Source: a virus. Taken from it: 64,000 nucleotides of DNA. The notes below the pieces were generated by a model. That model was not told the origin of the DNA, searched no databases, and worked only from the letters and a program-made list of their open reading frames with translations. Numbering within the stretch: the first letter of the stretch is position 1; each line of letters opens with the position of its first letter. Positions 1-64,000 of the stretch are shown in pieces. The stretch lies in the IMG/VR virus record IMGVR_UViG_3300036770_001537; one strand, 5' to 3'. Both the position numbers and the translations under genes were made by a program.

Positions 1-737
1 AGTCTAACTGGAAGACAAGCAGTAGTCATATATGGACCATCTACAATATTTGCATGATGGAATGAATGACAATGAATCAATTGACCGTTGATAACAAACC
101 CACAACGAACTGTTCCAAGACCAAGCCATTCAATATCAATAAACATAATCTGTGCTTTGGTAATATCTAATGTCAAACCGGATGGACCTGCTCCATCTAA
201 TTTATCATAATTCCAATCTGCTTGTTCAACTGGAGTATCAGTTGGTGTGCTTGTAGAATTGCTTCTTTTGACAAATGATAATGTTGAACCATCAAGTTCC
301 AAGAATATTCCGTTTCTAGTATCAAAGTATCCAACTCTTTGTCTCAATCCTTCTTTTGCAGGATTCATAATAAATGTTTGTAGAATCTGTAGAGATTTTC
401 CTGGCTGGTATGCAAACACCCTTCTAGTTTCACGAATAACTTCTGCTCCGGATGAAGTATTAACACTCATTGAAAATGCAGCAGTATTTGCAGTATATGA
501 ATATGTTCCACCACCAGTATTGGCAGTATGAAATTTACCGTTTGGGTCATAACGATGTTGTGAATCAAATAATGTTAGTGGTGTTGAAACTCTTGCACGA
601 CCAAAGGCATCTACAGCCATGCCTGAAGGATTGGCTGCACCGACTAAATTACCATATTGATCTGCCAACATAACTGCTTCAAATATAGTAGTTTCTTGTG
701 GAAGATAACGATATGTGTCTTTTCTAAATTGTGCCAT
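1..737 (-). CDS. Hypothetical, probably virion-associated protein (partial, runs off the window start)
   Basis: Not in the ORF track. Read by hand from ATG at 737: MAQFRKDTYRYLPQETTIFEAVMLADQYGNLVGAANPSGMAVDAFGRARVSTPLTLFDS. Preceded by a late promoter at 769-776. Confidence 0.75.
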   Translation of the reverse strand, partial: MAQFRKDTYRYLPQETTIFEAVMLADQYGNLVGAANPSGMAVDAFGRARVSTPLTLFDSQHRYDPNGKFHTANTGGGTYSYTANTAAFSMSVNTSSGAEVIRETRRVFAYQPGKSLQILQTFIMNPAKEGLRQRVGYFDTRNGIFLELDGSTLSFVKRSNSTSTPTDTPVEQADWNYDKLDGAGPSGLTLDITKAQIMFIDIEWLGLGTVRCGFVINGQLIHCHSFHHANIVDGPYMTTACLPVR

Positions 738-768
738 TATACCATCTCTTATTTTGAGTTATCATGTA

Positions 769-776
769 TATTTATA
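769..776 (-). promoter_or_regulatory. T4-type late promoter TATAAATA
   Basis: Exact match, just downstream of the gp23 terminator and upstream of the ORF starting at 737. Confidence 0.75.
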
Positions 777-783
777 AAACCAC

Positions 784-811
784 AAAAAAAGAGGGGATTT
801 CTCCCCTCTTT
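784..811 (-). terminator. Rho-independent terminator after gp23
   Basis: AAAGAGGGGA-GAAA-TCCCCTCTTT followed by a T run on the minus strand. Confidence 0.9.
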
Positions 812-841
812 AGTATTTTATTGTTCTTATTATTAACAGAA

Positions 842-2182
842 TTATGTGAGGTTACGGACTCTGAAAATTCTGTAGTAGATGTTTGCGTTGTTGGCATTGG
901 TGTTACGTGGAGCAACAGCACCATCACCAGCAGCAGTAGCAAATGGGTTAGCAACCATACCATAACGGGTTTTGAAGCCGATCTTTGGTTGGAAGGTGTC
1001 TTGACCGATTGCACGAACCATTTGTAGTGGAACGTATGGGCAATAGAATAGACCAGCGTCATAAGGTGATGTACCTTTATAACCAACTGTGCAGAGTTCA
1101 TCGCCATTAGCGGAACCACCGAAATATGGATCGATATAAACTTTGATTCGGCCATGTAGTGTGCCAGCAAAGGTATTACCTGTGTCGTCAACAACTAGAT
1201 CGGCTTGTAGAGCAGGTGTATAATCGAGAACACCAGCCATTGCAAGAGCAGAAGCAACGTCTGAAGAAACGATTAGGGTATTGCCCTTCCCTCTACGTGT
1301 TGCACGAGCAATAGCGTTGCATTCACGTTCGATTTGGAAAACCATACCTTTGAACTTTTCAACTGACCAACGGCCATTTGAATCTGTATCAAGATCGAAT
1401 GTACCAGCAGATGTAACACCATATTGTGCACCAACTGTAGCAGAAGAATAGATTGTACGAACTACTTCACGATTGATTTCAGCAAGAATTTCTGTTGAAA
1501 GAATGTTAGCTAGTTCGGTTTCTGCATCAAGACCGTGAACTGCTTTGAGGTCTTGTGCTAGTTCCATTGTGTACTCTGCTTTTAGAGCACGGCTACGGGC
1601 AGTAACAGTAACCTTGTCGATGTTGAATGCCATTTCAGCAAATTGATTTGTTGAAACGTCACCGAGTGCTTCTGCTTGACCAGTTGTCATGCCACGGCCA
1701 TAGCCATAAACGTCGTCGTCACCTAGAGCAAAAACTGGGTTTGTGTTGGCAAATGAACCACGGACGTTACCATTAGCACCGAGAGCATTTGTACCAGAGA
1801 AAGCAGTATTTGCTTCGTTGAATAGTGCTTCTGTGCCAGTTTGATTCTTGTAACGTGAACGCATTGCGAAAATTAGTCCTGTTGGACCAGTCATAGGCTG
1901 AACACCACAGATGTCATAAGCAATGAGGTTTGGTAGTGCACGACGAACTAGTGAGATAAGAATTGGATCGTATGCAGCAATGTTTGTGCCTGAACCAAGA
2001 CCACCACCAGCATTTGTTGGTGCGGTTTCATTTAGTTGGCGTGATTCTTCAGCCATTGCTTTTTCTTGGTTCTCAAGAATGATAGCAGTAACTGCACGAC
2101 GATATGGGTCTTTAATTTTTGAAAGACCGTCGTGGTCGAGAACTGGGGACCACTTATTTTCTAGGGCTTCTGAAAGATACAT
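842..2182 (-). CDS. gp23: Major capsid protein
   Basis: T4 gp23 motifs: CGVQPMTGPTGLIFAMR, SRALKAEYTMELAQDLKAVHGLDAE, FQPKIGFKTRYG. Confidence 0.98.
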   Translation of the reverse strand: MYLSEALENKWSPVLDHDGLSKIKDPYRRAVTAIILENQEKAMAEESRQLNETAPTNAGGGLGSGTNIAAYDPILISLVRRALPNLIAYDICGVQPMTGPTGLIFAMRSRYKNQTGTEALFNEANTAFSGTNALGANGNVRGSFANTNPVFALGDDDVYGYGRGMTTGQAEALGDVSTNQFAEMAFNIDKVTVTARSRALKAEYTMELAQDLKAVHGLDAETELANILSTEILAEINREVVRTIYSSATVGAQYGVTSAGTFDLDTDSNGRWSVEKFKGMVFQIERECNAIARATRRGKGNTLIVSSDVASALAMAGVLDYTPALQADLVVDDTGNTFAGTLHGRIKVYIDPYFGGSANGDELCTVGYKGTSPYDAGLFYCPYVPLQMVRAIGQDTFQPKIGFKTRYGMVANPFATAAGDGAVAPRNTNANNANIYYRIFRVRNLT

Positions 2183-2210
2183 TTTTGTTATTCTCCTTAT
2201 AGGGTTTTTA

Positions 2211-3455
2211 TTATCTTGGTAATTTTTTACCTAAAGTTCTTACATAAGCAGCCATTGGGCCACTCAATTCTTCAGTTAACACTTTTCCATCTGATGGTTC
2301 TACTGGATCAAGTGCGTCTAGTCTATTCACTGGCTTAGTGAAATAGCCTTCACGGAGGGTGGCTACTTTACCAGCAAACTCGTCTGGTGATGTGAAGTTT
2401 ACATTTTCAGCGAGAGTTAGTAGTTTCTCAGCTTCTGTGTTTGTTAGACCTTCACATGCATTAGAGATGATTTCGTGCTTGAGAGATTCGTTAAGTGTTT
2501 TTGTTAGTTCAACATTCTTGGAAATCTCTTCGTTGAGTTGGTTTTCTAGTGCTTCAACTCTTGAGCCTAGTTCTTCAACTACAGATACTTTGTCTTCTGG
2601 AACATCAATGTAGTTTTCTGCAAATAGTGTCTTAAGGCCAGAAATAAATTCTTCGGTGATTTCTGTGCGAAGACCTGTTTCAATGGCAACTTCATTTTCA
2701 GCTACCCATTGTTCGACAACATATGATAGATATGAATCGACTTGTTCTGTAAGTTGTTCCATGATAGCAGAAACTTCTTCTTCAAGAGATTTTGCATATG
2801 CTTCTTCAAGAACAGAAACTTCTTCTTGGACTCGTGTTAGAACGGCAGACTCAAAGATTGTTTCAGCTTTGGCACGGAAATCTTCTGATAGGTTTTCACC
2901 AGCAAGAAGGGCATCAACGTGCTCTTTCATTGTTTCTTTATTCATATGTGAAGACTCGTCCATTTCTTTCTTGTCTTCTTTTTCATCTTCTTTTTCGTCT
3001 TCGTCTTTTTCTTCTACGATTTCAAAGTTTTCAGCAATTGCTTCTGCAATCTCATCTTCTGAGTAACCTTCTTCAATCATCTCGTTGATGAATGCTTCTA
3101 GTTCTTCAGAAATTTCTACTTCTTCGTCTTCCATAATTGATGCCTGTTGTGTTGGTTTTTCAGCAGGAACGGCAGATTGGGCAGAACGAGAATTATCTTT
3201 ACCCATCTTTGCAGCAGCCTTGGCTGAAGGTGGAACATCTGTATTGTTTACCAATGCTGGACCCAAATCTTCAGCAGCTTCTGCACCACCGGGAGCATTT
3301 GATCCAGGATTAGCAAATCTGCCTTCTACGGACCTTGAACCGGGATGTAATGTCTGCATATTAGGTGTCATAGACTTTGCACCACGATCTGGCGTAGGAT
3401 CATCAGATTCTTTCATTAGAATCTGCTTTGCTGTTTCTGTTAATGACTTAGCCAT
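2211..3455 (-). CDS. gp22: Prohead core scaffold protein
   Basis: Acidic coiled coil with LSEDFRAKAETIFESA and YLSYVVEQWVAENEVAIETGLRTEITEEF; lies directly upstream of gp23. Confidence 0.93.
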   Translation of the reverse strand: MAKSLTETAKQILMKESDDPTPDRGAKSMTPNMQTLHPGSRSVEGRFANPGSNAPGGAEAAEDLGPALVNNTDVPPSAKAAAKMGKDNSRSAQSAVPAEKPTQQASIMEDEEVEISEELEAFINEMIEEGYSEDEIAEAIAENFEIVEEKDEDEKEDEKEDKKEMDESSHMNKETMKEHVDALLAGENLSEDFRAKAETIFESAVLTRVQEEVSVLEEAYAKSLEEEVSAIMEQLTEQVDSYLSYVVEQWVAENEVAIETGLRTEITEEFISGLKTLFAENYIDVPEDKVSVVEELGSRVEALENQLNEEISKNVELTKTLNESLKHEIISNACEGLTNTEAEKLLTLAENVNFTSPDEFAGKVATLREGYFTKPVNRLDALDPVEPSDGKVLTEELSGPMAAYVRTLGKKLPR

Positions 3456-3481
3456 TATAGTTAACTCCTTTTTTATTTTAG

Positions 3482-3489
3482 TATTTATA
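3482..3489 (-). promoter_or_regulatory. T4-type late promoter TATAAATA (gp22-gp23)
   Basis: Exact match 26 nt upstream of the gp22 ATG. Confidence 0.8.
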
Positions 3490-3493
3490 ATTC

Positions 3494-4129
3494 TTACAAT
3501 TTTGAGATAGCAGAAAATCCCTTATGGTGTTTTCTTTTTCCAGTTGTAGTAGAATATAAATGCGACTGTGACAATTCATATATTCTACAAAATTCATTCA
3601 TATTAAAAATTTCTTCTTTGTGTCCATCCGGAAAAGTTATAATATACCATTTAGATTTACTGTTTCCTATGTTCTTTTTATGGTTAGAACTTCTCTCGGG
3701 TTTCTTTTTGTTTATATTCGCAGCAGATATTTTATCTTTTTGCTCTTGTGTCATAGGAGGTCTGCGTCTCATTCTCAAAGCATTAGATATTTTTTCTTTT
3801 GCTTTTTCTGAATTTGGTATACCTAATCTAGAAGGAGGTCTTAAGTCTACACCAACTCTATTCGTGATATGTTTTCCAAACATACTGTGACAAATTTTTA
3901 TCATATGATATTCTAGATCATATGCATATTTTTCATCATCTATATTTTCAACAATATATGTAACTCTAGGTTCGTGACCGAGCATTCTTATATTATTTAT
4001 TGTTGATAGTTTTTTCAAATTATTTTTATCTCTACCATTAATATGCGTATATGCTCTATCGCCCTTTCCTTTGCCGATGTAAAAAGGAATATTATTAATA
4101 GGGTCTACTAGTGCATATACATAATACAT
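3494..4129 (-). mobile_element. Free-standing GIY-YIG homing endonuclease (LEM-3-like catalytic domain plus NUMOD3-like repeats)
   Basis: YVY-x-L-x-DP...PFYIGKG-x3-R; C-terminal SEKAKEKIS and TQEQKDKIS repeats; inserted between gp21 and gp22. Confidence 0.85.
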
Positions 4130-4130
4130 A

Positions 4131-4787
4131 TTAAATACTTTTTATGAGATTTTCAAACAATATAAGAGATTTTTCTTCAATTTGTCTCCTAGAAAATGTT
4201 TTTATTTGCTTTCTTGTCTGTTCGACATATCTTTGGTGCCATTTTCCAGTAAGATTATCTAACCACCAGTCGTAGTTCTCCATAATACCTTCAACAAATG
4301 CGTTTGGAGCAGAAGGGTCTGCGACGATATCTGCTGCTGTAGCAAGTTTGTAATCATCTTGAACTAATTGATAACCATTATGTGGCTTTAGTGAACCTAC
4401 ACCTCTTGTTGAAACACCTAAATTAGCACCAGAGTCTAATAGACCTTTCACTATATTTCCCATAGGAGTATCTACAATTTTAGCTTTGCCTATGAAATTA
4501 TTTCCATCTGGACGAAGACTTGTAATCATATGTGAAACTCTATCCAGATTGATCGTTGGATTATCAGGATGACCAAGTTCTCCATATGCACGATTCTTAT
4601 TTACATACTCAGAGTTGTATCTGTCTACTTCTTTATTTAGTGTAGCAAAAGGATATACTCTGCCGTTTTTATTCTTTTGATCTGCTTGCATGAAGATGCC
4701 AGAAATATGATAAGACTTCTTACCACTTTCTTTATTGTCTTCTATGAGATATTTGATCTCTGAGATTTCTTCTGAAATTAATTTCAT
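4131..4787 (-). CDS. gp21: Prohead core protease
   Basis: GIFMQADQKNKNGRVYP, GELGHP, LGVSTRGVGSL, DIVADPSAPNAFV. Confidence 0.96.
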   Translation of the reverse strand: MKLISEEISEIKYLIEDNKESGKKSYHISGIFMQADQKNKNGRVYPFATLNKEVDRYNSEYVNKNRAYGELGHPDNPTINLDRVSHMITSLRPDGNNFIGKAKIVDTPMGNIVKGLLDSGANLGVSTRGVGSLKPHNGYQLVQDDYKLATAADIVADPSAPNAFVEGIMENYDWWLDNLTGKWHQRYVEQTRKQIKTFSRRQIEEKSLILFENLIKSI

Positions 4788-4791
4788 TTGT

Positions 4792-5034
4792 TTAGAATCC
4801 TAATCTTTTTCTTTTGAGGATAGACCTTTTTCTTTTCATGATGATTCTAGCCATTTTAGGTCTTTTTTTAATCTTTGCTCTCTTTTGGCCGAGTCTTCTA
4901 TTGCGTCTTTCAGCAACAGTCATTTTTGTCATCTTGCCACCACGGAGAGTATAGCCGGGAACATTAGACACTTTCTTTCGTCTTTGAACTTGTCCATTTC
5001 TAATTCTAAGTTTGACTAATTTAACTCGTGCCAT
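4792..5034 (-). CDS. Very basic small prohead core protein (gp68-like)
   Basis: Arg/Lys-rich 80 aa immediately upstream of gp21, the position of gp68-like core genes in T4-like phages. Confidence 0.55.
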   Translation of the reverse strand: MARVKLVKLRIRNGQVQRRKKVSNVPGYTLRGGKMTKMTVAERRNRRLGQKRAKIKKRPKMARIIMKRKRSILKRKRLGF

Positions 5035-5336
5035 TATTGTCTTCTTTTCGCTGCCAATTTCATTTTCTTGCGTTTCTTTTTCAGGTAATTATATACAGCC
5101 ACATTATCAAGACTAGATCGATTTGCCTTTTTAGAAACTTCTACTGTCTTTTTAGACTTATCTTCCTCATCTTCTTCATCATCTTTTTTCTTATCTTTTT
5201 TTGCTTCATAGAGGAATGCAGAAATCATCTTTTTCTTTTCTTCCAACTTAGACTCGACAAGTGAAGCAACTTTGAAGTCAAATTCTTTTTTGGCTTCAAT
5301 AAGGTTTTTATCTATGATGTTTTGAATAAATTTCAT
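5034..5336 (-). CDS. Putative prohead core protein (gp67/68-like)
   Basis: Charged helical protein in the head-core cluster; start/stop overlaps with neighbours. Confidence 0.45.
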   Translation of the reverse strand: MKFIQNIIDKNLIEAKKEFDFKVASLVESKLEEKKKMISAFLYEAKKDKKKDDEEDEEDKSKKTVEVSKKANRSSLDNVAVYNYLKKKRKKMKLAAKRRQ

Positions 5337-5854
5337 AGTGAGTATGGTCCTCTATTGAATGCTGCTGGGTCTGCGGTTTGTCCTTGATCGTAATCACCGC
5401 TTTCTTTTCTAACTTCAACGAAAAGAGTAAAGTTGTCATTGGCTTTCATACCATAAGTAGAGATTAGAATATCGCCAGAACTATTTGCCTCTGGATTTGG
5501 GAATGTGCCGTGACCAACTCCTCCCCATGCTTCACCAGAATAATCAAATGAATCGTTGGATACTACAATGATTTCTGAGTTGGAATCACCATGCCACTGT
5601 AATTTAAGGTATCCTGTAGAATCTGGGCCAATGTTAGTTGCTCCCTTGATTCTGCTGATTGTTGTTCTGTATGTTGATTTTTGGTCCGTATCAGATGTCA
5701 TGATGTAACCATTGGCATTTAGTGCATATGCTAATGTTGAAACATCTATTAGTGTGGCATTTGAAAATTGTGTGCCATCAGAAACACAAACAAACTTAAT
5801 CAATGCTCGTCTGTTTGTATCAACAATTCTATGTTCTCTTAGTAAATTTGCCAT
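5333..5854 (-). CDS. Hypothetical conserved virion protein
   Basis: 173-aa ORF tightly coupled within the head cluster; beta-rich. Confidence 0.6.
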   Translation of the reverse strand: MANLLREHRIVDTNRRALIKFVCVSDGTQFSNATLIDVSTLAYALNANGYIMTSDTDQKSTYRTTISRIKGATNIGPDSTGYLKLQWHGDSNSEIIVVSNDSFDYSGEAWGGVGHGTFPNPEANSSGDILISTYGMKANDNFTLFVEVRKESGDYDQGQTADPAAFNRGPYSL

Positions 5855-5855
5855 A

Positions 5856-7331
5856 TTAATGCCTAACTATAAAATTGATTGCTTGTTTGAATGATGTAAT
5901 ATCTTCAGACAACATTCTCTCGATTTTCTTCTTGTTATCTTCGTTGAGAGAATTGTAAATCTTCATTACTTTTTTTGCTGTTCCTTTATTTATAGTAACA
6001 GAGTTTTCATCAGAAAAATGAATAACACTTTCTGAGAGAGACTTGCTCTTGGAAAGTTTTTTGATTAGTGATAGGTTGGATTCCCACATATTTCTTTTTG
6101 CTGTTGGAGAAGAATATGTTGCTGGTTGTTGTGTATTATATGCAGCTACTTGTTGTGCTACTACAGTTGGATCGTTAGTTGCTTGCTGCCCACCACCATA
6201 CACTCTACCTAAATTACTGGCACCAGCTTGAACTTCACCTCTTCTTGTGAATCCATATACAGTTTGATCTGTTTGTTTTTTTACTCCCGATAAATCAACA
6301 TCACCAATAGCTTTTGCAGCAGCTTTAATACCTTTACCAACTAATTTCATAAGCCTACCTGCTTTTGATCTACCTGCACCTTTAAGAGCACCTTTAGCCA
6401 AAGCTCCGGCACCGGCTTTTTTCCCTAAACCTTTAGCTACCATTTTAGCTGCTTGAACGCCTTTAACTGCACCTTTTGCAACACTTAATCCAGCGGCACC
6501 AGGAATTGCTAAACTGCCCCACTCACCAGCAGAGGATGCTGTTGGATTTTCTTTTTCATATTTTTCAGGATCGCCGCCCAATGCTTTAGCGGCAGTATCA
6601 CTTAATCCAAAAGTTGCACCTCTTGCTACACCATAACCAAATGCCTTTGTCCTATCTTGCCAATTATCCCCTTCATTTAATTTATTTTCTCTAATTTGTT
6701 GAAGATTTCTTTTAAATCTGTTGGGAGATTCTTCTTTCAATTTCATGCCGGGAGCAAATTTCAATCTTGGATTTTCAGGCTCGTTCTGCTTCATATTTTT
6801 GAGAATATCAGAAGTATCAACATCCTTCTGCATTTCTCTGGCAGATGGAGATTTGGCATTTCCACTTGGAATCTTATTACCATCTTCTGGGCTTACTTTG
6901 GTATCAACACTCTCATTCATAGTCATACCTAATGGCTCACCTTTAGGTCCATATGGAATAGAGATATATCTGTCTAATGATTGTGAATAATACAATGCTA
7001 CTTTTTGATTATCGGGATACACTCTAATAGCCTTTCTTTTTAGGATTATGACTGTAGGTAGTTCTTGTTCGGTATGCTTACCAGAAAATCTTTTATCATA
7101 CTTACTCAGATGGTCTTGCTTTTCACATAGAATTTCTTCTGTCAAAACATCAGTAAATTCTTTCAGTGCTTTCGCTTCAGCCATAGTCATGTTATTAGGA
7201 TTTTTATTCAATGCTCTTTTGATAAGATTCAATCGTTTTTCTTCAAACAAACCAACTTCTGCCAATAAATCAATATTATCGGCTAAATCAACTTTATCGG
7301 CTTCTGATAGAATTTGTTTGATTGTCTTCAT
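5856..7331 (-). CDS. Putative internal head protein
   Basis: N-terminus MKTIKQILSE resembles a capsid-targeting sequence; Gly/Ala-rich central segment; in the head-core cluster. Confidence 0.55.
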   Translation of the reverse strand: MKTIKQILSEADKVDLADNIDLLAEVGLFEEKRLNLIKRALNKNPNNMTMAEAKALKEFTDVLTEEILCEKQDHLSKYDKRFSGKHTEQELPTVIILKRKAIRVYPDNQKVALYYSQSLDRYISIPYGPKGEPLGMTMNESVDTKVSPEDGNKIPSGNAKSPSAREMQKDVDTSDILKNMKQNEPENPRLKFAPGMKLKEESPNRFKRNLQQIRENKLNEGDNWQDRTKAFGYGVARGATFGLSDTAAKALGGDPEKYEKENPTASSAGEWGSLAIPGAAGLSVAKGAVKGVQAAKMVAKGLGKKAGAGALAKGALKGAGRSKAGRLMKLVGKGIKAAAKAIGDVDLSGVKKQTDQTVYGFTRRGEVQAGASNLGRVYGGGQQATNDPTVVAQQVAAYNTQQPATYSSPTAKRNMWESNLSLIKKLSKSKSLSESVIHFSDENSVTINKGTAKKVMKIYNSLNEDNKKKIERMLSEDITSFKQAINFIVRH

Positions 7332-7480
7332 TATTTCTTACCAAAAAAATCTTGTGCTACTACGATCTTCTTTTCTTCTAGTCTTTGAGCAACCTTTTGC
7401 TTGATGACCTTCTCAAAGTTTTCTTTCATTGCTGAATATTTTTCATCAAGCATGTTCATAATGGCTTCTTTAATATGCAT
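7331..7480 (-). CDS. Small prohead core protein (gp67-like), 49 aa
   Basis: Below the ORF-track cutoff: MHIKEAIMNMLDENYSAMKENFEKVIKQKVAQRLEEKKIVVAQDFFGKK; AAGGAG RBS and late promoter upstream. Confidence 0.7.
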   Translation of the reverse strand: MHIKEAIMNMLDEKYSAMKENFEKVIKQKVAQRLEEKKIVVAQDFFGKK

Positions 7481-7507
7481 TTAACTCTCCTTGTAAAGAT
7501 ACAGTTA

Positions 7508-7515
7508 TATTTATA
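7508..7515 (-). promoter_or_regulatory. T4-type late promoter TATAAATA
   Basis: Exact match upstream of the 49-aa core gene. Confidence 0.75.
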
Positions 7516-8373
7516 TTATTTTGTAATACAGTTGAAAAACAGAATTTCAAGATTAATGTCTTGTGATACTGCATTACTTCCGACTAGAGTGTTTGGCCCA
7601 TCAACGATTTCTACAACCGTTCCTCTTGGTAACAGAAACTCCATATCTTCAGAGTTGGCAGAGAAGTCTGAAATATACATGCCTCTAGAATTTTTTCTGA
7701 TATTCAACTGTAGAATGGCTGCCATATTTCTACCAGCAGGACTTTTCTGTTTATTTTCGGATGAGTTTAATGCAGTATTTAAACTTAATGTTGTGTTTCT
7801 GTATGACTTGAATACAAATGATCGGCCAACAACAAAATCTTCTATGTTATAGTCTGGGCCTAATTTTACGAACACTGGAAAATCGAATGGTGCTCTGATC
7901 TTCTTGATTGCAGAATCTAGGCTTTCTACAACATTTGATATCGTATCTTCGGGAGATGTTACTTCAATTTTCTTGGCTGGAACATTAGGTGGCATCATAG
8001 ACAATCTATTATTGATGTCATAATAACCACCGTTGGTAAATGTATAGATAGCATTCAATTCATCATCGTCATATCTATCTGGTGTATATGCTGCGACCAA
8101 CTCTTGATGATATTGCTGAATGACGGGATCAACCAAAGACGAATATGCTCCAATATCATCCATATTATTTGCTTTGAATGTATTGGTTTTGACTGCTCTA
8201 TTAAAAGGAACTAACTTATCATTGACATTGATATGCGTGACTTGTTGTGTCTTTGGGTCTTCATACCGACCAAAGCCAACATAGTTTAGTCCAAGATTAG
8301 CAGCATCATATGCAGCATATGATGGTTCTTCGGTCTTTAATTGGTTTAAGTCTTCTTTGATGATCTTCTTCAT
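7516..8373 (-). CDS. VIP2/Alt-like ADP-ribosyltransferase-fold protein with degenerate motifs
   Basis: ELNAIYTFTNGGYYDINNRL helix, FKSYRNTTLS at the STS position, EDMEFLLPRG at the ExE-LLPR motif. Confidence 0.7.
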   Translation of the reverse strand: MKKIIKEDLNQLKTEEPSYAAYDAANLGLNYVGFGRYEDPKTQQVTHINVNDKLVPFNRAVKTNTFKANNMDDIGAYSSLVDPVIQQYHQELVAAYTPDRYDDDELNAIYTFTNGGYYDINNRLSMMPPNVPAKKIEVTSPEDTISNVVESLDSAIKKIRAPFDFPVFVKLGPDYNIEDFVVGRSFVFKSYRNTTLSLNTALNSSENKQKSPAGRNMAAILQLNIRKNSRGMYISDFSANSEDMEFLLPRGTVVEIVDGPNTLVGSNAVSQDINLEILFFNCITK

Positions 8374-10022
8374 TGTAAAAATTCCAGTTCGTTGGCTTGT
8401 GTTTCAAACTTAGATGGTAATGGTGGCAGAATTGGTTGTCCGTCTGGTCCAATAGGATTACCGTCTGGTCCAATTGGCAATGGTTTGCCGTCTGGTCCCA
8501 ATCCTTGTGCAGCCAATTGTGCTTGTTGCTCTTGCTGTTGCTGAGCCTGAATTTCAGCCTCTTGCTGCATTTGAATATTGATTTCTTCAATCTCATCATC
8601 TGTTTGATACAGAACATTTCTTCTAACCCATTCTAATGAATAGTATTTTCCTACATATGGATCAATCATCTGTAGAGTTTGAAGTCTTGTTCCAAGAAGT
8701 TCAGATTCTTTAAGTTCAGTAAAGTTATTGTCTTTCTTGAAGTCATACCAAACTTTTTCTTTGAACTCTTTCCATTCTTCTTCAGTACAAACTCTTTTTA
8801 GAACAAGTTGGACTCTCATCAAATCGTCAAATAGTGTAGAGAATTTATTCCTTAGCCTTTGAACGAACTTTGTAAATTTCAATTCATCTCTGGTGATCTC
8901 TGTTGTTCTGCCGAGAGAAAATCCTTGCTGTGCTTCCAATCTTGAGATTGGAACGCCGAGTGATTTGTATAACTTCTTTTCAAAATACTGAACGTCTTCC
9001 ATCTGGCCTAAATTTTGCCCACCGGGAAGTGTTGTGATTTCTGTTCCTTTGCTACCTTCACGTCTTGGTAGCCAAAAATCTTCAAGCATAGAAAGATGTT
9101 TTCTATCATCTTTAATTTCACCAGTGCTAGAATCATATACAAGTTTGTTTCTATACTTGACCATGATATCACGAAGATATTGTTCTGCTTTGATCGTTGG
9201 CATGTTACCAACATCAACATAGAATATTCTGCGTTCTGGTGCTCTTGATAATCTGTAAATTACTGTAGCATCTTCAATCATTCTCAACTGATTGAGTGGC
9301 TTGATTGCTTTATGTAGATATGAGAGAACCATTGCTCTCTTAGAATCCATCAAACCAGAATTGACATTTACGATAGCATCTGTTGAAATTTTGGTGCCTA
9401 GGTTAGAATGTGCACCGATTACACCTCTTTCATTATAAAGATAGTATTCATTCTGCTTTTTGATGATTTCCATGCCCGTTTTTGGGTCTTTGGTCTTTTG
9501 AATCTCACGAATCTTTCGGATTCTTCGTGGATCAATATATCTAATTTCTTGAATGCCTTTGGCTGGTGATGATTCATCAATGACAACATGATAGAACATT
9601 CTACCATCAATATACCATCTTCTGAAAATATCATGTCCCATGTTACCAAAGTTCAAGAGTTTCTGAACATACTCAAATTCGTCACGCATCTTTTTCTTGA
9701 TTGCGTCGGAGATTTCTAGATCATCAACATTGATTTCTACCGAGTGTCCTGAGTCTTCAATTACAACTGCTTCATTGACAATTTCATCAATAGCAGTTTC
9801 TAATTCTGGCTGCATAGACATTTCACGATATCTGGTGATCAGTTCAATTTCATTACGAACAACACCATCAAGATCAACATATGTGCCATAATACGACCCA
9901 GATTGAATGGTGACTGCACCATCATCATTCTGAGGCAAGGCAAATGTTTTATTTTGCTCATCCTGATTATGCTGTTTATTTGGTTTTCGGGATATCTCGA
10001 ACCCGAATAATGTCACGGCCAT
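8370..10022 (-). CDS. gp20: Portal vertex protein
   Basis: IYRLSRAPERRIFYVDVGNMP, MLEDFWLPRREG, EITRDELKF. Confidence 0.97.
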   Translation of the reverse strand: MAVTLFGFEISRKPNKQHNQDEQNKTFALPQNDDGAVTIQSGSYYGTYVDLDGVVRNEIELITRYREMSMQPELETAIDEIVNEAVVIEDSGHSVEINVDDLEISDAIKKKMRDEFEYVQKLLNFGNMGHDIFRRWYIDGRMFYHVVIDESSPAKGIQEIRYIDPRRIRKIREIQKTKDPKTGMEIIKKQNEYYLYNERGVIGAHSNLGTKISTDAIVNVNSGLMDSKRAMVLSYLHKAIKPLNQLRMIEDATVIYRLSRAPERRIFYVDVGNMPTIKAEQYLRDIMVKYRNKLVYDSSTGEIKDDRKHLSMLEDFWLPRREGSKGTEITTLPGGQNLGQMEDVQYFEKKLYKSLGVPISRLEAQQGFSLGRTTEITRDELKFTKFVQRLRNKFSTLFDDLMRVQLVLKRVCTEEEWKEFKEKVWYDFKKDNNFTELKESELLGTRLQTLQMIDPYVGKYYSLEWVRRNVLYQTDDEIEEINIQMQQEAEIQAQQQQEQQAQLAAQGLGPDGKPLPIGPDGNPIGPDGQPILPPLPSKFETQANELEFLQ

Positions 10023-10043
10023 TAAATATTTCTCCTTGAAAAT

Positions 10044-10067
10044 GTAGGGTGGATTTCTCCACCCTAC
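10044..10067 (-). terminator. Hairpin terminator after gp19
   Basis: GTAGGGTGGA-GAAA-TCCACCCTAC followed by ATTTT. Confidence 0.8.
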
Positions 10068-10075
10068 TTTATATA

Positions 10076-10672
10076 TTAGTCTATTCTAGCCACTACTGTT
10101 GTGCCTGTGGTGGCTGTGTTACTAGAGGCACTATCTGTTGTATCAGATTCCCACCATTGATATGCTAGTGTGACAGCATATTCTTCAATGGCATCATTAG
10201 CACCCCAATCAAGTTCAATTGGGGATATATCTATTGGAAACATTCCTACGAATCTATATGCTTTGATAGGGTCTCCAGTTTTACCAAACTGTGTAACAGT
10301 TGCTGGTCTCTGATAGCTTCTTGGATTTTCAAAATTTGCATTTCTTAAATTTCCGGCATGGGAATTTAATCCATTTAACCATATTTCAAATGCTTTACGG
10401 ACAATAAAATCTTCATCATTGATAATTGTGATTGTCCATTCAGGAAAAGTTCTATTGCCAGAAAATTTCAACTCCCTACCAAAATAAAACTGAGAGATTT
10501 GATTTACAGTAGAGCCTGGAAGCTGTGCTGCTCTTGCCATAAATGTTAGTTTGCGGCCAGCACCATCTGGTACACTAACACCAGTTGGGAATGTGAGCGT
10601 GCATTCAAATAGATTGGGTCTTGCCCCATCGTACAACATTTGTGATCTAAATTGATTTATATTAAATGCCAT
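10076..10672 (-). CDS. gp19: Tail tube protein
   Basis: GARPNLF, AAQLPGS, GNRTFPEWTITIINDEDF, FPIDISPIELDW. Confidence 0.95.
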   Translation of the reverse strand: MAFNINQFRSQMLYDGARPNLFECTLTFPTGVSVPDGAGRKLTFMARAAQLPGSTVNQISQFYFGRELKFSGNRTFPEWTITIINDEDFIVRKAFEIWLNGLNSHAGNLRNANFENPRSYQRPATVTQFGKTGDPIKAYRFVGMFPIDISPIELDWGANDAIEEYAVTLAYQWWESDTTDSASSNTATTGTTVVARID

Positions 10673-10700
10673 TTTTTAACTACTCCTTATTTTTATATTT

Positions 10701-10708
10701 TATTTATA
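10701..10708 (-). promoter_or_regulatory. T4-type late promoter TATAAATA (gp19)
   Basis: Exact match upstream of the AAGGAG RBS of gp19. Confidence 0.8.
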
Positions 10709-10715
10709 TTAAGAA

Positions 10716-12425
10716 TTAAAATCTACCGACAACTTCTTCGAACGCAACACCAGTACGCACTGCTACGAAGTTCAACTGGATAAAGTTGATTGATCTTGCT
10801 GGTTTGATGTAGATATCGCCAACAAATTCATTACGGTCGATAACTTCAGGAGTATTATTTGTAGTATCGCATACTACACGGAAATCGAAGATACCTCTAC
10901 GACCCTGAACATCTCGTAGGAATGGTTCAACTAGTGCTACGAACTGTGCTCTTGTAAATTCATCGTTGAACTCAAAGAGTGAGTATCTTGCAGCACGAGC
11001 AATTGCCTTTTCAAGAACAATGAACAATCTGCGGACGTTAATTCTGTCAAATGCAGATGGTTTTGCAAGCATTGTTTTGTCACCAAATAGAACAACACCT
11101 TCACCTGGGAAAGATAGAACAGGATTGATGCCATTCTTATACATATCGTCTCTATTTGCTTTAGTTGGATTCCAAGCAAGTTTGACGACATTTTTGATTT
11201 GACCACGATTGAAACCTGCTGGTGAGAACCAAGGATCACGCTCAAAATCTGTTCTTACACATAGACCGGCAATATCACCATTGAGAGGAACCCAACGATA
11301 TACATTGTTATATTTGTCAAACTGATATTTCCAGTTTCCGTCCATAACTGCGTATGAAGATGAATTGTATAGATTTCTTTTATCAATCATATCTGTCACT
11401 TCGTCTCCGGCATTATTAACAACATCGTTATAATCTGGAGAAACGAATACAACACAGTCTTTTCTAACTTCAGCAACATTATCTACGACATATTCAGATA
11501 CAGTTTGAGAATGTGCACCAGTTAGAATAAGAGATACGTCAACTTCTTCTGCATTGACAAATTTGTCGTATGCTAGGGTAATATCACCATCAGTTGGATT
11601 TTGCACAGTGCCATCTGAAAGTGAAGATGTGTATGATGTGCTGTCCTCTTCAAATTCTGTTCCAGATGCAGGAAGGCCCCAAGTTGCAGTTTCTTCTGTA
11701 GCATCTGCTTCATTGAGTGCATGATTTAGAATATAGATGTATCTTGAACGATCATTAATTACGTTAACATAATAATTTGAAGACCCATCATCATTTACAG
11801 AATCTGATGCCTTAGATACATATTGAAATTTTTCTAATACAGAATTAGCAAGGCCCGTAAATCTACCACCTTCATCAAGGACGATTATATGCATTTCGTC
11901 ATTTGCACCACCTACATTTGATACATATGTGGATGTTCCGGTAGGACCGTCAAACTGTTCAGCATATTCCCATCCAGCATATGCTGTAGAATTTGCTGAT
12001 GCCCAGAGAGAAACTTTAAGTGAGTTTCCTAATGTGCCAGGATATCTTGCAGCAAACATACCTAATGAATTTGCAGCAGCAGGAATACCTAAGTAATTGA
12101 TTTCATAATCATTTCTATTCTTGATAAGAATACCAGAACCATTTGATGTTGCATTACGTGAACCTGTATTTGATGCACGAACGACTCTCAAATTTCTAGC
12201 ATAAGAGAGGAAGTTTGCACAGGTGAAGAATGATCTAAAAGTGTTTGCATCTGGTCTGCCAAAAGTATTGACAAGTTCAACTTCGTTAGAAATGTTCACA
12301 ATCGTGTCCATTGGACCCCATACGAAATTACCAGCATAAGCACCTTCAGTAGTACCAACGGCAGGTACGATTGTTGTCAAGTCAATTTCAGAAACATTGA
12401 CTCCAGGTGAAAGAAAAAATGCCAT
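10716..12425 (-). CDS. gp18: Contractile tail sheath protein
   Basis: SPGVNVSEIDLT, PWFSPAGFNRG, FDRINVRRLF, IYIKPARSINFIQLNF. Confidence 0.97.
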   Translation of the reverse strand: MAFFLSPGVNVSEIDLTTIVPAVGTTEGAYAGNFVWGPMDTIVNISNEVELVNTFGRPDANTFRSFFTCANFLSYARNLRVVRASNTGSRNATSNGSGILIKNRNDYEINYLGIPAAANSLGMFAARYPGTLGNSLKVSLWASANSTAYAGWEYAEQFDGPTGTSTYVSNVGGANDEMHIIVLDEGGRFTGLANSVLEKFQYVSKASDSVNDDGSSNYYVNVINDRSRYIYILNHALNEADATEETATWGLPASGTEFEEDSTSYTSSLSDGTVQNPTDGDITLAYDKFVNAEEVDVSLILTGAHSQTVSEYVVDNVAEVRKDCVVFVSPDYNDVVNNAGDEVTDMIDKRNLYNSSSYAVMDGNWKYQFDKYNNVYRWVPLNGDIAGLCVRTDFERDPWFSPAGFNRGQIKNVVKLAWNPTKANRDDMYKNGINPVLSFPGEGVVLFGDKTMLAKPSAFDRINVRRLFIVLEKAIARAARYSLFEFNDEFTRAQFVALVEPFLRDVQGRRGIFDFRVVCDTTNNTPEVIDRNEFVGDIYIKPARSINFIQLNFVAVRTGVAFEEVVGRF

Positions 12426-12547
12426 CTTTTTATACTCCTTTTTGGAAGGGTTGTTTATTATTGTCTTATATTATTTAGAAAAATGACGTTTTTCACTTGA
12501 CAACCTTGACAAGCACTATATAATGGCTATGTCAGCCCTTCAATGAA

Positions 12548-15202
12548 TTATAGTTTATATCTATTACTTAACACTTCCCAATCAGTGTTATCAAATACGA
12601 ATCTATTGCCTTTACTGACTATCCACTTCTCCTTTGCATCTGCTTCAGGATCATCAAACTCATCAACTCCATTATCAATGATGCCAAATGGAACTAAGTC
12701 TTGATCCATGATATTCATCTGTTCTTGTTGCAATGCACTTCTAATATCATTATTAATATTTTCCTTAAAGTATCTTTGACCTGTTAACCAACCAAAGTGT
12801 ACCAGTGTCATTGCCAAATCATCATTATTACCTTCTTCTGCTTTGAATGTTTGTTTATCAGCAGAGAATGTCATTAGTTCTTGAATAGTATCATAGTCAT
12901 TGATAATTAACTTATCAGATTCAATCAATGTCTTTATATTAGCACAACCAATCATCTTGGTTTGTTTATTGGTCTTGAGACCATATGCAATCTTCTTTTT
13001 GAATCCGGGAGTATGTTGTTGACCATGCTTACCTTTTGTTTCAATCTTGATTAGATTATCATATGCTAGTTCATGATGAAGAATATCGGATACCTGTAAT
13101 CCAATAGAATTTATTTCTACAAGAACAAATGCATCATTATACATTTTTGCTGCTTGAAGAATTACAGTTGGAAACAATAATGGTGTTATCTTATTATTCT
13201 TATATTTCGCAACTTGTCTGTATGGAAACTCTGTAACATCTATAATTGAAAATGTTGAATAGTCTTGGTTTAGACCTTCTGCAACATCAACGGTCATTGT
13301 GTATGTATGATTAGGAATAGGTTCTTTGTAAATATGTAAACAATCATTCATATCTTTACGAATAGGTTCATGCCATACAAGTGAACGAAGTTTGACTGGA
13401 TGTATTAGTGTGTTCGTTGAACCAATAAATTCACATTCAAATTCTTGACGGAATTGATCTGGTGATGTGTTACGAATGGTTGTTTCTTTCCACTTCTCAT
13501 CACGACCAGGAACCATAGACCAGTGAATTTCAATTGGTTTATAAAGACTTTTTTCTTCGACTGCTTCAGTCCACATTTTATAGAATAGATTCATACCATT
13601 TGGAGTAGACACTATGATAACTTTGGTTGTGTTACCAGATGAAATGGTTGGGTATGTTGACATAAAGAATGCTTCGGCAATGTTATTGGGAACGAATGCA
13701 AACTCGTCAAGGAATATCATATTGAAAGCACGACCACGTACAGAAGAACCTGAAGTTGAGTCTGCTAATGCTTTTGATCCATTAGCCAATTCTATTGAAC
13801 CTTTATTCCACTCAATAACACCCTGCTTAAGAAAGAACGGTAGATATTCAAAAGCAAGTTGAAGTCTACTCATAATTTCACGGGCAGTAGAAGATTTGTT
13901 GGCAAGTATAGCAACATTTACATTTTCATTGAATAGAATATAGTGTAGTATATACGCGACAGATGTTGTAGTATTGTGTGTAGGAATTAGATTTTTTCCA
14001 ATTAGAAATAAGTGACTCTCATTGTCAACTTGTATACATTTTGTTGGAATGGATTCTGTCTCTACAATTTTTTTGATATATAGTCTTTTGTTTTTTTCTT
14101 TATAATTATGAGTGGATTGTCTGGATAATTTACGTGGTAATCTAAAGCAGTTGAATAAGTCTGTGGCAAATCTAACTATAAAATATAAATTCCCTTTTAC
14201 AGACTTAGGTCTTTTACGAGTTTTTACACCCAAAGACCTAAGAATAAAGATGAAGTCGTCAACAATGTTTTCATCTTTTTGACAGAACTCCATTTTTCCA
14301 CTGTTTGTGATGTAACCATCAGTGTCCATTAATCCTTGAATAATTTCTATTCTTTGATGTCTTGCCGAAAACTTGTAAATGTCTGGTATATGTTTATTAC
14401 CTTTTAGGCCATTTTCACGCAGACTTTTATGTAAGCCTTCAATATTGAAGTTGCCAACATTTACATTTTCTTTATATGGCCTAAAATTTGATATATTTGG
14501 TATGTTTGATTTATAGTGCTGATAATCGTCAATATGGCAAGTAATTCTACCATCACTTTTGTTGCCATCACCTAACCAGACACCCAAAACATATGGATCG
14601 ATTGGCAACTGTTTTTCTGGAAAATCTAAACACTCATTTAACTTAACATATAGGCCACTACTATTTTCTTTTTTTTCTGATAGTGTTTTGATTAGGTCGG
14701 GCATACCTAAAGTTTTAGACTTGTGTTTCCAATCGGAAGAGCAAACTTCCCATAGATGATCTTCATCACAAGTTATTGTTGTTCCATCATCAAATTGAAC
14801 ATCGTAACACTTTAGATTTTTTATTGGCGTTACTAGTTTTACTGTTGTCAATTTTCCGTCTGGACCATATATCTTATCGCCAACAGAAAGATTTCCAAAC
14901 TTGACAAATCCAGTATCAGTAAGGATATCTTCATTAATATCAATACCTTTACCAACCTGACGAGGTAATTTACAAATAGAGAATCTGTTATTATGGAATG
15001 TGTTAAGCATATCCTGTTGAAAGTCCCACATATCAAAGTGCATGAGACCTTTATCCACGTTAACAATCATCATATAATTGACAGCAAAATATACGGGATC
15101 ATTAGCACATTTTATGAACTCATCAACTTCATGCTGAGTAAAATTGTGCTGATAATCGTGTCTGGGAAGATTTGGATTGTTTTGATACCCAAAATTAGCC
15201 AT
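12548..15202 (-). CDS. gp17: Terminase large subunit, intein-containing (559 aa after splicing)
   Basis: Walker A LPRQVGK|TT split by an intein; FLDEFAF Walker B; IIVSTPNG; nuclease motifs VDVAEG and NDDLAM. Confidence 0.96.
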   Translation of the reverse strand: MANFGYQNNPNLPRHDYQHNFTQHEVDEFIKCANDPVYFAVNYMMIVNVDKGLMHFDMWDFQQDMLNTFHNNRFSICKLPRQVGKGIDINEDILTDTGFVKFGNLSVGDKIYGPDGKLTTVKLVTPIKNLKCYDVQFDDGTTITCDEDHLWEVCSSDWKHKSKTLGMPDLIKTLSEKKENSSGLYVKLNECLDFPEKQLPIDPYVLGVWLGDGNKSDGRITCHIDDYQHYKSNIPNISNFRPYKENVNVGNFNIEGLHKSLRENGLKGNKHIPDIYKFSARHQRIEIIQGLMDTDGYITNSGKMEFCQKDENIVDDFIFILRSLGVKTRKRPKSVKGNLYFIVRFATDLFNCFRLPRKLSRQSTHNYKEKNKRLYIKKIVETESIPTKCIQVDNESHLFLIGKNLIPTHNTTTSVAYILHYILFNENVNVAILANKSSTAREIMSRLQLAFEYLPFFLKQGVIEWNKGSIELANGSKALADSTSGSSVRGRAFNMIFLDEFAFVPNNIAEAFFMSTYPTISSGNTTKVIIVSTPNGMNLFYKMWTEAVEEKSLYKPIEIHWSMVPGRDEKWKETTIRNTSPDQFRQEFECEFIGSTNTLIHPVKLRSLVWHEPIRKDMNDCLHIYKEPIPNHTYTMTVDVAEGLNQDYSTFSIIDVTEFPYRQVAKYKNNKITPLLFPTVILQAAKMYNDAFVLVEINSIGLQVSDILHHELAYDNLIKIETKGKHGQQHTPGFKKKIAYGLKTNKQTKMIGCANIKTLIESDKLIINDYDTIQELMTFSADKQTFKAEEGNNDDLAMTLVHFGWLTGQRYFKENINNDIRSALQQEQMNIMDQDLVPFGIIDNGVDEFDDPEADAKEKWIVSKGNRFVFDNTDWEVLSNRYKL
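13973..14947 (-). mobile_element. Class-3-type intein (325 aa) with LAGLIDADG endonuclease
   Basis: Starts GIDINEDILT, block B TCDEDHLW, block F TKCIQVD, block G IPTHN|T; LAGLIDADG helices PYVLGVWLGDG and IIQGLMDTDG. Confidence 0.92.
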
Positions 15203-15219
15203 TAATTTTGTTATTTACC

Positions 15220-17274
15220 TTATAGATTATTTGCCACGACTCTATTTGTAGCCGCTGGAGAATTTTCCAAAACAGTATATGTTATAGGAGTTCCATTTGA
15301 AGCTAGACCGGCATTGCCTACAGCAACCAATGTTTGCATTCCACCACATACACTAAATCCTACTGATGGAGATGAAGAAACTCCATATAACATATTATTA
15401 GTAATATATGCAGTATTTGCTAGTCCGGCTGAATTACCAATTTGCACACCTCTTACAACATCCTTAAAGATATTTCCATTAATATTAATAGTTCTACCTT
15501 CGCTATAGATAGAATATGTGCCTTTGTTATTCGCTATCATATTATTGGTTATCATCACATCTAACGATGTTATATCATTTGTGGTTTTATTATTATCAAT
15601 ATACATAGAATAGTTTGTTTGATTTTGTAAAGAATTGTTTTGTATTTTACAGAACCCGTTACTGCCAACAACTGAAATTCCTAATTCGCCTCCAATTAAT
15701 CTATTATCTATAATATTTGCATCTTCACAATATGATATTTCTATATGTTTTTCTATAGAATCGCAATTATGAATATAATTACCTCTAATCTCAACGGGTC
15801 TAGCATATACTGATCCTACATATCCAGATTTTGAACCATCAACTGCTATACCCACATTTGCATTATTTAAATTAGATATTATATTGTCACATACTATAAT
15901 AGACCCTTCTGCATAATCTGTAGTCCCGCTTGGATATATGGCACCATTAATGGATATTGCCGCTAGTACATCATTTTCACTATATCCTCTATACACATAT
16001 GATTTACCATCTATGATATTCTCAGAAATTATTAAATTTTTTCCGTGTTGTTTATTTTTAATTGCTACCCATTTAGAATTTTTTATAATATTACCAGTAA
16101 TAATGGAATTATCTGTCCACATATAAAGATCGATGGCTCCAATACCTTGTGTTACACCACATCCTCTATATTCAAATCTATTATTTAATACTTGAACTTG
16201 TGCTGGATATACTGTATTGGTTTGGGATGCTAAACTTGCAATAGCATATCTACCATTAGATGTTGCGGAGGGTGGATATGTGTTTGTAAAATCATTATTT
16301 TCTATACATGCGTCTAATTGATTTCCTATGAGAATATCGCCAGCACTATAATCATTAGATGAATATTCGAAACTATCTCTTCCATCAACAAATTTAGACT
16401 TTGTTACAAATAATATTTCTTTAGTATTAGATACATTTGATGTTGCGTTAGAATTATAATATATTGCATGATGTCCAGAATTTACAAAAAGACAATTATC
16501 TACTATAATATGTGCTGCATTACTGTTTGAGACACCTGTTGCTGTGATATATATAGAATCAAGTTGCGTATTGGCAACTTGATTCTGTTCGTTGCCATCA
16601 AAACCAATATTATCGAATTTGACTTTTGTTGCAGTACCAGTAATATTAATCAATTTATTGGATATTGCAAGATTATCTATAGCCTTGATTATTGATTTTT
16701 CTCTTGATGTTCCTAATATTTGCAGACTTCCATTAATATTTAATGAAGACACTAGGAATATTCCCGATGGAATATATAAATTTTTGTTGTTTGAAATAGC
16801 ATCATTTATTGCATTTTGTATAATAGTTGTGTTATTTGTTGAATTATCTCCAATAGCACCATAATCATCAATATTAATAATTCCAAAACCAGAATTTGCT
16901 TTATTGAATGCAGCAATTGAAATTACATTAGCACCAGCAATAGTAGCAGAAGCAAATGAATTAGCACCAGTTCCTACTGCTGTATTAGCACCTTCTATAA
17001 CTGATAATAGGTAACTATTAGCACCAGTTCCTACTGCTGTATTAGCACCTTCTATAACTGATAATAGGTAACTATTAGCACCAGCACCAGTATTATATGC
17101 TAACAAATTAGCAGCATTGGCTTTATCATATGCTGAGGAAGAAACTGCTGCAACATTATCACCATTAGCAAACAATTCACTAAAGTTACTATTTATTTTT
17201 GTGAAACTTGTTCTTAAAGGATCACCAGTGCCATCATTAGCAATTGTGCCTATGTTGATAATTTCTTTTGTCAT
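15220..17274 (-). CDS. Tailspike/fibre with parallel beta-helix (pectin-lyase-like, putative depolymerase)
   Basis: N-terminal gp9/gp10-type anchor INIGTIANDGTGDPLRTSFTKIN; NIDDYGAIGD...IQNAIN...LYIPSG beta-helix start; Asn/Ile ladder repeats. Confidence 0.8.
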   Translation of the reverse strand: MTKEIINIGTIANDGTGDPLRTSFTKINSNFSELFANGDNVAAVSSSAYDKANAANLLAYNTGAGANSYLLSVIEGANTAVGTGANSYLLSVIEGANTAVGTGANSFASATIAGANVISIAAFNKANSGFGIINIDDYGAIGDNSTNNTTIIQNAINDAISNNKNLYIPSGIFLVSSLNINGSLQILGTSREKSIIKAIDNLAISNKLINITGTATKVKFDNIGFDGNEQNQVANTQLDSIYITATGVSNSNAAHIIVDNCLFVNSGHHAIYYNSNATSNVSNTKEILFVTKSKFVDGRDSFEYSSNDYSAGDILIGNQLDACIENNDFTNTYPPSATSNGRYAIASLASQTNTVYPAQVQVLNNRFEYRGCGVTQGIGAIDLYMWTDNSIITGNIIKNSKWVAIKNKQHGKNLIISENIIDGKSYVYRGYSENDVLAAISINGAIYPSGTTDYAEGSIIVCDNIISNLNNANVGIAVDGSKSGYVGSVYARPVEIRGNYIHNCDSIEKHIEISYCEDANIIDNRLIGGELGISVVGSNGFCKIQNNSLQNQTNYSMYIDNNKTTNDITSLDVMITNNMIANNKGTYSIYSEGRTININGNIFKDVVRGVQIGNSAGLANTAYITNNMLYGVSSSPSVGFSVCGGMQTLVAVGNAGLASNGTPITYTVLENSPAATNRVVANNL
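16961..17084. repeat. Perfect 57-bp tandem duplication (about 2.2 copies) in the tailspike stalk
   Basis: ttagcaccagttcctactgctgtattagcaccttctataactgataataggtaacta repeated; encodes GANSYLLSVIEGANTAVGT twice. Confidence 0.9.
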
Positions 17275-17283
17275 TTTTTACCT

Positions 17284-17511
17284 TTATTTTTTACGTTCTA
17301 TAGTATTTAGTTTATTATAATACTTAGGGTCTTCACCGATATGAGCAAGGGCAATTCTACGAGCAACCTTTTCATTGGTAGAATGTTCTCCTTCTACCTT
17401 AATTCCCATTTCAAGCTGCTTTTTGATTTGTTTTACATCAACATTATGTTTCTTGGCTAATTCATCAACCGAAGATACTGGTTTGTTTAGAAACTCTTTG
17501 AATGATTTCAT
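17284..17511 (-). CDS. DUF5661-like small protein with capsid-targeting-like N-terminus
   Basis: MKSFKEFL start; MGIKVEGEH...IALAHIGEDPKYY motif. Confidence 0.65.
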   Translation of the reverse strand: MKSFKEFLNKPVSSVDELAKKHNVDVKQIKKQLEMGIKVEGEHSTNEKVARRIALAHIGEDPKYYNKLNTIERKK

Positions 17512-18020
17512 TAATCTTCCTTTTTCACATCAAAATTTCCAAATATTTTTAGATGAGGATGGTCCAATATCATTCTTTTCTCATCATTACTAATTTCTCT
17601 ATGCGGTGTTATTACCGTAGGTTTATGGGATTCATTACTTGGTGGCTTATGAATTGTGGCAGGAATAGCATCTTCAGGTATAGAATGCTCGGGTTTCTGG
17701 TCGTTAATCAATTTTCTTATTCCACCATGAGATATTTTTTCGCCCTTGAATACGACAACTCCGTTTGGATGAATCCATGCAGAATGTCTTGTTATTTCAC
17801 CTCTCTTAGATTTCAAATTTTCTATGTTTTCAGTATCTTCTTCATTACCTACCTCAACTTTTCCACTTTTTTTCACTTCAGTTGGTTTGGGATTATGAAC
17901 ATAACTTACTTCTGTCCCGTTTGGTCTTACTACGGCATGTGTACCAGAACCTGATTTAACTTTCATATATTTTGGTGGGCCTTTACCTGCTTCTTCTAAG
18001 TATTGCTTGAATGTTTTCAT
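17511..18020 (-). CDS. Putative internal head protein
   Basis: Likely start at 18020 ([24 protein letters not shown] overlap with the upstream endonuclease stop). Confidence 0.6.
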
Positions 18021-18622
18021 TTTTCTTCCTTGATTTTCTTCCAATATTCTCTCATTTTTTCCGAATGTTCGGGTCTTAATTTTCCTCTAAAATAATTTCC
18101 TTTTTTCGAATTTACTTCTTTAGAATATTTTTTGCCTAAGTTTGCCTCTGAGAGTTTTCTTCTTGTTTCTATACTGGGATTTCTTTTACTCTCTGATATT
18201 TTTTTCTTAGTATCTTCAGAATATTTTTTGCCTTTGTTCCATGCTATTTGAAGACCTTTCTTTCCCTTGTTCCAAGGAATCTGTCCTTTGTGCCCATCGC
18301 TTATTTTTTTCAACTGATTTTCATTAAATTTAAATCCAGATATCCCGTCGCCACCATCAGTTCTATTTCTTAAAATACCTGTTCCATTATCTTTACGCCC
18401 ATACCATCGTATCAACCTTCTCTCTAGTGCTAATGCTCCTATTTCAGTTAAATTTTCCTCAACGATAATAATGTGATTTTTATTTTTCGGTCTTCTTATT
18501 TTTTGAGAATTATGACTAGACCATGCTCGCTTGCCTTTACCTTTACCTATATAATATGGTGTATAGTCTTCTCTAATATAAGCATATACATAATATTCTA
18601 ATGTTGATTGATAAATAATCAT
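18017..18622 (-). mobile_element. Free-standing GIY-YIG homing endonuclease with NUMOD3 repeats
   Basis: YVYAY...[36 protein letters not shown] repeats; start re-placed at MIIYQ (GGAGG RBS). Confidence 0.88.
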
Positions 18623-18691
18623 GCTGATACCTCCAGTATAGGTGTTAGAATGGTCGGAGACGGCAATCTCGCGGGCCATATTTTATTTATC
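18610..18691 (-). ncRNA. Putative structured cis-regulatory leader, copy A
   Basis: Same stem layout and conserved CGC, TCTAA, GGAG and CAGC elements as 62494-62571; see findings. Confidence 0.6.
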
Positions 18692-19099
18692 TTCTTTCGA
18701 CTTTATCATTTTCAATAAGTCGGCAGTAGTTCCGCAGAAGACTGCCTTTTCTACTGTAATATCACCTTGAGGTGTCTTATTACTCACTTCTTTTAATTCT
18801 TTGGTAGTCTTTTGTAGAGCATATAAATCTTTGGTTGTTTCTGAAATTGTTTTCATCATTGTCGCAAATACTTCGTATGCCCGAGGACTTTCACTCTGTC
18901 TTGCCAACTCCTTCATATCTTCCATTGCCAGATTACCTTGTTGAATTAAGTTTCTAAAAGTTTGTCTGGCTAAGTTGTAATCTGCTTCAGCATCATTTGT
19001 CTGTGTAGGTTCAAGTATTTCCTGTCGCACAGGTTCAAGTATTTCCTGCTTTGGTGCTACTGGTTCAATACCCAAGGCATCTGTTAATTTTTTATTCAT
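18683..19099 (-). CDS. gp16: Terminase small subunit
   Basis: DYNLARQTFRNLI, ESPRAYEV, AVFCGTTADLLKM. Confidence 0.93.
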   Translation of the reverse strand: MNKKLTDALGIEPVAPKQEILEPVRQEILEPTQTNDAEADYNLARQTFRNLIQQGNLAMEDMKELARQSESPRAYEVFATMMKTISETTKDLYALQKTTKELKEVSNKTPQGDITVEKAVFCGTTADLLKMIKSKEDK

Positions 19100-20112
19100 T
19101 ATTCATCACTCGCTATATTTGGATATTCTTCAATTGTTGTAGAGTATCCATAATCATCTTCTGGTTCAGCATCAATTGGATCGGGCTCTACAGTAATCTT
19201 GACAAGTTTTAGTGGTGTAGCGTCAAATGATGCTATCACATAATTAGCATTCGTAGTTACTGCACGAATTGTATTATTCACATTGAAATTTCCTTGAGCA
19301 CCACCAACAACAAGTCTATAGTTAGTATTGCTCCATTCATTCACAAAGCCGTATGCCGTTGCAGTTTCATATGTATTACCTTGATAGATTATATCACCTG
19401 TCTTAAACATACCGTTGCCAGTATTAGCAAGGTTCATTCTAATCACATTACCACGAACAAGTGATGGGTCATTAAAGATATTGGCAATTGCTTTGCGAAT
19501 AATCTTTGGTGTAGAAATTGGTCCAAAGAAATATCCCTTGAGTGTAAAAGTCAGCGTAAAATATACATATCTTACAGAATCATAATTACCCTCATACTGA
19601 ATGTTCTGTGTCACATTATTCAATATGATTGGTATATCTTTGAGAAAACCAAGTTCGGCAACTGGTGTAATAGTAACTGTATAATCTGGATTGAAGTATG
19701 GTAATATCTGCTCCATGATATGATTACCATCATCAATTGTCTTGGCATAGATATTCAGTTCAAAGTTGAAATCATATGGAACGCCCATATAACCTGATGA
19801 TACTCTTGATGCATTATCACCTTTAGCAACTCTTAGTAGAGAGTTCTGTTTCCTAGAAGCATCATATGAGAAATTAGTCAGTTCAAATGACATTCTTGGT
19901 AGTATCAATCCAACATCTTTTAAGAGGTCTGGATCAGTTTCAATTCTGGTTACAAACTTATCTTTGGGACCATATATCAAAGGAACTTTAATTCTCTTGG
20001 TTTCTACATCAGAAGCGTCGTATCTAACAAGGGTAATGTTATCAAACATATTACCCATGATGATTACATATTTTCTAAGTAGTTTGTAATAAAAATGTGC
20101 GTTACTTAACGT
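19099..20112 (-). CDS. gp15: Tail sheath stabiliser/terminator; start extended to a probable ACG at 20112
   Basis: IKVPLIYGPKDKF, LPRMSFEL, EQILPYFNP; in-frame LSNAHFYYKLLRKYV upstream of the ATG at 20058 matches the usual gp15 N-terminus. Confidence 0.9.
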   Translation of the reverse strand, partial: TLSNAHFYYKLLRKYVIIMGNMFDNITLVRYDASDVETKRIKVPLIYGPKDKFVTRIETDPDLLKDVGLILPRMSFELTNFSYDASRKQNSLLRVAKGDNASRVSSGYMGVPYDFNFELNIYAKTIDDGNHIMEQILPYFNPDYTVTITPVAELGFLKDIPIILNNVTQNIQYEGNYDSVRYVYFTLTFTLKGYFFGPISTPKIIRKAIANIFNDPSLVRGNVIRMNLANTGNGMFKTGDIIYQGNTYETATAYGFVNEWSNTNYRLVVGGAQGNFNVNNTIRAVTTNANYVIASFDATPLKLVKITVEPDPIDAEPEDDYGYSTTIEEYPNIASDE

Positions 20113-20156
20113 GACACAGACTCCTGTAATTGGTGTTACTTATAAAACCGGCCGTT

Positions 20157-21029
20157 TCAAGGTTCGCCAAATGGATTTCGCTCACTCAAGTCAATATAAT
20201 TATTGGCTTCAGATTGAATGTCTTTGTTATTGAATAGATCATAATATACATGATCTCCCATAGTATCAACGGTACTAATAGACATAGATGTATTTGATGA
20301 TACGCCTATAACATTACCTTTTGATGCTTCAAAGGTTCCATTTGTTGCGTATAGATACAGTTTATTGTCTATACCATTCCAATCGGAAACTTTGGCTTCG
20401 GAGACTGCATAAGCAAGATTTGCACCTTGATACACGATTTCATCTATGTGATAATCACCTTCACCATTAACAACAAGTTCAATGTTATATGATGACTGCT
20501 TTTCGATCTCATCTATTCTTTCAACACCAGTAGCAATTGTCTCATTGGCATAACGGAAGGCTTCACATCTTAATTCGTAGATATATGGATATGGATATCC
20601 TCTGGTGAAGAATAGTAGCTCTTCTTCAACATACTTGATTTCAAATATTTTATTCATAACAGGAACAAAGAGAAGATCACCTTCTCTTGGTCTTTTAGTT
20701 ACTGTTGTTGGCATATACTTATCAAAAGTTCTTTTGGCTAAAATGATGTTTGTGTTATCACGAATCTCAAGTCCAAACTTGGAGAAGAAATCACCATCAC
20801 CTTCCCAACCTTCAACATTCGCCAGATACATTTCCATTTGATAAGCACGCTCAAATCTTGAGTGAATGTTTTCACCAAAGATAGGATCGTTTTCATCAAA
20901 ATCTTCTCTTGGTAGATAAAAAACATCGTGTCCCATAATCTTGATAGACTCTACAAGAACATCCTCATAGAGTCTGATTTCATTAATCTTTGTTGCTGCG
21001 TAGTTGTGAAAATAATGAGAAACCGCCAA
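20157..21029 (-). CDS. gp14: Neck protein
   Basis: ESIKIMGHDVFYLPRE, FSKFGLEIRD, RPREGDLLF, terminal NPFG. Confidence 0.93.
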   Translation of the reverse strand: MAVSHYFHNYAATKINEIRLYEDVLVESIKIMGHDVFYLPREDFDENDPIFGENIHSRFERAYQMEMYLANVEGWEGDGDFFSKFGLEIRDNTNIILAKRTFDKYMPTTVTKRPREGDLLFVPVMNKIFEIKYVEEELLFFTRGYPYPYIYELRCEAFRYANETIATGVERIDEIEKQSSYNIELVVNGEGDYHIDEIVYQGANLAYAVSEAKVSDWNGIDNKLYLYATNGTFEASKGNVIGVSSNTSMSISTVDTMGDHVYYDLFNNKDIQSEANNYIDLSERNPFGEP

Positions 21030-21033
21030 TTGA

Positions 21034-21720
21034 TTATCCTTTTACTTTTCCTTTTGTCCAATCCTTACCAGGACAATCTTTACTTCTTTTATTTATCTTT
21101 CCATTGTTCCACCAGAAAGTTCCTCTCATCCACTCAGCATTATTTGGTGGTTTGCCTTTCATTGTAGCACTTGTTTTGGCGTTCATTTTCTTTTTGAGTT
21201 CAGGGTCGTGCTTCTTTCCATAAAAACCATTTTTATCACCAGTAAGTTTTTTACCATAGAAATAATTGTTTTTTCCAGAAATCAAATCACTTGCCTTATT
21301 TCTTCGTTCATCGGACCAAGATTCTCGTATTTTTTGTTTGGTTTCCTCTGTTCTTTTCTTGCCTGTGTTAGATTTGACCCTTTTAGCCTTTTCTTCTTCA
21401 GGTTGTTTTCTACCTTTATTTGCCGCCCAAGCGAGTTTTAGTGAAGTATTGGTTGTATATAAATTATAGTATTTTTTACCTAATTCTTCTTCTGATATCA
21501 AAGACAACCATTTATGTTCTTCTGATAGTAGATTATGTTTTTCTATATTTTTGCTCAAGATTCTTCTTTTGAAGTCATTAGGTCTTCTACGATAAGCATC
21601 ACGCATTCTATTAGAAGAACAAATATAACCGTCATTTAATGTTCCCCAATGGCAACCAATATAGTACATCTTACGCTTCTTATCAAACCAGATATAAATA
21701 AAACCTTCTTTTTCCATCAT
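21034..21720 (-). mobile_element. Free-standing GIY-YIG (Seg-like) homing endonuclease with NUMOD3 repeats
   Basis: GFIYIW...YYIGCH...DGYICSS, YYNL, TEETKQKI, NGFYGKKH; inserted between gp13 and gp14. Confidence 0.88.
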
Positions 21721-21755
21721 AACCTCCTATGACAATGGTTATGATTATATTTATA
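21716..21755 (-). promoter_or_regulatory. Late promoter plus RBS-sequestering hairpin for the Seg-like endonuclease
   Basis: TATAAATA (21748-21755), then ATCATAACC...GGTTATGAT, a 9-bp stem covering the end of GGAGG and the ATG. Confidence 0.7.
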
Positions 21756-21768
21756 TAAAACGAGTGTG

Positions 21769-22512
21769 TCACCCTAGATAAAATTGTGGTGGTTCTTCAT
21801 GAGTATCACGAATCAATTGCTCAATCTCTTGAATTTCTTGAATTGCCTCATTGAAAATCTGTTGTCCATTCATCTGGATTCCACCGGGTAACTGCATACC
21901 CTGAAACTTCTTCATATTGTTTCCCCACTGTCTTTTGATATATGCAGTGGTCAGTCTTTTTAGTAGTCTATCGTTCCAAACATCGGTGTAATTATTTGGA
22001 TCTAGGATAATATACCCTTCAATGATAATATATTCACCGGCTTCAATGTCATTATTCCAGTCCCAATCCAAATATAACTTATTGGAATGTCTGTTAAATC
22101 TAATTGGAATCTCACCGGAGAACAACATATCAAGTGTTCTGATGTGTTGCTGAGTTAGGACATAATTCACATATGATGTTGAAGTGAAGTCATATAGTTC
22201 GTGTAATCTAAGTTGGTATCTTAGATCGAACATATTTACAGATGCATTTGTTGATCCTACTGGAAATATTCTAGTTACACCAATAATGTTGTCTGTAATA
22301 GGAATATATTGATTAGTCTTATCCTCAGCCGTGACTTGATGCTTGAGATACCATCTTTCAACAGCATCAAAATGAAAGTCCTGAAAGTATTGTAATGCAG
22401 CATCTACAGCATCATCAACTTGGTCATCATCCACATTAATTTCTAATACAGGATGACCAAGTTGACGAAGACACCAGTCTATATGTTGTTGCCTAGTGGT
22501 AGGTATAGCCAT
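21769..22512 (-). CDS. gp13: Neck protein
   Basis: CLRQLGHPVLEINVDDDQ, IKRQWGNNMKKFQGMQLPGG. Confidence 0.95.
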   Translation of the reverse strand: MAIPTTRQQHIDWCLRQLGHPVLEINVDDDQVDDAVDAALQYFQDFHFDAVERWYLKHQVTAEDKTNQYIPITDNIIGVTRIFPVGSTNASVNMFDLRYQLRLHELYDFTSTSYVNYVLTQQHIRTLDMLFSGEIPIRFNRHSNKLYLDWDWNNDIEAGEYIIIEGYIILDPNNYTDVWNDRLLKRLTTAYIKRQWGNNMKKFQGMQLPGGIQMNGQQIFNEAIQEIQEIEQLIRDTHEEPPQFYLG

Positions 22513-22515
22513 GTA

Positions 22516-22959
22516 TTACCTTTCTGAAGCATCTTTGAAGAATTGATCAATTTCTTCCTCTGAACTACCTGCTTGAGTCATGATAAAAATCAACAGTGGA
22601 TTGCTTCTCATATAAGTATTTGCTGCAAAATCTGTTTCTGCTTTGATTCTATCATCAGCACTCATTTGAGCAAATACCTGTTCTACTATAGAAGGGATAT
22701 CGCCATATTTTGTCATATTTAATGCTTCTTGGTCTGTTATTAGCCCTCTTTCTCTTAATTCGATTGCACATTGACGACGAGTTATTGAAATTGGAATAGT
22801 TGATGTGACAACTGGTTCATAAGGTCCAATTTCAATACCATCACTTATAATTTTATTATATACTGCATTATTAACATTAACCGGAACTTCAGTTGATTTT
22901 CCACTATATGTCAATATGATTTTAGTGTTTTGTTCATTTGCATATTTAGCCGTTTTCAT
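22516..22959 (-). CDS. Putative tail fibre assembly/chaperone-like protein
   Basis: Directly downstream of the repeat fibre; ISITRRQ...EEIDQFF pattern seen in fibre-associated small proteins. Confidence 0.45.
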   Translation of the reverse strand: MKTAKYANEQNTKIILTYSGKSTEVPVNVNNAVYNKIISDGIEIGPYEPVVTSTIPISITRRQCAIELRERGLITDQEALNMTKYGDIPSIVEQVFAQMSADDRIKAETDFAANTYMRSNPLLIFIMTQAGSSEEEIDQFFKDASER

Positions 22960-25657
22960 CTAAAACCTCCGGTAATGAAATATCTGGTTCTGGTTCTGGT
23001 TCTTTCAATGGTTCAAGTATTGGTCTGCCAAATTCGTCAGTCCATTGTGTATCAAGAATGTGTTGATCTTGTCTTTCACCAATGACCATCCAAGAAATTG
23101 TGTCTGTTGAAGATTGGTTCTGTGAGATAATTGTCAAAATGTTGTCGGAAACTGATCCACGAACCAAATCCCAACCTGAATCATTTTGTAGGAATACTTG
23201 AATGTTTCCATTTAGTGCAGAGAAAGTTCCTTCGGTCATACCAACATGAGTGTCTATATTGACTGTTGCTTGACCATTTTCTAGTTGCACTTTGCCACGA
23301 TAGATGTTATCTGCTGTTGGTGCTTCAACGAATGAATGAACGAGATTGTGTGTTTCTGAAAGTTCAGGAAGCGGATGAGAAATCTTGAATGAACCTGATC
23401 CTTTTGACAATGCACCAGATGTATATATGTCTCCTGTAGTATAAACTCCATATGTGGTAGAATATGCTAGACGGCAATATTTATTAGAAACGGAATTGTA
23501 AGCATACACACCAGACCCTGCACTTGCATTAGTTCTTCCATAAACACCCGCTTCAGTGCTATCGGTCTGACCATATACACCATAACTATTTGTTGAGAAT
23601 CCATATGTTCCTATGCCACTGGTGGACGATCCATATACAGCGGTTGTAGTTGATGACACGCCTCTAACACCATAATTAGAATCAGAACTGCCATAAAGCC
23701 CAATACCGCTAGACGATGAGGCAAGTACCCCACCAATAGTATCTCCAACAACATGAAATCTATAAGAAACAGATGGAGAAGTAATATTAACACCAATCCT
23801 ACCATCTCCGGTTATGGTCATTCTATCGGTGCTTGCTGTCAAGAAGTTTATGCTTCTTGATGCAGAACTATGGCCTATATCTAGACCAGTATTGTCCATA
23901 TTAAAAGTTGTATTATAAAAAGAGGTGCTATTTGATGTGAAAACATATTCTGCACTAGTGCCTGCTATGTGTAATTTTCCAGAAGGAGTGGATGTGCCAA
24001 TACCAACATTGCCGGAGGAATCAGCAACTATTCTTCGATTACCTTGGCCATCAGCAATAATCACATGGTTAGATAGAGAAGATGTAAGACCCGTTACATT
24101 TGATCCTACAATTGTATTATAATTGCCAGTTGTTATTCCACGACCAGTATTATGCCCAAGAAATGTGTTAACCGATCCATAAGTATTATCATATCCAGCA
24201 GCGTTACCTACAACAACATTGAAATTGCCAGTTGTTGTATTATAAAGTGTAGCATAACCGAGAGCAATATTTTCTCCGGCTCCAGTAGAAAACCTCAATG
24301 CACCCCATCCAACTGCGATGCTTCTTATACCAGTTGTATTTGAATATAATGCATATGATCCAATAGCAACACTTTCATATCCAGTTGTATTTGAATATAG
24401 TGATTGATATCCAACAGAAGTGTTATTATCTGCCGTGTTAAATCGTAAGGATTCATATCCAACAGCAGTATTGTATTGCCCTATTATATTTTGATAGAGA
24501 GCGTTAAAACCAACAGCAGTATTATAATTTCCTGTTGTATTTGAAAATAGTGCAGCATTCCCAACAGCAGTATTATAGTTTCCTATTGTATTATAATATA
24601 ATGCCTGATAACTAACAGCAGTATTTTGGGTTCCCGTTGTGTTTGAGTATAGTACACTCACACCAACAGCAGTATTGTATTGTCCTGTTGTATTTGATCT
24701 TAGTGCATTAACACCAACAGCAGTATTATATGCTCCTATTGTATTTAAATATAGTGCATTAACACCAACAGCAGTATTTTGGACTCCTGTTGTATTTGAA
24801 TATAATGCACTCATACCAACAGCAACATTGTAATTTCCTGTTGTATTTAAATATAGTGCTCTCCAACCAACAGCAGTATTGTCGATTCCTTCTGTATTTG
24901 TTTGTAATGCAAGCATACCAACAGCAGTATTGCGGACTCCTGTTGTATTATAATATAATGCCGAACGACCAAGGGCAGTATTTTCAAATCCTGTAGTATT
25001 TGAATATAGTGCAGCAACCCCAACAGCAGTAAGACTGGTTCCTATTGTATTTGAATATAGTGCATTCGTACCAACAGCAGTGTTATTGGTTCCTGTTGTG
25101 TTTGAATATAAAGAATCAAACCCAACAGCAGTGTTTTGGATTCCTATTGTATTTAAATATAGTGCCCGATATCCAACAGCAGTATTGCTATCTGCGGTTG
25201 TATTTGAATATAAGGCAAACATACCAACAGCAGTATTGTATTGGCCAATTGTATTTGTAAAAAATGCAGAACGACCAATAGCAGTATTTCTAGTGCCTGT
25301 TGTATTTGAAAATAGTGCTGTACGACCAACAGCCGTATTATAACTTCCTGTTGTGTTTGAATATAATGCTTGATAACCAAGAGCCGTGTTTTCAATACCT
25401 ATCGTGTTTGATCGTAGTGAATCTGAACCAACAGAAGCATTTTGTATTCCTGTTGTATTTAAATACAGTGCTCTCAAGCCAACAGCAGTGTTATGGATTC
25501 CTATTGTATTTGAAAATAAGGAAAGGGCACCAACAGCAGTATTATATTGTCCTGTCGTATTATTCTCTAAAGCATCAGCACCAACGGCAATATTGGTGCT
25601 GGAATAACCAGCACCATCATAATCAAGAACGACATTTCCTTGGATTTTTAAAGCCAT
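22946..25657 (-). CDS. Long tail fibre/adhesin with YadA-head-like beta-roll repeats
   Basis: About 29 copies of NTAVGxxALxxNTxGxx, GNVGIGT fibre motifs, C-terminal KGSGSFKISHP...NIYRG module. Confidence 0.8.
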   Translation of the reverse strand: MALKIQGNVVLDYDGAGYSSTNIAVGADALENNTTGQYNTAVGALSLFSNTIGIHNTAVGLRALYLNTTGIQNASVGSDSLRSNTIGIENTALGYQALYSNTTGSYNTAVGRTALFSNTTGTRNTAIGRSAFFTNTIGQYNTAVGMFALYSNTTADSNTAVGYRALYLNTIGIQNTAVGFDSLYSNTTGTNNTAVGTNALYSNTIGTSLTAVGVAALYSNTTGFENTALGRSALYYNTTGVRNTAVGMLALQTNTEGIDNTAVGWRALYLNTTGNYNVAVGMSALYSNTTGVQNTAVGVNALYLNTIGAYNTAVGVNALRSNTTGQYNTAVGVSVLYSNTTGTQNTAVSYQALYYNTIGNYNTAVGNAALFSNTTGNYNTAVGFNALYQNIIGQYNTAVGYESLRFNTADNNTSVGYQSLYSNTTGYESVAIGSYALYSNTTGIRSIAVGWGALRFSTGAGENIALGYATLYNTTTGNFNVVVGNAAGYDNTYGSVNTFLGHNTGRGITTGNYNTIVGSNVTGLTSSLSNHVIIADGQGNRRIVADSSGNVGIGTSTPSGKLHIAGTSAEYVFTSNSTSFYNTTFNMDNTGLDIGHSSASRSINFLTASTDRMTITGDGRIGVNITSPSVSYRFHVVGDTIGGVLASSSSGIGLYGSSDSNYGVRGVSSTTTAVYGSSTSGIGTYGFSTNSYGVYGQTDSTEAGVYGRTNASAGSGVYAYNSVSNKYCRLAYSTTYGVYTTGDIYTSGALSKGSGSFKISHPLPELSETHNLVHSFVEAPTADNIYRGKVQLENGQATVNIDTHVGMTEGTFSALNGNIQVFLQNDSGWDLVRGSVSDNILTIISQNQSSTDTISWMVIGERQDQHILDTQWTDEFGRPILEPLKEPEPEPDISLPEVLDENG
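24105..25594 (-). repeat. About 29 coding tandem repeats of 51 bp (17 aa)
   Basis: Recurring ccaacagcagt/tgtatttgaa on the + strand with 51-bp period; boundaries approximate. Confidence 0.9.
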
Positions 25658-25669
25658 TTGTACTTACCC

Positions 25670-26359
25670 TTATCTCCTAAGTAATTTAATCCATTGATAG
25701 AAGTTTCCAACCCATCTCTTGGAACCAGAGTGACCACAATTAACAAGTGGATCAATAAACACACGTTCTCCAATACTCTTTACTTTGTCACAGAAAACAA
25801 TATCCTCTGACATCAATTGACCATCAACAACCTTGACTTCAAATACATTCTTAGTTGGTTGTTCTTTATGAGGTTCTTTATATTCTTCAGATGCTTCATA
25901 CACTTTCTTCAAAACATCTTTACGAATCCTCATCATTCCAGTACCAACACCATCAACAGATACCAGACCATTATCTTCAACAATAAAATCACCAAGTAAT
26001 TTTACGTTATACTGTTCAATATCTGATTTCTTTGGAACTGGTGCACCAACAACACCAACATCATGATTTAACATACGAAAGAAATCCTGTGGATTCCAAT
26101 CCTGATCTGTGTCAATGAAAAACAAATCATCAACGTCCAAATCAACTGCCATTTTGACAATATCATTTCTTGCTCTTTGAACCAGAGCATCAAATGACAT
26201 ATAAATTGGAATTACATTGATTCCATTTGCCAGACCAATCTTGCATGTTTCGGCAAGTGCTGCAACGTGCCATACATCCACTTTACCATCATAACATGGT
26301 GAAGCAAGCATAACAGTTCTCATTTTCTGAGTTTCTTGTTCAGTTTTTTCCATAATCAT
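25670..26359 (-). CDS. GT-A fold glycosyltransferase-like protein
   Basis: ASPCY start, LVQRARN, FFIDTD (DxD), GVGTGMMRIRK, SEDIVFC, VNCGH. Confidence 0.75.
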   Translation of the reverse strand: MIMEKTEQETQKMRTVMLASPCYDGKVDVWHVAALAETCKIGLANGINVIPIYMSFDALVQRARNDIVKMAVDLDVDDLFFIDTDQDWNPQDFFRMLNHDVGVVGAPVPKKSDIEQYNVKLLGDFIVEDNGLVSVDGVGTGMMRIRKDVLKKVYEASEEYKEPHKEQPTKNVFEVKVVDGQLMSEDIVFCDKVKSIGERVFIDPLVNCGHSGSKRWVGNFYQWIKLLRR

Positions 26360-26367
26360 TCACCTTT

Positions 26368-26685
26368 TTATTGTAGATCATTAATTGAGAAGTTTGATAC
26401 TCTTTCTTCTGTTGGTGGAGTATTGTGAGCATCATAATGGGCATCAAAGATTGTGTCCATATTAGATGGCATGAAACCAATCAATTCTGCTTTTGTGAAA
26501 TCAGAAGTTGTTTTGTTGAGATATTCAACGTCTTCTGTGTGTGGATATGCACGAGACCATGTTTTACCATCAGCATTTGTATGAGAATATATAACTTCAA
26601 TTTCCCATTGTTTGACAACATTATCTGCTGTACGTACTGTTGGTTGGGCTTTCTTTAGTGTTTTAGTTGTAGAATATTTAGCCAT
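26368..26685 (-). CDS. Hypothetical fibre-cluster protein
   Basis: GGAGG RBS; late promoter at 26728-26735. Confidence 0.6.
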   Translation of the reverse strand: MAKYSTTKTLKKAQPTVRTADNVVKQWEIEVIYSHTNADGKTWSRAYPHTEDVEYLNKTTSDFTKAELIGFMPSNMDTIFDAHYDAHNTPPTEERVSNFSINDLQ

Positions 26686-26719
26686 TTTCGACCTCCTGTG
26701 GATTACTAGGCTGTTTGGG

Positions 26720-27295
26720 TTACTTATTATTTATATCATCAATTTGCTGCTGTAGGTCTTTTACTGCTGCAATCAAGAATGCTATTATTTCTATATAGTT
26801 GACTGTTTTAGTGCCATCAGATTTTGAATGGACGATTGTTGGAAGGATTTGTTCGACTTCTTGTGCGATTAACCCATATGATTTTTGTCCATTATTCTTC
26901 CAAGTAAATTCTTTAGGTTCTAATTGATTAATAGTATTTCTAACATATGGTATGAATAAATCATTGACATTTTCTTTTAATGTTATATCTGATACGTTAT
27001 CAAAATGGATTGCAAATATCGTATTTGAAGAATTTATATTTCCATTGACATCAAGAGGATATGATGCAGAAGATTTATTTATTCCAACATTGCCAGAAGG
27101 AAAATATAAACTGCCTACAAAAGAAACTCCAGAAGTGTTTGGCAGTGCTGAGTTAGCGGTACTAAATGCTGCATTTGTTCCATTATATACAGTACTGGTT
27201 AAAATATCATTTTGAGATAAATTTACAATAATTTGATTAGTTCTTGTTCTCCAAGTATCAAATGTATCAGTCAAGTTAACATTTGCTAATGCCAT
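26720..27295 (-). CDS. Short fibre protein with C-terminal S74 intramolecular chaperone
   Basis: LTDTFDTWRTRTN anchor; SDITLKENV...YGLIAQEVEQILP...VNY...LIAAVKDL. Confidence 0.8.
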   Translation of the reverse strand: MALANVNLTDTFDTWRTRTNQIIVNLSQNDILTSTVYNGTNAAFSTANSALPNTSGVSFVGSLYFPSGNVGINKSSASYPLDVNGNINSSNTIFAIHFDNVSDITLKENVNDLFIPYVRNTINQLEPKEFTWKNNGQKSYGLIAQEVEQILPTIVHSKSDGTKTVNYIEIIAFLIAAVKDLQQQIDDINNK

Positions 27296-27505
27296 TTAAG
27301 AGGATTCCTTTGATTTATTATTTATTGTATTTATAACATCAATTTCTTGACGCAAACTTTTTACTTCTGCAATTAGAAATGCTATTATTTCTATATAGTT
27401 AACTGTTTTAGTTCCATCCGACTTGGTGTGAACTATTGTTGGAAGGATTTGTTCGACTTCTTGTGCGATTAACCCATATGATTTTTGTCCATTATTCTTC
27501 CAAGT
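26781..27505. repeat. Direct repeat, 600-bp offset (26781-26905 vs 27381-27505), between the two S74 genes
   Basis: About 70 bp identical core (attgttggaagg...ttcttccaagt); flanks differ mostly at synonymous sites. Confidence 0.9.
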
Positions 27506-28066
27506 GAATGATACTGGATTCAGTTGATTTAAAGTTTTGGTTATATTGTCTAGAGGTAGTACATTATCCTTCAGAGATATATCCGATACGTTATCAAAAT
27601 GAACTGCAAATACCGTATTTGATGAGTTTATATTTCCATTAACATCAAGTGGATATGATGCAGAATTGTTTCCTATAGCAATATTGCCTGTTGGAAAGAA
27701 TAAATCACCAGAGAAAGAGACTCCAGAAGTATTAGGAAGTGCAGAATTTGCTTTATCATATGCAGGAGCAATATTTGCACTTATTGTTATCGTATCATTA
27801 ATATCATCAGCAGAAATATAAATATTATTTCCAGAAATCAAAGTCAATATTGCTTCAGATGTTCCAGCAACGACCAATGTTCCATTAGCATTTACAGTAC
27901 CAAATGCATTTCCACCAGTAGTATTAAAAGGAAGAATTGTGCCATTAGCATTTTTATAAAACAATTTACCATCAGCATAGTTGATTGCCAACTCGCCATT
28001 TGCCAGTATAGTTGGTTCTGCTGATGGAGTAGATGATTTCTTTAGTGAAATTACTGTGTTAGACAT
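27296..28066 (-). CDS. Short fibre protein with gp34-like N-terminus and S74 chaperone
   Basis: LKKSS...P..LANGELAINYADGKLFYK; SDISLKDNV...YGLIAQEVE. Confidence 0.8.
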   Translation of the reverse strand: MSNTVISLKKSSTPSAEPTILANGELAINYADGKLFYKNANGTILPFNTTGGNAFGTVNANGTLVVAGTSEAILTLISGNNIYISADDINDTITISANIAPAYDKANSALPNTSGVSFSGDLFFPTGNIAIGNNSASYPLDVNGNINSSNTVFAVHFDNVSDISLKDNVLPLDNITKTLNQLNPVSFTWKNNGQKSYGLIAQEVEQILPTIVHTKSDGTKTVNYIEIIAFLIAEVKSLRQEIDVINTINNKSKESS

Positions 28067-28503
28067 TAAAAGTCATTTACCGTTTCTAATGGTGTTTCTA
28101 GAACTTCTTCTTTAATTTCTTTTTTCTTCTTTGGTTTTCCGGTAGTGATTTCTATAATCTGATTCTGTAATTTTTGAATTTCTTCATCCTTGGAAGAAAT
28201 CTTCAGTTTCATTTGCCCCATTTGATTCATTAGAGTGTCCATATGAGACAGTTTATTTTTCATAGCATTATAAGAATCTTCCATAATTTTAGCATCATCT
28301 AAAGTTTTTTTACTGTTTTCGTTGATGCTTTTTTGATTCTCAAGTTCTGCTTGAATTTCTAAGATTTTTTGTTCTCTGTCAGCGACCAAATCAGAAGCAA
28401 CTTTTAACTGTGCTTGTGATTGAATATATTTAATATTCAGTTCATTAATAGTCGCCACACAAGTATCGATGTAAGCATTTACATATCTATTAGCATCACT
28501 CAT
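28066..28503 (-). CDS. Coiled-coil hypothetical protein
   Basis: Heptad-rich; YVNAYID N-terminus; within the fibre cluster. Confidence 0.6.
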   Translation of the reverse strand: MSDANRYVNAYIDTCVATINELNIKYIQSQAQLKVASDLVADREQKILEIQAELENQKSINENSKKTLDDAKIMEDSYNAMKNKLSHMDTLMNQMGQMKLKISSKDEEIQKLQNQIIEITTGKPKKKKEIKEEVLETPLETVNDF

Positions 28504-28515
28504 AATATTTCTCCG

Positions 28516-30102
28516 TTAAAAATTTCCCCCGTCGAGCATTCCGAACTGTGGAATACCGGAAGCACCTGCTTGTAAAACTTGTCCTTCAGTACCAGCAGAA
28601 GTTATGTTAATTGGTCCAGAAGTATTACCATATAAAATTCCATTTTGTGTGAATGAACTTCTGCCCGTTCCACCATATGTAACCTGAACGATATCAGCAT
28701 TCCAAGTACCAGATACTATTGTTCCAAGTCCTGTAATACCAGAATAATCTCCTGTCACTCTACCAGATGGAATGGTTCCGACTGTTAAGAATGAAGCATT
28801 ACCGGCATTTACATTCGCAGTGTTTGCTTTATCGTAAGCTGTGTTGGCTGTTAATTGAGCGGCATTTGCTGAATCATATGCAGAGTTGGAATTTAAGAAT
28901 GCACCATTGGCTGCATTATAAGCAACATTTGCAGTTAATAGACCAGCATTAGCAGCAGCAAATGAAACATTAGAATTTAAGAATGCAGCATTAGCAGCAT
29001 TGAATCCAACATTAGAATTTAAGAATGCAGCATTAGCAGCATCAAATGAAACATTAGAATTTAAGAATGCAGCATTACCAGCAGCAAATGCAGCATTTGC
29101 TGCATCATATGATGATCTGATCCACACTGTTGTATTTGTACCAGATAGAATTAGATTTGTTGTTCTAATGTCTGCATTCAACACTGCAAGAGTAAAGTTA
29201 TTTCCATTTGGATCAATGTGATTATTGATTGGTTCTTCATTATATTCTTGGAAGATATAATATTCTTTGGTAGAATGATCTCTATAAACACCAGTGTGAA
29301 CATTTTGTCCTGTGGAATTGACATAGTTGGCAATAAAACCAATATCAACTATGTCGGAAACATAGTTATTACCAGCAAGATAGATTAGTGGATCAGATAC
29401 TCTTAGTGTTTCAGAGTCTACAACATATGTGTTACCAGAAATTACAAGATCACCAACGATAGAAACGTCACCAGTTACTGTACCACCTGATGTTGAAAGT
29501 CGTGTATTAGAATCATCGAATGCCGAATTTGCTGTAATATATGCAGAATTAGCAGCATTGAATCCTACATTAGAGTTTAGAAAAGCAGCATTAGCAGCAT
29601 CATATGCAGTATTTGCTGTCAATTGTCCGGCATTAGCTGAATTATATGCAGAGTTGGAATTTAGAAAAGCTGCATTCGCAGCATTGAATCCAACATTAGA
29701 ATTTAAGAATGCAGCATTAGCAGCAGCAAATGAAACATTAGAATTTAAGAATGCGGCATTAGCAGCATTGAATCCAACATTAGAATTTAAGAATGCAGCA
29801 TTCGCAGCATTGAATCCAACATTAGAATTTAAGAATGCAGCATTAGCAGCATCAAAGATTAGATTTGATGAAGTGAATCCAGTGTTTGCAGTCAAAAATG
29901 CTGCATTTGCAACATTGAAAATTGTGTTTGATAAATCTACATAAAACTTACCACCAATTGCTATGACACCAGAGCCATCAGATGTTCCTATGAATAATTT
30001 TTCTGAGAGATATGAATATGCTGGTTCAGCAGCAGTTAATGTGCCAGACGTAGGAACAGTAGTGGTGCTTGATCTTTTGATCTGAATTATTGTATTTGCC
30101 AT
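28516..30102 (-). CDS. Tail fibre with Asn/Ala coiled-coil repeats
   Basis: IQIKRSS...AEPAYS...KLFIG anchor; two tracts of NAANAAFLNSNVGF; VSDPLIYL head motif; GGTG; terminal DGGNF. Confidence 0.8.
   Translation of the reverse strand: MANTIIQIKRSSTTTVPTSGTLTAAEPAYSYLSEKLFIGTSDGSGVIAIGGKFYVDLSNTIFNVANAAFLTANTGFTSSNLIFDAANAAFLNSNVGFNAANAAFLNSNVGFNAANAAFLNSNVSFAAANAAFLNSNVGFNAANAAFLNSNSAYNSANAGQLTANTAYDAANAAFLNSNVGFNAANSAYITANSAFDDSNTRLSTSGGTVTGDVSIVGDLVISGNTYVVDSETLRVSDPLIYLAGNNYVSDIVDIGFIANYVNSTGQNVHTGVYRDHSTKEYYIFQEYNEEPINNHIDPNGNNFTLAVLNADIRTTNLILSGTNTTVWIRSSYDAANAAFAAGNAAFLNSNVSFDAANAAFLNSNVGFNAANAAFLNSNVSFAAANAGLLTANVAYNAANGAFLNSNSAYDSANAAQLTANTAYDKANTANVNAGNASFLTVGTIPSGRVTGDYSGITGLGTIVSGTWNADIVQVTYGGTGRSSFTQNGILYGNTSGPINITSAGTEGQVLQAGASGIPQFGMLDGGNF
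29520..29915 (-). repeat. 42-bp (14-aa) coding tandem repeats; second tract at about 28800-29110
   Basis: gcagcattgaatccaacattagaatttaagaatgcagcatt units; boundaries approximate. Confidence 0.85.
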
Positions 30103-30103
30103 T

Positions 30104-30331
30104 TCAGAAAGTTCCTCCGTTTACGATTGGCAATTCTTTGATCACATATTTTCCTGTTGCTGAATCATAAACCAAGGTGTCATTATTATCTGGTGATGAT
30201 GCATCAACATCTATCAAACCCGATAATTTATTTCCTGAAGAAATTCCTATAGATCGTATAATCGATCTTTGTTGATTGTTTATAGAAACTCTATTTTTTG
30301 GTGTTGAAGTTACTGTTACTTTTGTGCCCAT
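30104..30331 (-). CDS. Small virion protein
   Basis: LSGLIDVD...LVYDSATGKY motif; terminal NGGTF. Confidence 0.6.
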   Translation of the reverse strand: MGTKVTVTSTPKNRVSINNQQRSIIRSIGISSGNKLSGLIDVDASSPDNNDTLVYDSATGKYVIKELPIVNGGTF

Positions 30332-30369
30332 TTTACTTTGTGACCGATTTTAAATTGCTTTTAGATTTC

Positions 30370-30708
30370 TCATCTCGTGCAAGAAGGAGAAATTGTTATG
30401 ATACCTTCAAGTATTCTACTTACAGAATTTGCATCATCAGTAGATTTCACATCAAACACATATCTTCCGGGTTTTATATTAGCAGTATTTGAAGCTGACA
30501 TAGACATAGTAACTTCTCCATTAGCAGCATTTGTTATAGTGCATACTATATTTGCTGTGATGTTTGCTGAATAATATGATCGTCTTACTTGACTTTCGAA
30601 AGAATATCCTGAAATATTCACAGCAGCATTCGTAACATCATCTGTAATGTTGATGACATTATTAAATGTTGTTCCTTGATCTACTACCAATTCTACGTAT
30701 GCTGCCAT
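30370..30708 (-). CDS. Conserved Ig-like virion protein
   Basis: VDQGTTF...SQVRRSY...GRYVFDV...RILEG. Confidence 0.65.
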   Translation of the reverse strand: MAAYVELVVDQGTTFNNVINITDDVTNAAVNISGYSFESQVRRSYYSANITANIVCTITNAANGEVTMSMSASNTANIKPGRYVFDVKSTDDANSVSRILEGIITISPSCTR

Positions 30709-30921
30709 TTATCTTGATAGACCTTTTAATAATTGTTTGATTTCTTCCATATCAGATTTCAAAGATGAAAGATCATTTTCAAGTTTTATCAATTTCATAT
30801 CTTTCATCTTCGATTTTTTATATGATATCAAAGCGTCCTTATCTTTATTTATCAATATTCCATCAGTTACTTTATATATACCTTTAACGTCCGTTTTCAT
30901 TCCTGACATCATACACCTCAC
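30709..30921 (-). CDS. Small coiled-coil protein downstream of the VrlC-like gene
   Basis: GILINKD...LKSDMEEIKQLL; exact start uncertain. Confidence 0.55.
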   Translation of the reverse strand: MRCMMSGMKTDVKGIYKVTDGILINKDKDALISYKKSKMKDMKLIKLENDLSSLKSDMEEIKQLLKGLSR

Positions 30922-33900
30922 AATTGTAGTGCAATAGCACGTAAATCTGTCACTCTAGGGATTCTAGATGCATCATCTGATCCAAGACCAATTTTTATTG
31001 CATAATGTTTGAATCTAGTGAATTTCTGTCCGCTATCTGAAACATACTCAACTATTCCAGGATCACCAACGCTATCTAATCCAGTCATAACAGATATTGG
31101 GAATTTGAATCCATATTCTATAAAATTATTTTTATTAGACAGTGATGAATATACATCACTTTTATTTATGTAGTCTAATTTGATCCAAGGCCTATCAGAG
31201 AATGCGGTGTCGTCTTCTCCATTAAGGATTTTTACCCAGACATATATTTCGGTTCCGGGTGGTCTATATGCCGTTAAAATAACATTTAAATCCTCAGCAT
31301 CTTGGTCGGTAGCCAACGTAATTTGTTTACTCAAGTATGTATTTATTAGATTGCCGCCTCTAGATAAATCTTCGTTTGTGATATCATTATTTAGAAGATA
31401 ATCTACAAATATTGTATGTGTTCTATTTAAGTCCAAAACAGGGGACACATATTCACTACTGGTTCTCATTGTAGTTCTAATTTGATTAGACTGTAAACCT
31501 CCAAAATCATTAATTTCATCTGTTCTAGAATAGAGTGCTCTTTCGGAATCGAAACCATAATCGTTTCTATCTGAAATATACATGAAATCACCTACAACAG
31601 AAGTGTTAGATATAGATTTCATTTCAAATGAGACAACACATGGAGAAAAGTTCAAATACTGTGGTTCAAATTTAACAGTAGAATACCTTTGTCTATCTAT
31701 AGATTCTACATTGAATTGTTGTCCAGAATATAGTCCTCTAATAGTATCGTTTGCTAATATAATTCCATTTGAATCTTTTAATCTAATTCTGTAATCTGGA
31801 TTATTATCATCAAATTTATAAAGAGTTGCAAAAGTATTCGCGATTGATACTACATTAGCGGTTACTCCCTTAGATACTAAATTTGATCCATAATATGCAG
31901 TGACTGTCTCTCCTATTTCAAATCCACTATTGGACATTATATAGAGTGGTGATGATGCTGTTAATACTATAGAGTTGGCGGTTGAATTTGCTCCTACCAA
32001 TACATCTCCATCTTCAATTATGCCACCAACTGGAGGATTTTGAAGAGTTAGTCTGTCGTTACCCAAAACGGGTTCGCCAATATACGTTAATGGCGAAGAT
32101 AGATTATTTGCTTTAATAAATTCTATTGGTTTATTGCCGATGGTAACAACACCGTTAATATTTTTCACGAAACTTGCTCTATAAAATTTTACTTTTAGAT
32201 CAATACCATCAACTATATCCCAATTTAAATTATTATTTGTGGTATATAGAGTTCCTGTTAGTGGTCTAGATACATATCTAGACCCAGTTAGTAAATCTAT
32301 ATTTCTTGGTGTTGTAGAAGGTGATCCCAGTGCCTGTGCATTTATATCTGCGACGTATGTTCTATAGCCAGGATTGATTCCAGCGGTGTGTATGATAAAA
32401 GCATACTGATGTCCGTTTTTCAGAAATATTGGACATGGGAATTTCACATTAAATGGGACAGAACTATCATCGCTGGTAACAATGTCGCTTGATTCATACC
32501 ATACTTCACTATATGGAATTGTATTTCTAGTTATTGATCCACCGGAGTCCATTTCTCTAATTTCAAACCAAACCCCCAATTCTGGATGTTTTGACGAAAA
32601 GAATGTATCAACACTTGTTATAAATATGCCTTCTTCTCCTTCGGGTGCATTTATATAAAATGAATACCCTAAACAAGAATATTCTCTTCTACCGTATGTC
32701 CCTCTAACCCTGGTGCCATACCTATCTTCTGGCAATAATGGTGGATATATTGTTGTTATTCTAGTAGATTGTATTAGTCCTTGTCTTGTTGTATTTATAC
32801 CAGAAGCGTAGAAATTGTTGACTGCAACCGATGTTGGATTGTCTGCATTAGTTCTGCTGTCAGTGACTATTACTTGTTTATTACCAACAGTGAATTTTTT
32901 CACATCTGTATTAGGAATCCTTAGTGCAGCATATATTTTACCATCATCATCAGATATTAAAGACGATCCTTCTGATTGTGAAGGTCTTATAGAAGGTGCA
33001 GTTGAATTTAAGTCTGCGAAAAATTCAGATTCGTCTAGTGGGGTGACGAAATCTGACATATTTTCGCCGTCAAAAAATACATAATGTCTTGTTCTTGGTA
33101 GAAGTCCAATGGCATTTATTAATATTTTTTGTGGTCTGATATATGTAACGGCAGATACGTCTGTTACAAAATTTCCTAATGCATTTTCTTCTATAGCAGA
33201 AGTCGAAGACCCAGAAATTCCAGATCTAACTTCTGTATAATCCTCAACAATGTCTACACTTATATTTGGACCCGAATACCAAGATACATTTTTAACTGCA
33301 TCTGGTCCAGCAATTAATTTTGCTTCAAAGAACGCAAACTCTTGGGCAGAAACTACTGTACCTTCGGCTCCCCAATAGTTATTATAATAATTGCGATTTC
33401 TTCCTGTTGTGTCGCCGCCTGCACCTGCTGCATATATTGTATATGTTCTATTAGGATCATATCTCCTTATAACAACGCCAGTTTCTTTATTGACTAGAGA
33501 ATATCCGGTCACTGATCTCGTCCATGATCTATTATCTCTAGTCGTTCCGATATTTGTTACATATGTATTGATTGTATTTGGTGGTATTATTGTAGTGTCT
33601 ACCCAAACATCCGTTGGTGGATTTAAATTTAAAGTTCCACTATAATTGAATATTGAAGTTTCTATGTTTCTATCTGTTGTTGCATATGGTTGATTTAGAA
33701 ATTCAACTTCATCATAATCTAATGTTATAACGCCAATTTCAGTATTTGAAAAAATATAACTGTTATTGGATACTATATTATAATATAGAGATTCTTCATT
33801 GAATATTGGAGTTACACTTCTTTCTTGTTTATCTACCGAAATTTTGTAATCTGGATTTCTAGTATCGCCCAAACTGTGATCGCTGAACGAGTCTACGAAA

Positions 33901-36900
33901 ATTCCATTTTTAAATCTATTTAAGCCATTCTCATCTAATATTTGCATATCTAATGCATCTTTTTCAAGAGCATTTAAACTCGCATAATATTCAAGATTAT
34001 CAACCCTCTCTCGAATTGTTCCAATATCCTTCATGGTATATCTTCTATTCAAGGTTTTTTGTTGAGAGCATGATATGTCAAGCCTTCCTATGGTTTGTGC
34101 ATATTCTGGCGAAAGTGAAGGATATGGTGCAATAGTCAATACTGCCAATGTCATCGTTTCATCAATTGGTGACGGTGCCACTGGATTTGATGATGGGGTT
34201 CCATTTTTAATGGAATAAATATTATTTTTATTCACATAAACTATATCTTTTCTTGCATTATAGTATGAGAAATCGAAAATGATTTGAGAGGAATCTGCTG
34301 GTAGTCTGAATCCTACACCATCATTTTTGAATGTTCTTATATCTGATGGATTTTCTGTTGCTCCCGCAATTGTCGTAGAATCCGATGCAGTATTAGTTTT
34401 TATTGGTCTAAAATCTAAGTGATTTCTTAGATCATATATTACACCTGTAGTTGGTGATTTGAATATTGGAATTTGCTCTGTTCTTATTTCTGATGATGAT
34501 GTATTATCATCATTTATTGGATATGAATCAATTGAAAAATATCCTTTGCCGCTAGTAAAATCGTGGTCAAAATAATCCAATTTTACTAATAAATATTCTG
34601 AACTCGACAATGTAATTTTATCGGGATTTATTTTGGCATGGTCTACATAATATTCATAATTGCCGTCAAGCAGAGAGAAGAATTTTGTTACATCAGTGCC
34701 TTCTGTGCCAGTAGTAAATGTTGAATTGTGCTTTCTAATTTCTTTTATTCTGAATATGTCAGATATGCCGAGATTGAAAGGTCCGGTTGTTCCTGCACTA
34801 GAACAATTAATAACCACATATCTATCGCTTTTCAAAGTTTTAGTTGCTTCTTTTGCAGAATTTCTTGATGCATTATATGTTAGAGATAATGATGCTGTAT
34901 TAGAAAATGTTTCTTTCAGATCAAAATTTAATTGTGTTGTTGACGCAGATGTAACGGTTCTCTCAACACCTGTTACACCTTTAGTGGTAAGATCAACAAA
35001 ATCACCAATTTCATATTTTTTCACAAATGCATAATTTGTTACTGTTGATGATAGCGTAGGATATACATTAATTTCTGTTCCGCTTGTAATAGCAGTGATA
35101 GTATAAATTCCAATATCAGTATTTGTGAAAGCAATTTTATCGCCAACATTAAAGTTGTTGAATGATGTAGCAACACCTAACAATCCATTGGGTGATGTAT
35201 TGGAGACTACTCCAGAGGTTGATACTTCTGTTGGCGAAATGAATGTTAATAGAAACTCTTTCTTTTCAGTGTCGCTAAGGCTTCCTACTGTATATGGAAA
35301 AACTTCTCCACCAGAAATGGTTGCCGCAAATGTTCCTGTGCTTGTTATTGTGGAGTCGGTTTTTCTAAAAGTGAATGTTGTGTCTGGATTGCTAGAATCA
35401 TCTCGTATAGTTCTGGTTGCATCCGATCCTGTATAATATAAGAATTTGCCGATAGAAGTATCTTCTAATGTAGCAAGATTCGAATTGTTAAGTACAACAT
35501 CAGCACTGAAAATTACGGAACCGCTGTTAGAATATAAACTTTTAACATTAGATGAAATAGTGTTACTGCCATTCATCTCAATATCAAAAAGATATACTTT
35601 TATTTGAGAATTTGATGTTCCAAGTGTTCCACTATCATAGTATGCAGAAGATAGTTTTGCTGTCCCTACTATGTTACCTGTTTGTGAGCCTGTGGACCAT
35701 TTCCGACCAGATATTCTATTTTGTGCTGTATCATATAGATATATGTCTATAACTTTATCATGAATAAGCGGACCAACAGCCTCATCACAAAGAAGATAAT
35801 TTCCAAGTCTTGTTGATACGATCTGCGAATTGATATTTGAGAATGTATTCGACTTATCTATGGTTAGAAAAGTTGGTGCAATTGCACCAATTTCATATCC
35901 TCTCACATAACCTGTTCCTGGTTCAACCACAACTGTTAATTTTTCACTGTCTCCACCATTTGTCAAAGAAAGGTATCCAAAATTATTACCAGTGTCTAAG
36001 TTTTCTCTAATTTTTACACTAAGTCCATATGAATAATAATCACCAGATTCATCATAAGTTCTTTTTGCTAATTCATCCAAAATGGCAGAGTATTGTGTTC
36101 TCTGATTTCTTTCTTGCACAACACCATCTTTAACAGAAATCAATTTTATATATTCTGATGAATCGATTTGTTCACTTACGTCATATCTTACCAATCTTGC
36201 ACTAATTTTAAATCTATTTGCTCCTGGTGCAGAATAATTTGATGACTCTAATGCTGGATCAAGTAGAGATATGTCTTCGTTGCTACTAATAATACTCTCA
36301 GATAATACGAATCCTACCTGACAATTTGCATTTTGACTATATCTATCTGCTATGATTGATTGGGATTGGAAAGATATAAAATGTTCTTTGGCAAATACTA
36401 CACCTTCATTGATTCTAAAGATAGAACCAAATCCCGATGAGTTTGCCGATGCCGTATAAATCGAAGGTAGTGTGTTTGATAACAATACTTCATCATCGAT
36501 GAATGTTGATAGATTTGCTGTTGGGTTTCCATTTAGCCAACCAATATATAATGTTTTTGTATTTTGAGATGTTCCATCACCATCCAAGGCATCAATAACT
36601 CTAGCACTTATGTTTGAAGTGGCTCCTGTCAATACTGTGTTGACGTAACTGAATACATTTACTGTTCCGTTTGAAGAGTCTGTATTTTTTATTTTAATAT
36701 ATGGGATTCTCGATAATGTAAATTTTCCTCTATTTTCATCACTATCTAATACTAATGTACCTTCTTTGAAAATATGTCTACCAAATCTATTAATCTGTTT
36801 TTGAAGAATAGTTTGAGATTGTGTCAATTCTCGTGCCTGAACAGCATATCCTGGACGATATAAAATTCTATAAAATTCTTTTGTATCGTCATAATCATCA

Positions 36901-36959
36901 TAATATGGCGATACATTAAAATTTGTTGTCAATGTTGAATTTGCTGTTGTGTCGGCCAT
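30918..36959 (-). CDS. Large baseplate/virion structural protein (VrlC/DUF4815-like), 2013 aa
   Basis: NVSPYYDDY, YRPGYAVQARELTQSQ, APGANRF, RRYTMKDIG, NRFKNGIFVD, terminal DLRAIAL. Confidence 0.85.
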   Translation of the reverse strand: MADTTANSTLTTNFNVSPYYDDYDDTKEFYRILYRPGYAVQARELTQSQTILQKQINRFGRHIFKEGTLVLDSDENRGKFTLSRIPYIKIKNTDSSNGTVNVFSYVNTVLTGATSNISARVIDALDGDGTSQNTKTLYIGWLNGNPTANLSTFIDDEVLLSNTLPSIYTASANSSGFGSIFRINEGVVFAKEHFISFQSQSIIADRYSQNANCQVGFVLSESIISSNEDISLLDPALESSNYSAPGANRFKISARLVRYDVSEQIDSSEYIKLISVKDGVVQERNQRTQYSAILDELAKRTYDESGDYYSYGLSVKIRENLDTGNNFGYLSLTNGGDSEKLTVVVEPGTGYVRGYEIGAIAPTFLTIDKSNTFSNINSQIVSTRLGNYLLCDEAVGPLIHDKVIDIYLYDTAQNRISGRKWSTGSQTGNIVGTAKLSSAYYDSGTLGTSNSQIKVYLFDIEMNGSNTISSNVKSLYSNSGSVIFSADVVLNNSNLATLEDTSIGKFLYYTGSDATRTIRDDSSNPDTTFTFRKTDSTITSTGTFAATISGGEVFPYTVGSLSDTEKKEFLLTFISPTEVSTSGVVSNTSPNGLLGVATSFNNFNVGDKIAFTNTDIGIYTITAITSGTEINVYPTLSSTVTNYAFVKKYEIGDFVDLTTKGVTGVERTVTSASTTQLNFDLKETFSNTASLSLTYNASRNSAKEATKTLKSDRYVVINCSSAGTTGPFNLGISDIFRIKEIRKHNSTFTTGTEGTDVTKFFSLLDGNYEYYVDHAKINPDKITLSSSEYLLVKLDYFDHDFTSGKGYFSIDSYPINDDNTSSSEIRTEQIPIFKSPTTGVIYDLRNHLDFRPIKTNTASDSTTIAGATENPSDIRTFKNDGVGFRLPADSSQIIFDFSYYNARKDIVYVNKNNIYSIKNGTPSSNPVAPSPIDETMTLAVLTIAPYPSLSPEYAQTIGRLDISCSQQKTLNRRYTMKDIGTIRERVDNLEYYASLNALEKDALDMQILDENGLNRFKNGIFVDSFSDHSLGDTRNPDYKISVDKQERSVTPIFNEESLYYNIVSNNSYIFSNTEIGVITLDYDEVEFLNQPYATTDRNIETSIFNYSGTLNLNPPTDVWVDTTIIPPNTINTYVTNIGTTRDNRSWTRSVTGYSLVNKETGVVIRRYDPNRTYTIYAAGAGGDTTGRNRNYYNNYWGAEGTVVSAQEFAFFEAKLIAGPDAVKNVSWYSGPNISVDIVEDYTEVRSGISGSSTSAIEENALGNFVTDVSAVTYIRPQKILINAIGLLPRTRHYVFFDGENMSDFVTPLDESEFFADLNSTAPSIRPSQSEGSSLISDDDGKIYAALRIPNTDVKKFTVGNKQVIVTDSRTNADNPTSVAVNNFYASGINTTRQGLIQSTRITTIYPPLLPEDRYGTRVRGTYGRREYSCLGYSFYINAPEGEEGIFITSVDTFFSSKHPELGVWFEIREMDSGGSITRNTIPYSEVWYESSDIVTSDDSSVPFNVKFPCPIFLKNGHQYAFIIHTAGINPGYRTYVADINAQALGSPSTTPRNIDLLTGSRYVSRPLTGTLYTTNNNLNWDIVDGIDLKVKFYRASFVKNINGVVTIGNKPIEFIKANNLSSPLTYIGEPVLGNDRLTLQNPPVGGIIEDGDVLVGANSTANSIVLTASSPLYIMSNSGFEIGETVTAYYGSNLVSKGVTANVVSIANTFATLYKFDDNNPDYRIRLKDSNGIILANDTIRGLYSGQQFNVESIDRQRYSTVKFEPQYLNFSPCVVSFEMKSISNTSVVGDFMYISDRNDYGFDSERALYSRTDEINDFGGLQSNQIRTTMRTSSEYVSPVLDLNRTHTIFVDYLLNNDITNEDLSRGGNLINTYLSKQITLATDQDAEDLNVILTAYRPPGTEIYVWVKILNGEDDTAFSDRPWIKLDYINKSDVYSSLSNKNNFIEYGFKFPISVMTGLDSVGDPGIVEYVSDSGQKFTRFKHYAIKIGLGSDDASRIPRVTDLRAIALQL

Positions 36960-37008
36960 TTACCCTTTTCCTTTTAAAACATTATTATATTTGAATGTTA
37001 TATCCACT

Positions 37009-38334
37009 TTAAAATTTTACGACGATTTTAATATCTTCTATTTGATCTAATGATCTTTGTATTGGTTCAATATTATCAACATATAAAATTTTTCCTGAAT
37101 ATTTTTTCAGATCTCCATAATCTATACTTGATACCACTCTAGATGCAAAACTTTCTAAACCAATAAGAGATTGTGATGCTCTAGGTGAGCCTATTGTATT
37201 TATTAAATATAAATTATTATTGGCTTCGTCCCAAGTAACAACTCTGCCACTAAAAATTGAATTTGACAAACTCACACCCTGATATACTTTTTCATCTTTT
37301 TTATAATTACCCGTACCAGACAATGTTAACATCATACATTGATTTACAAGCCTATATGTTGCAATGTTAGATGTTGCATATGTATATGGGTCTTTTATGA
37401 TAGAAATCTGTCTAAAATCATTATCAGCGATTATCTGCCCATCTTCATCATATCTTATTTGTGTATTTATCATAATGTTTTTTCCACCCAATTCATATAA
37501 TGGGTCGGAACCGTGACCACCAATTGGACTAATTATTGCTCTTGCAGATGCCCCAGAACCATATATATCTTCGATAGAAACAGTAGCATACGTGTAACCT
37601 GTTCCAGAGTCTGTAATTACTATAGTATCTACAGTCTCTGATATTGAATTTATAGTTGCCTCTGCGGTTGCACCTGTTCCGTCGCCAGATATAGTTATCG
37701 TTATACTGCTTGCATTACTATATCCTGACCCTGCATTTGTTAATTCTATAAAATCTATGGAGCCCGGTGTTGCATATGATTGAACCTGCCATTGTAATGA
37801 GCCATCATCAATTGTTAAAGTTTTAACCGGAATGTAATTTTCTGTAGTATATCTAATCTGTTCAGAGTCCGATATTGTATACATATATTTCCAAATATAT
37901 CCGTCCGAAGTATATGAGGATATTTGTGGATTTACTGATGTTGGTTCAACAGTTGATATTGACCCGTTTGCATTTGATATGCATTTGTATACAGAAAAAT
38001 CTTCATTCATAACATAGAACTGTGTTGATCCGTCAAATAGATTTGTATTTATATGATCATATGCAGTATATGTGTTACCGGAAACCCAATTATATCTTGG
38101 GATCACATGAAATAAATCTCCACCGAATAGCCTTTTGGCTCCGATCATGTTGTCCCATATTTCATACCGTGTTGCAATTGAAGAATTTGCTACTGTAGGG
38201 GAATCATTAGCGTCCCAAGAATCTGTCTTACCGTATGTTATGTAAAGAACAGTATTTGGAGATGGCTCTGTTATAGATTCCTTAAACTGCTCCGCATTAT
38301 TAATTCTCAAATCTATAAATGCTGTTGATGACAT
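37009..38334 (-). CDS. gp8: Baseplate wedge subunit
   Basis: FYVMN...VYKCISN, DGYIWKYMYTI, GGHGSDP..ELG, NDFRQ, EDIKIVVKF. Confidence 0.88.
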   Translation of the reverse strand: MSSTAFIDLRINNAEQFKESITEPSPNTVLYITYGKTDSWDANDSPTVANSSIATRYEIWDNMIGAKRLFGGDLFHVIPRYNWVSGNTYTAYDHINTNLFDGSTQFYVMNEDFSVYKCISNANGSISTVEPTSVNPQISSYTSDGYIWKYMYTISDSEQIRYTTENYIPVKTLTIDDGSLQWQVQSYATPGSIDFIELTNAGSGYSNASSITITISGDGTGATAEATINSISETVDTIVITDSGTGYTYATVSIEDIYGSGASARAIISPIGGHGSDPLYELGGKNIMINTQIRYDEDGQIIADNDFRQISIIKDPYTYATSNIATYRLVNQCMMLTLSGTGNYKKDEKVYQGVSLSNSIFSGRVVTWDEANNNLYLINTIGSPRASQSLIGLESFASRVVSSIDYGDLKKYSGKILYVDNIEPIQRSLDQIEDIKIVVKF

Positions 38335-38351
38335 ATTTTATATCCTAATCC

Positions 38352-40742
38352 TTATGTTACATCTGATGATACATATGTGGAGTCTGAAGTAGTATCCGTG
38401 TCATCAGATGTGTATTCTTTATATGCAAATGTTACAGGAGCATATACTTGCCCACTTGTGTCATTAGAATATGTTATGTTTGATGTGAATGTTGCAGAAC
38501 CTTCTGATATTGATATTAATGGTTCGTATGTATAACTAATTCCAGGTTCTAAAATTTCAACACCAACAATAGATCCGTTTGTATTTATAGTATATCTAGC
38601 ATTAGCACCCTTTCCATCACCGGCAATTATTAAAAATCCGTTTGAACTATATCCTGAACCACCATCAAGTATTGTTATATTAGATAGTTTACTTTTCATT
38701 TTTACGGTAAAATAATTTAATCCGGCGTCTTCTACATAATATATTCCATTCTTCACGTTATCATATCCACCAGATATAAATTCTAGTGTCACATTCATCG
38801 TAGGTTCAATGTTATGAGACGACGAAAATACATTTATTGTATTTCCAGTCTTATTATAATTTGTTAATTGTGTTTTGTAATTTATAATATTTGTCGGCTC
38901 GCATCCACACACCATATTTGATGTTATATCATCAACTATTATGTATTGACCAAATAATTTTGTTCCTACAGGATGCGTTAAACCTTTTAAAACATTTCTA
39001 TATTTGGATATTGGTATTTTTGATCTTATTACATATGAGAATATTTGATAATAATCTCTATCTTCCAAGAAATTGTATGAACTTATGTGCCCATCATCAT
39101 TCAAATATCTTCCTGGATATGAATATACGCCTTCAACTATAGTTGCAACCGCATTCGCTGTCCCATCACCATATCCTGTGAGATCGAGTGTTGGTGGTGT
39201 TGAATATCCTATTCCTCTGTCCAGAATAACAATTCTTTCAATTGCACCAATCGTTGATGAAACTGTTAATAACTCTGCTCCCGAACCCAGAGTAGAAGTG
39301 ACAGTTATATTTGCGCCATTTCCTGTTCCAGAAACTACATTTACTTCGGGTAGATAATTAATATCAAAACCAGAGCCCCCTATTATATGACCAGAAACTT
39401 GTTCAAATTCAACTTCTGTTATAGTCCCGAAACCATCAACATTTTTAACATTTCCTGATGCACCGGTCCCGTATCCACCAATTACGTTTATAAATTCTAT
39501 TTTATCTCCAATTTGATAATTCAATCCGCCATCATTAATGTCCATTCTACCAAGAATGCCTAATGCTTGTATTGCGGTATTTGGAATGACATCTATATCT
39601 GGTGGTGATATATAGTTTGATCCTGAAGATGATATTAATATAGATACTATTGGGCCTGTATTTGAATATTGCCAGAAATCAAACGCATCCTCTAATGTAG
39701 TATTAATATCTGATGAATTTAAATTACTATATATTGTATTATTTAATGGTGTATTCTGTTCTAGTGATATCGTGTCGGATACAATGTTATATGAATTTGG
39801 ATGTATTGTGCCATTAGTTGATACAATATTTACATATCCATTAGTCCCCGATCCTCCACCACCCGAAGCTAGGATATAATCGCCCACTCTATATCCGGCT
39901 CCTCCATATAATACTCCAATAGATGCGACATTACCAGTGGATACTTGTGCTACAGTAGCACAAGCACCAGTTCCAGTATTGCTTACTATCAAGACATGAT
40001 CGCCAATTTTATAACCTGTTCCGCCAGATATTATAGTAATTGTATTTAAAATACCACTGTATATATTTGCAGATAATGTATTTAGTGATTGGACATCATT
40101 AAATACTGTGAAAATAGATTCTCCATTTTCAAATTGCCCATCTACATTAGAAATAATAAGTTCATCTATTCTAATTCCTCTTTCATAGAACCGATCTACC
40201 TTTTCAACAAGTGCTAATGTACCAGAAGTATTGCCTCTTATCTGTGTGCCAATAAACTTGTCTAGTGCAGATAATGATGTATTAGACGAACCGCCCAATT
40301 TTGTGTCTATAATTCTCACAGACTTTTGAATATACCACTTACCGTCCGATGCACGAAGAATGTCTTTTTTAGGATAATAGAAAGAAATGTCAGATGTATT
40401 ATATATTATGTTGAACAGAAATTTTACAGATTTTTCAGTGCCTTTTGCTCTATAGAAATCTTTAATATGTTTGACTAACAGCTTTTTATCTGCTACTATG
40501 TCATCTGGCAAAAGTATCATGAATGTTGAATATAGTTTTTCAGCAAACTCATCTTCAGTTAAATCAATATCTTGAAAATTCTGAATATTTTTTATTCTAT
40601 TTAACACTTTATCATTTTGTTCAAGATATTCGTAATATTTTTCTAAAAATAATACGAAATTTGCATGATCGTTTCTTACAAAAAATGGTAATTGTGAATT
40701 TATCAGATTAGATATTCTGTTATTTGAAATCGTGTTTGCCAT
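38352..40742 (-). CDS. gp7: Baseplate wedge initiator
   Basis: QLPFFVR...FLEKYYEYLE, FYRAKGTEKS, YYQIFSYVI, HPVGTKLFG; lies between gp6 and gp8. Confidence 0.8.
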   Translation of the reverse strand: MANTISNNRISNLINSQLPFFVRNDHANFVLFLEKYYEYLEQNDKVLNRIKNIQNFQDIDLTEDEFAEKLYSTFMILLPDDIVADKKLLVKHIKDFYRAKGTEKSVKFLFNIIYNTSDISFYYPKKDILRASDGKWYIQKSVRIIDTKLGGSSNTSLSALDKFIGTQIRGNTSGTLALVEKVDRFYERGIRIDELIISNVDGQFENGESIFTVFNDVQSLNTLSANIYSGILNTITIISGGTGYKIGDHVLIVSNTGTGACATVAQVSTGNVASIGVLYGGAGYRVGDYILASGGGGSGTNGYVNIVSTNGTIHPNSYNIVSDTISLEQNTPLNNTIYSNLNSSDINTTLEDAFDFWQYSNTGPIVSILISSSGSNYISPPDIDVIPNTAIQALGILGRMDINDGGLNYQIGDKIEFINVIGGYGTGASGNVKNVDGFGTITEVEFEQVSGHIIGGSGFDINYLPEVNVVSGTGNGANITVTSTLGSGAELLTVSSTIGAIERIVILDRGIGYSTPPTLDLTGYGDGTANAVATIVEGVYSYPGRYLNDDGHISSYNFLEDRDYYQIFSYVIRSKIPISKYRNVLKGLTHPVGTKLFGQYIIVDDITSNMVCGCEPTNIINYKTQLTNYNKTGNTINVFSSSHNIEPTMNVTLEFISGGYDNVKNGIYYVEDAGLNYFTVKMKSKLSNITILDGGSGYSSNGFLIIAGDGKGANARYTINTNGSIVGVEILEPGISYTYEPLISISEGSATFTSNITYSNDTSGQVYAPVTFAYKEYTSDDTDTTSDSTYVSSDVT

Positions 40743-42820
40743 TATTCTGCAATCATCCTAATCTGAACACTTCTGGCGTCCGAATCATCTATTGATACGA
40801 TTCTATTTCTAAGAGGATATATATGAGTACCTTTCAATTCTGCCGATAATGTTAAATAATTATCATCATAGAAAGAATTGTTTTCGACTGATATTATTCT
40901 AATAGCATCAATATAAACTTTTCCAATATTATGTTCAATATAACCAGCGTTGTTATTGAGAATTACCTTTTCCCCATTTTCTTTGTAATAATATGATCTT
41001 AAAACCATCTTATTGTTTTGTAGTTTTATATTTGCTGAAGCACCAGAACCGTCTCCACCACTTAATGCAATTGTAGCATAATTATAATTTTTTCCAGGAT
41101 TATCAATAATAATAGCAACAACTCTACCTGATAATATCTTTGCTGTTGCCGATGCACCAGAACCGTCTCCGCTTATTGTAACAGTCGGTGCTATACTGTA
41201 GTTTTGCCCTGCTGAAACCACTTCTATATAATCTATTCCGGTTGATATTTCTGGTGATTGTTCAAAATATATATCTCTCTCAACAAAAGCAGAATCATAT
41301 GTTTTTATCGATGGATATGATGACAACATATCTCCAATCTCATTAGAATGCTCAAGTCTAACACCAAAATTTATATTATATGTTTTTGTGTTTACTGTAT
41401 CTATCAATATTCTTTTCTGTGCAAATACTTCAATATCACATCCAGTTATAGATTTTTCACAATTCTCTATATAATTCTCTAATTTAGTTTTTCTAAATAT
41501 TGATGAAAAATTAGACAATTCGTTTGTAGCATAATCTGATATCGCCGCTTTAACCAATTGTAATATTTCACCTTCAGTTCTAGTTGTTAATTTTGAATTA
41601 TATGTAACATCTCCTTTAACCAGAAGATAAAGATATTCTGGATCGAGTATTTCTGGTGTTACAGTCAAGACATTTCTTTTCTGTATAAGTTCTTCTTTAA
41701 TTTTTTCTTTTTCAAGATTAGTTAAGAAGTAGTTACCTTTGGGTTTCAATGAAATGAATACTTTACCATATATGACAGGATCATTATCTTCACCGCCCCA
41801 AACTGCAACAGAATCTATATTATTATAATCTTTGGTGATCAAAGTCTCATAATCATTTTGAGTTACTGCACGATTTTGTGTGGAGTAAAAATATGGGGCT
41901 CTATACCTGATTTGTTCAATAGATTCCTTTTCAATGCCTCCATATGAAGATGCTGTTGATTGAATGCTTACATTATTTCTATATCCTGCAACATTTGATG
42001 TTGGCACAAATCTGCTAATATTATTAGCAATTTCTCCGACATTATCTAGATATGTTAATATAACAACACTACCATCTTTGGGCTTTTTTCCGATTACATC
42101 ATCTCCAAAATATACAGTATATGTTGAACTTTCATTTTCCTCTATGAAATAAACAAAAGAGTTTCCAGTCAATTCTGTTATATCTTCTGCTTGCGTATAC
42201 GTTATGGTATCAGTATTGGTCGTAGATTCTTGGACATTAACTAGAATACTCTCTATGTCAACATTAGATGATGGAATTTCAAACCTTCTTGATTCATTCA
42301 TAGAATCCATTAGATATTGTATAGTTATAACCTCACCCTGTTTAATATTGACATTTGCAAAACTAAATGACCCACCTTCTTTATACGCGGTGTTAGAATA
42401 TAAAGCAACGAATGGGTAATTAATTCCGTTTATATCTGTTCCTAGAAATCTTGTATATTTCTCAATTGTGGCAGATGTTGCATCAGTATCTTCTACACCA
42501 GAAACGGGTGTTATTGTGATATTCAGTTTACTCAATGCTCCTTGCTTACTGCCTGGAACATAATTCATGAGTTTAGCGTGTGATAAAATTGAATTTCTTA
42601 ATTGTGCCGAATCAAGGAACATTTCGTTCCCTACCATATTAAGATAGTATGCCATATAATGTGTGTTATACGCAAGAATATCAAGCAACACAGACATACC
42701 AGAACCCTCAAAATCAAAATCTTGAAATTCTGATTGACTTCTTAGATATGTTTTTAAGTTTTCTTTGATAGAATCAAAATCAATTTCCGTAACTCTTAGT
42801 GCAGCTTTTTCTGTAGCCAT
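40742..42820 (-). CDS. gp6: Baseplate wedge subunit
   Basis: DFDSIKENL, DFEGSGMSVLLDILAYNTHY, QNRAVTQNDY, VWGGEDNDP..YGKVFIS. Confidence 0.95.
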   Translation of the reverse strand: MATEKAALRVTEIDFDSIKENLKTYLRSQSEFQDFDFEGSGMSVLLDILAYNTHYMAYYLNMVGNEMFLDSAQLRNSILSHAKLMNYVPGSKQGALSKLNITITPVSGVEDTDATSATIEKYTRFLGTDINGINYPFVALYSNTAYKEGGSFSFANVNIKQGEVITIQYLMDSMNESRRFEIPSSNVDIESILVNVQESTTNTDTITYTQAEDITELTGNSFVYFIEENESSTYTVYFGDDVIGKKPKDGSVVILTYLDNVGEIANNISRFVPTSNVAGYRNNVSIQSTASSYGGIEKESIEQIRYRAPYFYSTQNRAVTQNDYETLITKDYNNIDSVAVWGGEDNDPVIYGKVFISLKPKGNYFLTNLEKEKIKEELIQKRNVLTVTPEILDPEYLYLLVKGDVTYNSKLTTRTEGEILQLVKAAISDYATNELSNFSSIFRKTKLENYIENCEKSITGCDIEVFAQKRILIDTVNTKTYNINFGVRLEHSNEIGDMLSSYPSIKTYDSAFVERDIYFEQSPEISTGIDYIEVVSAGQNYSIAPTVTISGDGSGASATAKILSGRVVAIIIDNPGKNYNYATIALSGGDGSGASANIKLQNNKMVLRSYYYKENGEKVILNNNAGYIEHNIGKVYIDAIRIISVENNSFYDDNYLTLSAELKGTHIYPLRNRIVSIDDSDARSVQIRMIAE

Positions 42821-43243
42821 TTATCTCAATCTTTCTAGGAATAGATTTATTGTTGCAGGTTCCCCACGATTTACAATTATGAAAGTTATTCTTACGTTAT
42901 ATCCATTTAAATCAGGATCGACCGATACTTCAATTCCACTATCATTCATTTCAGTATCTGGAAGTCTTACTCTTGGCTCAAAGTTTGTAATAACTTCGGC
43001 AATAGCATCTTTTAGAAATGTCGCAGTAAATATATTTATATTATCAAAAAGAATCTTCTGGGCGTTAGAGCCTATATAAGACCTGAATGGACGATCATAA
43101 AAATTGGTTAGTATTAGATTTCTAACAGATCGTTTGATCGCATCAACGCCAGTTTTCTTTACTACATCGCCCGTTGTAGGGTGTGCAATAAAGTCTAGGT
43201 CCAAGTCTGAATAGTCTGGTCTTCTTACTATGTTTTGTGCCAT
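42821..43243 (-). CDS. gp25: Baseplate wedge/sheath initiator
   Basis: YSDLDL.F..HP, AIKRSVRNLILT, NFEPRV, LERLR. Confidence 0.93.
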   Translation of the reverse strand: MAQNIVRRPDYSDLDLDFIAHPTTGDVVKKTGVDAIKRSVRNLILTNFYDRPFRSYIGSNAQKILFDNINIFTATFLKDAIAEVITNFEPRVRLPDTEMNDSGIEVSVDPDLNGYNVRITFIIVNRGEPATINLFLERLR

Positions 43244-43247
43244 ATAT

Positions 43248-43255
43248 TATTTATA
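43248..43255 (-). promoter_or_regulatory. T4-type late promoter TATAAATA directly before gp25
   Basis: Exact match only 4 nt before the ATG (possibly a leaderless transcript). Confidence 0.6.
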
Positions 43256-44078
43256 GAACTCCCCTAGTGCCTAAATCTGTTGGATATAATGGGTTTGGTT
43301 TTTCTGCTATTTCTTTTGGTGATCTAATAGGTGCTGCTTTTTGATCTTGTGGTTTCACACCCGGACCCGAATTGATATAAACTTTTCCACCACCAGCATC
43401 TATGCGAATATCTCCACCCTCTGTTGATATAGATATTGTTGATTTTGCTCCAATTGCTACATCCGATTGCTCTGCTTTTATTCCAACTTGTGCACCACCA
43501 ATAGATGCTAAACCTCCAGATGGACTTTTTGCTTGAAGGGTCGCATTTGCTCCTTGAATGTTGATAGGCCCTTCTGATGAAGTCATATCTACAGGAGAAC
43601 CACCTGCACCAAATATTTGAAATCCTTCTCCAGAAATTATATTTGTCTTTCCTGCAACCATACTGTTTTTATTTGATCCAACAACTTCATTATATGAATC
43701 ATGAGTTGATGTGTTCATTTGTTTTGCTGTAACATCAAAATTGCCTTCCGCCCTGAATGTAGCATCTACTTCAGAACGAATATCAAATGTTCCAGATGTA
43801 TTAATTCTATACTCACCTCTAATATCGTTATAGAATCCATTAAACACAGTCATCTTGGCCGATCCGTCTGGATTATAAATCCAACCTGTGCCACTTCTAT
43901 GTTGCATGGAAATATATTCATGGTCTTTAACATCATTCATAATAAAAGTATGACCAGACCTAGTGATCATCATATCCTGAAAACCATACTTATTGGCATT
44001 AGGATTTTGCCTTGGATCACCGGGCTCTTTATATTGCGATGTTTTTCTTGGCTCGTTTTCATTTATTTTAGTTGGCAT
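43251..44078 (-). CDS. gp5-like central spike, C-terminal beta-helix part
   Basis: TRSGHTF..ND...EYISMQHRSGT...PDGS motif, then beta-strand repeats ending VYIN. Confidence 0.7.
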   Translation of the reverse strand: MPTKINENEPRKTSQYKEPGDPRQNPNANKYGFQDMMITRSGHTFIMNDVKDHEYISMQHRSGTGWIYNPDGSAKMTVFNGFYNDIRGEYRINTSGTFDIRSEVDATFRAEGNFDVTAKQMNTSTHDSYNEVVGSNKNSMVAGKTNIISGEGFQIFGAGGSPVDMTSSEGPINIQGANATLQAKSPSGGLASIGGAQVGIKAEQSDVAIGAKSTISISTEGGDIRIDAGGGKVYINSGPGVKPQDQKAAPIRSPKEIAEKPNPLYPTDLGTRGVL

Positions 44079-44092
44079 AATTCATAACTCCT

Positions 44093-45352
44093 TTAAGCAC
44101 CGGCAAAATTGGAAGAAGTCCATAAAACAGAGGATAATGGTTGCTTTGAATCTCTGTTGTTATCGGCATGTTGACTATTAGTTTTTCTTGTTGGACTCAT
44201 TCCTGCTCTATTTGCGGCTTCTCTCAATGCGGCTTGGGCCTGTGGTGCAACTCTATTAATCATATCGAATATCTGTGAAGAATCTTTACCAAAAATGTTA
44301 TCCCCAACACCAGCGGGGAATGATGCAGCAGATGTCATAGAATTTAGCATAGAATTTTTAGATGTTGCAACGGTATTACTTACGTTTTCAGTCACATTTC
44401 CTGTCGCTGTTATTATTTGTTGAATGTTTCCAAATGCAGTTTCAATTTCTATCACAATATTATCTAATTTATCCAGTCCATATAAACTTTCATCTGAAAT
44501 TAGTCTGTTGAATGCAGCCATAATATCTGCGACCGATGTTACTTGCGATAATAGTGCAACAGCATTTTCAATGAAGACTTCCTCATTCACTCTCCTGTCA
44601 GAAAGATATGATATAGTATCCTGTTCCTCTTTCAAATCATCAATTAATGCTAATAATATTGCCCAAATTTCAGGTGGAATAGAATCCTGAATTTTTTTCT
44701 TATTTTCATCACTTAAGTTTTTGAGAGATTTACCAAGATTTAAATTCGATCCTGGTAGAGAACCAAATGATGATGGATTTAATATACCGGCGAATTGTGC
44801 CAGTGCAGTTGGAATTTGGCCTATAGATGGTAATTTTCTTCCAGCGGTTTCTGCATATTCACCATTTGTAATTTTATTTCGTCTGTTTGAATGTTTATAT
44901 ACTTTACCTTCATCATTTTGCTGAGTCTTTAATCCTCTAGCATCAACATATCCTTTAACTTCACTGATAATTTTTGACGGCCAATTTATTGCAGTCTCTC
45001 CTGGGGGGAACCACGACCATCCAGATAAATTTCCTGGCATACCTTCTTTGTCGTGAAGAATATCTGTCATTGGACCTAATATGATACAATCATTTCTACC
45101 TGTAGTTTTCAATGCAAGCACCAACTGCCCATTATCAAAAGGTCTCATATTCTGGCCGTGTTTTGTGCCAACAGAGGTGCTTAATGCAATATGTTGTGGA
45201 TCAACGCCTTGCCCATGTTCTGGAAATGCTATCTGCATATTTCCAGATTGAGTTGGGTCTTGTATTCCTGTAGGACTGTCTTCTGTTCCATTGCCAACAA
45301 CACGACCAATACTGAAAACTTGTGTAAAATCTTTTGGGCCACCTAACGACAT
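44093..45352 (-). CDS. Baseplate hub protein with gp5-like N-terminal OB fold
   Basis: Start likely MSLGG at 45352 (TAATG coupling); IGRVV...DPTQSGNMQI...PFDNGQLV...IILG pattern. Confidence 0.5.
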   Translation of the reverse strand: MSLGGPKDFTQVFSIGRVVGNGTEDSPTGIQDPTQSGNMQIAFPEHGQGVDPQHIALSTSVGTKHGQNMRPFDNGQLVLALKTTGRNDCIILGPMTDILHDKEGMPGNLSGWSWFPPGETAINWPSKIISEVKGYVDARGLKTQQNDEGKVYKHSNRRNKITNGEYAETAGRKLPSIGQIPTALAQFAGILNPSSFGSLPGSNLNLGKSLKNLSDENKKKIQDSIPPEIWAILLALIDDLKEEQDTISYLSDRRVNEEVFIENAVALLSQVTSVADIMAAFNRLISDESLYGLDKLDNIVIEIETAFGNIQQIITATGNVTENVSNTVATSKNSMLNSMTSAASFPAGVGDNIFGKDSSQIFDMINRVAPQAQAALREAANRAGMSPTRKTNSQHADNNRDSKQPLSSVLWTSSNFAGA

Positions 45353-46602
45353 TAAACCACTCCTTCTCCAATACTTCTGCTTACACAATCGACTGTAGTT
45401 GTGCCATATCCACCATATTTAATATTATGTGTCATGCTAACAATTAAATAATCCCCTGTTCCATAATTTGGAATAAGATTGCCGTTGTCTGCTGCCATCT
45501 TATTCCATAGTTCTAATCTAATCATTTTTCCTGCGTGTAAATCCGGATTCCAAGGTACAGTCATTCTCAATGCTATTCTATTTTGATCAATAAGAGACAT
45601 TCTTGCTTGTCTTAGTTGTGCATATTTAGCGGACTGGTCCTCACATGCATTTTGTTGTGATGCGGAACCCACATTAGACAATACAGATTTTAGAACACCT
45701 GCACCAGCACCACATCCTATAGTTTGATTGCCCAACAGGCTTATCATACCTTTTAATGGGTTGAGTGCTATGACCGATATATTTTGATTCACTCCATTCA
45801 ACAAATCTGTAAGAAGATCGAAGTCACATGGAAATGAATGTGTCGTAATGCCAAATGGATATGCATAGCCTGCTGATGATCCGGTTTCTTGAAAATTGAA
45901 GGCTTTACCGCCAAATAGATTTGATTGTGATGTTAAATATTTTAGAGACCTGAAATGATGAGTCCCATCACCATCATCAATCTTATATGTCATATAATGG
46001 ACGAATGAAGGATCATTCCCATCTAATGCAGCATTTGCTTGTTGAGTGACAACCTGAAATGGATGAATATTTTCTGCAATATAATCTCTTGCTGGCATAG
46101 AACTTTGAACATCAAGATTTTTAGCACCAGCACATGAACTTAACACTTCACTGACTACACTGGATGGTGTAGTACATTTCCAAGATTTACTCACAAGTGT
46201 TGCTGCATCATCTAATAGTGTTTGATGACAAGCATGGATTGTGAAGTCTTCTGTATTATTATTATAGAGATGTCTTCTATCCAACCTATATACTGGTTGG
46301 CTTATTACCATTCTATGAGATATTCCAAAATCTTTTAGAGATTCTTTTTCTAATTCAATTAAAATTGCTGCACCTTTTAGGGCATCCAGATTCTTAGGAC
46401 TTTTACTTCTTACTCCTAGATGGTGTAATGCACTATGAAATCTTACTGCTGTTTGTAATCCTGGTGTTAACAAACTTTCACCCAAAATTATTTCCATAGG
46501 TGTCAATTGTTCCATCACTGTAGTTAAATCACCAGAGCCCGTAAATCCTATGTTTATAGAAACTAAAGACTTATCATTATAATTCAGGTCTTTGTCGGCC
46601 AT
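45352..46602 (-). CDS. Baseplate hub protein (gp27-like)
   Basis: ESLLTP, HHFRSL, VPWNPDLHAGKMIRL, GDYLIVSMTH; lies between gp53 and gp5. Confidence 0.65.
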   Translation of the reverse strand: MADKDLNYNDKSLVSINIGFTGSGDLTTVMEQLTPMEIILGESLLTPGLQTAVRFHSALHHLGVRSKSPKNLDALKGAAILIELEKESLKDFGISHRMVISQPVYRLDRRHLYNNNTEDFTIHACHQTLLDDAATLVSKSWKCTTPSSVVSEVLSSCAGAKNLDVQSSMPARDYIAENIHPFQVVTQQANAALDGNDPSFVHYMTYKIDDGDGTHHFRSLKYLTSQSNLFGGKAFNFQETGSSAGYAYPFGITTHSFPCDFDLLTDLLNGVNQNISVIALNPLKGMISLLGNQTIGCGAGAGVLKSVLSNVGSASQQNACEDQSAKYAQLRQARMSLIDQNRIALRMTVPWNPDLHAGKMIRLELWNKMAADNGNLIPNYGTGDYLIVSMTHNIKYGGYGTTTVDCVSRSIGEGVV

Positions 46603-47303
46603 TATCTAAATCCTCTAATATAAGGAATATTTCTGGTATTTTGTGTCAAATTATCCAGTTCTCTCACTATCTGCTGATAATATTCGGGTTTGATAATTTT
46701 GATGCTTCTTTTAGCCTCATTTAATTCTGCTTCATAATCGTAATTTGTTATTCTATCTCGATATGTAACCTCAATAACAGTCCCTGTTCCAATTTCAATA
46801 TTATTTGTTGCATCAACATCTTGAACATCTGCTAAATTTCCATAATGATCGTATGGAACTGATATAGACATCTCCGATGCAACATTAGATGAATTTACAA
46901 CATATCTAAATTCCGATATGACACCACTTTTCGATTCTTCTCGTTTTATAACCTTTTCATAATGATGGTAGGTAGTTTTAGCATTTTCAACCGATCCATA
47001 TTTGTTGATTATATATTTTTGAAAAGCGTTATATCCTAAAGGCCAATCGTATTGAGGATCGACTATATCATTAGCCATCAATATGACCCAATGTGCTTCA
47101 GAATTTCCATATACCTTCTCGGCAAGAATTTCTGGTGTATCTCCTTCCATGATAAGATGTTCATAGTATGAAGAAATGTTATTCAATACTTCTCTTAGAA
47201 CTCTAACTCTAAAGAAAATATTGGTTACTGTTTGATAGTTTGTTAATCTTTTACCTTGAATGTTATATGGTATTCTAGGAAAAGTATCAAAAAAATTGCT
47301 CAT
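46602..47303 (-). CDS. gp53: Baseplate wedge protein (LysM-like)
   Basis: FFDTFP, GDTPEILAEKVYG..HWVILMAN, YEAELNEAKRSIKIIKP; start likely MSNFF. Confidence 0.9.
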   Translation of the reverse strand: MSNFFDTFPRIPYNIQGKRLTNYQTVTNIFFRVRVLREVLNNISSYYEHLIMEGDTPEILAEKVYGNSEAHWVILMANDIVDPQYDWPLGYNAFQKYIINKYGSVENAKTTYHHYEKVIKREESKSGVISEFRYVVNSSNVASEMSISVPYDHYGNLADVQDVDATNNIEIGTGTVIEVTYRDRITNYDYEAELNEAKRSIKIIKPEYYQQIVRELDNLTQNTRNIPYIRGFR

Positions 47304-47304
47304 A

Positions 47305-48291
47305 TTAGAACCCTTGTAGAACTCTTTGTTTATGAATTGGCTCAAGTTCACGGAATCCCATACTCAATCTTACAGCAACTGGATGACCGTTTCTAAATGT
47401 TGAATATGTACCCGTTGGTGCATAGTCTACTTCAATTCTTTCAAGTACACAGGTATTAACTCTTAAGATGTTCATATTCTCAACACCCTTATTAAAGAAT
47501 GTTATATCAAATTCTGCTGGTGGAATCCAAGTCAAACCTGCCGTAATATCACTATATTCTGGTGCTGCGTGAAATCTTAATGTTTTTACTATTGCTTTTA
47601 GGTTAATAGACTCTTGCTCATTTCTTGGAGCCATAAGAACTTCAAATGTAAATGCTCTTACAGTAGTGTTGGAGAATAGAATTTCTACCATAGGATTGAT
47701 GGGTGCTTGTGCTAATTGCGATACTACACCCAAAGCCTGTTGACCAGGACCACTTATAGCCGTTGCGGCTGCTCTTAATGCAGTTCCAATCACACCACCA
47801 AAAACTTTACCGGCAGTTGCTAGATAAGGAGATACTGCAACACCAAGTTTTCCTCCAAGTGCAGTCAATGATATTTCTTCATATACGTTTTGCGTATGAT
47901 AGATCAGTGGAGATGGCATATGTAAAGCAATGGATTCGGCGATTCTTCTTGTTGCTCTTGGAATAGAAATTCCGGGCCTGCTACCATCACCAGAACCAGT
48001 AGCAAAAATTTCATTACTCGGCCCGCCTGGACCATATCTAAGAATATCGACCTTTGATCTTTCGTTTGCACCTAGTACGGAAAATTGGTTTGTATATCTC
48101 CCTGCTGCTGCACGACTTCCAAATCTAGTTGGAACATTGATATTGATAATCATATAATGCCCAAGATCACTCATTCCAAGATCATTTGGAAATACTAAAT
48201 ACTTAAAATCATATCTAGACTGTGCTAAGTCTGGAGTATAGTTATCTGATATCTGGGAGTTATTTTGCGTTGATGGTATATTTACTGCCAT
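47305..48291 (-). CDS. gp48: Baseplate tail tube cap
   Basis: IALHMP, INPMVEILF...RAFTF...APRNEQES, CVLERIEVDYAP, FRELE. Confidence 0.85.
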   Translation of the reverse strand: MAVNIPSTQNNSQISDNYTPDLAQSRYDFKYLVFPNDLGMSDLGHYMIININVPTRFGSRAAAGRYTNQFSVLGANERSKVDILRYGPGGPSNEIFATGSGDGSRPGISIPRATRRIAESIALHMPSPLIYHTQNVYEEISLTALGGKLGVAVSPYLATAGKVFGGVIGTALRAAATAISGPGQQALGVVSQLAQAPINPMVEILFSNTTVRAFTFEVLMAPRNEQESINLKAIVKTLRFHAAPEYSDITAGLTWIPPAEFDITFFNKGVENMNILRVNTCVLERIEVDYAPTGTYSTFRNGHPVAVRLSMGFRELEPIHKQRVLQGF

Positions 48292-48317
48292 TTAATCCTC
48301 TTACTATAGGGCAAATA

Positions 48318-48325
48318 TATTTATA
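48318..48325 (-). promoter_or_regulatory. Late promoter TATAAATA for the gp48-gp53-gp5 operon
   Basis: Exact match in the 33-bp divergent gap, overlapping the gp4 ATG. Confidence 0.7.
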
Positions 48326-48765
48326 TGACAGCATACAAAGGAAAATTCAATCCCAAGAATCCGAGTAAATATAAAGGTGATGTTGATAATATCATATGGA
48401 GAAGCACTTGGGAATTGAGAGTTATGAAAGAATTGGATGAAAACCCTAATGTGTTGGAATGGTCATCTGAAGAAGTTATCATTCCTTATGTGTCACCAGA
48501 AGACGGAAGATATCATAGATATTTTCCAGATTTTCTTGTCAAGGTCAGAACAAGAAATGGTGAAATTGAAACGCAATTGTTGGAAGTGAAACCATATCAC
48601 CAGACACAAGAGCCTAAAGTGCAGAAAAGAAAGACCAAGAAATATATTACAGAAGTTGTAACTTGGGGTAAGAATAAAGAGAAATGGAAGGCTGCTAGAG
48701 AATATTGTGCTGATAGAGGCTGGAAATTTAAACTTATCACAGAAAAAGAGTTGGGAATAAAATAA
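48325..48765 (+). CDS. gp4: Head completion nuclease
   Basis: KNPSKYKGD..NI.WRSTWE, WSSEE..IPY, HRYFPDF, EVKP, KW.AA..YC...GWKF..ITE. Confidence 0.93.
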   Translation: MTAYKGKFNPKNPSKYKGDVDNIIWRSTWELRVMKELDENPNVLEWSSEEVIIPYVSPEDGRYHRYFPDFLVKVRTRNGEIETQLLEVKPYHQTQEPKVQKRKTKKYITEVVTWGKNKEKWKAAREYCADRGWKFKLITEKELGIK

Positions 48766-48772
48766 ATAAAAG

Positions 48773-49273
48773 ATGGCAAAATATAAACCAAAAGAAATCA
48801 AAGACTGGTTCATAGGTAAGGCAAGAACTGCCGCTGGATATAGAAAAAAGATTATTGGCAATTCCATGAGAAGCCGTAGCGATCCAGCTATCGGCAAAAT
48901 GTTTTTCTTCTATTATGATCCAAAACATAAAGAAACACTACCTATGTATGATAAATTCCCTATGGTGTTTCCTATTCAAGAATATAATGATGGTTTTCTG
49001 GGACTGAATCTACATTATCTTTCTGTAGATGAGAGGCGTGCTATCATAGGTAAATTGTCTGAGTTTGCTAACAATAAAAGATTTGACGCAACAACCAGAC
49101 TAAGATTGTCGTATGATCTATTACAGAGTTCCAAGAGATTATCAACTCTTGCAAGGCCATGTATTAAGAGATATTTATTCAGTCATGTTAGAAGTATGTT
49201 TATTGAAATAACTGCTGATGAATGGGATAAGGTCATAGAATTGCCAGTAGAAATGTTTGTATATAACCGATAA
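48773..49273 (+). CDS. gp2: DNA end protector protein
   Basis: GKMFFFYYDPKHKETLPMYDKFP, FLGLNLHYL, CIKRYL. Confidence 0.92.
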   Translation: MAKYKPKEIKDWFIGKARTAAGYRKKIIGNSMRSRSDPAIGKMFFFYYDPKHKETLPMYDKFPMVFPIQEYNDGFLGLNLHYLSVDERRAIIGKLSEFANNKRFDATTRLRLSYDLLQSSKRLSTLARPCIKRYLFSHVRSMFIEITADEWDKVIELPVEMFVYNR

Positions 49274-49285
49274 GGAGTTAATCAG

Positions 49286-49936
49286 TTGTCAATTATAGTA
49301 TTACAAAATGCACCTAGAAATTTAGACCTTATGTCTTTTAAAAGTGTGTTGGATTCTTATGGTGGTCTTGCGAAAACTTGTAGATTTGTTGTTAGAATAA
49401 ATCCAATAGGAATTTTTTTGCAACAGTTAAATTCCAACTCTATAACTAGAGATTTAATATATCTGACAGAAATTGCTGAAATGCCCGGAAAAGGATTTAT
49501 GAACGTCGATGTTAGATATTATGGACCCAATCAAAAACTTCCATTTCAAAGCACATATGAAGATGCCAACATGACATTCTTGTGTAGACAAGGTGCACGA
49601 GAAAGACAATTTTTTGATGATTGGATGTATGTCATTAATCCCACCAACCATTTTGATTTCACATACAGAGATGAGTATAGAAGTGATATTGATATTTTTC
49701 AGTACGATGACATTGGAGATGATAGAGGGAATCCAATTCCACAGTATAAGTTGACATTGAAAAATGCATATCCCTTGATGTTAAATCCTCAGCCTATGAC
49801 ATGGGCAGATCAATTGTTTCAAAGAGTAATTGTTAACTTTACATATACACATTGGGTTCGTGATGATTTCGTGCAACCATCACAATCAGATTTGGTTATT
49901 GGTAGACCAAATGACAGATTACCAATTAGTAGATAA
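49286..49936 (+). CDS. gp54: Baseplate tail tube initiator (tube-fold)
   Basis: GLAK..RF, EMPG, ERQFFDDW, AYP...VNFTY; TTG start with AGGAG RBS. Confidence 0.7.
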   Translation: MSIIVLQNAPRNLDLMSFKSVLDSYGGLAKTCRFVVRINPIGIFLQQLNSNSITRDLIYLTEIAEMPGKGFMNVDVRYYGPNQKLPFQSTYEDANMTFLCRQGARERQFFDDWMYVINPTNHFDFTYRDEYRSDIDIFQYDDIGDDRGNPIPQYKLTLKNAYPLMLNPQPMTWADQLFQRVIVNFTYTHWVRDDFVQPSQSDLVIGRPNDRLPISR

Positions 49937-49952
49937 TATGGAGATATAGAGA

Positions 49953-50672
49953 ATGCTTCCTAAAATTGACTTGCCTATTTATGAAATAAAATTGCCTTCG
50001 TCTGGAAAACCAGTGAAGATTAGACCGTTTGTCGTTCGTGAAGAAAAACTACTTCTCATTGCTTTAGAATCAGGAGATGAAAGAGAGATTATTGAAACCA
50101 CTAAGCAGATTGTGAATAATTGTTTGGTCGATAAAGTTGATATTGATAAGCTGCCGTTCTTTGATGTTGATTATATCTTTATTGCTCTTAGAGCCAAAGC
50201 AGTTGGCGATACTATTGATGTCAAATATACTTGCTATAATGAAGTAGATGGAACATCATGTGATAGTACCTTTCCTGCTAAAATTGATGTAATGAACTAT
50301 ACTTTACTCAAAGATGAAAACATCAAAGATAAAATTCAACTAACTGGAACACTGTCTGTCAAGATGAGGTATCCATCATATACTGTGATGAGATTACTAG
50401 ATTCTGATATGTCAAACTTTGATAAGAAGATTAATATTATTGCAGAATGTGTTGATATTGTAGCAGATAAGGAAAAAGTTTATACACGAAAAGATTACAC
50501 GAATGATGAACTTATAGATTTTATTGAGAATCTTCCACAACAGCAGTATAAAAGACTAGAAGAATTTGTTGATAATTTTCCATCTTTTGTCATTACATCC
50601 AAAGCTACTTGCCCAAAATGTAAGTATGAGCACACTTTAGATTACAGAGACTTTACCGATTTTTTCGTCTAA
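49953..50672 (+). CDS. gp26: Baseplate hub assembly protein
   Basis: MLPKIDLPIYE..LPS, RPFVVREEKLLL, FDVDYIF..LRAKAVG, C-terminal CPKC...DFF. Confidence 0.9.
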   Translation: MLPKIDLPIYEIKLPSSGKPVKIRPFVVREEKLLLIALESGDEREIIETTKQIVNNCLVDKVDIDKLPFFDVDYIFIALRAKAVGDTIDVKYTCYNEVDGTSCDSTFPAKIDVMNYTLLKDENIKDKIQLTGTLSVKMRYPSYTVMRLLDSDMSNFDKKINIIAECVDIVADKEKVYTRKDYTNDELIDFIENLPQQQYKRLEEFVDNFPSFVITSKATCPKCKYEHTLDYRDFTDFFV

Positions 50673-50878
50673 TGCTTGGTTACGATACACTGATGAATCA
50701 TTTTAAGACAAACTTTTCATTGATGCAACATCACAAATATAATTTAAGTGATATTGAAAATATGATGCCCTGGGAAAAGTTTGTTTATGTGGATATGTTG
50801 AGACAACATATTAAACATCAGGAAGATTTGGCTCGTGATCAAGCAGCAGCAATGAAAGCACAACAAAGAACGAGATAA
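50672..50878 (+). CDS. gp51: Baseplate hub assembly catalyst
   Basis: NFSLMQHHKYNLSDIENMMPWE. Confidence 0.9.
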   Translation: MLGYDTLMNHFKTNFSLMQHHKYNLSDIENMMPWEKFVYVDMLRQHIKHQEDLARDQAAAMKAQQRTR

Positions 50879-50881
50879 GAA

Positions 50882-53800
50882 ATGGCAAAAATAGACCCTA
50901 GCAAACTTACAGTAGATTTCAAATCTTTGATGAGACTTAGCATGTCTGATAGATATGCTATGGCACAAAGTTCTCAAGGTCAGAGTTATCTGGCATCATT
51001 AACTCCTACACAATTTGCTATGCTATTTCCAGATTATTATAGACAAAGATTGCCCGATATGGGAATATCTGGAAGAAGGGGGGCTTCTGCTCCTTCTGGT
51101 GCCGGTTCAAGACCTTCTGGCGGAACACCATCTAGTGGAGCATCTACATATACCCCACCAACTGCTGCACCTAGTACAACATCACCAACGCCTAAAGCAC
51201 AACCACAACAAGGAACTGAAGTTAAGCCATCATGGCAAAAAAGAATTGAAGAAATATTAAAACGCGATTCTCCGGGTTTTCAAATAAAAGAAGATACTGT
51301 CACAAAATCTTCTAGGATAGACCAAAGAGGATATGTCAACAAAGAAGATTTATATAAACAAGCAGTTTCTACTTTTAGAAGTTCTCCTCTAAACGGATTT
51401 GTTCCTAAAGATGGTGATAGATATGGAATAAGAAAAGGTACGCCTGAAGAATGGGCAAATCTTGCGATGAGAACTGTTGAAGTGGAATCTAGTTTTCGTG
51501 TTACAACCACAAATCCAAAAGATGAAGGTGGATCATTTGGGCTATTTCAATGGGGATATCATTATGGAATAAACAAAGACAATTGGAAAGACCCACAAGC
51601 ACAATTAGATGCGTTTGTTAAATATTCCAATCAGTGGGTTATAAATGGTGGTGGTTATATATTACCACCAGCAGATGTTAAAGGCGTTCGTAGATATGAT
51701 GGACATGGAGGGTTTGGTGCAGCATTTTCTACTTTTAGGGATGATAAAGTAAATTCTAAAGCTGCTTGGACAACATCAAAATCTATCGAAACATCCTTAG
51801 CTAGTCGTCAACAATCTGCACTAGAAAAATCATCAACAGCAACTCCTGGTGATCCTTCAAAAACAGGAACAACTGAGCAAACATCTTTGCGACCAAAAAC
51901 AATAACCGCCGATCCTAGACAACTTGAACAATTGAATAGAGAGCGTAAACATTTTTATAGTGGAAAATTGACTATGGAGGGGGTGGAATATACATTTGGT
52001 TCTGGTGGTAGAAAAGCAGGCTCTATGCCATATGGAACATTCGATATAACAGGATTGCATAGAAAAAGTCAATATAAATTTTTTGAAAACAATTCTTTCT
52101 ACGTCAAAGATATGTTTGATCCAAAAGTCGGTAGAAATAGAGTTGGTATGCTGATACACAGCCAAACAGATTTAGATAAGTTGTATAGTGCCGGATGTAT
52201 TGCTATAAGTAGAAAAGAATGGCCTAAATTTAAGGCACATCTACTGGATTACATGAAAAGAAGTGGTTCTATGTCAATAACTGTAAATCCAGATGGGACA
52301 GCATATATTGGACCTAAAGGCAGTGAGCCAACAACATCTGTTGCAGATGTTACTAAAGATTTCCCAAAACTACCTCAAGGCGTCGATCCAAAAGAAGCAA
52401 TGGAATTAGAAAAGAGGATGCCTAAAGATTTAAATCCTCAAATCGTAAAGTATATGAAAGAGAATATGTCTATTGAAGATAGACGGTCACTTTTAGATAA
52501 GCTAGAAAAGAAGCCGGAATTATTAACAGAACTTAATGGTCTTGCAGCAAAAACCATAGAAACAAAAAACAGTGAACCTGCTAAAAAACAGGCTGCTAAA
52601 ATTTTGACGGATGTTGTTAATGAAGATACTATGCCAGAATCGCTGTTGGACTTGAGGGTTAAGACATTTGATAGAGGCGATGTGACGCTGAGAGAACTCG
52701 GTGTAACTAAATTTTCAGAATTGACAAAGAAAGGGGGTCAGGCATTTGCAGGTGGTGCAAATGATAGGACCACAACATTGCTTGCAGGAGATATTCAACA
52801 ACATTTTGGTGAAAATTTTGGAAGAATCACTGCACAAAATGATTTATGGCATAAGTCTAACCGTGCTCCAGGAACAAGTCATAGAACAGGTAGAAAATTA
52901 GACTTCACTTTAAATGATGCTGATTATCGTGGTGGACATAAAAGACTATCAAAATATCTTGCGGAAAAATATGGAATGGAAGAAGGTAAAGATTTCAAGA
53001 TAATATCTAGACCACATGGCGACGGCCCACATATGGATTTTGAATTGACGCCTTCTGGTGGTAGAAAAGTATCGGCAGTATTAGAGCCTAGGACAGAGAA
53101 AGAAACTGAAGTTTCTAGAGAAGCAGCTTTACCAGCACAAGAAAAGCCAAATAAAATATTTGTTGCTGGTCTAGAAGATAGGGGTGAAAATTTTAAAGAA
53201 CAATCTGCTAGAATGGGTGCAGGAACTAAATCATTTAGACACAATTCTGATGTAAATGATATTATCAAATACGCAAAAGAAAATCCAGATGCACCAATAA
53301 CACTATTTAGTGCGGGAAATAAACACCTAAAGAGATTATTAGATGCAGGTATTGATGCCCGTAGAATAACCATGTCTGAGCCATATAAACCAGACCCTGA
53401 TACTGTCAGAGATTTTACTGCAAAAGGTGGAAATTATATATATGGCGATTCATTTTCTACTGGAAAATTTAGAGGCGTTGATGAATTACCAAATGCGAGA
53501 GCAAGACCCGGAAAAACACATTTTGATTCTATTGTACCATCTGCTATTCCAGTCCAGGAAAAGTCTCCACTAGAAACTGCATCCACACAACCACAGGCAG
53601 AAGGTGCTAATAAAATTAAAAAGGTTTTGGATGCAGGAAAGGGGTATACTAAAGTTGAGTATGAAGATGGTAGAGTAGAATTGAGAAAAGGGCAATTTGG
53701 ATGGAGAAATAACAACCCAGGAAATATAATAGCAGGAAAATTTGCGGAAAGTCAAGGTGCGATTCCAGGCGGTGGAAGATTTGCACTATTCCCAACGCTT

Positions 53801-54610
53801 GAGGCCGGTAATAAAGCGAGAAGAAATTTACTATTTGAAAGCGATTCTTATAAAGATTTGACAGTATCAGAAGCAATAAGAAAATGGGCACCACCGTCAG
53901 AAAATAATTCTGATGATTATGCGAGGAGGTTTGCTGCTGCCGCAGGTGTTCCACTTAATACTAAAATGAAAGACTTCACGGAAAAACAAAGAAATTTGGC
54001 AATGAAGTCTCAAGAAACCATTGAAGGTAATGCTCCAGGAACCATAGAAGTTATTAGAGAAGGTGTGTCACCAGCACCAGTACAAGAAGAGCAAAAAATA
54101 AATCCAATCCCAGGAACTGCTATTGTAGAGAAAGAAGATGAGGTTCCAGCAAAATATGCTGGTGGCGAAGTTCAAACAAGAGGTGATACGGCAACAGTAA
54201 TAAATGATAAAGGGGAGCCTCTAGCTAGAATCAATCCTGATAAAGAACAAATATCTCTTACTGGTACAGGAAATATTGATGTTCAACCAACATACAGAAC
54301 TGATCCAAGGGCACTAGAACAACAGAACGCACAAAGACAAGAAGTTGGAAATATTAATATAGATGATAGAATGCAGGAGATGTCTACAAATATTATGAAT
54401 CAGGTCAGACAAATGATTCCACAAGGAGGCAATCCAAATTGGGAATCTATGATGACTTCTATGGCAGCAGCAAGGACTTTATCTGAAAGCCCATCATATA
54501 CGTTCTCCAATGAATCGTTTAGACGGGCTATGGCTGGTGCTAGATTTGAAAAATCTGGTGATTCTGCACTCGGCGGACATTTTGAAGTAGCCAACAGTAA
54601 TTTGACATAA
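50882..54610 (+). CDS. Multidomain virion-associated cell-envelope hydrolase (hub/tape-measure region)
   Basis: SLT-like ES...GLFQW; H-x8-SAGC; M15-like H-x6-D...H; LFSAG elbow; RNNNPGNI...WAPP domains. Confidence 0.7.
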   Translation: MAKIDPSKLTVDFKSLMRLSMSDRYAMAQSSQGQSYLASLTPTQFAMLFPDYYRQRLPDMGISGRRGASAPSGAGSRPSGGTPSSGASTYTPPTAAPSTTSPTPKAQPQQGTEVKPSWQKRIEEILKRDSPGFQIKEDTVTKSSRIDQRGYVNKEDLYKQAVSTFRSSPLNGFVPKDGDRYGIRKGTPEEWANLAMRTVEVESSFRVTTTNPKDEGGSFGLFQWGYHYGINKDNWKDPQAQLDAFVKYSNQWVINGGGYILPPADVKGVRRYDGHGGFGAAFSTFRDDKVNSKAAWTTSKSIETSLASRQQSALEKSSTATPGDPSKTGTTEQTSLRPKTITADPRQLEQLNRERKHFYSGKLTMEGVEYTFGSGGRKAGSMPYGTFDITGLHRKSQYKFFENNSFYVKDMFDPKVGRNRVGMLIHSQTDLDKLYSAGCIAISRKEWPKFKAHLLDYMKRSGSMSITVNPDGTAYIGPKGSEPTTSVADVTKDFPKLPQGVDPKEAMELEKRMPKDLNPQIVKYMKENMSIEDRRSLLDKLEKKPELLTELNGLAAKTIETKNSEPAKKQAAKILTDVVNEDTMPESLLDLRVKTFDRGDVTLRELGVTKFSELTKKGGQAFAGGANDRTTTLLAGDIQQHFGENFGRITAQNDLWHKSNRAPGTSHRTGRKLDFTLNDADYRGGHKRLSKYLAEKYGMEEGKDFKIISRPHGDGPHMDFELTPSGGRKVSAVLEPRTEKETEVSREAALPAQEKPNKIFVAGLEDRGENFKEQSARMGAGTKSFRHNSDVNDIIKYAKENPDAPITLFSAGNKHLKRLLDAGIDARRITMSEPYKPDPDTVRDFTAKGGNYIYGDSFSTGKFRGVDELPNARARPGKTHFDSIVPSAIPVQEKSPLETASTQPQAEGANKIKKVLDAGKGYTKVEYEDGRVELRKGQFGWRNNNPGNIIAGKFAESQGAIPGGGRFALFPTLEAGNKARRNLLFESDSYKDLTVSEAIRKWAPPSENNSDDYARRFAAAAGVPLNTKMKDFTEKQRNLAMKSQETIEGNAPGTIEVIREGVSPAPVQEEQKINPIPGTAIVEKEDEVPAKYAGGEVQTRGDTATVINDKGEPLARINPDKEQISLTGTGNIDVQPTYRTDPRALEQQNAQRQEVGNINIDDRMQEMSTNIMNQVRQMIPQGGNPNWESMMTSMAAARTLSESPSYTFSNESFRRAMAGARFEKSGDSALGGHFEVANSNLT

Positions 54611-54633
54611 AAAAAGGGGCATTTCTGCCCCTT
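54608..54633. terminator. Terminator between the convergent hydrolase gene and gp32
   Basis: AAGGGGCA-GAAA-TGCCCCTT plus T run on the minus strand. Confidence 0.85.
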
Positions 54634-54638
54634 AATTC

Positions 54639-55571
54639 TTAGTCGTCTGCCAAAGCACGGAATGCTTTTAGATCATCATCGTCATCATCCATATCAAAAT
54701 CACTTGATACTGATTGACGCTTGGAAGCAGAAGCAAAAACATCTTCAGTTGGTGCAGAACGAACAACCTTGGGTTCTGACTTCAGTTCCAAAACATTCTC
54801 TAGTTTGGCTTTTAGTTCATCATAACTCTTGAAGTTGCTTGGATCAATAAATTCCTTAAGAGTATATTGCTTGTTCCAAACTGCTTCCATCTTAGAGTCA
54901 TCATTCGATAATGGTGAAGGGCCATCAAACAAAGACATATCATAGTTACGATAACCATCCACGTTACGAATACGAAGTTTGAAGTTCGCACCTTTCCAGA
55001 AATCAAATGGATTGAAAGCATTTGTTGGATTATACTGTGGATGTTCTGGTGAACGACCCTCCTCGTCAAATGGAGGATGCATTGCCTCACTGATCTTGTC
55101 AAAAATCTTCTTGCCATAACGGAATAGAAACACCTTACCTTCATTTTCAGGATGCTTGGGATCAGAGATGACATAGATGTTTGAGATGTAAGTTAGACGA
55201 CGTTTTTGAAGACGTGCTTGCTTACGTTGTGGAGAACCTTCATCAGAAGAAGCATTCCAAAGAACAGTATTATACTCTGAAACAGGGTCTTTCTGATTTA
55301 GTGTTGTCAGTGAGTTTTCAATATACCACTTTCCTGTTGGGCCTTTGAAACCATGAGTCCAAACACGAACCCAAGGAAGTGAATCTCCGTCTGCATCTGT
55401 GGTTGGTAGGAAACGAATTACAGCCATACCATTTCCAGACTTATCAACATCTGGTTGCCAGAAACGATTATCACCACCCTTTTCGGATTCTGGTGAATTG
55501 ATCTTGGCAATTTCCTTGGCTAGACGGTCTAGTGAACCTGATGATTTTTTGAGTGTAGCAAAGTTTGACAT
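54639..55571 (-). CDS. gp32: Single-stranded DNA-binding protein
   Basis: DKSGNGMAVIRFLP, WYIENSLTTL, YGKKIFDKI, KGANFKLRIR, acidic C-terminal tail. Confidence 0.96.
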   Translation of the reverse strand: MSNFATLKKSSGSLDRLAKEIAKINSPESEKGGDNRFWQPDVDKSGNGMAVIRFLPTTDADGDSLPWVRVWTHGFKGPTGKWYIENSLTTLNQKDPVSEYNTVLWNASSDEGSPQRKQARLQKRRLTYISNIYVISDPKHPENEGKVFLFRYGKKIFDKISEAMHPPFDEEGRSPEHPQYNPTNAFNPFDFWKGANFKLRIRNVDGYRNYDMSLFDGPSPLSNDDSKMEAVWNKQYTLKEFIDPSNFKSYDELKAKLENVLELKSEPKVVRSAPTEDVFASASKRQSVSSDFDMDDDDDDLKAFRALADD

Positions 55572-55631
55572 CGTATTTTCTCCGTATTGTTTGTATTACA
55601 GCTTGTCCACATCATTCATAACAATAAGTGT

Positions 55632-55671
55632 ATTATGACACGAAACTCTCTCCATGTCAAGAGTATTTATA
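55632..55671 (-). promoter_or_regulatory. Sigma70-like promoter (TTGACA-17-CATAAT) plus late promoter for gp32
   Basis: -35 at 55655-55660, -10 at 55632-55637; TATAAATA at 55664-55671. Confidence 0.75.
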
Positions 55672-55944
55672 ATCCATTTCAGCAAATTCTGCTTTTTTCT
55701 CTTGGAGAGTTTTGCCAAGATGCTTTCGCTTGTTGCCACAGAGGTGACAAGAACAATTCTTTAGATGTTCTGCGTTTTTGGTAGTCCAATCATCAATAAA
55801 CTCGTCATAATTTGATTGGACATAATATGAATGTGAAAATTTGTTCCGTGCAACCTTTTCTGCTTTATTACGCATCTTCATCTTCTGATGACGACGATCT
55901 GCACGTTTCTTATTCTTTGTTGGAAAATCATCCATGATATTCAT
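55657..55944 (-). CDS. Small basic hypothetical protein with a CxCxxC motif
   Basis: RADRRHQK...CSCHLCGN. Confidence 0.55.
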   Translation of the reverse strand: MNIMDDFPTKNKKRADRRHQKMKMRNKAEKVARNKFSHSYYVQSNYDEFIDDWTTKNAEHLKNCSCHLCGNKRKHLGKTLQEKKAEFAEMDYKYS

Positions 55945-56536
55945 CCATTTTCTGTTTGAGAATTGTCTTCAGTTTAGTCTCATCATAATCTAGGAAGGGT
56001 GTAACCTTCTCACACTTGATTCTGATCTTGGACCAAATTACATCATCTTCTCCTATAGTGCTGTTGAACTTGTCTGAGAATTTAATGAAACGGTTGAGAA
56101 CGCCTAGAGTATCTATGCCGATAACTCCATTCATGTGTAACTGAATGATTTGTGGATATTGGTTTTGTTTGGTTTGAAACAAACATTTTATATTAGATAC
56201 TGACATGAATGCCTTCTCTAGTTCATTCGTAAAAGTATATGAGAACGACTGCTTTCTTCTCATATACTTTATATATGTATCATGTCCTTCTTCTTCAAGA
56301 TAATCTCCGACCCAAGTTTTATCTATCAGGATGTTTGATACAAATAGGTCTACAAGTTCTTGGTCTTCATATTTCTTACTCAACTTATCAAAGAAGAATC
56401 TATCACGTCTTTTTTCAAAGGCTGTGATAGATGCTTTTGTCTTTCCTTGATATTTAAAGAAGTCATATGTGGGTCTACTGAAATGGTTCTTGACTGATAG
56501 GTACAGTTTATAAGTATCAAATGGTGATAGTTTCAC
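55928..56536 (-). CDS. gp59: Helicase loader
   Basis: YKLYLSVKNHF....YDFFKYQGK, FEKRRDRFFF.KL; adjacent to gp32/gp33. Confidence 0.88.
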   Translation of the reverse strand: MKLSPFDTYKLYLSVKNHFSRPTYDFFKYQGKTKASITAFEKRRDRFFFDKLSKKYEDQELVDLFVSNILIDKTWVGDYLEEEGHDTYIKYMRRKQSFSYTFTNELEKAFMSVSNIKCLFQTKQNQYPQIIQLHMNGVIGIDTLGVLNRFIKFSDKFNSTIGEDDVIWSKIRIKCEKVTPFLDYDETKLKTILKQKMDEYHG

Positions 56537-57063
56537 ACAGTATAACCTCGTTTGAGAAACTTTTGTGTTCTATAATCGGCCACCATATCTTTATTGTTGA
56601 CGATTAGTTTTTTATTTTTGATCGCATGATACATTTCTTCGGAGATGTATATCTTATGATCTATCAAAGAATATGACACGCAGCAATGTTTATAGTCAAA
56701 GTCTGCAAGCAATTCTTCTCGTGTTCTATAATCAGTCAATATGATTTGAATTGGAATTTGATTGTAAGTCATATCAAAATTATAAACTGATCGAATGTTT
56801 GGATTATTACGATATTTTGATTGAATCTCACACTTATTAGGATCACCATATTGACGAAGCCAACTTTTAATATCTTGTGGTGGAGCAATTATGTAGATAT
56901 CAATATCTCTCACTTCTTCACTGTTGAAACGAGATGGAAAAAATCCACCAGTCAAAACATAATGTTCTGATATCGGATGTATTACTGACATTCTCATCAC
57001 ATCATTGGCTGCTTTTTTCACAAACATAATTTCGTCGTAAACTTCTTTCTTTTCAAAATACAT
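56533..57063 (-). CDS. Pol-beta-type nucleotidyltransferase-like protein
   Basis: LTGG...S...RDIDIYI and QIIL...FDY.HC pattern typical of CCA/polyA-polymerase head domains. Confidence 0.6.
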   Translation of the reverse strand: MYFEKKEVYDEIMFVKKAANDVMRMSVIHPISEHYVLTGGFFPSRFNSEEVRDIDIYIIAPPQDIKSWLRQYGDPNKCEIQSKYRNNPNIRSVYNFDMTYNQIPIQIILTDYRTREELLADFDYKHCCVSYSLIDHKIYISEEMYHAIKNKKLIVNNKDMVADYRTQKFLKRGYTV

Positions 57064-57072
57064 AATATCACC

Positions 57073-57300
57073 TCAAAGGGGAAGTTTAATGGTATTTGAT
57101 TTTGGTAGGTAGTTAAGTTCTTCAGCTTCTACTTTGATCTTACTCTTGAGTAATGGAGATAGAAGTTTTGCTGCTACTTCTACCTCCATATCTCTTTCTT
57201 CACAATACATAACCACAGCATCCATATATGAAACATCTTTCATATAGACGATTTCTTCAATATCAAGAGAGAACTTCAACACTTCATCATTTTTCATCAT
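57073..57300 (-). CDS. gp33: Late transcription coactivator
   Basis: FSLDIE...SYMDAVV.YCE..DMEVE...LL...LKSKI..EAEELNYL. Confidence 0.88.
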   Translation of the reverse strand: MMKNDEVLKFSLDIEEIVYMKDVSYMDAVVMYCEERDMEVEVAAKLLSPLLKSKIKVEAEELNYLPKSNTIKLPL

Positions 57301-57311
57301 AACAAGACTCT

Positions 57312-57701
57312 TTAGTTGTAGGGTTGTAGTGAATGGTCGAAATCGTCTCTATCAACTGTGATGAATGAATGGCTGACAATGTTGAACTCATCAAGTTTCT
57401 TGAGGACGATATTTACATCAAAGTTCTTACACGAAAACAAATCGAACTCAATAAGTGAGGGAGAAACTTCATCCCATACGTGAATAGATAGATGCGAAAA
57501 GTCTAGAATGGCAACCGCAGTGTGTCCTTTGTTACCTTCCATATCAGAATATACAACAAGTGGACCACCAATAACTTTCATACCAACTAGGTCAATAACT
57601 TCGCAACACCAATCCGAAAGAGCAATTGCTTCTCTTGGTGGATTGTTAACATAAGCACGAACTATAACGTGTTTGTGTTCACGCAGTATGGGTTTTTTCA
57701 T
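57312..57701 (-). CDS. speD: Pyruvoyl-dependent decarboxylase proenzyme (AdoMetDC/SpeD family)
   Basis: KHVIV, GHTAVAILDFSHLSIHVW, DLFSC; start probably the ATG at 57701 (track start 57770 lies inside a hairpin). Confidence 0.75.
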   Translation of the reverse strand: MKKPILREHKHVIVRAYVNNPPREAIALSDWCCEVIDLVGMKVIGGPLVVYSDMEGNKGHTAVAILDFSHLSIHVWDEVSPSLIEFDLFSCKNFDVNIVLKKLDEFNIVSHSFITVDRDDFDHSLQPYN

Positions 57702-57730
57702 GGCATTAAGTTTATCTACCTCCGAATAAA

Positions 57731-57769
57731 AAGAAAATGGCAGTTTTGTTTGATCGTGGATAACTGCCA
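57731..57769 (-). terminator. Possible terminator/processing hairpin after the tmRNA
   Basis: TGGCAGTT-16nt-AACTGCCA followed by TTTTCTTTT. Confidence 0.45.
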
Positions 57770-57789
57770 ACCACTAGTACAATACGGAT

Positions 57790-58140
57790 GTACCCGACTG
57801 ATATATTCTGTTTCGAGGTCAATCAGTAAACCCAATGAGATTAAGCCGCTAGGCGTGTCTCAAATGGAGCATTATCGTTTGCTGCCTTTACGTTGTTTGG
57901 ACTAATTTTCGGTCGTTCCTTACCGGTATCTCCACTTTCTCCAATACGTCTGTCGATCCTATTTCGCCCCCATCAAAGATACACTGTCTGCACCATGCAT
58001 CAGCTCTCTCTTTAATGTTTTAGATATCATATTACATCAAGAGTGTTTTGCCTTAAAACTAAACTAATCAGTGTATCTGTGGTGGAGGCGTTGGGTACTG
58101 CCCCCAAGTCCAGTCCGTTCTTCAATTGCTTCAACGATAC
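57790..58140 (-). ncRNA. ssrA: Circularly permuted (two-piece) tmRNA
   Basis: Acceptor piece ends GGGGGCAGTACCCAACGCCTCCACCA (3' end at 58080). After a 108-nt spacer the coding piece starts GGGGGCGAAATAGGATCGAC at 57971. Stem has a G3:U pair. Tag ANDNAPFETRLAA* at 57882-57841. Outer ends approximate. Confidence 0.93.
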
Positions 58141-58145
58141 AGTCT

Positions 58146-58176
58146 TATTTATACCACACCCACACCAGGAAGTCAA
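58146..58176 (-). promoter_or_regulatory. Composite sigma70/late promoter for the tmRNA
   Basis: TTGACT-17bp-TATAAA with an extended TG; the -10 is part of TATAAATA. Confidence 0.75.
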
Positions 58177-58349
58177 GCCCTTTTTCTCTTTTTGACTCTC
58201 TTTTTATATTCAGGAAAACTCATCAGATATTGAAATTTGCTTGAAATATATTCTTCATACAACTTCTGATTATTTTTATAATGGTGAATGATAGATTTTG
58301 TTTTGGCTTTAGATACACTTTTGCTCGTAGTATTATCATAGCCACCCAT
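58173..58349 (-). CDS. Small basic hypothetical protein
   Basis: Likely start MGGYDN at 58349, just after the HAD gene stop. Confidence 0.45.
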   Translation of the reverse strand: MGGYDNTTSKSVSKAKTKSIIHHYKNNQKLYEEYISSKFQYLMSFPEYKKRVKKRKRA

Positions 58350-58350
58350 A

Positions 58351-58800
58351 TCAATATCCACCATCTTTAACTTGAAGACAACGAATGCCTTCCTCTCTCC
58401 ACATATCAACAACCATTCCACGATCATCTAATGCCATATATGGATCATAGCCGTCAAGGCGAATGTTTTTTAGAATCTCACGCTTGACGATATTATCATC
58501 CCGATAATCACCTTCTTCACGCATATATACCCTATCATAAACTCCTTCAAGACCAGCCTTTTCAATCAACCACTGTTCTGTTACTCCACGATATTCATCA
58601 GATCGTGCTGTAACAATGAGAATCGTATTACCTGCTTCCTTGAGAGTTTTTACCAACCAGATGATATCTTCATATGGAGTATCCATCAATGCTTCTGAAT
58701 AATATGCAGTCCAATTTTTTGGGCGAACGTAAAGATAATGTTCCCTGTGGTCGGAATCGGCAATGGTTCCGTCCATATCAACCAGAATCACTTTTGACAT
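58351..58800 (-). CDS. HAD-family phosphatase (PNKP 3'-phosphatase-like, stand-alone)
   Basis: DMDGT, VTAR, MR..GDYRDD..VK, DDR...VDMWR..GI..LQV. Confidence 0.85.
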   Translation of the reverse strand: MSKVILVDMDGTIADSDHREHYLYVRPKNWTAYYSEALMDTPYEDIIWLVKTLKEAGNTILIVTARSDEYRGVTEQWLIEKAGLEGVYDRVYMREEGDYRDDNIVKREILKNIRLDGYDPYMALDDRGMVVDMWREEGIRCLQVKDGGY

Positions 58801-58802
58801 GA

Positions 58803-59486
58803 TTAGCCTTTCTTTTGGTCCCTATGATAAGTTAGGATTTTATCAAAGAGAGTTTCAATGTAGTTCTCTTTACTTTCTATGAAGACTTGTGGCTTTGGTA
58901 GATCATCAGCCAGAATTATAATCACGATTTGGTCTATGACAATTTCTGTCCTTTCCTCATACATCAAAGCATATGCCGTTGCTTGTTCGAAGTAGTCCTG
59001 AATGTGTTCTTTTCTTTTCTCTTTCCTCGATGTCTTGAAATCAATGATTGAAAGAGTTCCGTCAAATTCAGCTATCACATCAGTTCTTCCAGCAAGCAAC
59101 ATCTTCTCGGAGTAAAGAGATGCTTCTATGTGGTGAATATTGTCTATTCTATCAACATCTGCTCGAATGTCAAGGAAATTCTGCTTGAGGTCCAGCATAA
59201 GATTTTCTGTTAGTGTTTTCACGGGAACATTTTCAAGATATTTTTCAAGCAGGTTATGAACTTTGGTTCCACGAGAAGATGCTTTAGCAGAAATTTTATT
59301 TGCTTCTTCATGTCCGACTCTATCACGCCATGCTTGAATTGCTTTCTTTTTGAAATGACCAAGCATGGTGGTGACAGATATTGCGTGAGTTCCGTTTGGT
59401 AGTATGTAAGTCCTTTTTCCGTCTTTTTCAAATTTGTCTAGTGTCACAAGTTCAGGGAGTCCTGATACATAACGAAATTGTTTCAT
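58803..59486 (-). CDS. PD-(D/E)XK exonuclease
   Basis: SVTT, RGTKVH, AGRTD..AEFDG.LSIIDFKTS, YFEQATAYA. Confidence 0.85.
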   Translation of the reverse strand: MKQFRYVSGLPELVTLDKFEKDGKRTYILPNGTHAISVTTMLGHFKKKAIQAWRDRVGHEEANKISAKASSRGTKVHNLLEKYLENVPVKTLTENLMLDLKQNFLDIRADVDRIDNIHHIEASLYSEKMLLAGRTDVIAEFDGTLSIIDFKTSRKEKRKEHIQDYFEQATAYALMYEERTEIVIDQIVIIILADDLPKPQVFIESKENYIETLFDKILTYHRDQKKG

Positions 59487-60091
59487 TTCTTTTTGATCCG
59501 TTTCTTAGGTCTTGCTGGTGGGGCCTTGGAATCTTCTTCTTTTGGCTTACCAAGAATCATCTTGGTCTTTATCGTGCCACCAATTTTTCTCTTATACTTA
59601 TTTCCACCAAGAACCTTTGTTTTTTTACCAGTTAGTTCAGTTGCACTTCTTGGAGAAATAACAGGTGCTTTGATTTTATTTTTGATGATATGCTGCATTG
59701 GACCAGAAAATTCTCCCCAAACATTACGAGCATCAGCCTGAGTTTTGAAATCCTCTTTCATGATATTGATGAAGTCTTTACTACCTTGTTCTGATTTGTT
59801 TGTTCCGGCAGCAACAATCTTACGACCTTTTGATGGTTTGTAAAGAACCACAGCAGAGATTTTTCCATCACGCCTTACTGCTTTGATGTGTGAATTGGAA
59901 ATGTCAGAATGAATGACTTTAGATTCTTCGTCGGAACCAGATTTCTGACCAGCATAACCACCAAGTTTAGAATATGAGTCACGAAGAATATCGTGAATAT
60001 CCTGCCTGTGAAGCTCACGATATCTTTCATGGTCTGGATTGAATCCTGGATTGAGGAATTTTTCTTCTAAGAATTGTAAAAAGGTTTCCAT
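59483..60091 (-). CDS. Putative internal head protein, possibly GNAT-like
   Basis: METFLQFLEE N-terminus; fold guess is weak. Confidence 0.5.
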   Translation of the reverse strand: METFLQFLEEKFLNPGFNPDHERYRELHRQDIHDILRDSYSKLGGYAGQKSGSDEESKVIHSDISNSHIKAVRRDGKISAVVLYKPSKGRKIVAAGTNKSEQGSKDFINIMKEDFKTQADARNVWGEFSGPMQHIIKNKIKAPVISPRSATELTGKKTKVLGGNKYKRKIGGTIKTKMILGKPKEEDSKAPPARPKKRIKKK

Positions 60092-60103
60092 TGTTGTTCC
60101 TTA

Positions 60104-61183
60104 TCAGGGATTTGTTTTTTGTTGTATGTTAGCAGCTACTCTTTTAAACCAAGAAGGTGAATCGCCATAGTTTGTGTATGTTGGTTTTCCTTCTCGTCGT
60201 CTTGCTCCCGCTCTTTTAGCCCATTCTTCATCTTCTCTGCCCATATGATCCGCAAGTCTGGCAGCCTTATATGCTTTTTGCTCACGTTCGCCAAATCCAT
60301 GATCAACAATAACAAGATGTTCTTCGCCAGTATCTGGGTCCGTCGAAACTCCCCAATTTCCAGGTTGCGAATAATCCATTGGAGGTGTGCCAGTTTCAAT
60401 CTGGTGCTGAAGAAGATTTTTGAAAAGTGGATGTGAAGTTATAGCATCCAGCTTTGCTTCATTTGCAGGACCAGTGTCGTGATATGCCCCTCTACTCTTA
60501 TGCCATTCTCTTTCTAGAGCACGAATCAAATGATGAAAAACTATTCCGTCTGGATGACTATCTGTTCTAGATATTTTAGTAAATTCTCTACCAGATTTTA
60601 TTCTACGAGCATAACCAGCTTCTGTCCATCTATGCTCCTTAACATCATGAGCATGTAGTTCTGGGAATATCCCATTTTTATTTCTTGTATATGTCCCATC
60701 GGGATTTCTAATATAGATACGCCATTTGTTATTTTTTTCATCTCCCGTTACAGGGTCTTTCATTCCGTTTTCGGCTTCATTTTGCATAACACCTAAAGGC
60801 GTTTTATTACCTAGGCTCTTATGTGCTTCATCAAGAGGTGCAGGTTGTGCAACTTTAAAAACGGTAGGGACTTCAGTTTCTTTTCCATCAAGAATTATGG
60901 TGTTGGTTTTATCTGGTTCTGTAATATTTTTAGTTCTATCTAAAGGTGCATCTGGAGAAGGTCTAGTGACCATTTGTGGCAACAATGCCAATCTTGATGA
61001 CCCTGATGCAACTTCTCCGAAACCAGGGTTTTCACCAAGACGCCTTGCAGCATCTCCCATAGCAGTAATCATCGGACCACTAAGTTTGTCATGATTATCC
61101 GCCTTTGTAATGGCATGTAGAATATCTGGATGAATTTTATGTTCTACTGCAAGTTCTTCTCTTATCTGCTTGAGAGTTTTCAT
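60104..61183 (-). CDS. Putative internal head protein with protein-kinase-like motifs
   Basis: MKTLKQIREE; GSSR, FKVA, QNEAE, D-x5-NWG, IVDHG. Confidence 0.55.
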   Translation of the reverse strand: MKTLKQIREELAVEHKIHPDILHAITKADNHDKLSGPMITAMGDAARRLGENPGFGEVASGSSRLALLPQMVTRPSPDAPLDRTKNITEPDKTNTIILDGKETEVPTVFKVAQPAPLDEAHKSLGNKTPLGVMQNEAENGMKDPVTGDEKNNKWRIYIRNPDGTYTRNKNGIFPELHAHDVKEHRWTEAGYARRIKSGREFTKISRTDSHPDGIVFHHLIRALEREWHKSRGAYHDTGPANEAKLDAITSHPLFKNLLQHQIETGTPPMDYSQPGNWGVSTDPDTGEEHLVIVDHGFGEREQKAYKAARLADHMGREDEEWAKRAGARRREGKPTYTNYGDSPSWFKRVAANIQQKTNP

Positions 61184-61893
61184 ATCCCCATCTCTGTTCT
61201 GGTGACTATATAATCTTTCACAAGCCCAGACCTAACAATATCTGGCTTGTCAAATTCAATATAATCAAATCTGTTCATTTGTTTAGTTATATTTATAAAC
61301 TTCATGAGTCCAGATTTATCTTTATCGTTAGACAAGTCGGTTTGTCTAAAGTCACCACAGAAAACAATCTTGGAATCGTCACCCATACGAGTCATGACAG
61401 TATCGAGTTCACCGAATGTCATATTCTGGAGTTCATCAACAATCACGATTGCGTTTTTGAATGTCACTCCGCGAAGATATGATGTTGTCGTGAATTGAAC
61501 TAGCCCTTTCATTTTTAGAATATCATATCCATCACCACGACCAAACAAATCATCACAGATTTCTTTGTATGGTTCTTCATATACCTTGATCTTCTCTTTG
61601 ATATTGCCGGGAAGGAAACCCATATCTCTTGATGGCACTACCGAACGAATGATAACAACCTTATCACATACAGAACGGCCTTTCAATACTTCTTCTAATG
61701 CTAGATAAAGAGAGATGAAAGATTTACCTGTTCCAGCGAATCCATGAAGTATCAAATTCTGCCCGTCACGATATGAATCAAATGTCTTTTGCTGGTTTGG
61801 TGTTAGTGGATAGATTGTTCTAAGTTCAAAGTGTGTTTTTGCTTGTTGAACTTTGCTTTGTAGTTGTTCTCTCTTTACTTTTCTTTTTGACAT
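61180..61893 (-). CDS. phoH: PhoH-family ATPase
   Basis: HGFAGTGKS, GFLPG, YLRGVTF, IVDELQN, CGDFRQTD, DIVRSGLV; start MSKRK with AAGGAG RBS. Confidence 0.93.
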   Translation of the reverse strand: MSKRKVKREQLQSKVQQAKTHFELRTIYPLTPNQQKTFDSYRDGQNLILHGFAGTGKSFISLYLALEEVLKGRSVCDKVVIIRSVVPSRDMGFLPGNIKEKIKVYEEPYKEICDDLFGRGDGYDILKMKGLVQFTTTSYLRGVTFKNAIVIVDELQNMTFGELDTVMTRMGDDSKIVFCGDFRQTDLSNDKDKSGLMKFINITKQMNRFDYIEFDKPDIVRSGLVKDYIVTRTEMGI

Positions 61894-61914
61894 AGTGTCT
61901 CCTTTATGTACGAC

Positions 61915-61943
61915 AAAGGGCCTACCTTTCGGCAAGCCCTTTG
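61915..61943 (-). terminator. Hairpin downstream of the HNH gene
   Basis: AAGGGCTTGCC-GAAA-GGTAGGCCCTT. Confidence 0.6.
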
Positions 61944-61980
61944 TTTTAACTTTGGATTGATAGTTAAATTTGTTACTCAA

Positions 61981-62505
61981 TTAAATTTCCGTTTTATTAT
62001 GCTTTTGCAGATGCTGGTTTAAATTACCTTTGCCTCTACACAATTTACCGCAGACATTACATTCATATTTAGGAACTTTGTATTGTGCAATTCTATCCAA
62101 ATCTTTTTCTTCGTCTGTTTTGATACGACCTTTATTCCAAGGAATCTGTCCTATGTGACTCGTCCTCATTTTCTCTTTAGATTCCTTTGTAAATTTATAA
62201 CCAGTTAGTGGATGTCCTTTTGTTTTAAATCTTTTCTTTTGACTGATACCTATAGTTTTTCTGGTTTCATCACTTATAATTCTATTTTTCATATAGAGTC
62301 TTTGTACTTCTTTTATGGCTTCGGCAGAACTAATTTGACCAGATAGCATTTGCCAAGCAATTTTATCTTGCCAGTGACCTAAGTCCTCCCATAATTGCTT
62401 ATGTAAAGCAGCATGTTCTTCTACAGTAACAGTGACGAGATTAGATGGGTCATCCGATCCACCCATATGTTTTGGTATGATATGGTGCTTGTGATAAATA
62501 GTCAT
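61981..62505 (-). mobile_element. Free-standing HNH homing endonuclease (NUMOD3 repeats, C-terminal C2H2 finger)
   Basis: HHIIPKHMGGSDDPSNLV...EEH...H, SDETRKTI, PWNKG, CNVC...H...H; start re-placed at MTIY. Confidence 0.88.
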
Positions 62506-62572
62506 GGCTGGTGCTCCTTTCAGCATTAGAGTGGTTGGATGCTGGTAACATCGCGAACCACAACTATTTATA
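62494..62572 (-). ncRNA. Putative structured cis-regulatory leader, copy B, with late promoter (62565-62572)
   Basis: Same architecture as 18610-18691; see findings. Confidence 0.6.
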
Positions 62573-62577
62573 ATATA

Positions 62578-62841
62578 TCAAATCTCTTTAGGTATAGTCC
62601 ATCTCTTATTACCAATTGCTGTAGCACCAGGAGTCTTTGCTTTTATCTTTCCCAAGACATATTTCTGAAAATCATTTGACGGCTTGGTAATGCCAATGTT
62701 GGTGGGATCAGCAATGCTAACTTTTGAATATACTCGTTCCATTGTGGTATTTGTCTTTTCAAACTCTACCATCTCTGAAATAGTCATAGATAGTTCTACG
62801 ACTTCACCTGTTTCAGTATTTTGATATGTATAGTTGGGCAT
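62578..62841 (-). CDS. FmdB-like small protein (Cys-less)
   Basis: MPNYTY.N.ETGE...MTISE pattern common upstream of phoH in T4-like phages. Confidence 0.6.
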   Translation of the reverse strand: MPNYTYQNTETGEVVELSMTISEMVEFEKTNTTMERVYSKVSIADPTNIGITKPSNDFQKYVLGKIKAKTPGATAIGNKRWTIPKEI

Positions 62842-62867
62842 TCAAATTCCTTTCATAATACTATTTA

Positions 62868-63425
62868 TCATTCTGTCATCCACAACGGTGCTTCACGGTT
62901 GGTCCATTTGTGAAGATGTGATTTACCATGCTTGTAATAATTGCGGTAGTTCACGACAGAATCTTCTGAGATTATATATGAATCATCCATAGCAGGTGGT
63001 GGTTGAGTGAAATTTGCGGGAGAGATATTGTTAGGAACATCTCGAAGAACACTAGCCATCGTTTCACACTTATGTTTCTTGCCGTAACGATAAGTGTATT
63101 CATCCAGTAGAGCAATGAAATGGTCATATAGCCAAACATAATTAGCAGTAGATTGACGACACCAAATAGCAGAAGGATGATTAACATGAGTTGCTGAATA
63201 TAGAGCACTCTCACGATCATCATCCAATACCCAACGCTTTACATTTCGGTGCCTAATTGGAAGAGAACCATTAACGACTTTCTTTTCTACAGTCAGTTTG
63301 CCGTCAAGCACACGATGAGCAGTTGATAGAAGTTGGGCACTCTCAAGAATCATTTTAACACAGTGACTATTAACGAGACATTGAGCAGCAATAGTCGGGT
63401 TTTTATCTACATAGAAGACGTTCAT
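62868..63425 (-). CDS. Pyrimidine-dimer glycosylase (DenV-like) family protein
   Basis: MNVFYVD, H.VKMILESAQLLSTAH, H.NHPSAIW, EYTYRYGKKH, YRNYY. Confidence 0.7.
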   Translation of the reverse strand: MNVFYVDKNPTIAAQCLVNSHCVKMILESAQLLSTAHRVLDGKLTVEKKVVNGSLPIRHRNVKRWVLDDDRESALYSATHVNHPSAIWCRQSTANYVWLYDHFIALLDEYTYRYGKKHKCETMASVLRDVPNNISPANFTQPPPAMDDSYIISEDSVVNYRNYYKHGKSHLHKWTNREAPLWMTE

Positions 63426-63457
63426 TCTTGTGTTTCCTTTTCCGAGAATATGCCTTC

Positions 63458-63709
63458 TTATTTTTTACGACCTTTGGTTTGAATGGAGTATCCTTCAGAA
63501 ACAGAATCGCGGCACTCCGGGTTTTCCTTGGCTTCTTCATTTTGTTGCCTCAACTTCTTTTCTCTCAATCGACATTCCTTGATAATAGCAGATCGTCTAT
63601 CATCTGTAAACCATTTCCAGTGTTGAATTTCATCAATCATACGAAAGCACCCGGAACAATAATCTGTTCCAGGTGCCACCTTACAAACTTTGATACATGG
63701 AGTAATCAT
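63458..63709 (-). CDS. DUF1289-like Cys-rich protein
   Basis: TPCIKVC......YCSGCFR..DEI..W. Confidence 0.75.
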   Translation of the reverse strand: MITPCIKVCKVAPGTDYCSGCFRMIDEIQHWKWFTDDRRSAIIKECRLREKKLRQQNEEAKENPECRDSVSEGYSIQTKGRKK

Positions 63710-64000
63710 CGGAGAAGATCACGAACGTCTTCAACTGCATCCCAATCAGATTCAACAGCATGAGCCTGCATAACAACTTCCGAAGAATCAGGCACTCCCA
63801 AAGAAGTCATATCCATAACGGGAGTATCATCTTCATCATCTTCTACCGAAGCAGCAACAGAAGCGGTAGCAGCAGTAACAACAGCAGCAACAACCTTCTT
63901 CACCTTGTCGGGTTTATCCCACTGATTAAGATCAACATCCGAATCCTTGGTCATTGTGTAAGAAACAATCTTACGCCCAACCTTAGTTGCCTCAATTTCA
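63706..64000 (-). CDS. Hypothetical protein (partial, start beyond the window end)
   Basis: The frame stays open upstream of the track start: EIEATKVGRKIVSYTMTK. Confidence 0.55.
   Translation of the reverse strand, partial: EIEATKVGRKIVSYTMTKDSDVDLNQWDKPDKVKKVVAAVVTAATASVAASVEDDEDDTPVMDMTSLGVPDSSEVVMQAHAVESDWDAVEDVRDLLR

Follow-up and report, generated by a model that had tools for sequence, protein, structure and literature searches.

A portable, conserved module of phage homing endonucleases and its proposed antisense RNA

Free-standing homing-endonuclease genes of T4-like phages are accompanied by a portable, conserved and uncatalogued module that is specific to such genes. Two copies of it stand in front of unrelated nucleases in a single 64,000-nucleotide stretch of viral DNA (IMG/VR record IMGVR_UViG_3300036770_001537; hereafter the window), and relatives are found in uncultured T4-like phages. 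That this is a real structured element, conserved and tied to these nucleases, is in our view virtually certain. Its fold very probably belongs to the strand opposite the nuclease gene, and the module may well serve as the template of a small antisense RNA that restrains the nuclease. Among the selfish genes of large phages, those of homing endonucleases are the most common kind, and the way they are kept harmless is known from just a few genes of T4.

A module in front of unrelated nucleases

The window derives from a T4-like myovirus, as judged by PHROG matches to the major head protein, portal, sheath, sheath stabiliser, Hc2 and small terminase, and a nucleotide search found no cultured phage near it at the DNA level. 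Copy A (18610-18691, minus strand) sits between the small-terminase gene (18683-19099) and the gene of a free-standing GIY-YIG/NUMOD3 homing endonuclease (18017-18622, minus strand; 201 aa, start M-I-I-Y). Copy B (62494-62572, minus strand) sits between the gene of an 87-aa PHROG "transcriptional regulator" and that of a free-standing HNH homing endonuclease with a C-terminal C2H2 zinc finger (61981-62505, minus strand; 174 aa, start M-T-I-Y), directly downstream of which lies phoH. When re-read from the window sequence, both copies proved letter for letter as first transcribed. The domain matches, GIY-YIG with NUMOD3 for copy A and HNH with a C2H2 zinc finger for copy B, bear out the sequence-only reading that the two downstream nucleases are unrelated. 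At both places the neighbouring genes are co-oriented with the nuclease gene. Since two further endonuclease-like genes in the window (3494-4129 and 21034-21720) are without the module, the cassette belongs to some endonucleases and not to all.

A motif pattern derived from the two copies matched only these two places in the window, with 0 matches expected from 100 shuffles, and the same pattern retrieved 38 loci from IMG/VR, about 33 of which have the complete layout. A scan for the 3' half (TCTAA...CAGC..ATGnnTATTTAT), in which the 5' half was left unconstrained, matched at least 120 contigs, and the bulged hairpin lay upstream in nearly every match listed, although the pattern did not demand it. 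Scanned alone, the 5' half matched 84 contigs, most of them with a CUA-type linker, the SD hairpin and CAG before the ATG. We built a covariance model, R1, from 78 family members. In the window it scored copy B at 80.7 bits and copy A at 73.6 bits, the next best match reaching 15.7 bits; in IMG/VR it gave 221 matches at E ≤ 0.001, which fall at 212 viral loci and represent about 150 distinct copies. The shuffles, the family matches and the R1 scores together rule out a chance likeness of the two copies. Likewise, CAGCATG was rejected as a general start-codon context, with 2 occurrences in the window against 4.4 expected. Among 100 loci of prokaryote genomes with a chance match to the 3' pattern, R1 recognized a single true module, on a 2.2-kb MAG-bin contig.

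At gathering thresholds, Rfam 15 matched nothing in the window other than a permuted tmRNA, and four member loci, searched on both strands at E ≤ 1, gave no match. A known RNA family is ruled out by these empty scans, in line with the initial impression that the element could not be assigned to one. Among cultured phages, megablast and blastn found no close relative, their sole match being a diverged copy in Rhizobium phage RHph_I1_18, the one cultured phage with the module (39.8 bits, TTG start), which occupies positions 80288-80371 of MN988519. R1 found no module in the cyanophages that carry homologous nucleases (S-SRM01, B23, S-N03, MC09 and S-CREM2) or in S-PM2.

Nearly all copies immediately precede a homing-endonuclease gene of a T4-like phage, whether of the GIY-YIG, the HNH or another type. 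The downstream open reading frames (ORFs) have a median length of 203 aa; 89 of 136 distinct ones match phrog_314 ("homing endonuclease"), 45 match phrog_655 and 10-15 match HNH PHROGs, and the Pfam domains found in their products are NUMOD3, GIY-YIG, SegE, HNH and I-TevI DNA-binding. The homologues and the tabulation of their downstream genes thus uphold the early proposal of a portable module placed on unrelated endonucleases. The neighbours of member loci are T4-type core genes, including those of the large terminase, PhoH, UvsY, gp46/47-like and neck proteins. Often the stop codon of the upstream gene lies inside the promoter box and the 3' end of the nuclease gene overlaps the next gene. 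Of 111 copies, 50 have both neighbouring genes opposed to the nuclease gene and 24 have both in the same orientation as it.

Helices, conserved letters and the strand of the fold

The stems first described on the mRNA strand, P1, P2 and P3, pair in 90.3% of cells in an alignment of 78 sequences, and compensatory changes occur in 15 of their 16 pairs. These stems contain 333 double-change cells, compared with 109 after shuffling, and pairing falls to 33-46% when the partner is shifted by 1-3 columns. The covariation proposed from the two window copies is therefore sustained by the family. The conserved letters are in part looser than had been claimed. CAG before the ATG is invariant, and so is the CUA of the linker, but the full TCTAA is present in about 83% of copies, and the internal loop, described as an invariant CGC/C, is C-R-C (CGC 66, CAC 39) opposite Y (C 91 or U 15) in 106 copies gathered without constraining that part.

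An A·C mismatch on one strand is a G·U wobble on its complement, and real RNA helices gain G·U, not A·C. Under a strand-symmetric filter, the non-Watson-Crick cells on the mRNA strand comprise about 150 A·C against 19 G·U. P1 together with the R:Y pair has 68 A·C and 2 G·U, the SD hairpin 74 and 4, and P2 9 and 13, the G·U cells of P2 mostly adjoining its loop. Because the mismatches are mostly A·C, that is, G·U on the antisense strand, the helices appear to have been selected on the strand opposite the mRNA. Read on that strand, the structure has 19 pairs, with 98.4% of cells in standard pairing (99.8% in hairpin H2) and a compensatory change in 16 of the 19, while slid controls pair at 33-47%. 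The predicted antisense MFE is lower than the sense value in 143 of 149 copies (mean difference, 5.2 kcal/mol), and the same two-hairpin antisense fold is obtained in 147 of the 149. For copy A, the antisense value is -20.4 kcal/mol (72 nt) versus -11.3 kcal/mol for the sense core (61 nt); for copy B, the values are -20.1 kcal/mol (71 nt) and -16.3 kcal/mol (58 nt), respectively.

The antisense strand also accommodates the conserved letters. In all 78 sequences its CUG and UAG form the pairs C-G, U-A and G·U at the base of hairpin H1, with TCTAA and CAGC as the two sides of the H1 lower stem. What appeared as a CGC/C internal loop is, on the antisense strand, an R:Y pair between two invariant bulged G (G-C 58, G·U 13 and A-U 7). 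H1 has 8-9 bp, and H2 consists of a 6-bp stem, the R:Y pair with its flanking bulged G and then a further 4-5 bp. Inspection found no conserved pseudoknot of TCTAA or CAGC with the loops; we discarded such pseudoknots, since none is conserved and the two motifs pair with each other on the antisense strand.

Two parts of the sequence-only reading find no support in these data: the fold had been taken for a structure of the mRNA leader, against which stand the excess of A·C over G·U and the greater antisense stability, and a ligand- or protein-binding core had been suggested for letters (TCTAA and CAGC) that instead pair as the H1 lower stem. A role on the sense strand may coexist with the antisense fold, since the mRNA leader necessarily has the mirror-image hairpins. 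The wobble asymmetry might itself serve a function, the same positions giving, in the folding models, a stable antisense fold and a weaker, more open mRNA leader.

Convergent boxes and a proposed antisense RNA

The late-promoter-type box announced from the two copies is borne out across the family, TAAATA standing upstream of P1 in 90 of 98 copies gathered without demanding TAAATA. In copy B, the upstream box is an exact T4-type late promoter sequence, TATAAATA (62565-62572, minus strand, that of the nuclease). In copy A, it reads GATAAATA, within the late-promoter-like sequence GATAAATAA (18683-18691, also on the nuclease strand, minus). According to the ORF list, the final TAA of GATAAATAA doubles as the stop codon of the small-terminase gene (18683-19099), which ends ...GAT AAA TAA and owes its identity to a PHROG match (terminase small subunit). 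Against 8.5 expected, the window has 21 occurrences of TATAAATA, and 18 of them are on the gene strand; for ATAAATA, the counts are 33 on that strand and 8 on the other. Two of these eight are the backward-facing boxes of copies A and B, and one precedes the plus-strand gene block.

The backward-facing box of copy A (ATAAATA, 18611-18617, plus strand) is the reverse complement of codons 2-4 of the GIY-YIG gene (A-TT ATT TAT), and that of copy B (ATAAATA, 62494-62500, plus strand) is the reverse complement of codons 2-4 of the HNH gene (AC-T ATT TAT). Throughout the family, the codons behind the M-x-I-Y start are fixed as nucleotides, TATTTAT, with ATAAATA on the opposite strand. Among 34 I-Y copies found without requiring the box, T is the third base of codon 2 in every one, the isoleucine codon is ATT in 33 and the tyrosine codon is TAT in 30, against backgrounds of 33%, 42% and 70%, respectively, while residue 2 is any of nine different amino acids. 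A cause at the peptide level, such as the GIY motif, is ruled out, since the codons are fixed despite a variable residue 2 and the start is shared by proteins that lack GIY, those of the HNH type included. The odd M-x-I-Y beginning of unrelated proteins would then be a promoter, shared because the backward box is written into codons 2-4. This box lies 6 nt from the first H1 pair in 93 of 125 copies, and of the copies gathered without demanding it, no more than about 60% have the exact heptamer.

We propose that a portable control cassette of about 85-90 bp travels with free-standing homing-endonuclease genes of T4-like phages and that it would act through a convergent pair of late-promoter-type boxes (nATAAATA) separated by about 70 bp. 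Of these, the upstream one would give the nuclease mRNA. The downstream box, in codons 2-4, faces backward and would give an RNA of about 65-70 nt that begins at the G opposite the C of CAGC; T4-like promoter spacing would place the start at the G just before H1. The putative RNA would consist of the H1 and H2 hairpins and end in a U-rich tail that is the complement of the upstream box. Its sequence is fully complementary to the 5' UTR, SD and AUG of the nuclease mRNA, and the H1 loop is, by geometry, the complement of the SD. Pairing of the two RNAs would block initiation and/or create a substrate for RNase III, and the nuclease would be kept low.

In copy A, fold energy, the family two-hairpin fold and the wobble asymmetry point to an antisense RNA of about 68 nt (18623-18690, plus strand). 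Its predicted +1 is the G at 18623, followed by H1 (18624-18648), whose loop contains the anti-SD CCUCC, the linker A (18649), the bulged H2 (18650-18679) and the U-rich tail (18680-18690), which is the plus strand of the GATAAATAA box. The RNA predicted for copy B from fold energy and family evidence has about 67 nt (62506-62572, plus strand), with its +1 G at 62506, H1 at 62508-62529 with the loop CUCCUUUC, the linker A at 62530, the bulged H2 at 62531-62561 and the tail at 62562-62572.

Behind H2 the antisense strand is U-rich, with a mean of 6.5 U in 12 nt, and AUUUUU-type tails also occur in some copies where the upstream TAAATA is missing. H2 is rich in G+C but bulged, the tail opens with AC or AU and not with a clean U run, and a simple consensus terminator scan flagged nothing at copy A or copy B. 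Many divergent neighbour genes have their own TTGACA...TATAAT promoter just past the tail, and termination at H2 fits this arrangement. In some copies an opposite-strand ORF begins 17-28 nt past H2, some of these ORFs with an SD-like AAGGA, so that H2 cannot terminate efficiently there and the RNA would act as the leader of that ORF.

The proposal builds on features that are established: conservation, covariation, the strand of the fold, selection of the box at the nucleotide level, box spacing and the exclusive association with nucleases. From the sequence we infer that the backward box starts a transcript, that this transcript ends at H2 and that it represses the nuclease. On balance, we consider it fairly probable that the module is a transcribed antisense repressor of the nuclease. 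A wider version of this proposal is more tentative, and we put it at somewhat less than an even chance: the module would be a portable governor, with convergent late promoters, an antisense RNA of about 68 nt and a site for a shared factor, and would belong to a general layer of control. The third H1 pair, an invariant G·U, and the bulged G residues of H2 would then form a recognition site, bound by a shared phage or host factor. If this holds, small-RNA control would be a general, previously unrecognized layer of homing-endonuclease biology. Such generality is supported by a second, differently built small-RNA cassette that accompanies related nucleases of cyanophages and is described below.

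Three other explanations were retained in view of the orientation of neighbours, the close ORFs past H2 and the blank terminator scan. The one nearest to the original interpretation is a riboregulator in the mRNA leader, of the type known from T4 I-TevI, segB and Aeh1 mobE, in which read-through RNA would pair the promoter region with codons 2-4 and lock the ribosome site, late transcripts that start inside the repeat would escape the lock, and the bulged hairpin would be a binding core. T4 provides a precedent (PMC2988022), and a study of metagenomic endonucleases describes comparable hairpins upstream of them (PMC2677866). The 9-bp inverted repeat on which the lock depends is exact in both window copies, as had been claimed, but only its 7-bp core ATAAATA/TATTTAT is conserved family-wide. 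Covariation of its flanks is weak, a single position covarying in 36% versus 26% in shuffles (p about 0.004), and runs of 6-7 pairs often arise when the A/T-rich arm is shuffled by mononucleotides. In copy B the long-range helix between promoter and codons has a predicted probability of 0.66, and the initiation region is predicted to be more accessible in the late transcript, at 0.73 compared with 0.34; copy A shows a helix probability of 0.01 and no such gain, and the family median is 0.01. Thus, the repeat had been rightly connected with the M-x-I-Y start, which is set at the nucleotide level, but neither the helix meant to explain that start nor the translational lock in read-through RNA is clear outside copy B. 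Furthermore, the wobble asymmetry is opposite to that expected of a sense helix, the sense fold is weaker by about 5 kcal/mol, and in many copies the stop codon of the upstream gene lies within the 5' arm, so that terminating ribosomes would open it. We therefore regard the leader lock as unlikely, and the inverted repeat is better read as two convergent late-promoter boxes.

The structure on the opposite strand might instead serve the neighbouring gene, as a replacement late promoter with a 5' stabilizer or insulator that makes the cassette non-polar. T4 endonuclease genes do embed promoters for downstream genes (PMC2988022), the nuclease is opposed to both neighbours about twice as often as it is co-oriented with both (50 and 24 of the 111 copies), and in some copies an opposite-strand ORF with AAGGA begins shortly past H2. 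In both window copies and about one-quarter of all copies, however, the neighbours are co-oriented and leave no gene for the antisense RNA to serve; many divergent neighbours have a sigma-70-like promoter of their own past the tail, and the module is identical in both orientation settings. This makes service to a neighbour improbable. Less probable still, to the point that we give it little credence, is a fold of the bottom strand as single-stranded DNA, a structure-specific site of replication, recombination or homing comparable to integron attC with its extrahelical bases. The invariant extrahelical bases and the strand specificity agree with it, and DNA hairpins, too, tolerate G·T wobbles. 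On the other hand, the fixed spacing of a promoter-type box, the U-rich tail and the complete overlap with SD and AUG are signals of RNA, and the structure is present at one end of the cassette only. Moreover, homing proceeds by double-strand-break repair and, to our knowledge, requires no cis site in the donor.

The family has no entry in Rfam, counts hundreds of copies on unrelated nucleases and very probably has its fold opposite the gene. If the antisense repressor is confirmed, antisense control as found in transposons and toxin genes would also be a standard accessory of homing endonucleases. For annotation, the module marks free-standing endonuclease genes of uncultured T4-like phages and indicates their true start codons; for experiments, it could provide a compact unit of late-phase expression and silencing.

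Comparison with known systems

Among the systems most similar to the cassette are the translational masks of T-even phages, in which a late promoter is embedded in a hairpin (I-TevI, I-TevII, I-TevIII, segB and Aeh1 mobE; PMC2988022). They share with the cassette a TATAAATA late promoter directly upstream of a homing-endonuclease gene, an inverted repeat of the promoter region and the translation start, and a selfish nuclease kept low or late. In those masks a single, simple mRNA hairpin hides the SD, whereas the cassette has two covarying hairpins with wobbles that place the fold on the opposite strand, a second, backward box in codons 2-4 and a family-wide architecture common to unrelated nucleases.

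The proposed RNA resembles small antisense regulators of other mobile elements. RNA-OUT of IS10/Tn10 is a structured cis-antisense RNA of about 70 nt with a bulged stem, whose promoter is convergent with that of the element's own gene; its complement in RNA-IN includes the 5' end and the ribosome site, and it restrains a selfish DNA-cutting enzyme. It differs in its target, a transposase, in its host sigma-70 promoters and in having one hairpin, and it has no sequence or structural homology with the module. The sar RNA of phage P22, of 68/69 nt, is antisense to the ribosome site of ant. Like the predicted RNA, it is a small phage antisense RNA that starts just inside its target gene and covers the ribosome-binding site; unlike the cassette, it is a single locus with an antirepressor as its target, is not portable and has no late-promoter pair. 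By its sequence, the cassette has a trait of the RNA-OUT and sar type in the opposite-strand box at the 5' end of the target, and, as modelled, it has another in stable antisense stem-loops complementary to SD and AUG. P22 sar is listed in PMC12197685.

An antisense RNA of a phage homing endonuclease has been detected before. CfrI of the T4-like cyanophage S-PM2 (Millard et al. 2010, as cited in PMC2984593) crosses the 5' end of F-CphI, a free-standing homing-endonuclease gene; CfrI is annotated at 136544-136741 of NC_006820. It measures about 200-225 nt, starts 58 nt inside the ORF and runs into psbA. R1 gave 0 matches in the whole S-PM2 record, and the sequence of the CfrI region differs. 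CfrI is thus an analogue and not a member of the family.

Possible members were described in ocean metagenomes by Dassa et al. 2009, whose article on "fractured genes" reports that 15 of 16 endonuclease 5' UTRs contain hairpins, that 10 of these include TATAAATA and that a pair of conserved motifs complement each other (PMC2677866). The article also reports the upstream stop codon inside the promoter box and endonuclease 3' ends that overlap the next gene (PMC2677866), and both arrangements are present here. There the hairpins are read as mRNA structures of the Aeh1 mobE type, and the accessible text of the article describes no covariation, strand analysis or antisense promoter. These hairpins may belong to the module family.

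A differently built solution precedes homologous GIY-YIG genes in cyanophages S-SRM01 and MC09. It, too, combines two late-promoter boxes with a short RNA whose sequence complements the leader of the nuclease, but the boxes are co-directional, the small RNA lies upstream on the same strand and ends in a plain terminator, complementarity resides in "arms" and not in a cis-antisense overlap, and R1 does not match it. Seen by analogy with all these systems, the logic of the module described here would combine the late-promoter and hairpin masks of T-even phages with the cis-antisense control of mobile-element genes.

Module-bearing loci and a possible host

The module, the control cassette of about 85-90 bp that precedes homing-endonuclease genes, has a diverged copy in the cultured Rhizobium phage RHph_I1_18 (L214:3001-3091, corresponding to MN988519 80288-80378). 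In this copy, P2, the inner stem of the bulged hairpin, is longer, the linker between the hairpins reads CCTAG, and the nuclease starts with TTG, followed by ACT ATT TAT. The divergent gene adjoining this module is annotated "NAD synthetase" (phrog_447). Since phrog_447 is also matched by 11 module-linked endonucleases, this label may misname a nuclease-like domain.

The window phage encodes a circularly permuted tmRNA of the alphaproteobacterial type (57797-58180, minus strand; Rfam RF04321, 104.7 bits; RF01849, 91.1 bits), and the type of this RNA hints at an alphaproteobacterial host. Rhizobium, the host of the sole cultured module-bearing phage, would fit such an assignment.

Many module-bearing endonuclease genes lie head-to-head with genes carrying textbook TTGACA-17-TATAAT promoters, which are found on the opposite strand just past the tail, the U-rich end of the predicted antisense RNA, at many family loci (e.g., L005, L060, L066, L110, and L112). 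This arrangement means that late-promoter endonuclease cassettes are inserted backwards beside early transcription units.

Endonuclease-like sequences of the window without the module

A third endonuclease-like gene, encoding a 228-aa NUMOD3 protein, lies with its upstream region at 21034-21800 (minus strand) and has no module. Upstream of the gene stands an exact TATAAATA (21748-21755); after it comes a simple hairpin of 7 bp (CAUAACC/GGUUAUG), which covers the gene's AGGAGG and AUG in the same layout as the classic T4 mask. Moreover, read on the opposite strand, the gene's GFIY codons give an ATAAATA (21694-21700), which suggests how backward promoter boxes could have arisen from the IY codons of GIY-YIG genes.

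Upstream of the fourth endonuclease-like gene (3494-4129, minus strand; 211 aa, GIY-YIG plus an I-HmuI NUMOD-like domain), neither a module nor an obvious hairpin was found; this gene begins before the preceding ORF has ended, with its ATG inside ...TTTAATATG. In the 884-aa large-terminase (TerL) ORF (12548-15202, minus strand), domain matches place the first residue of the T4-type Terminase_6N only at 411 and a LAGLIDADG_3 match at residues 285-334. This pattern resembles the insertion of an intein or endonuclease into the N-terminal part of TerL.

A cyanophage cassette of different construction

Homologous GIY-YIG genes of the cultured cyanophages Synechococcus phage S-SRM01 (L337:455-585) and phage MC09 (L340:490-585) are preceded by another cassette, in which a late box and an arm of ~16 nt come first, a plain T-run terminator hairpin next, and then another late box and a second arm, which is complementary to the first arm and lies right before the ATG. 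Compared with the module, this cassette is an analogous small-RNA design that is built differently.
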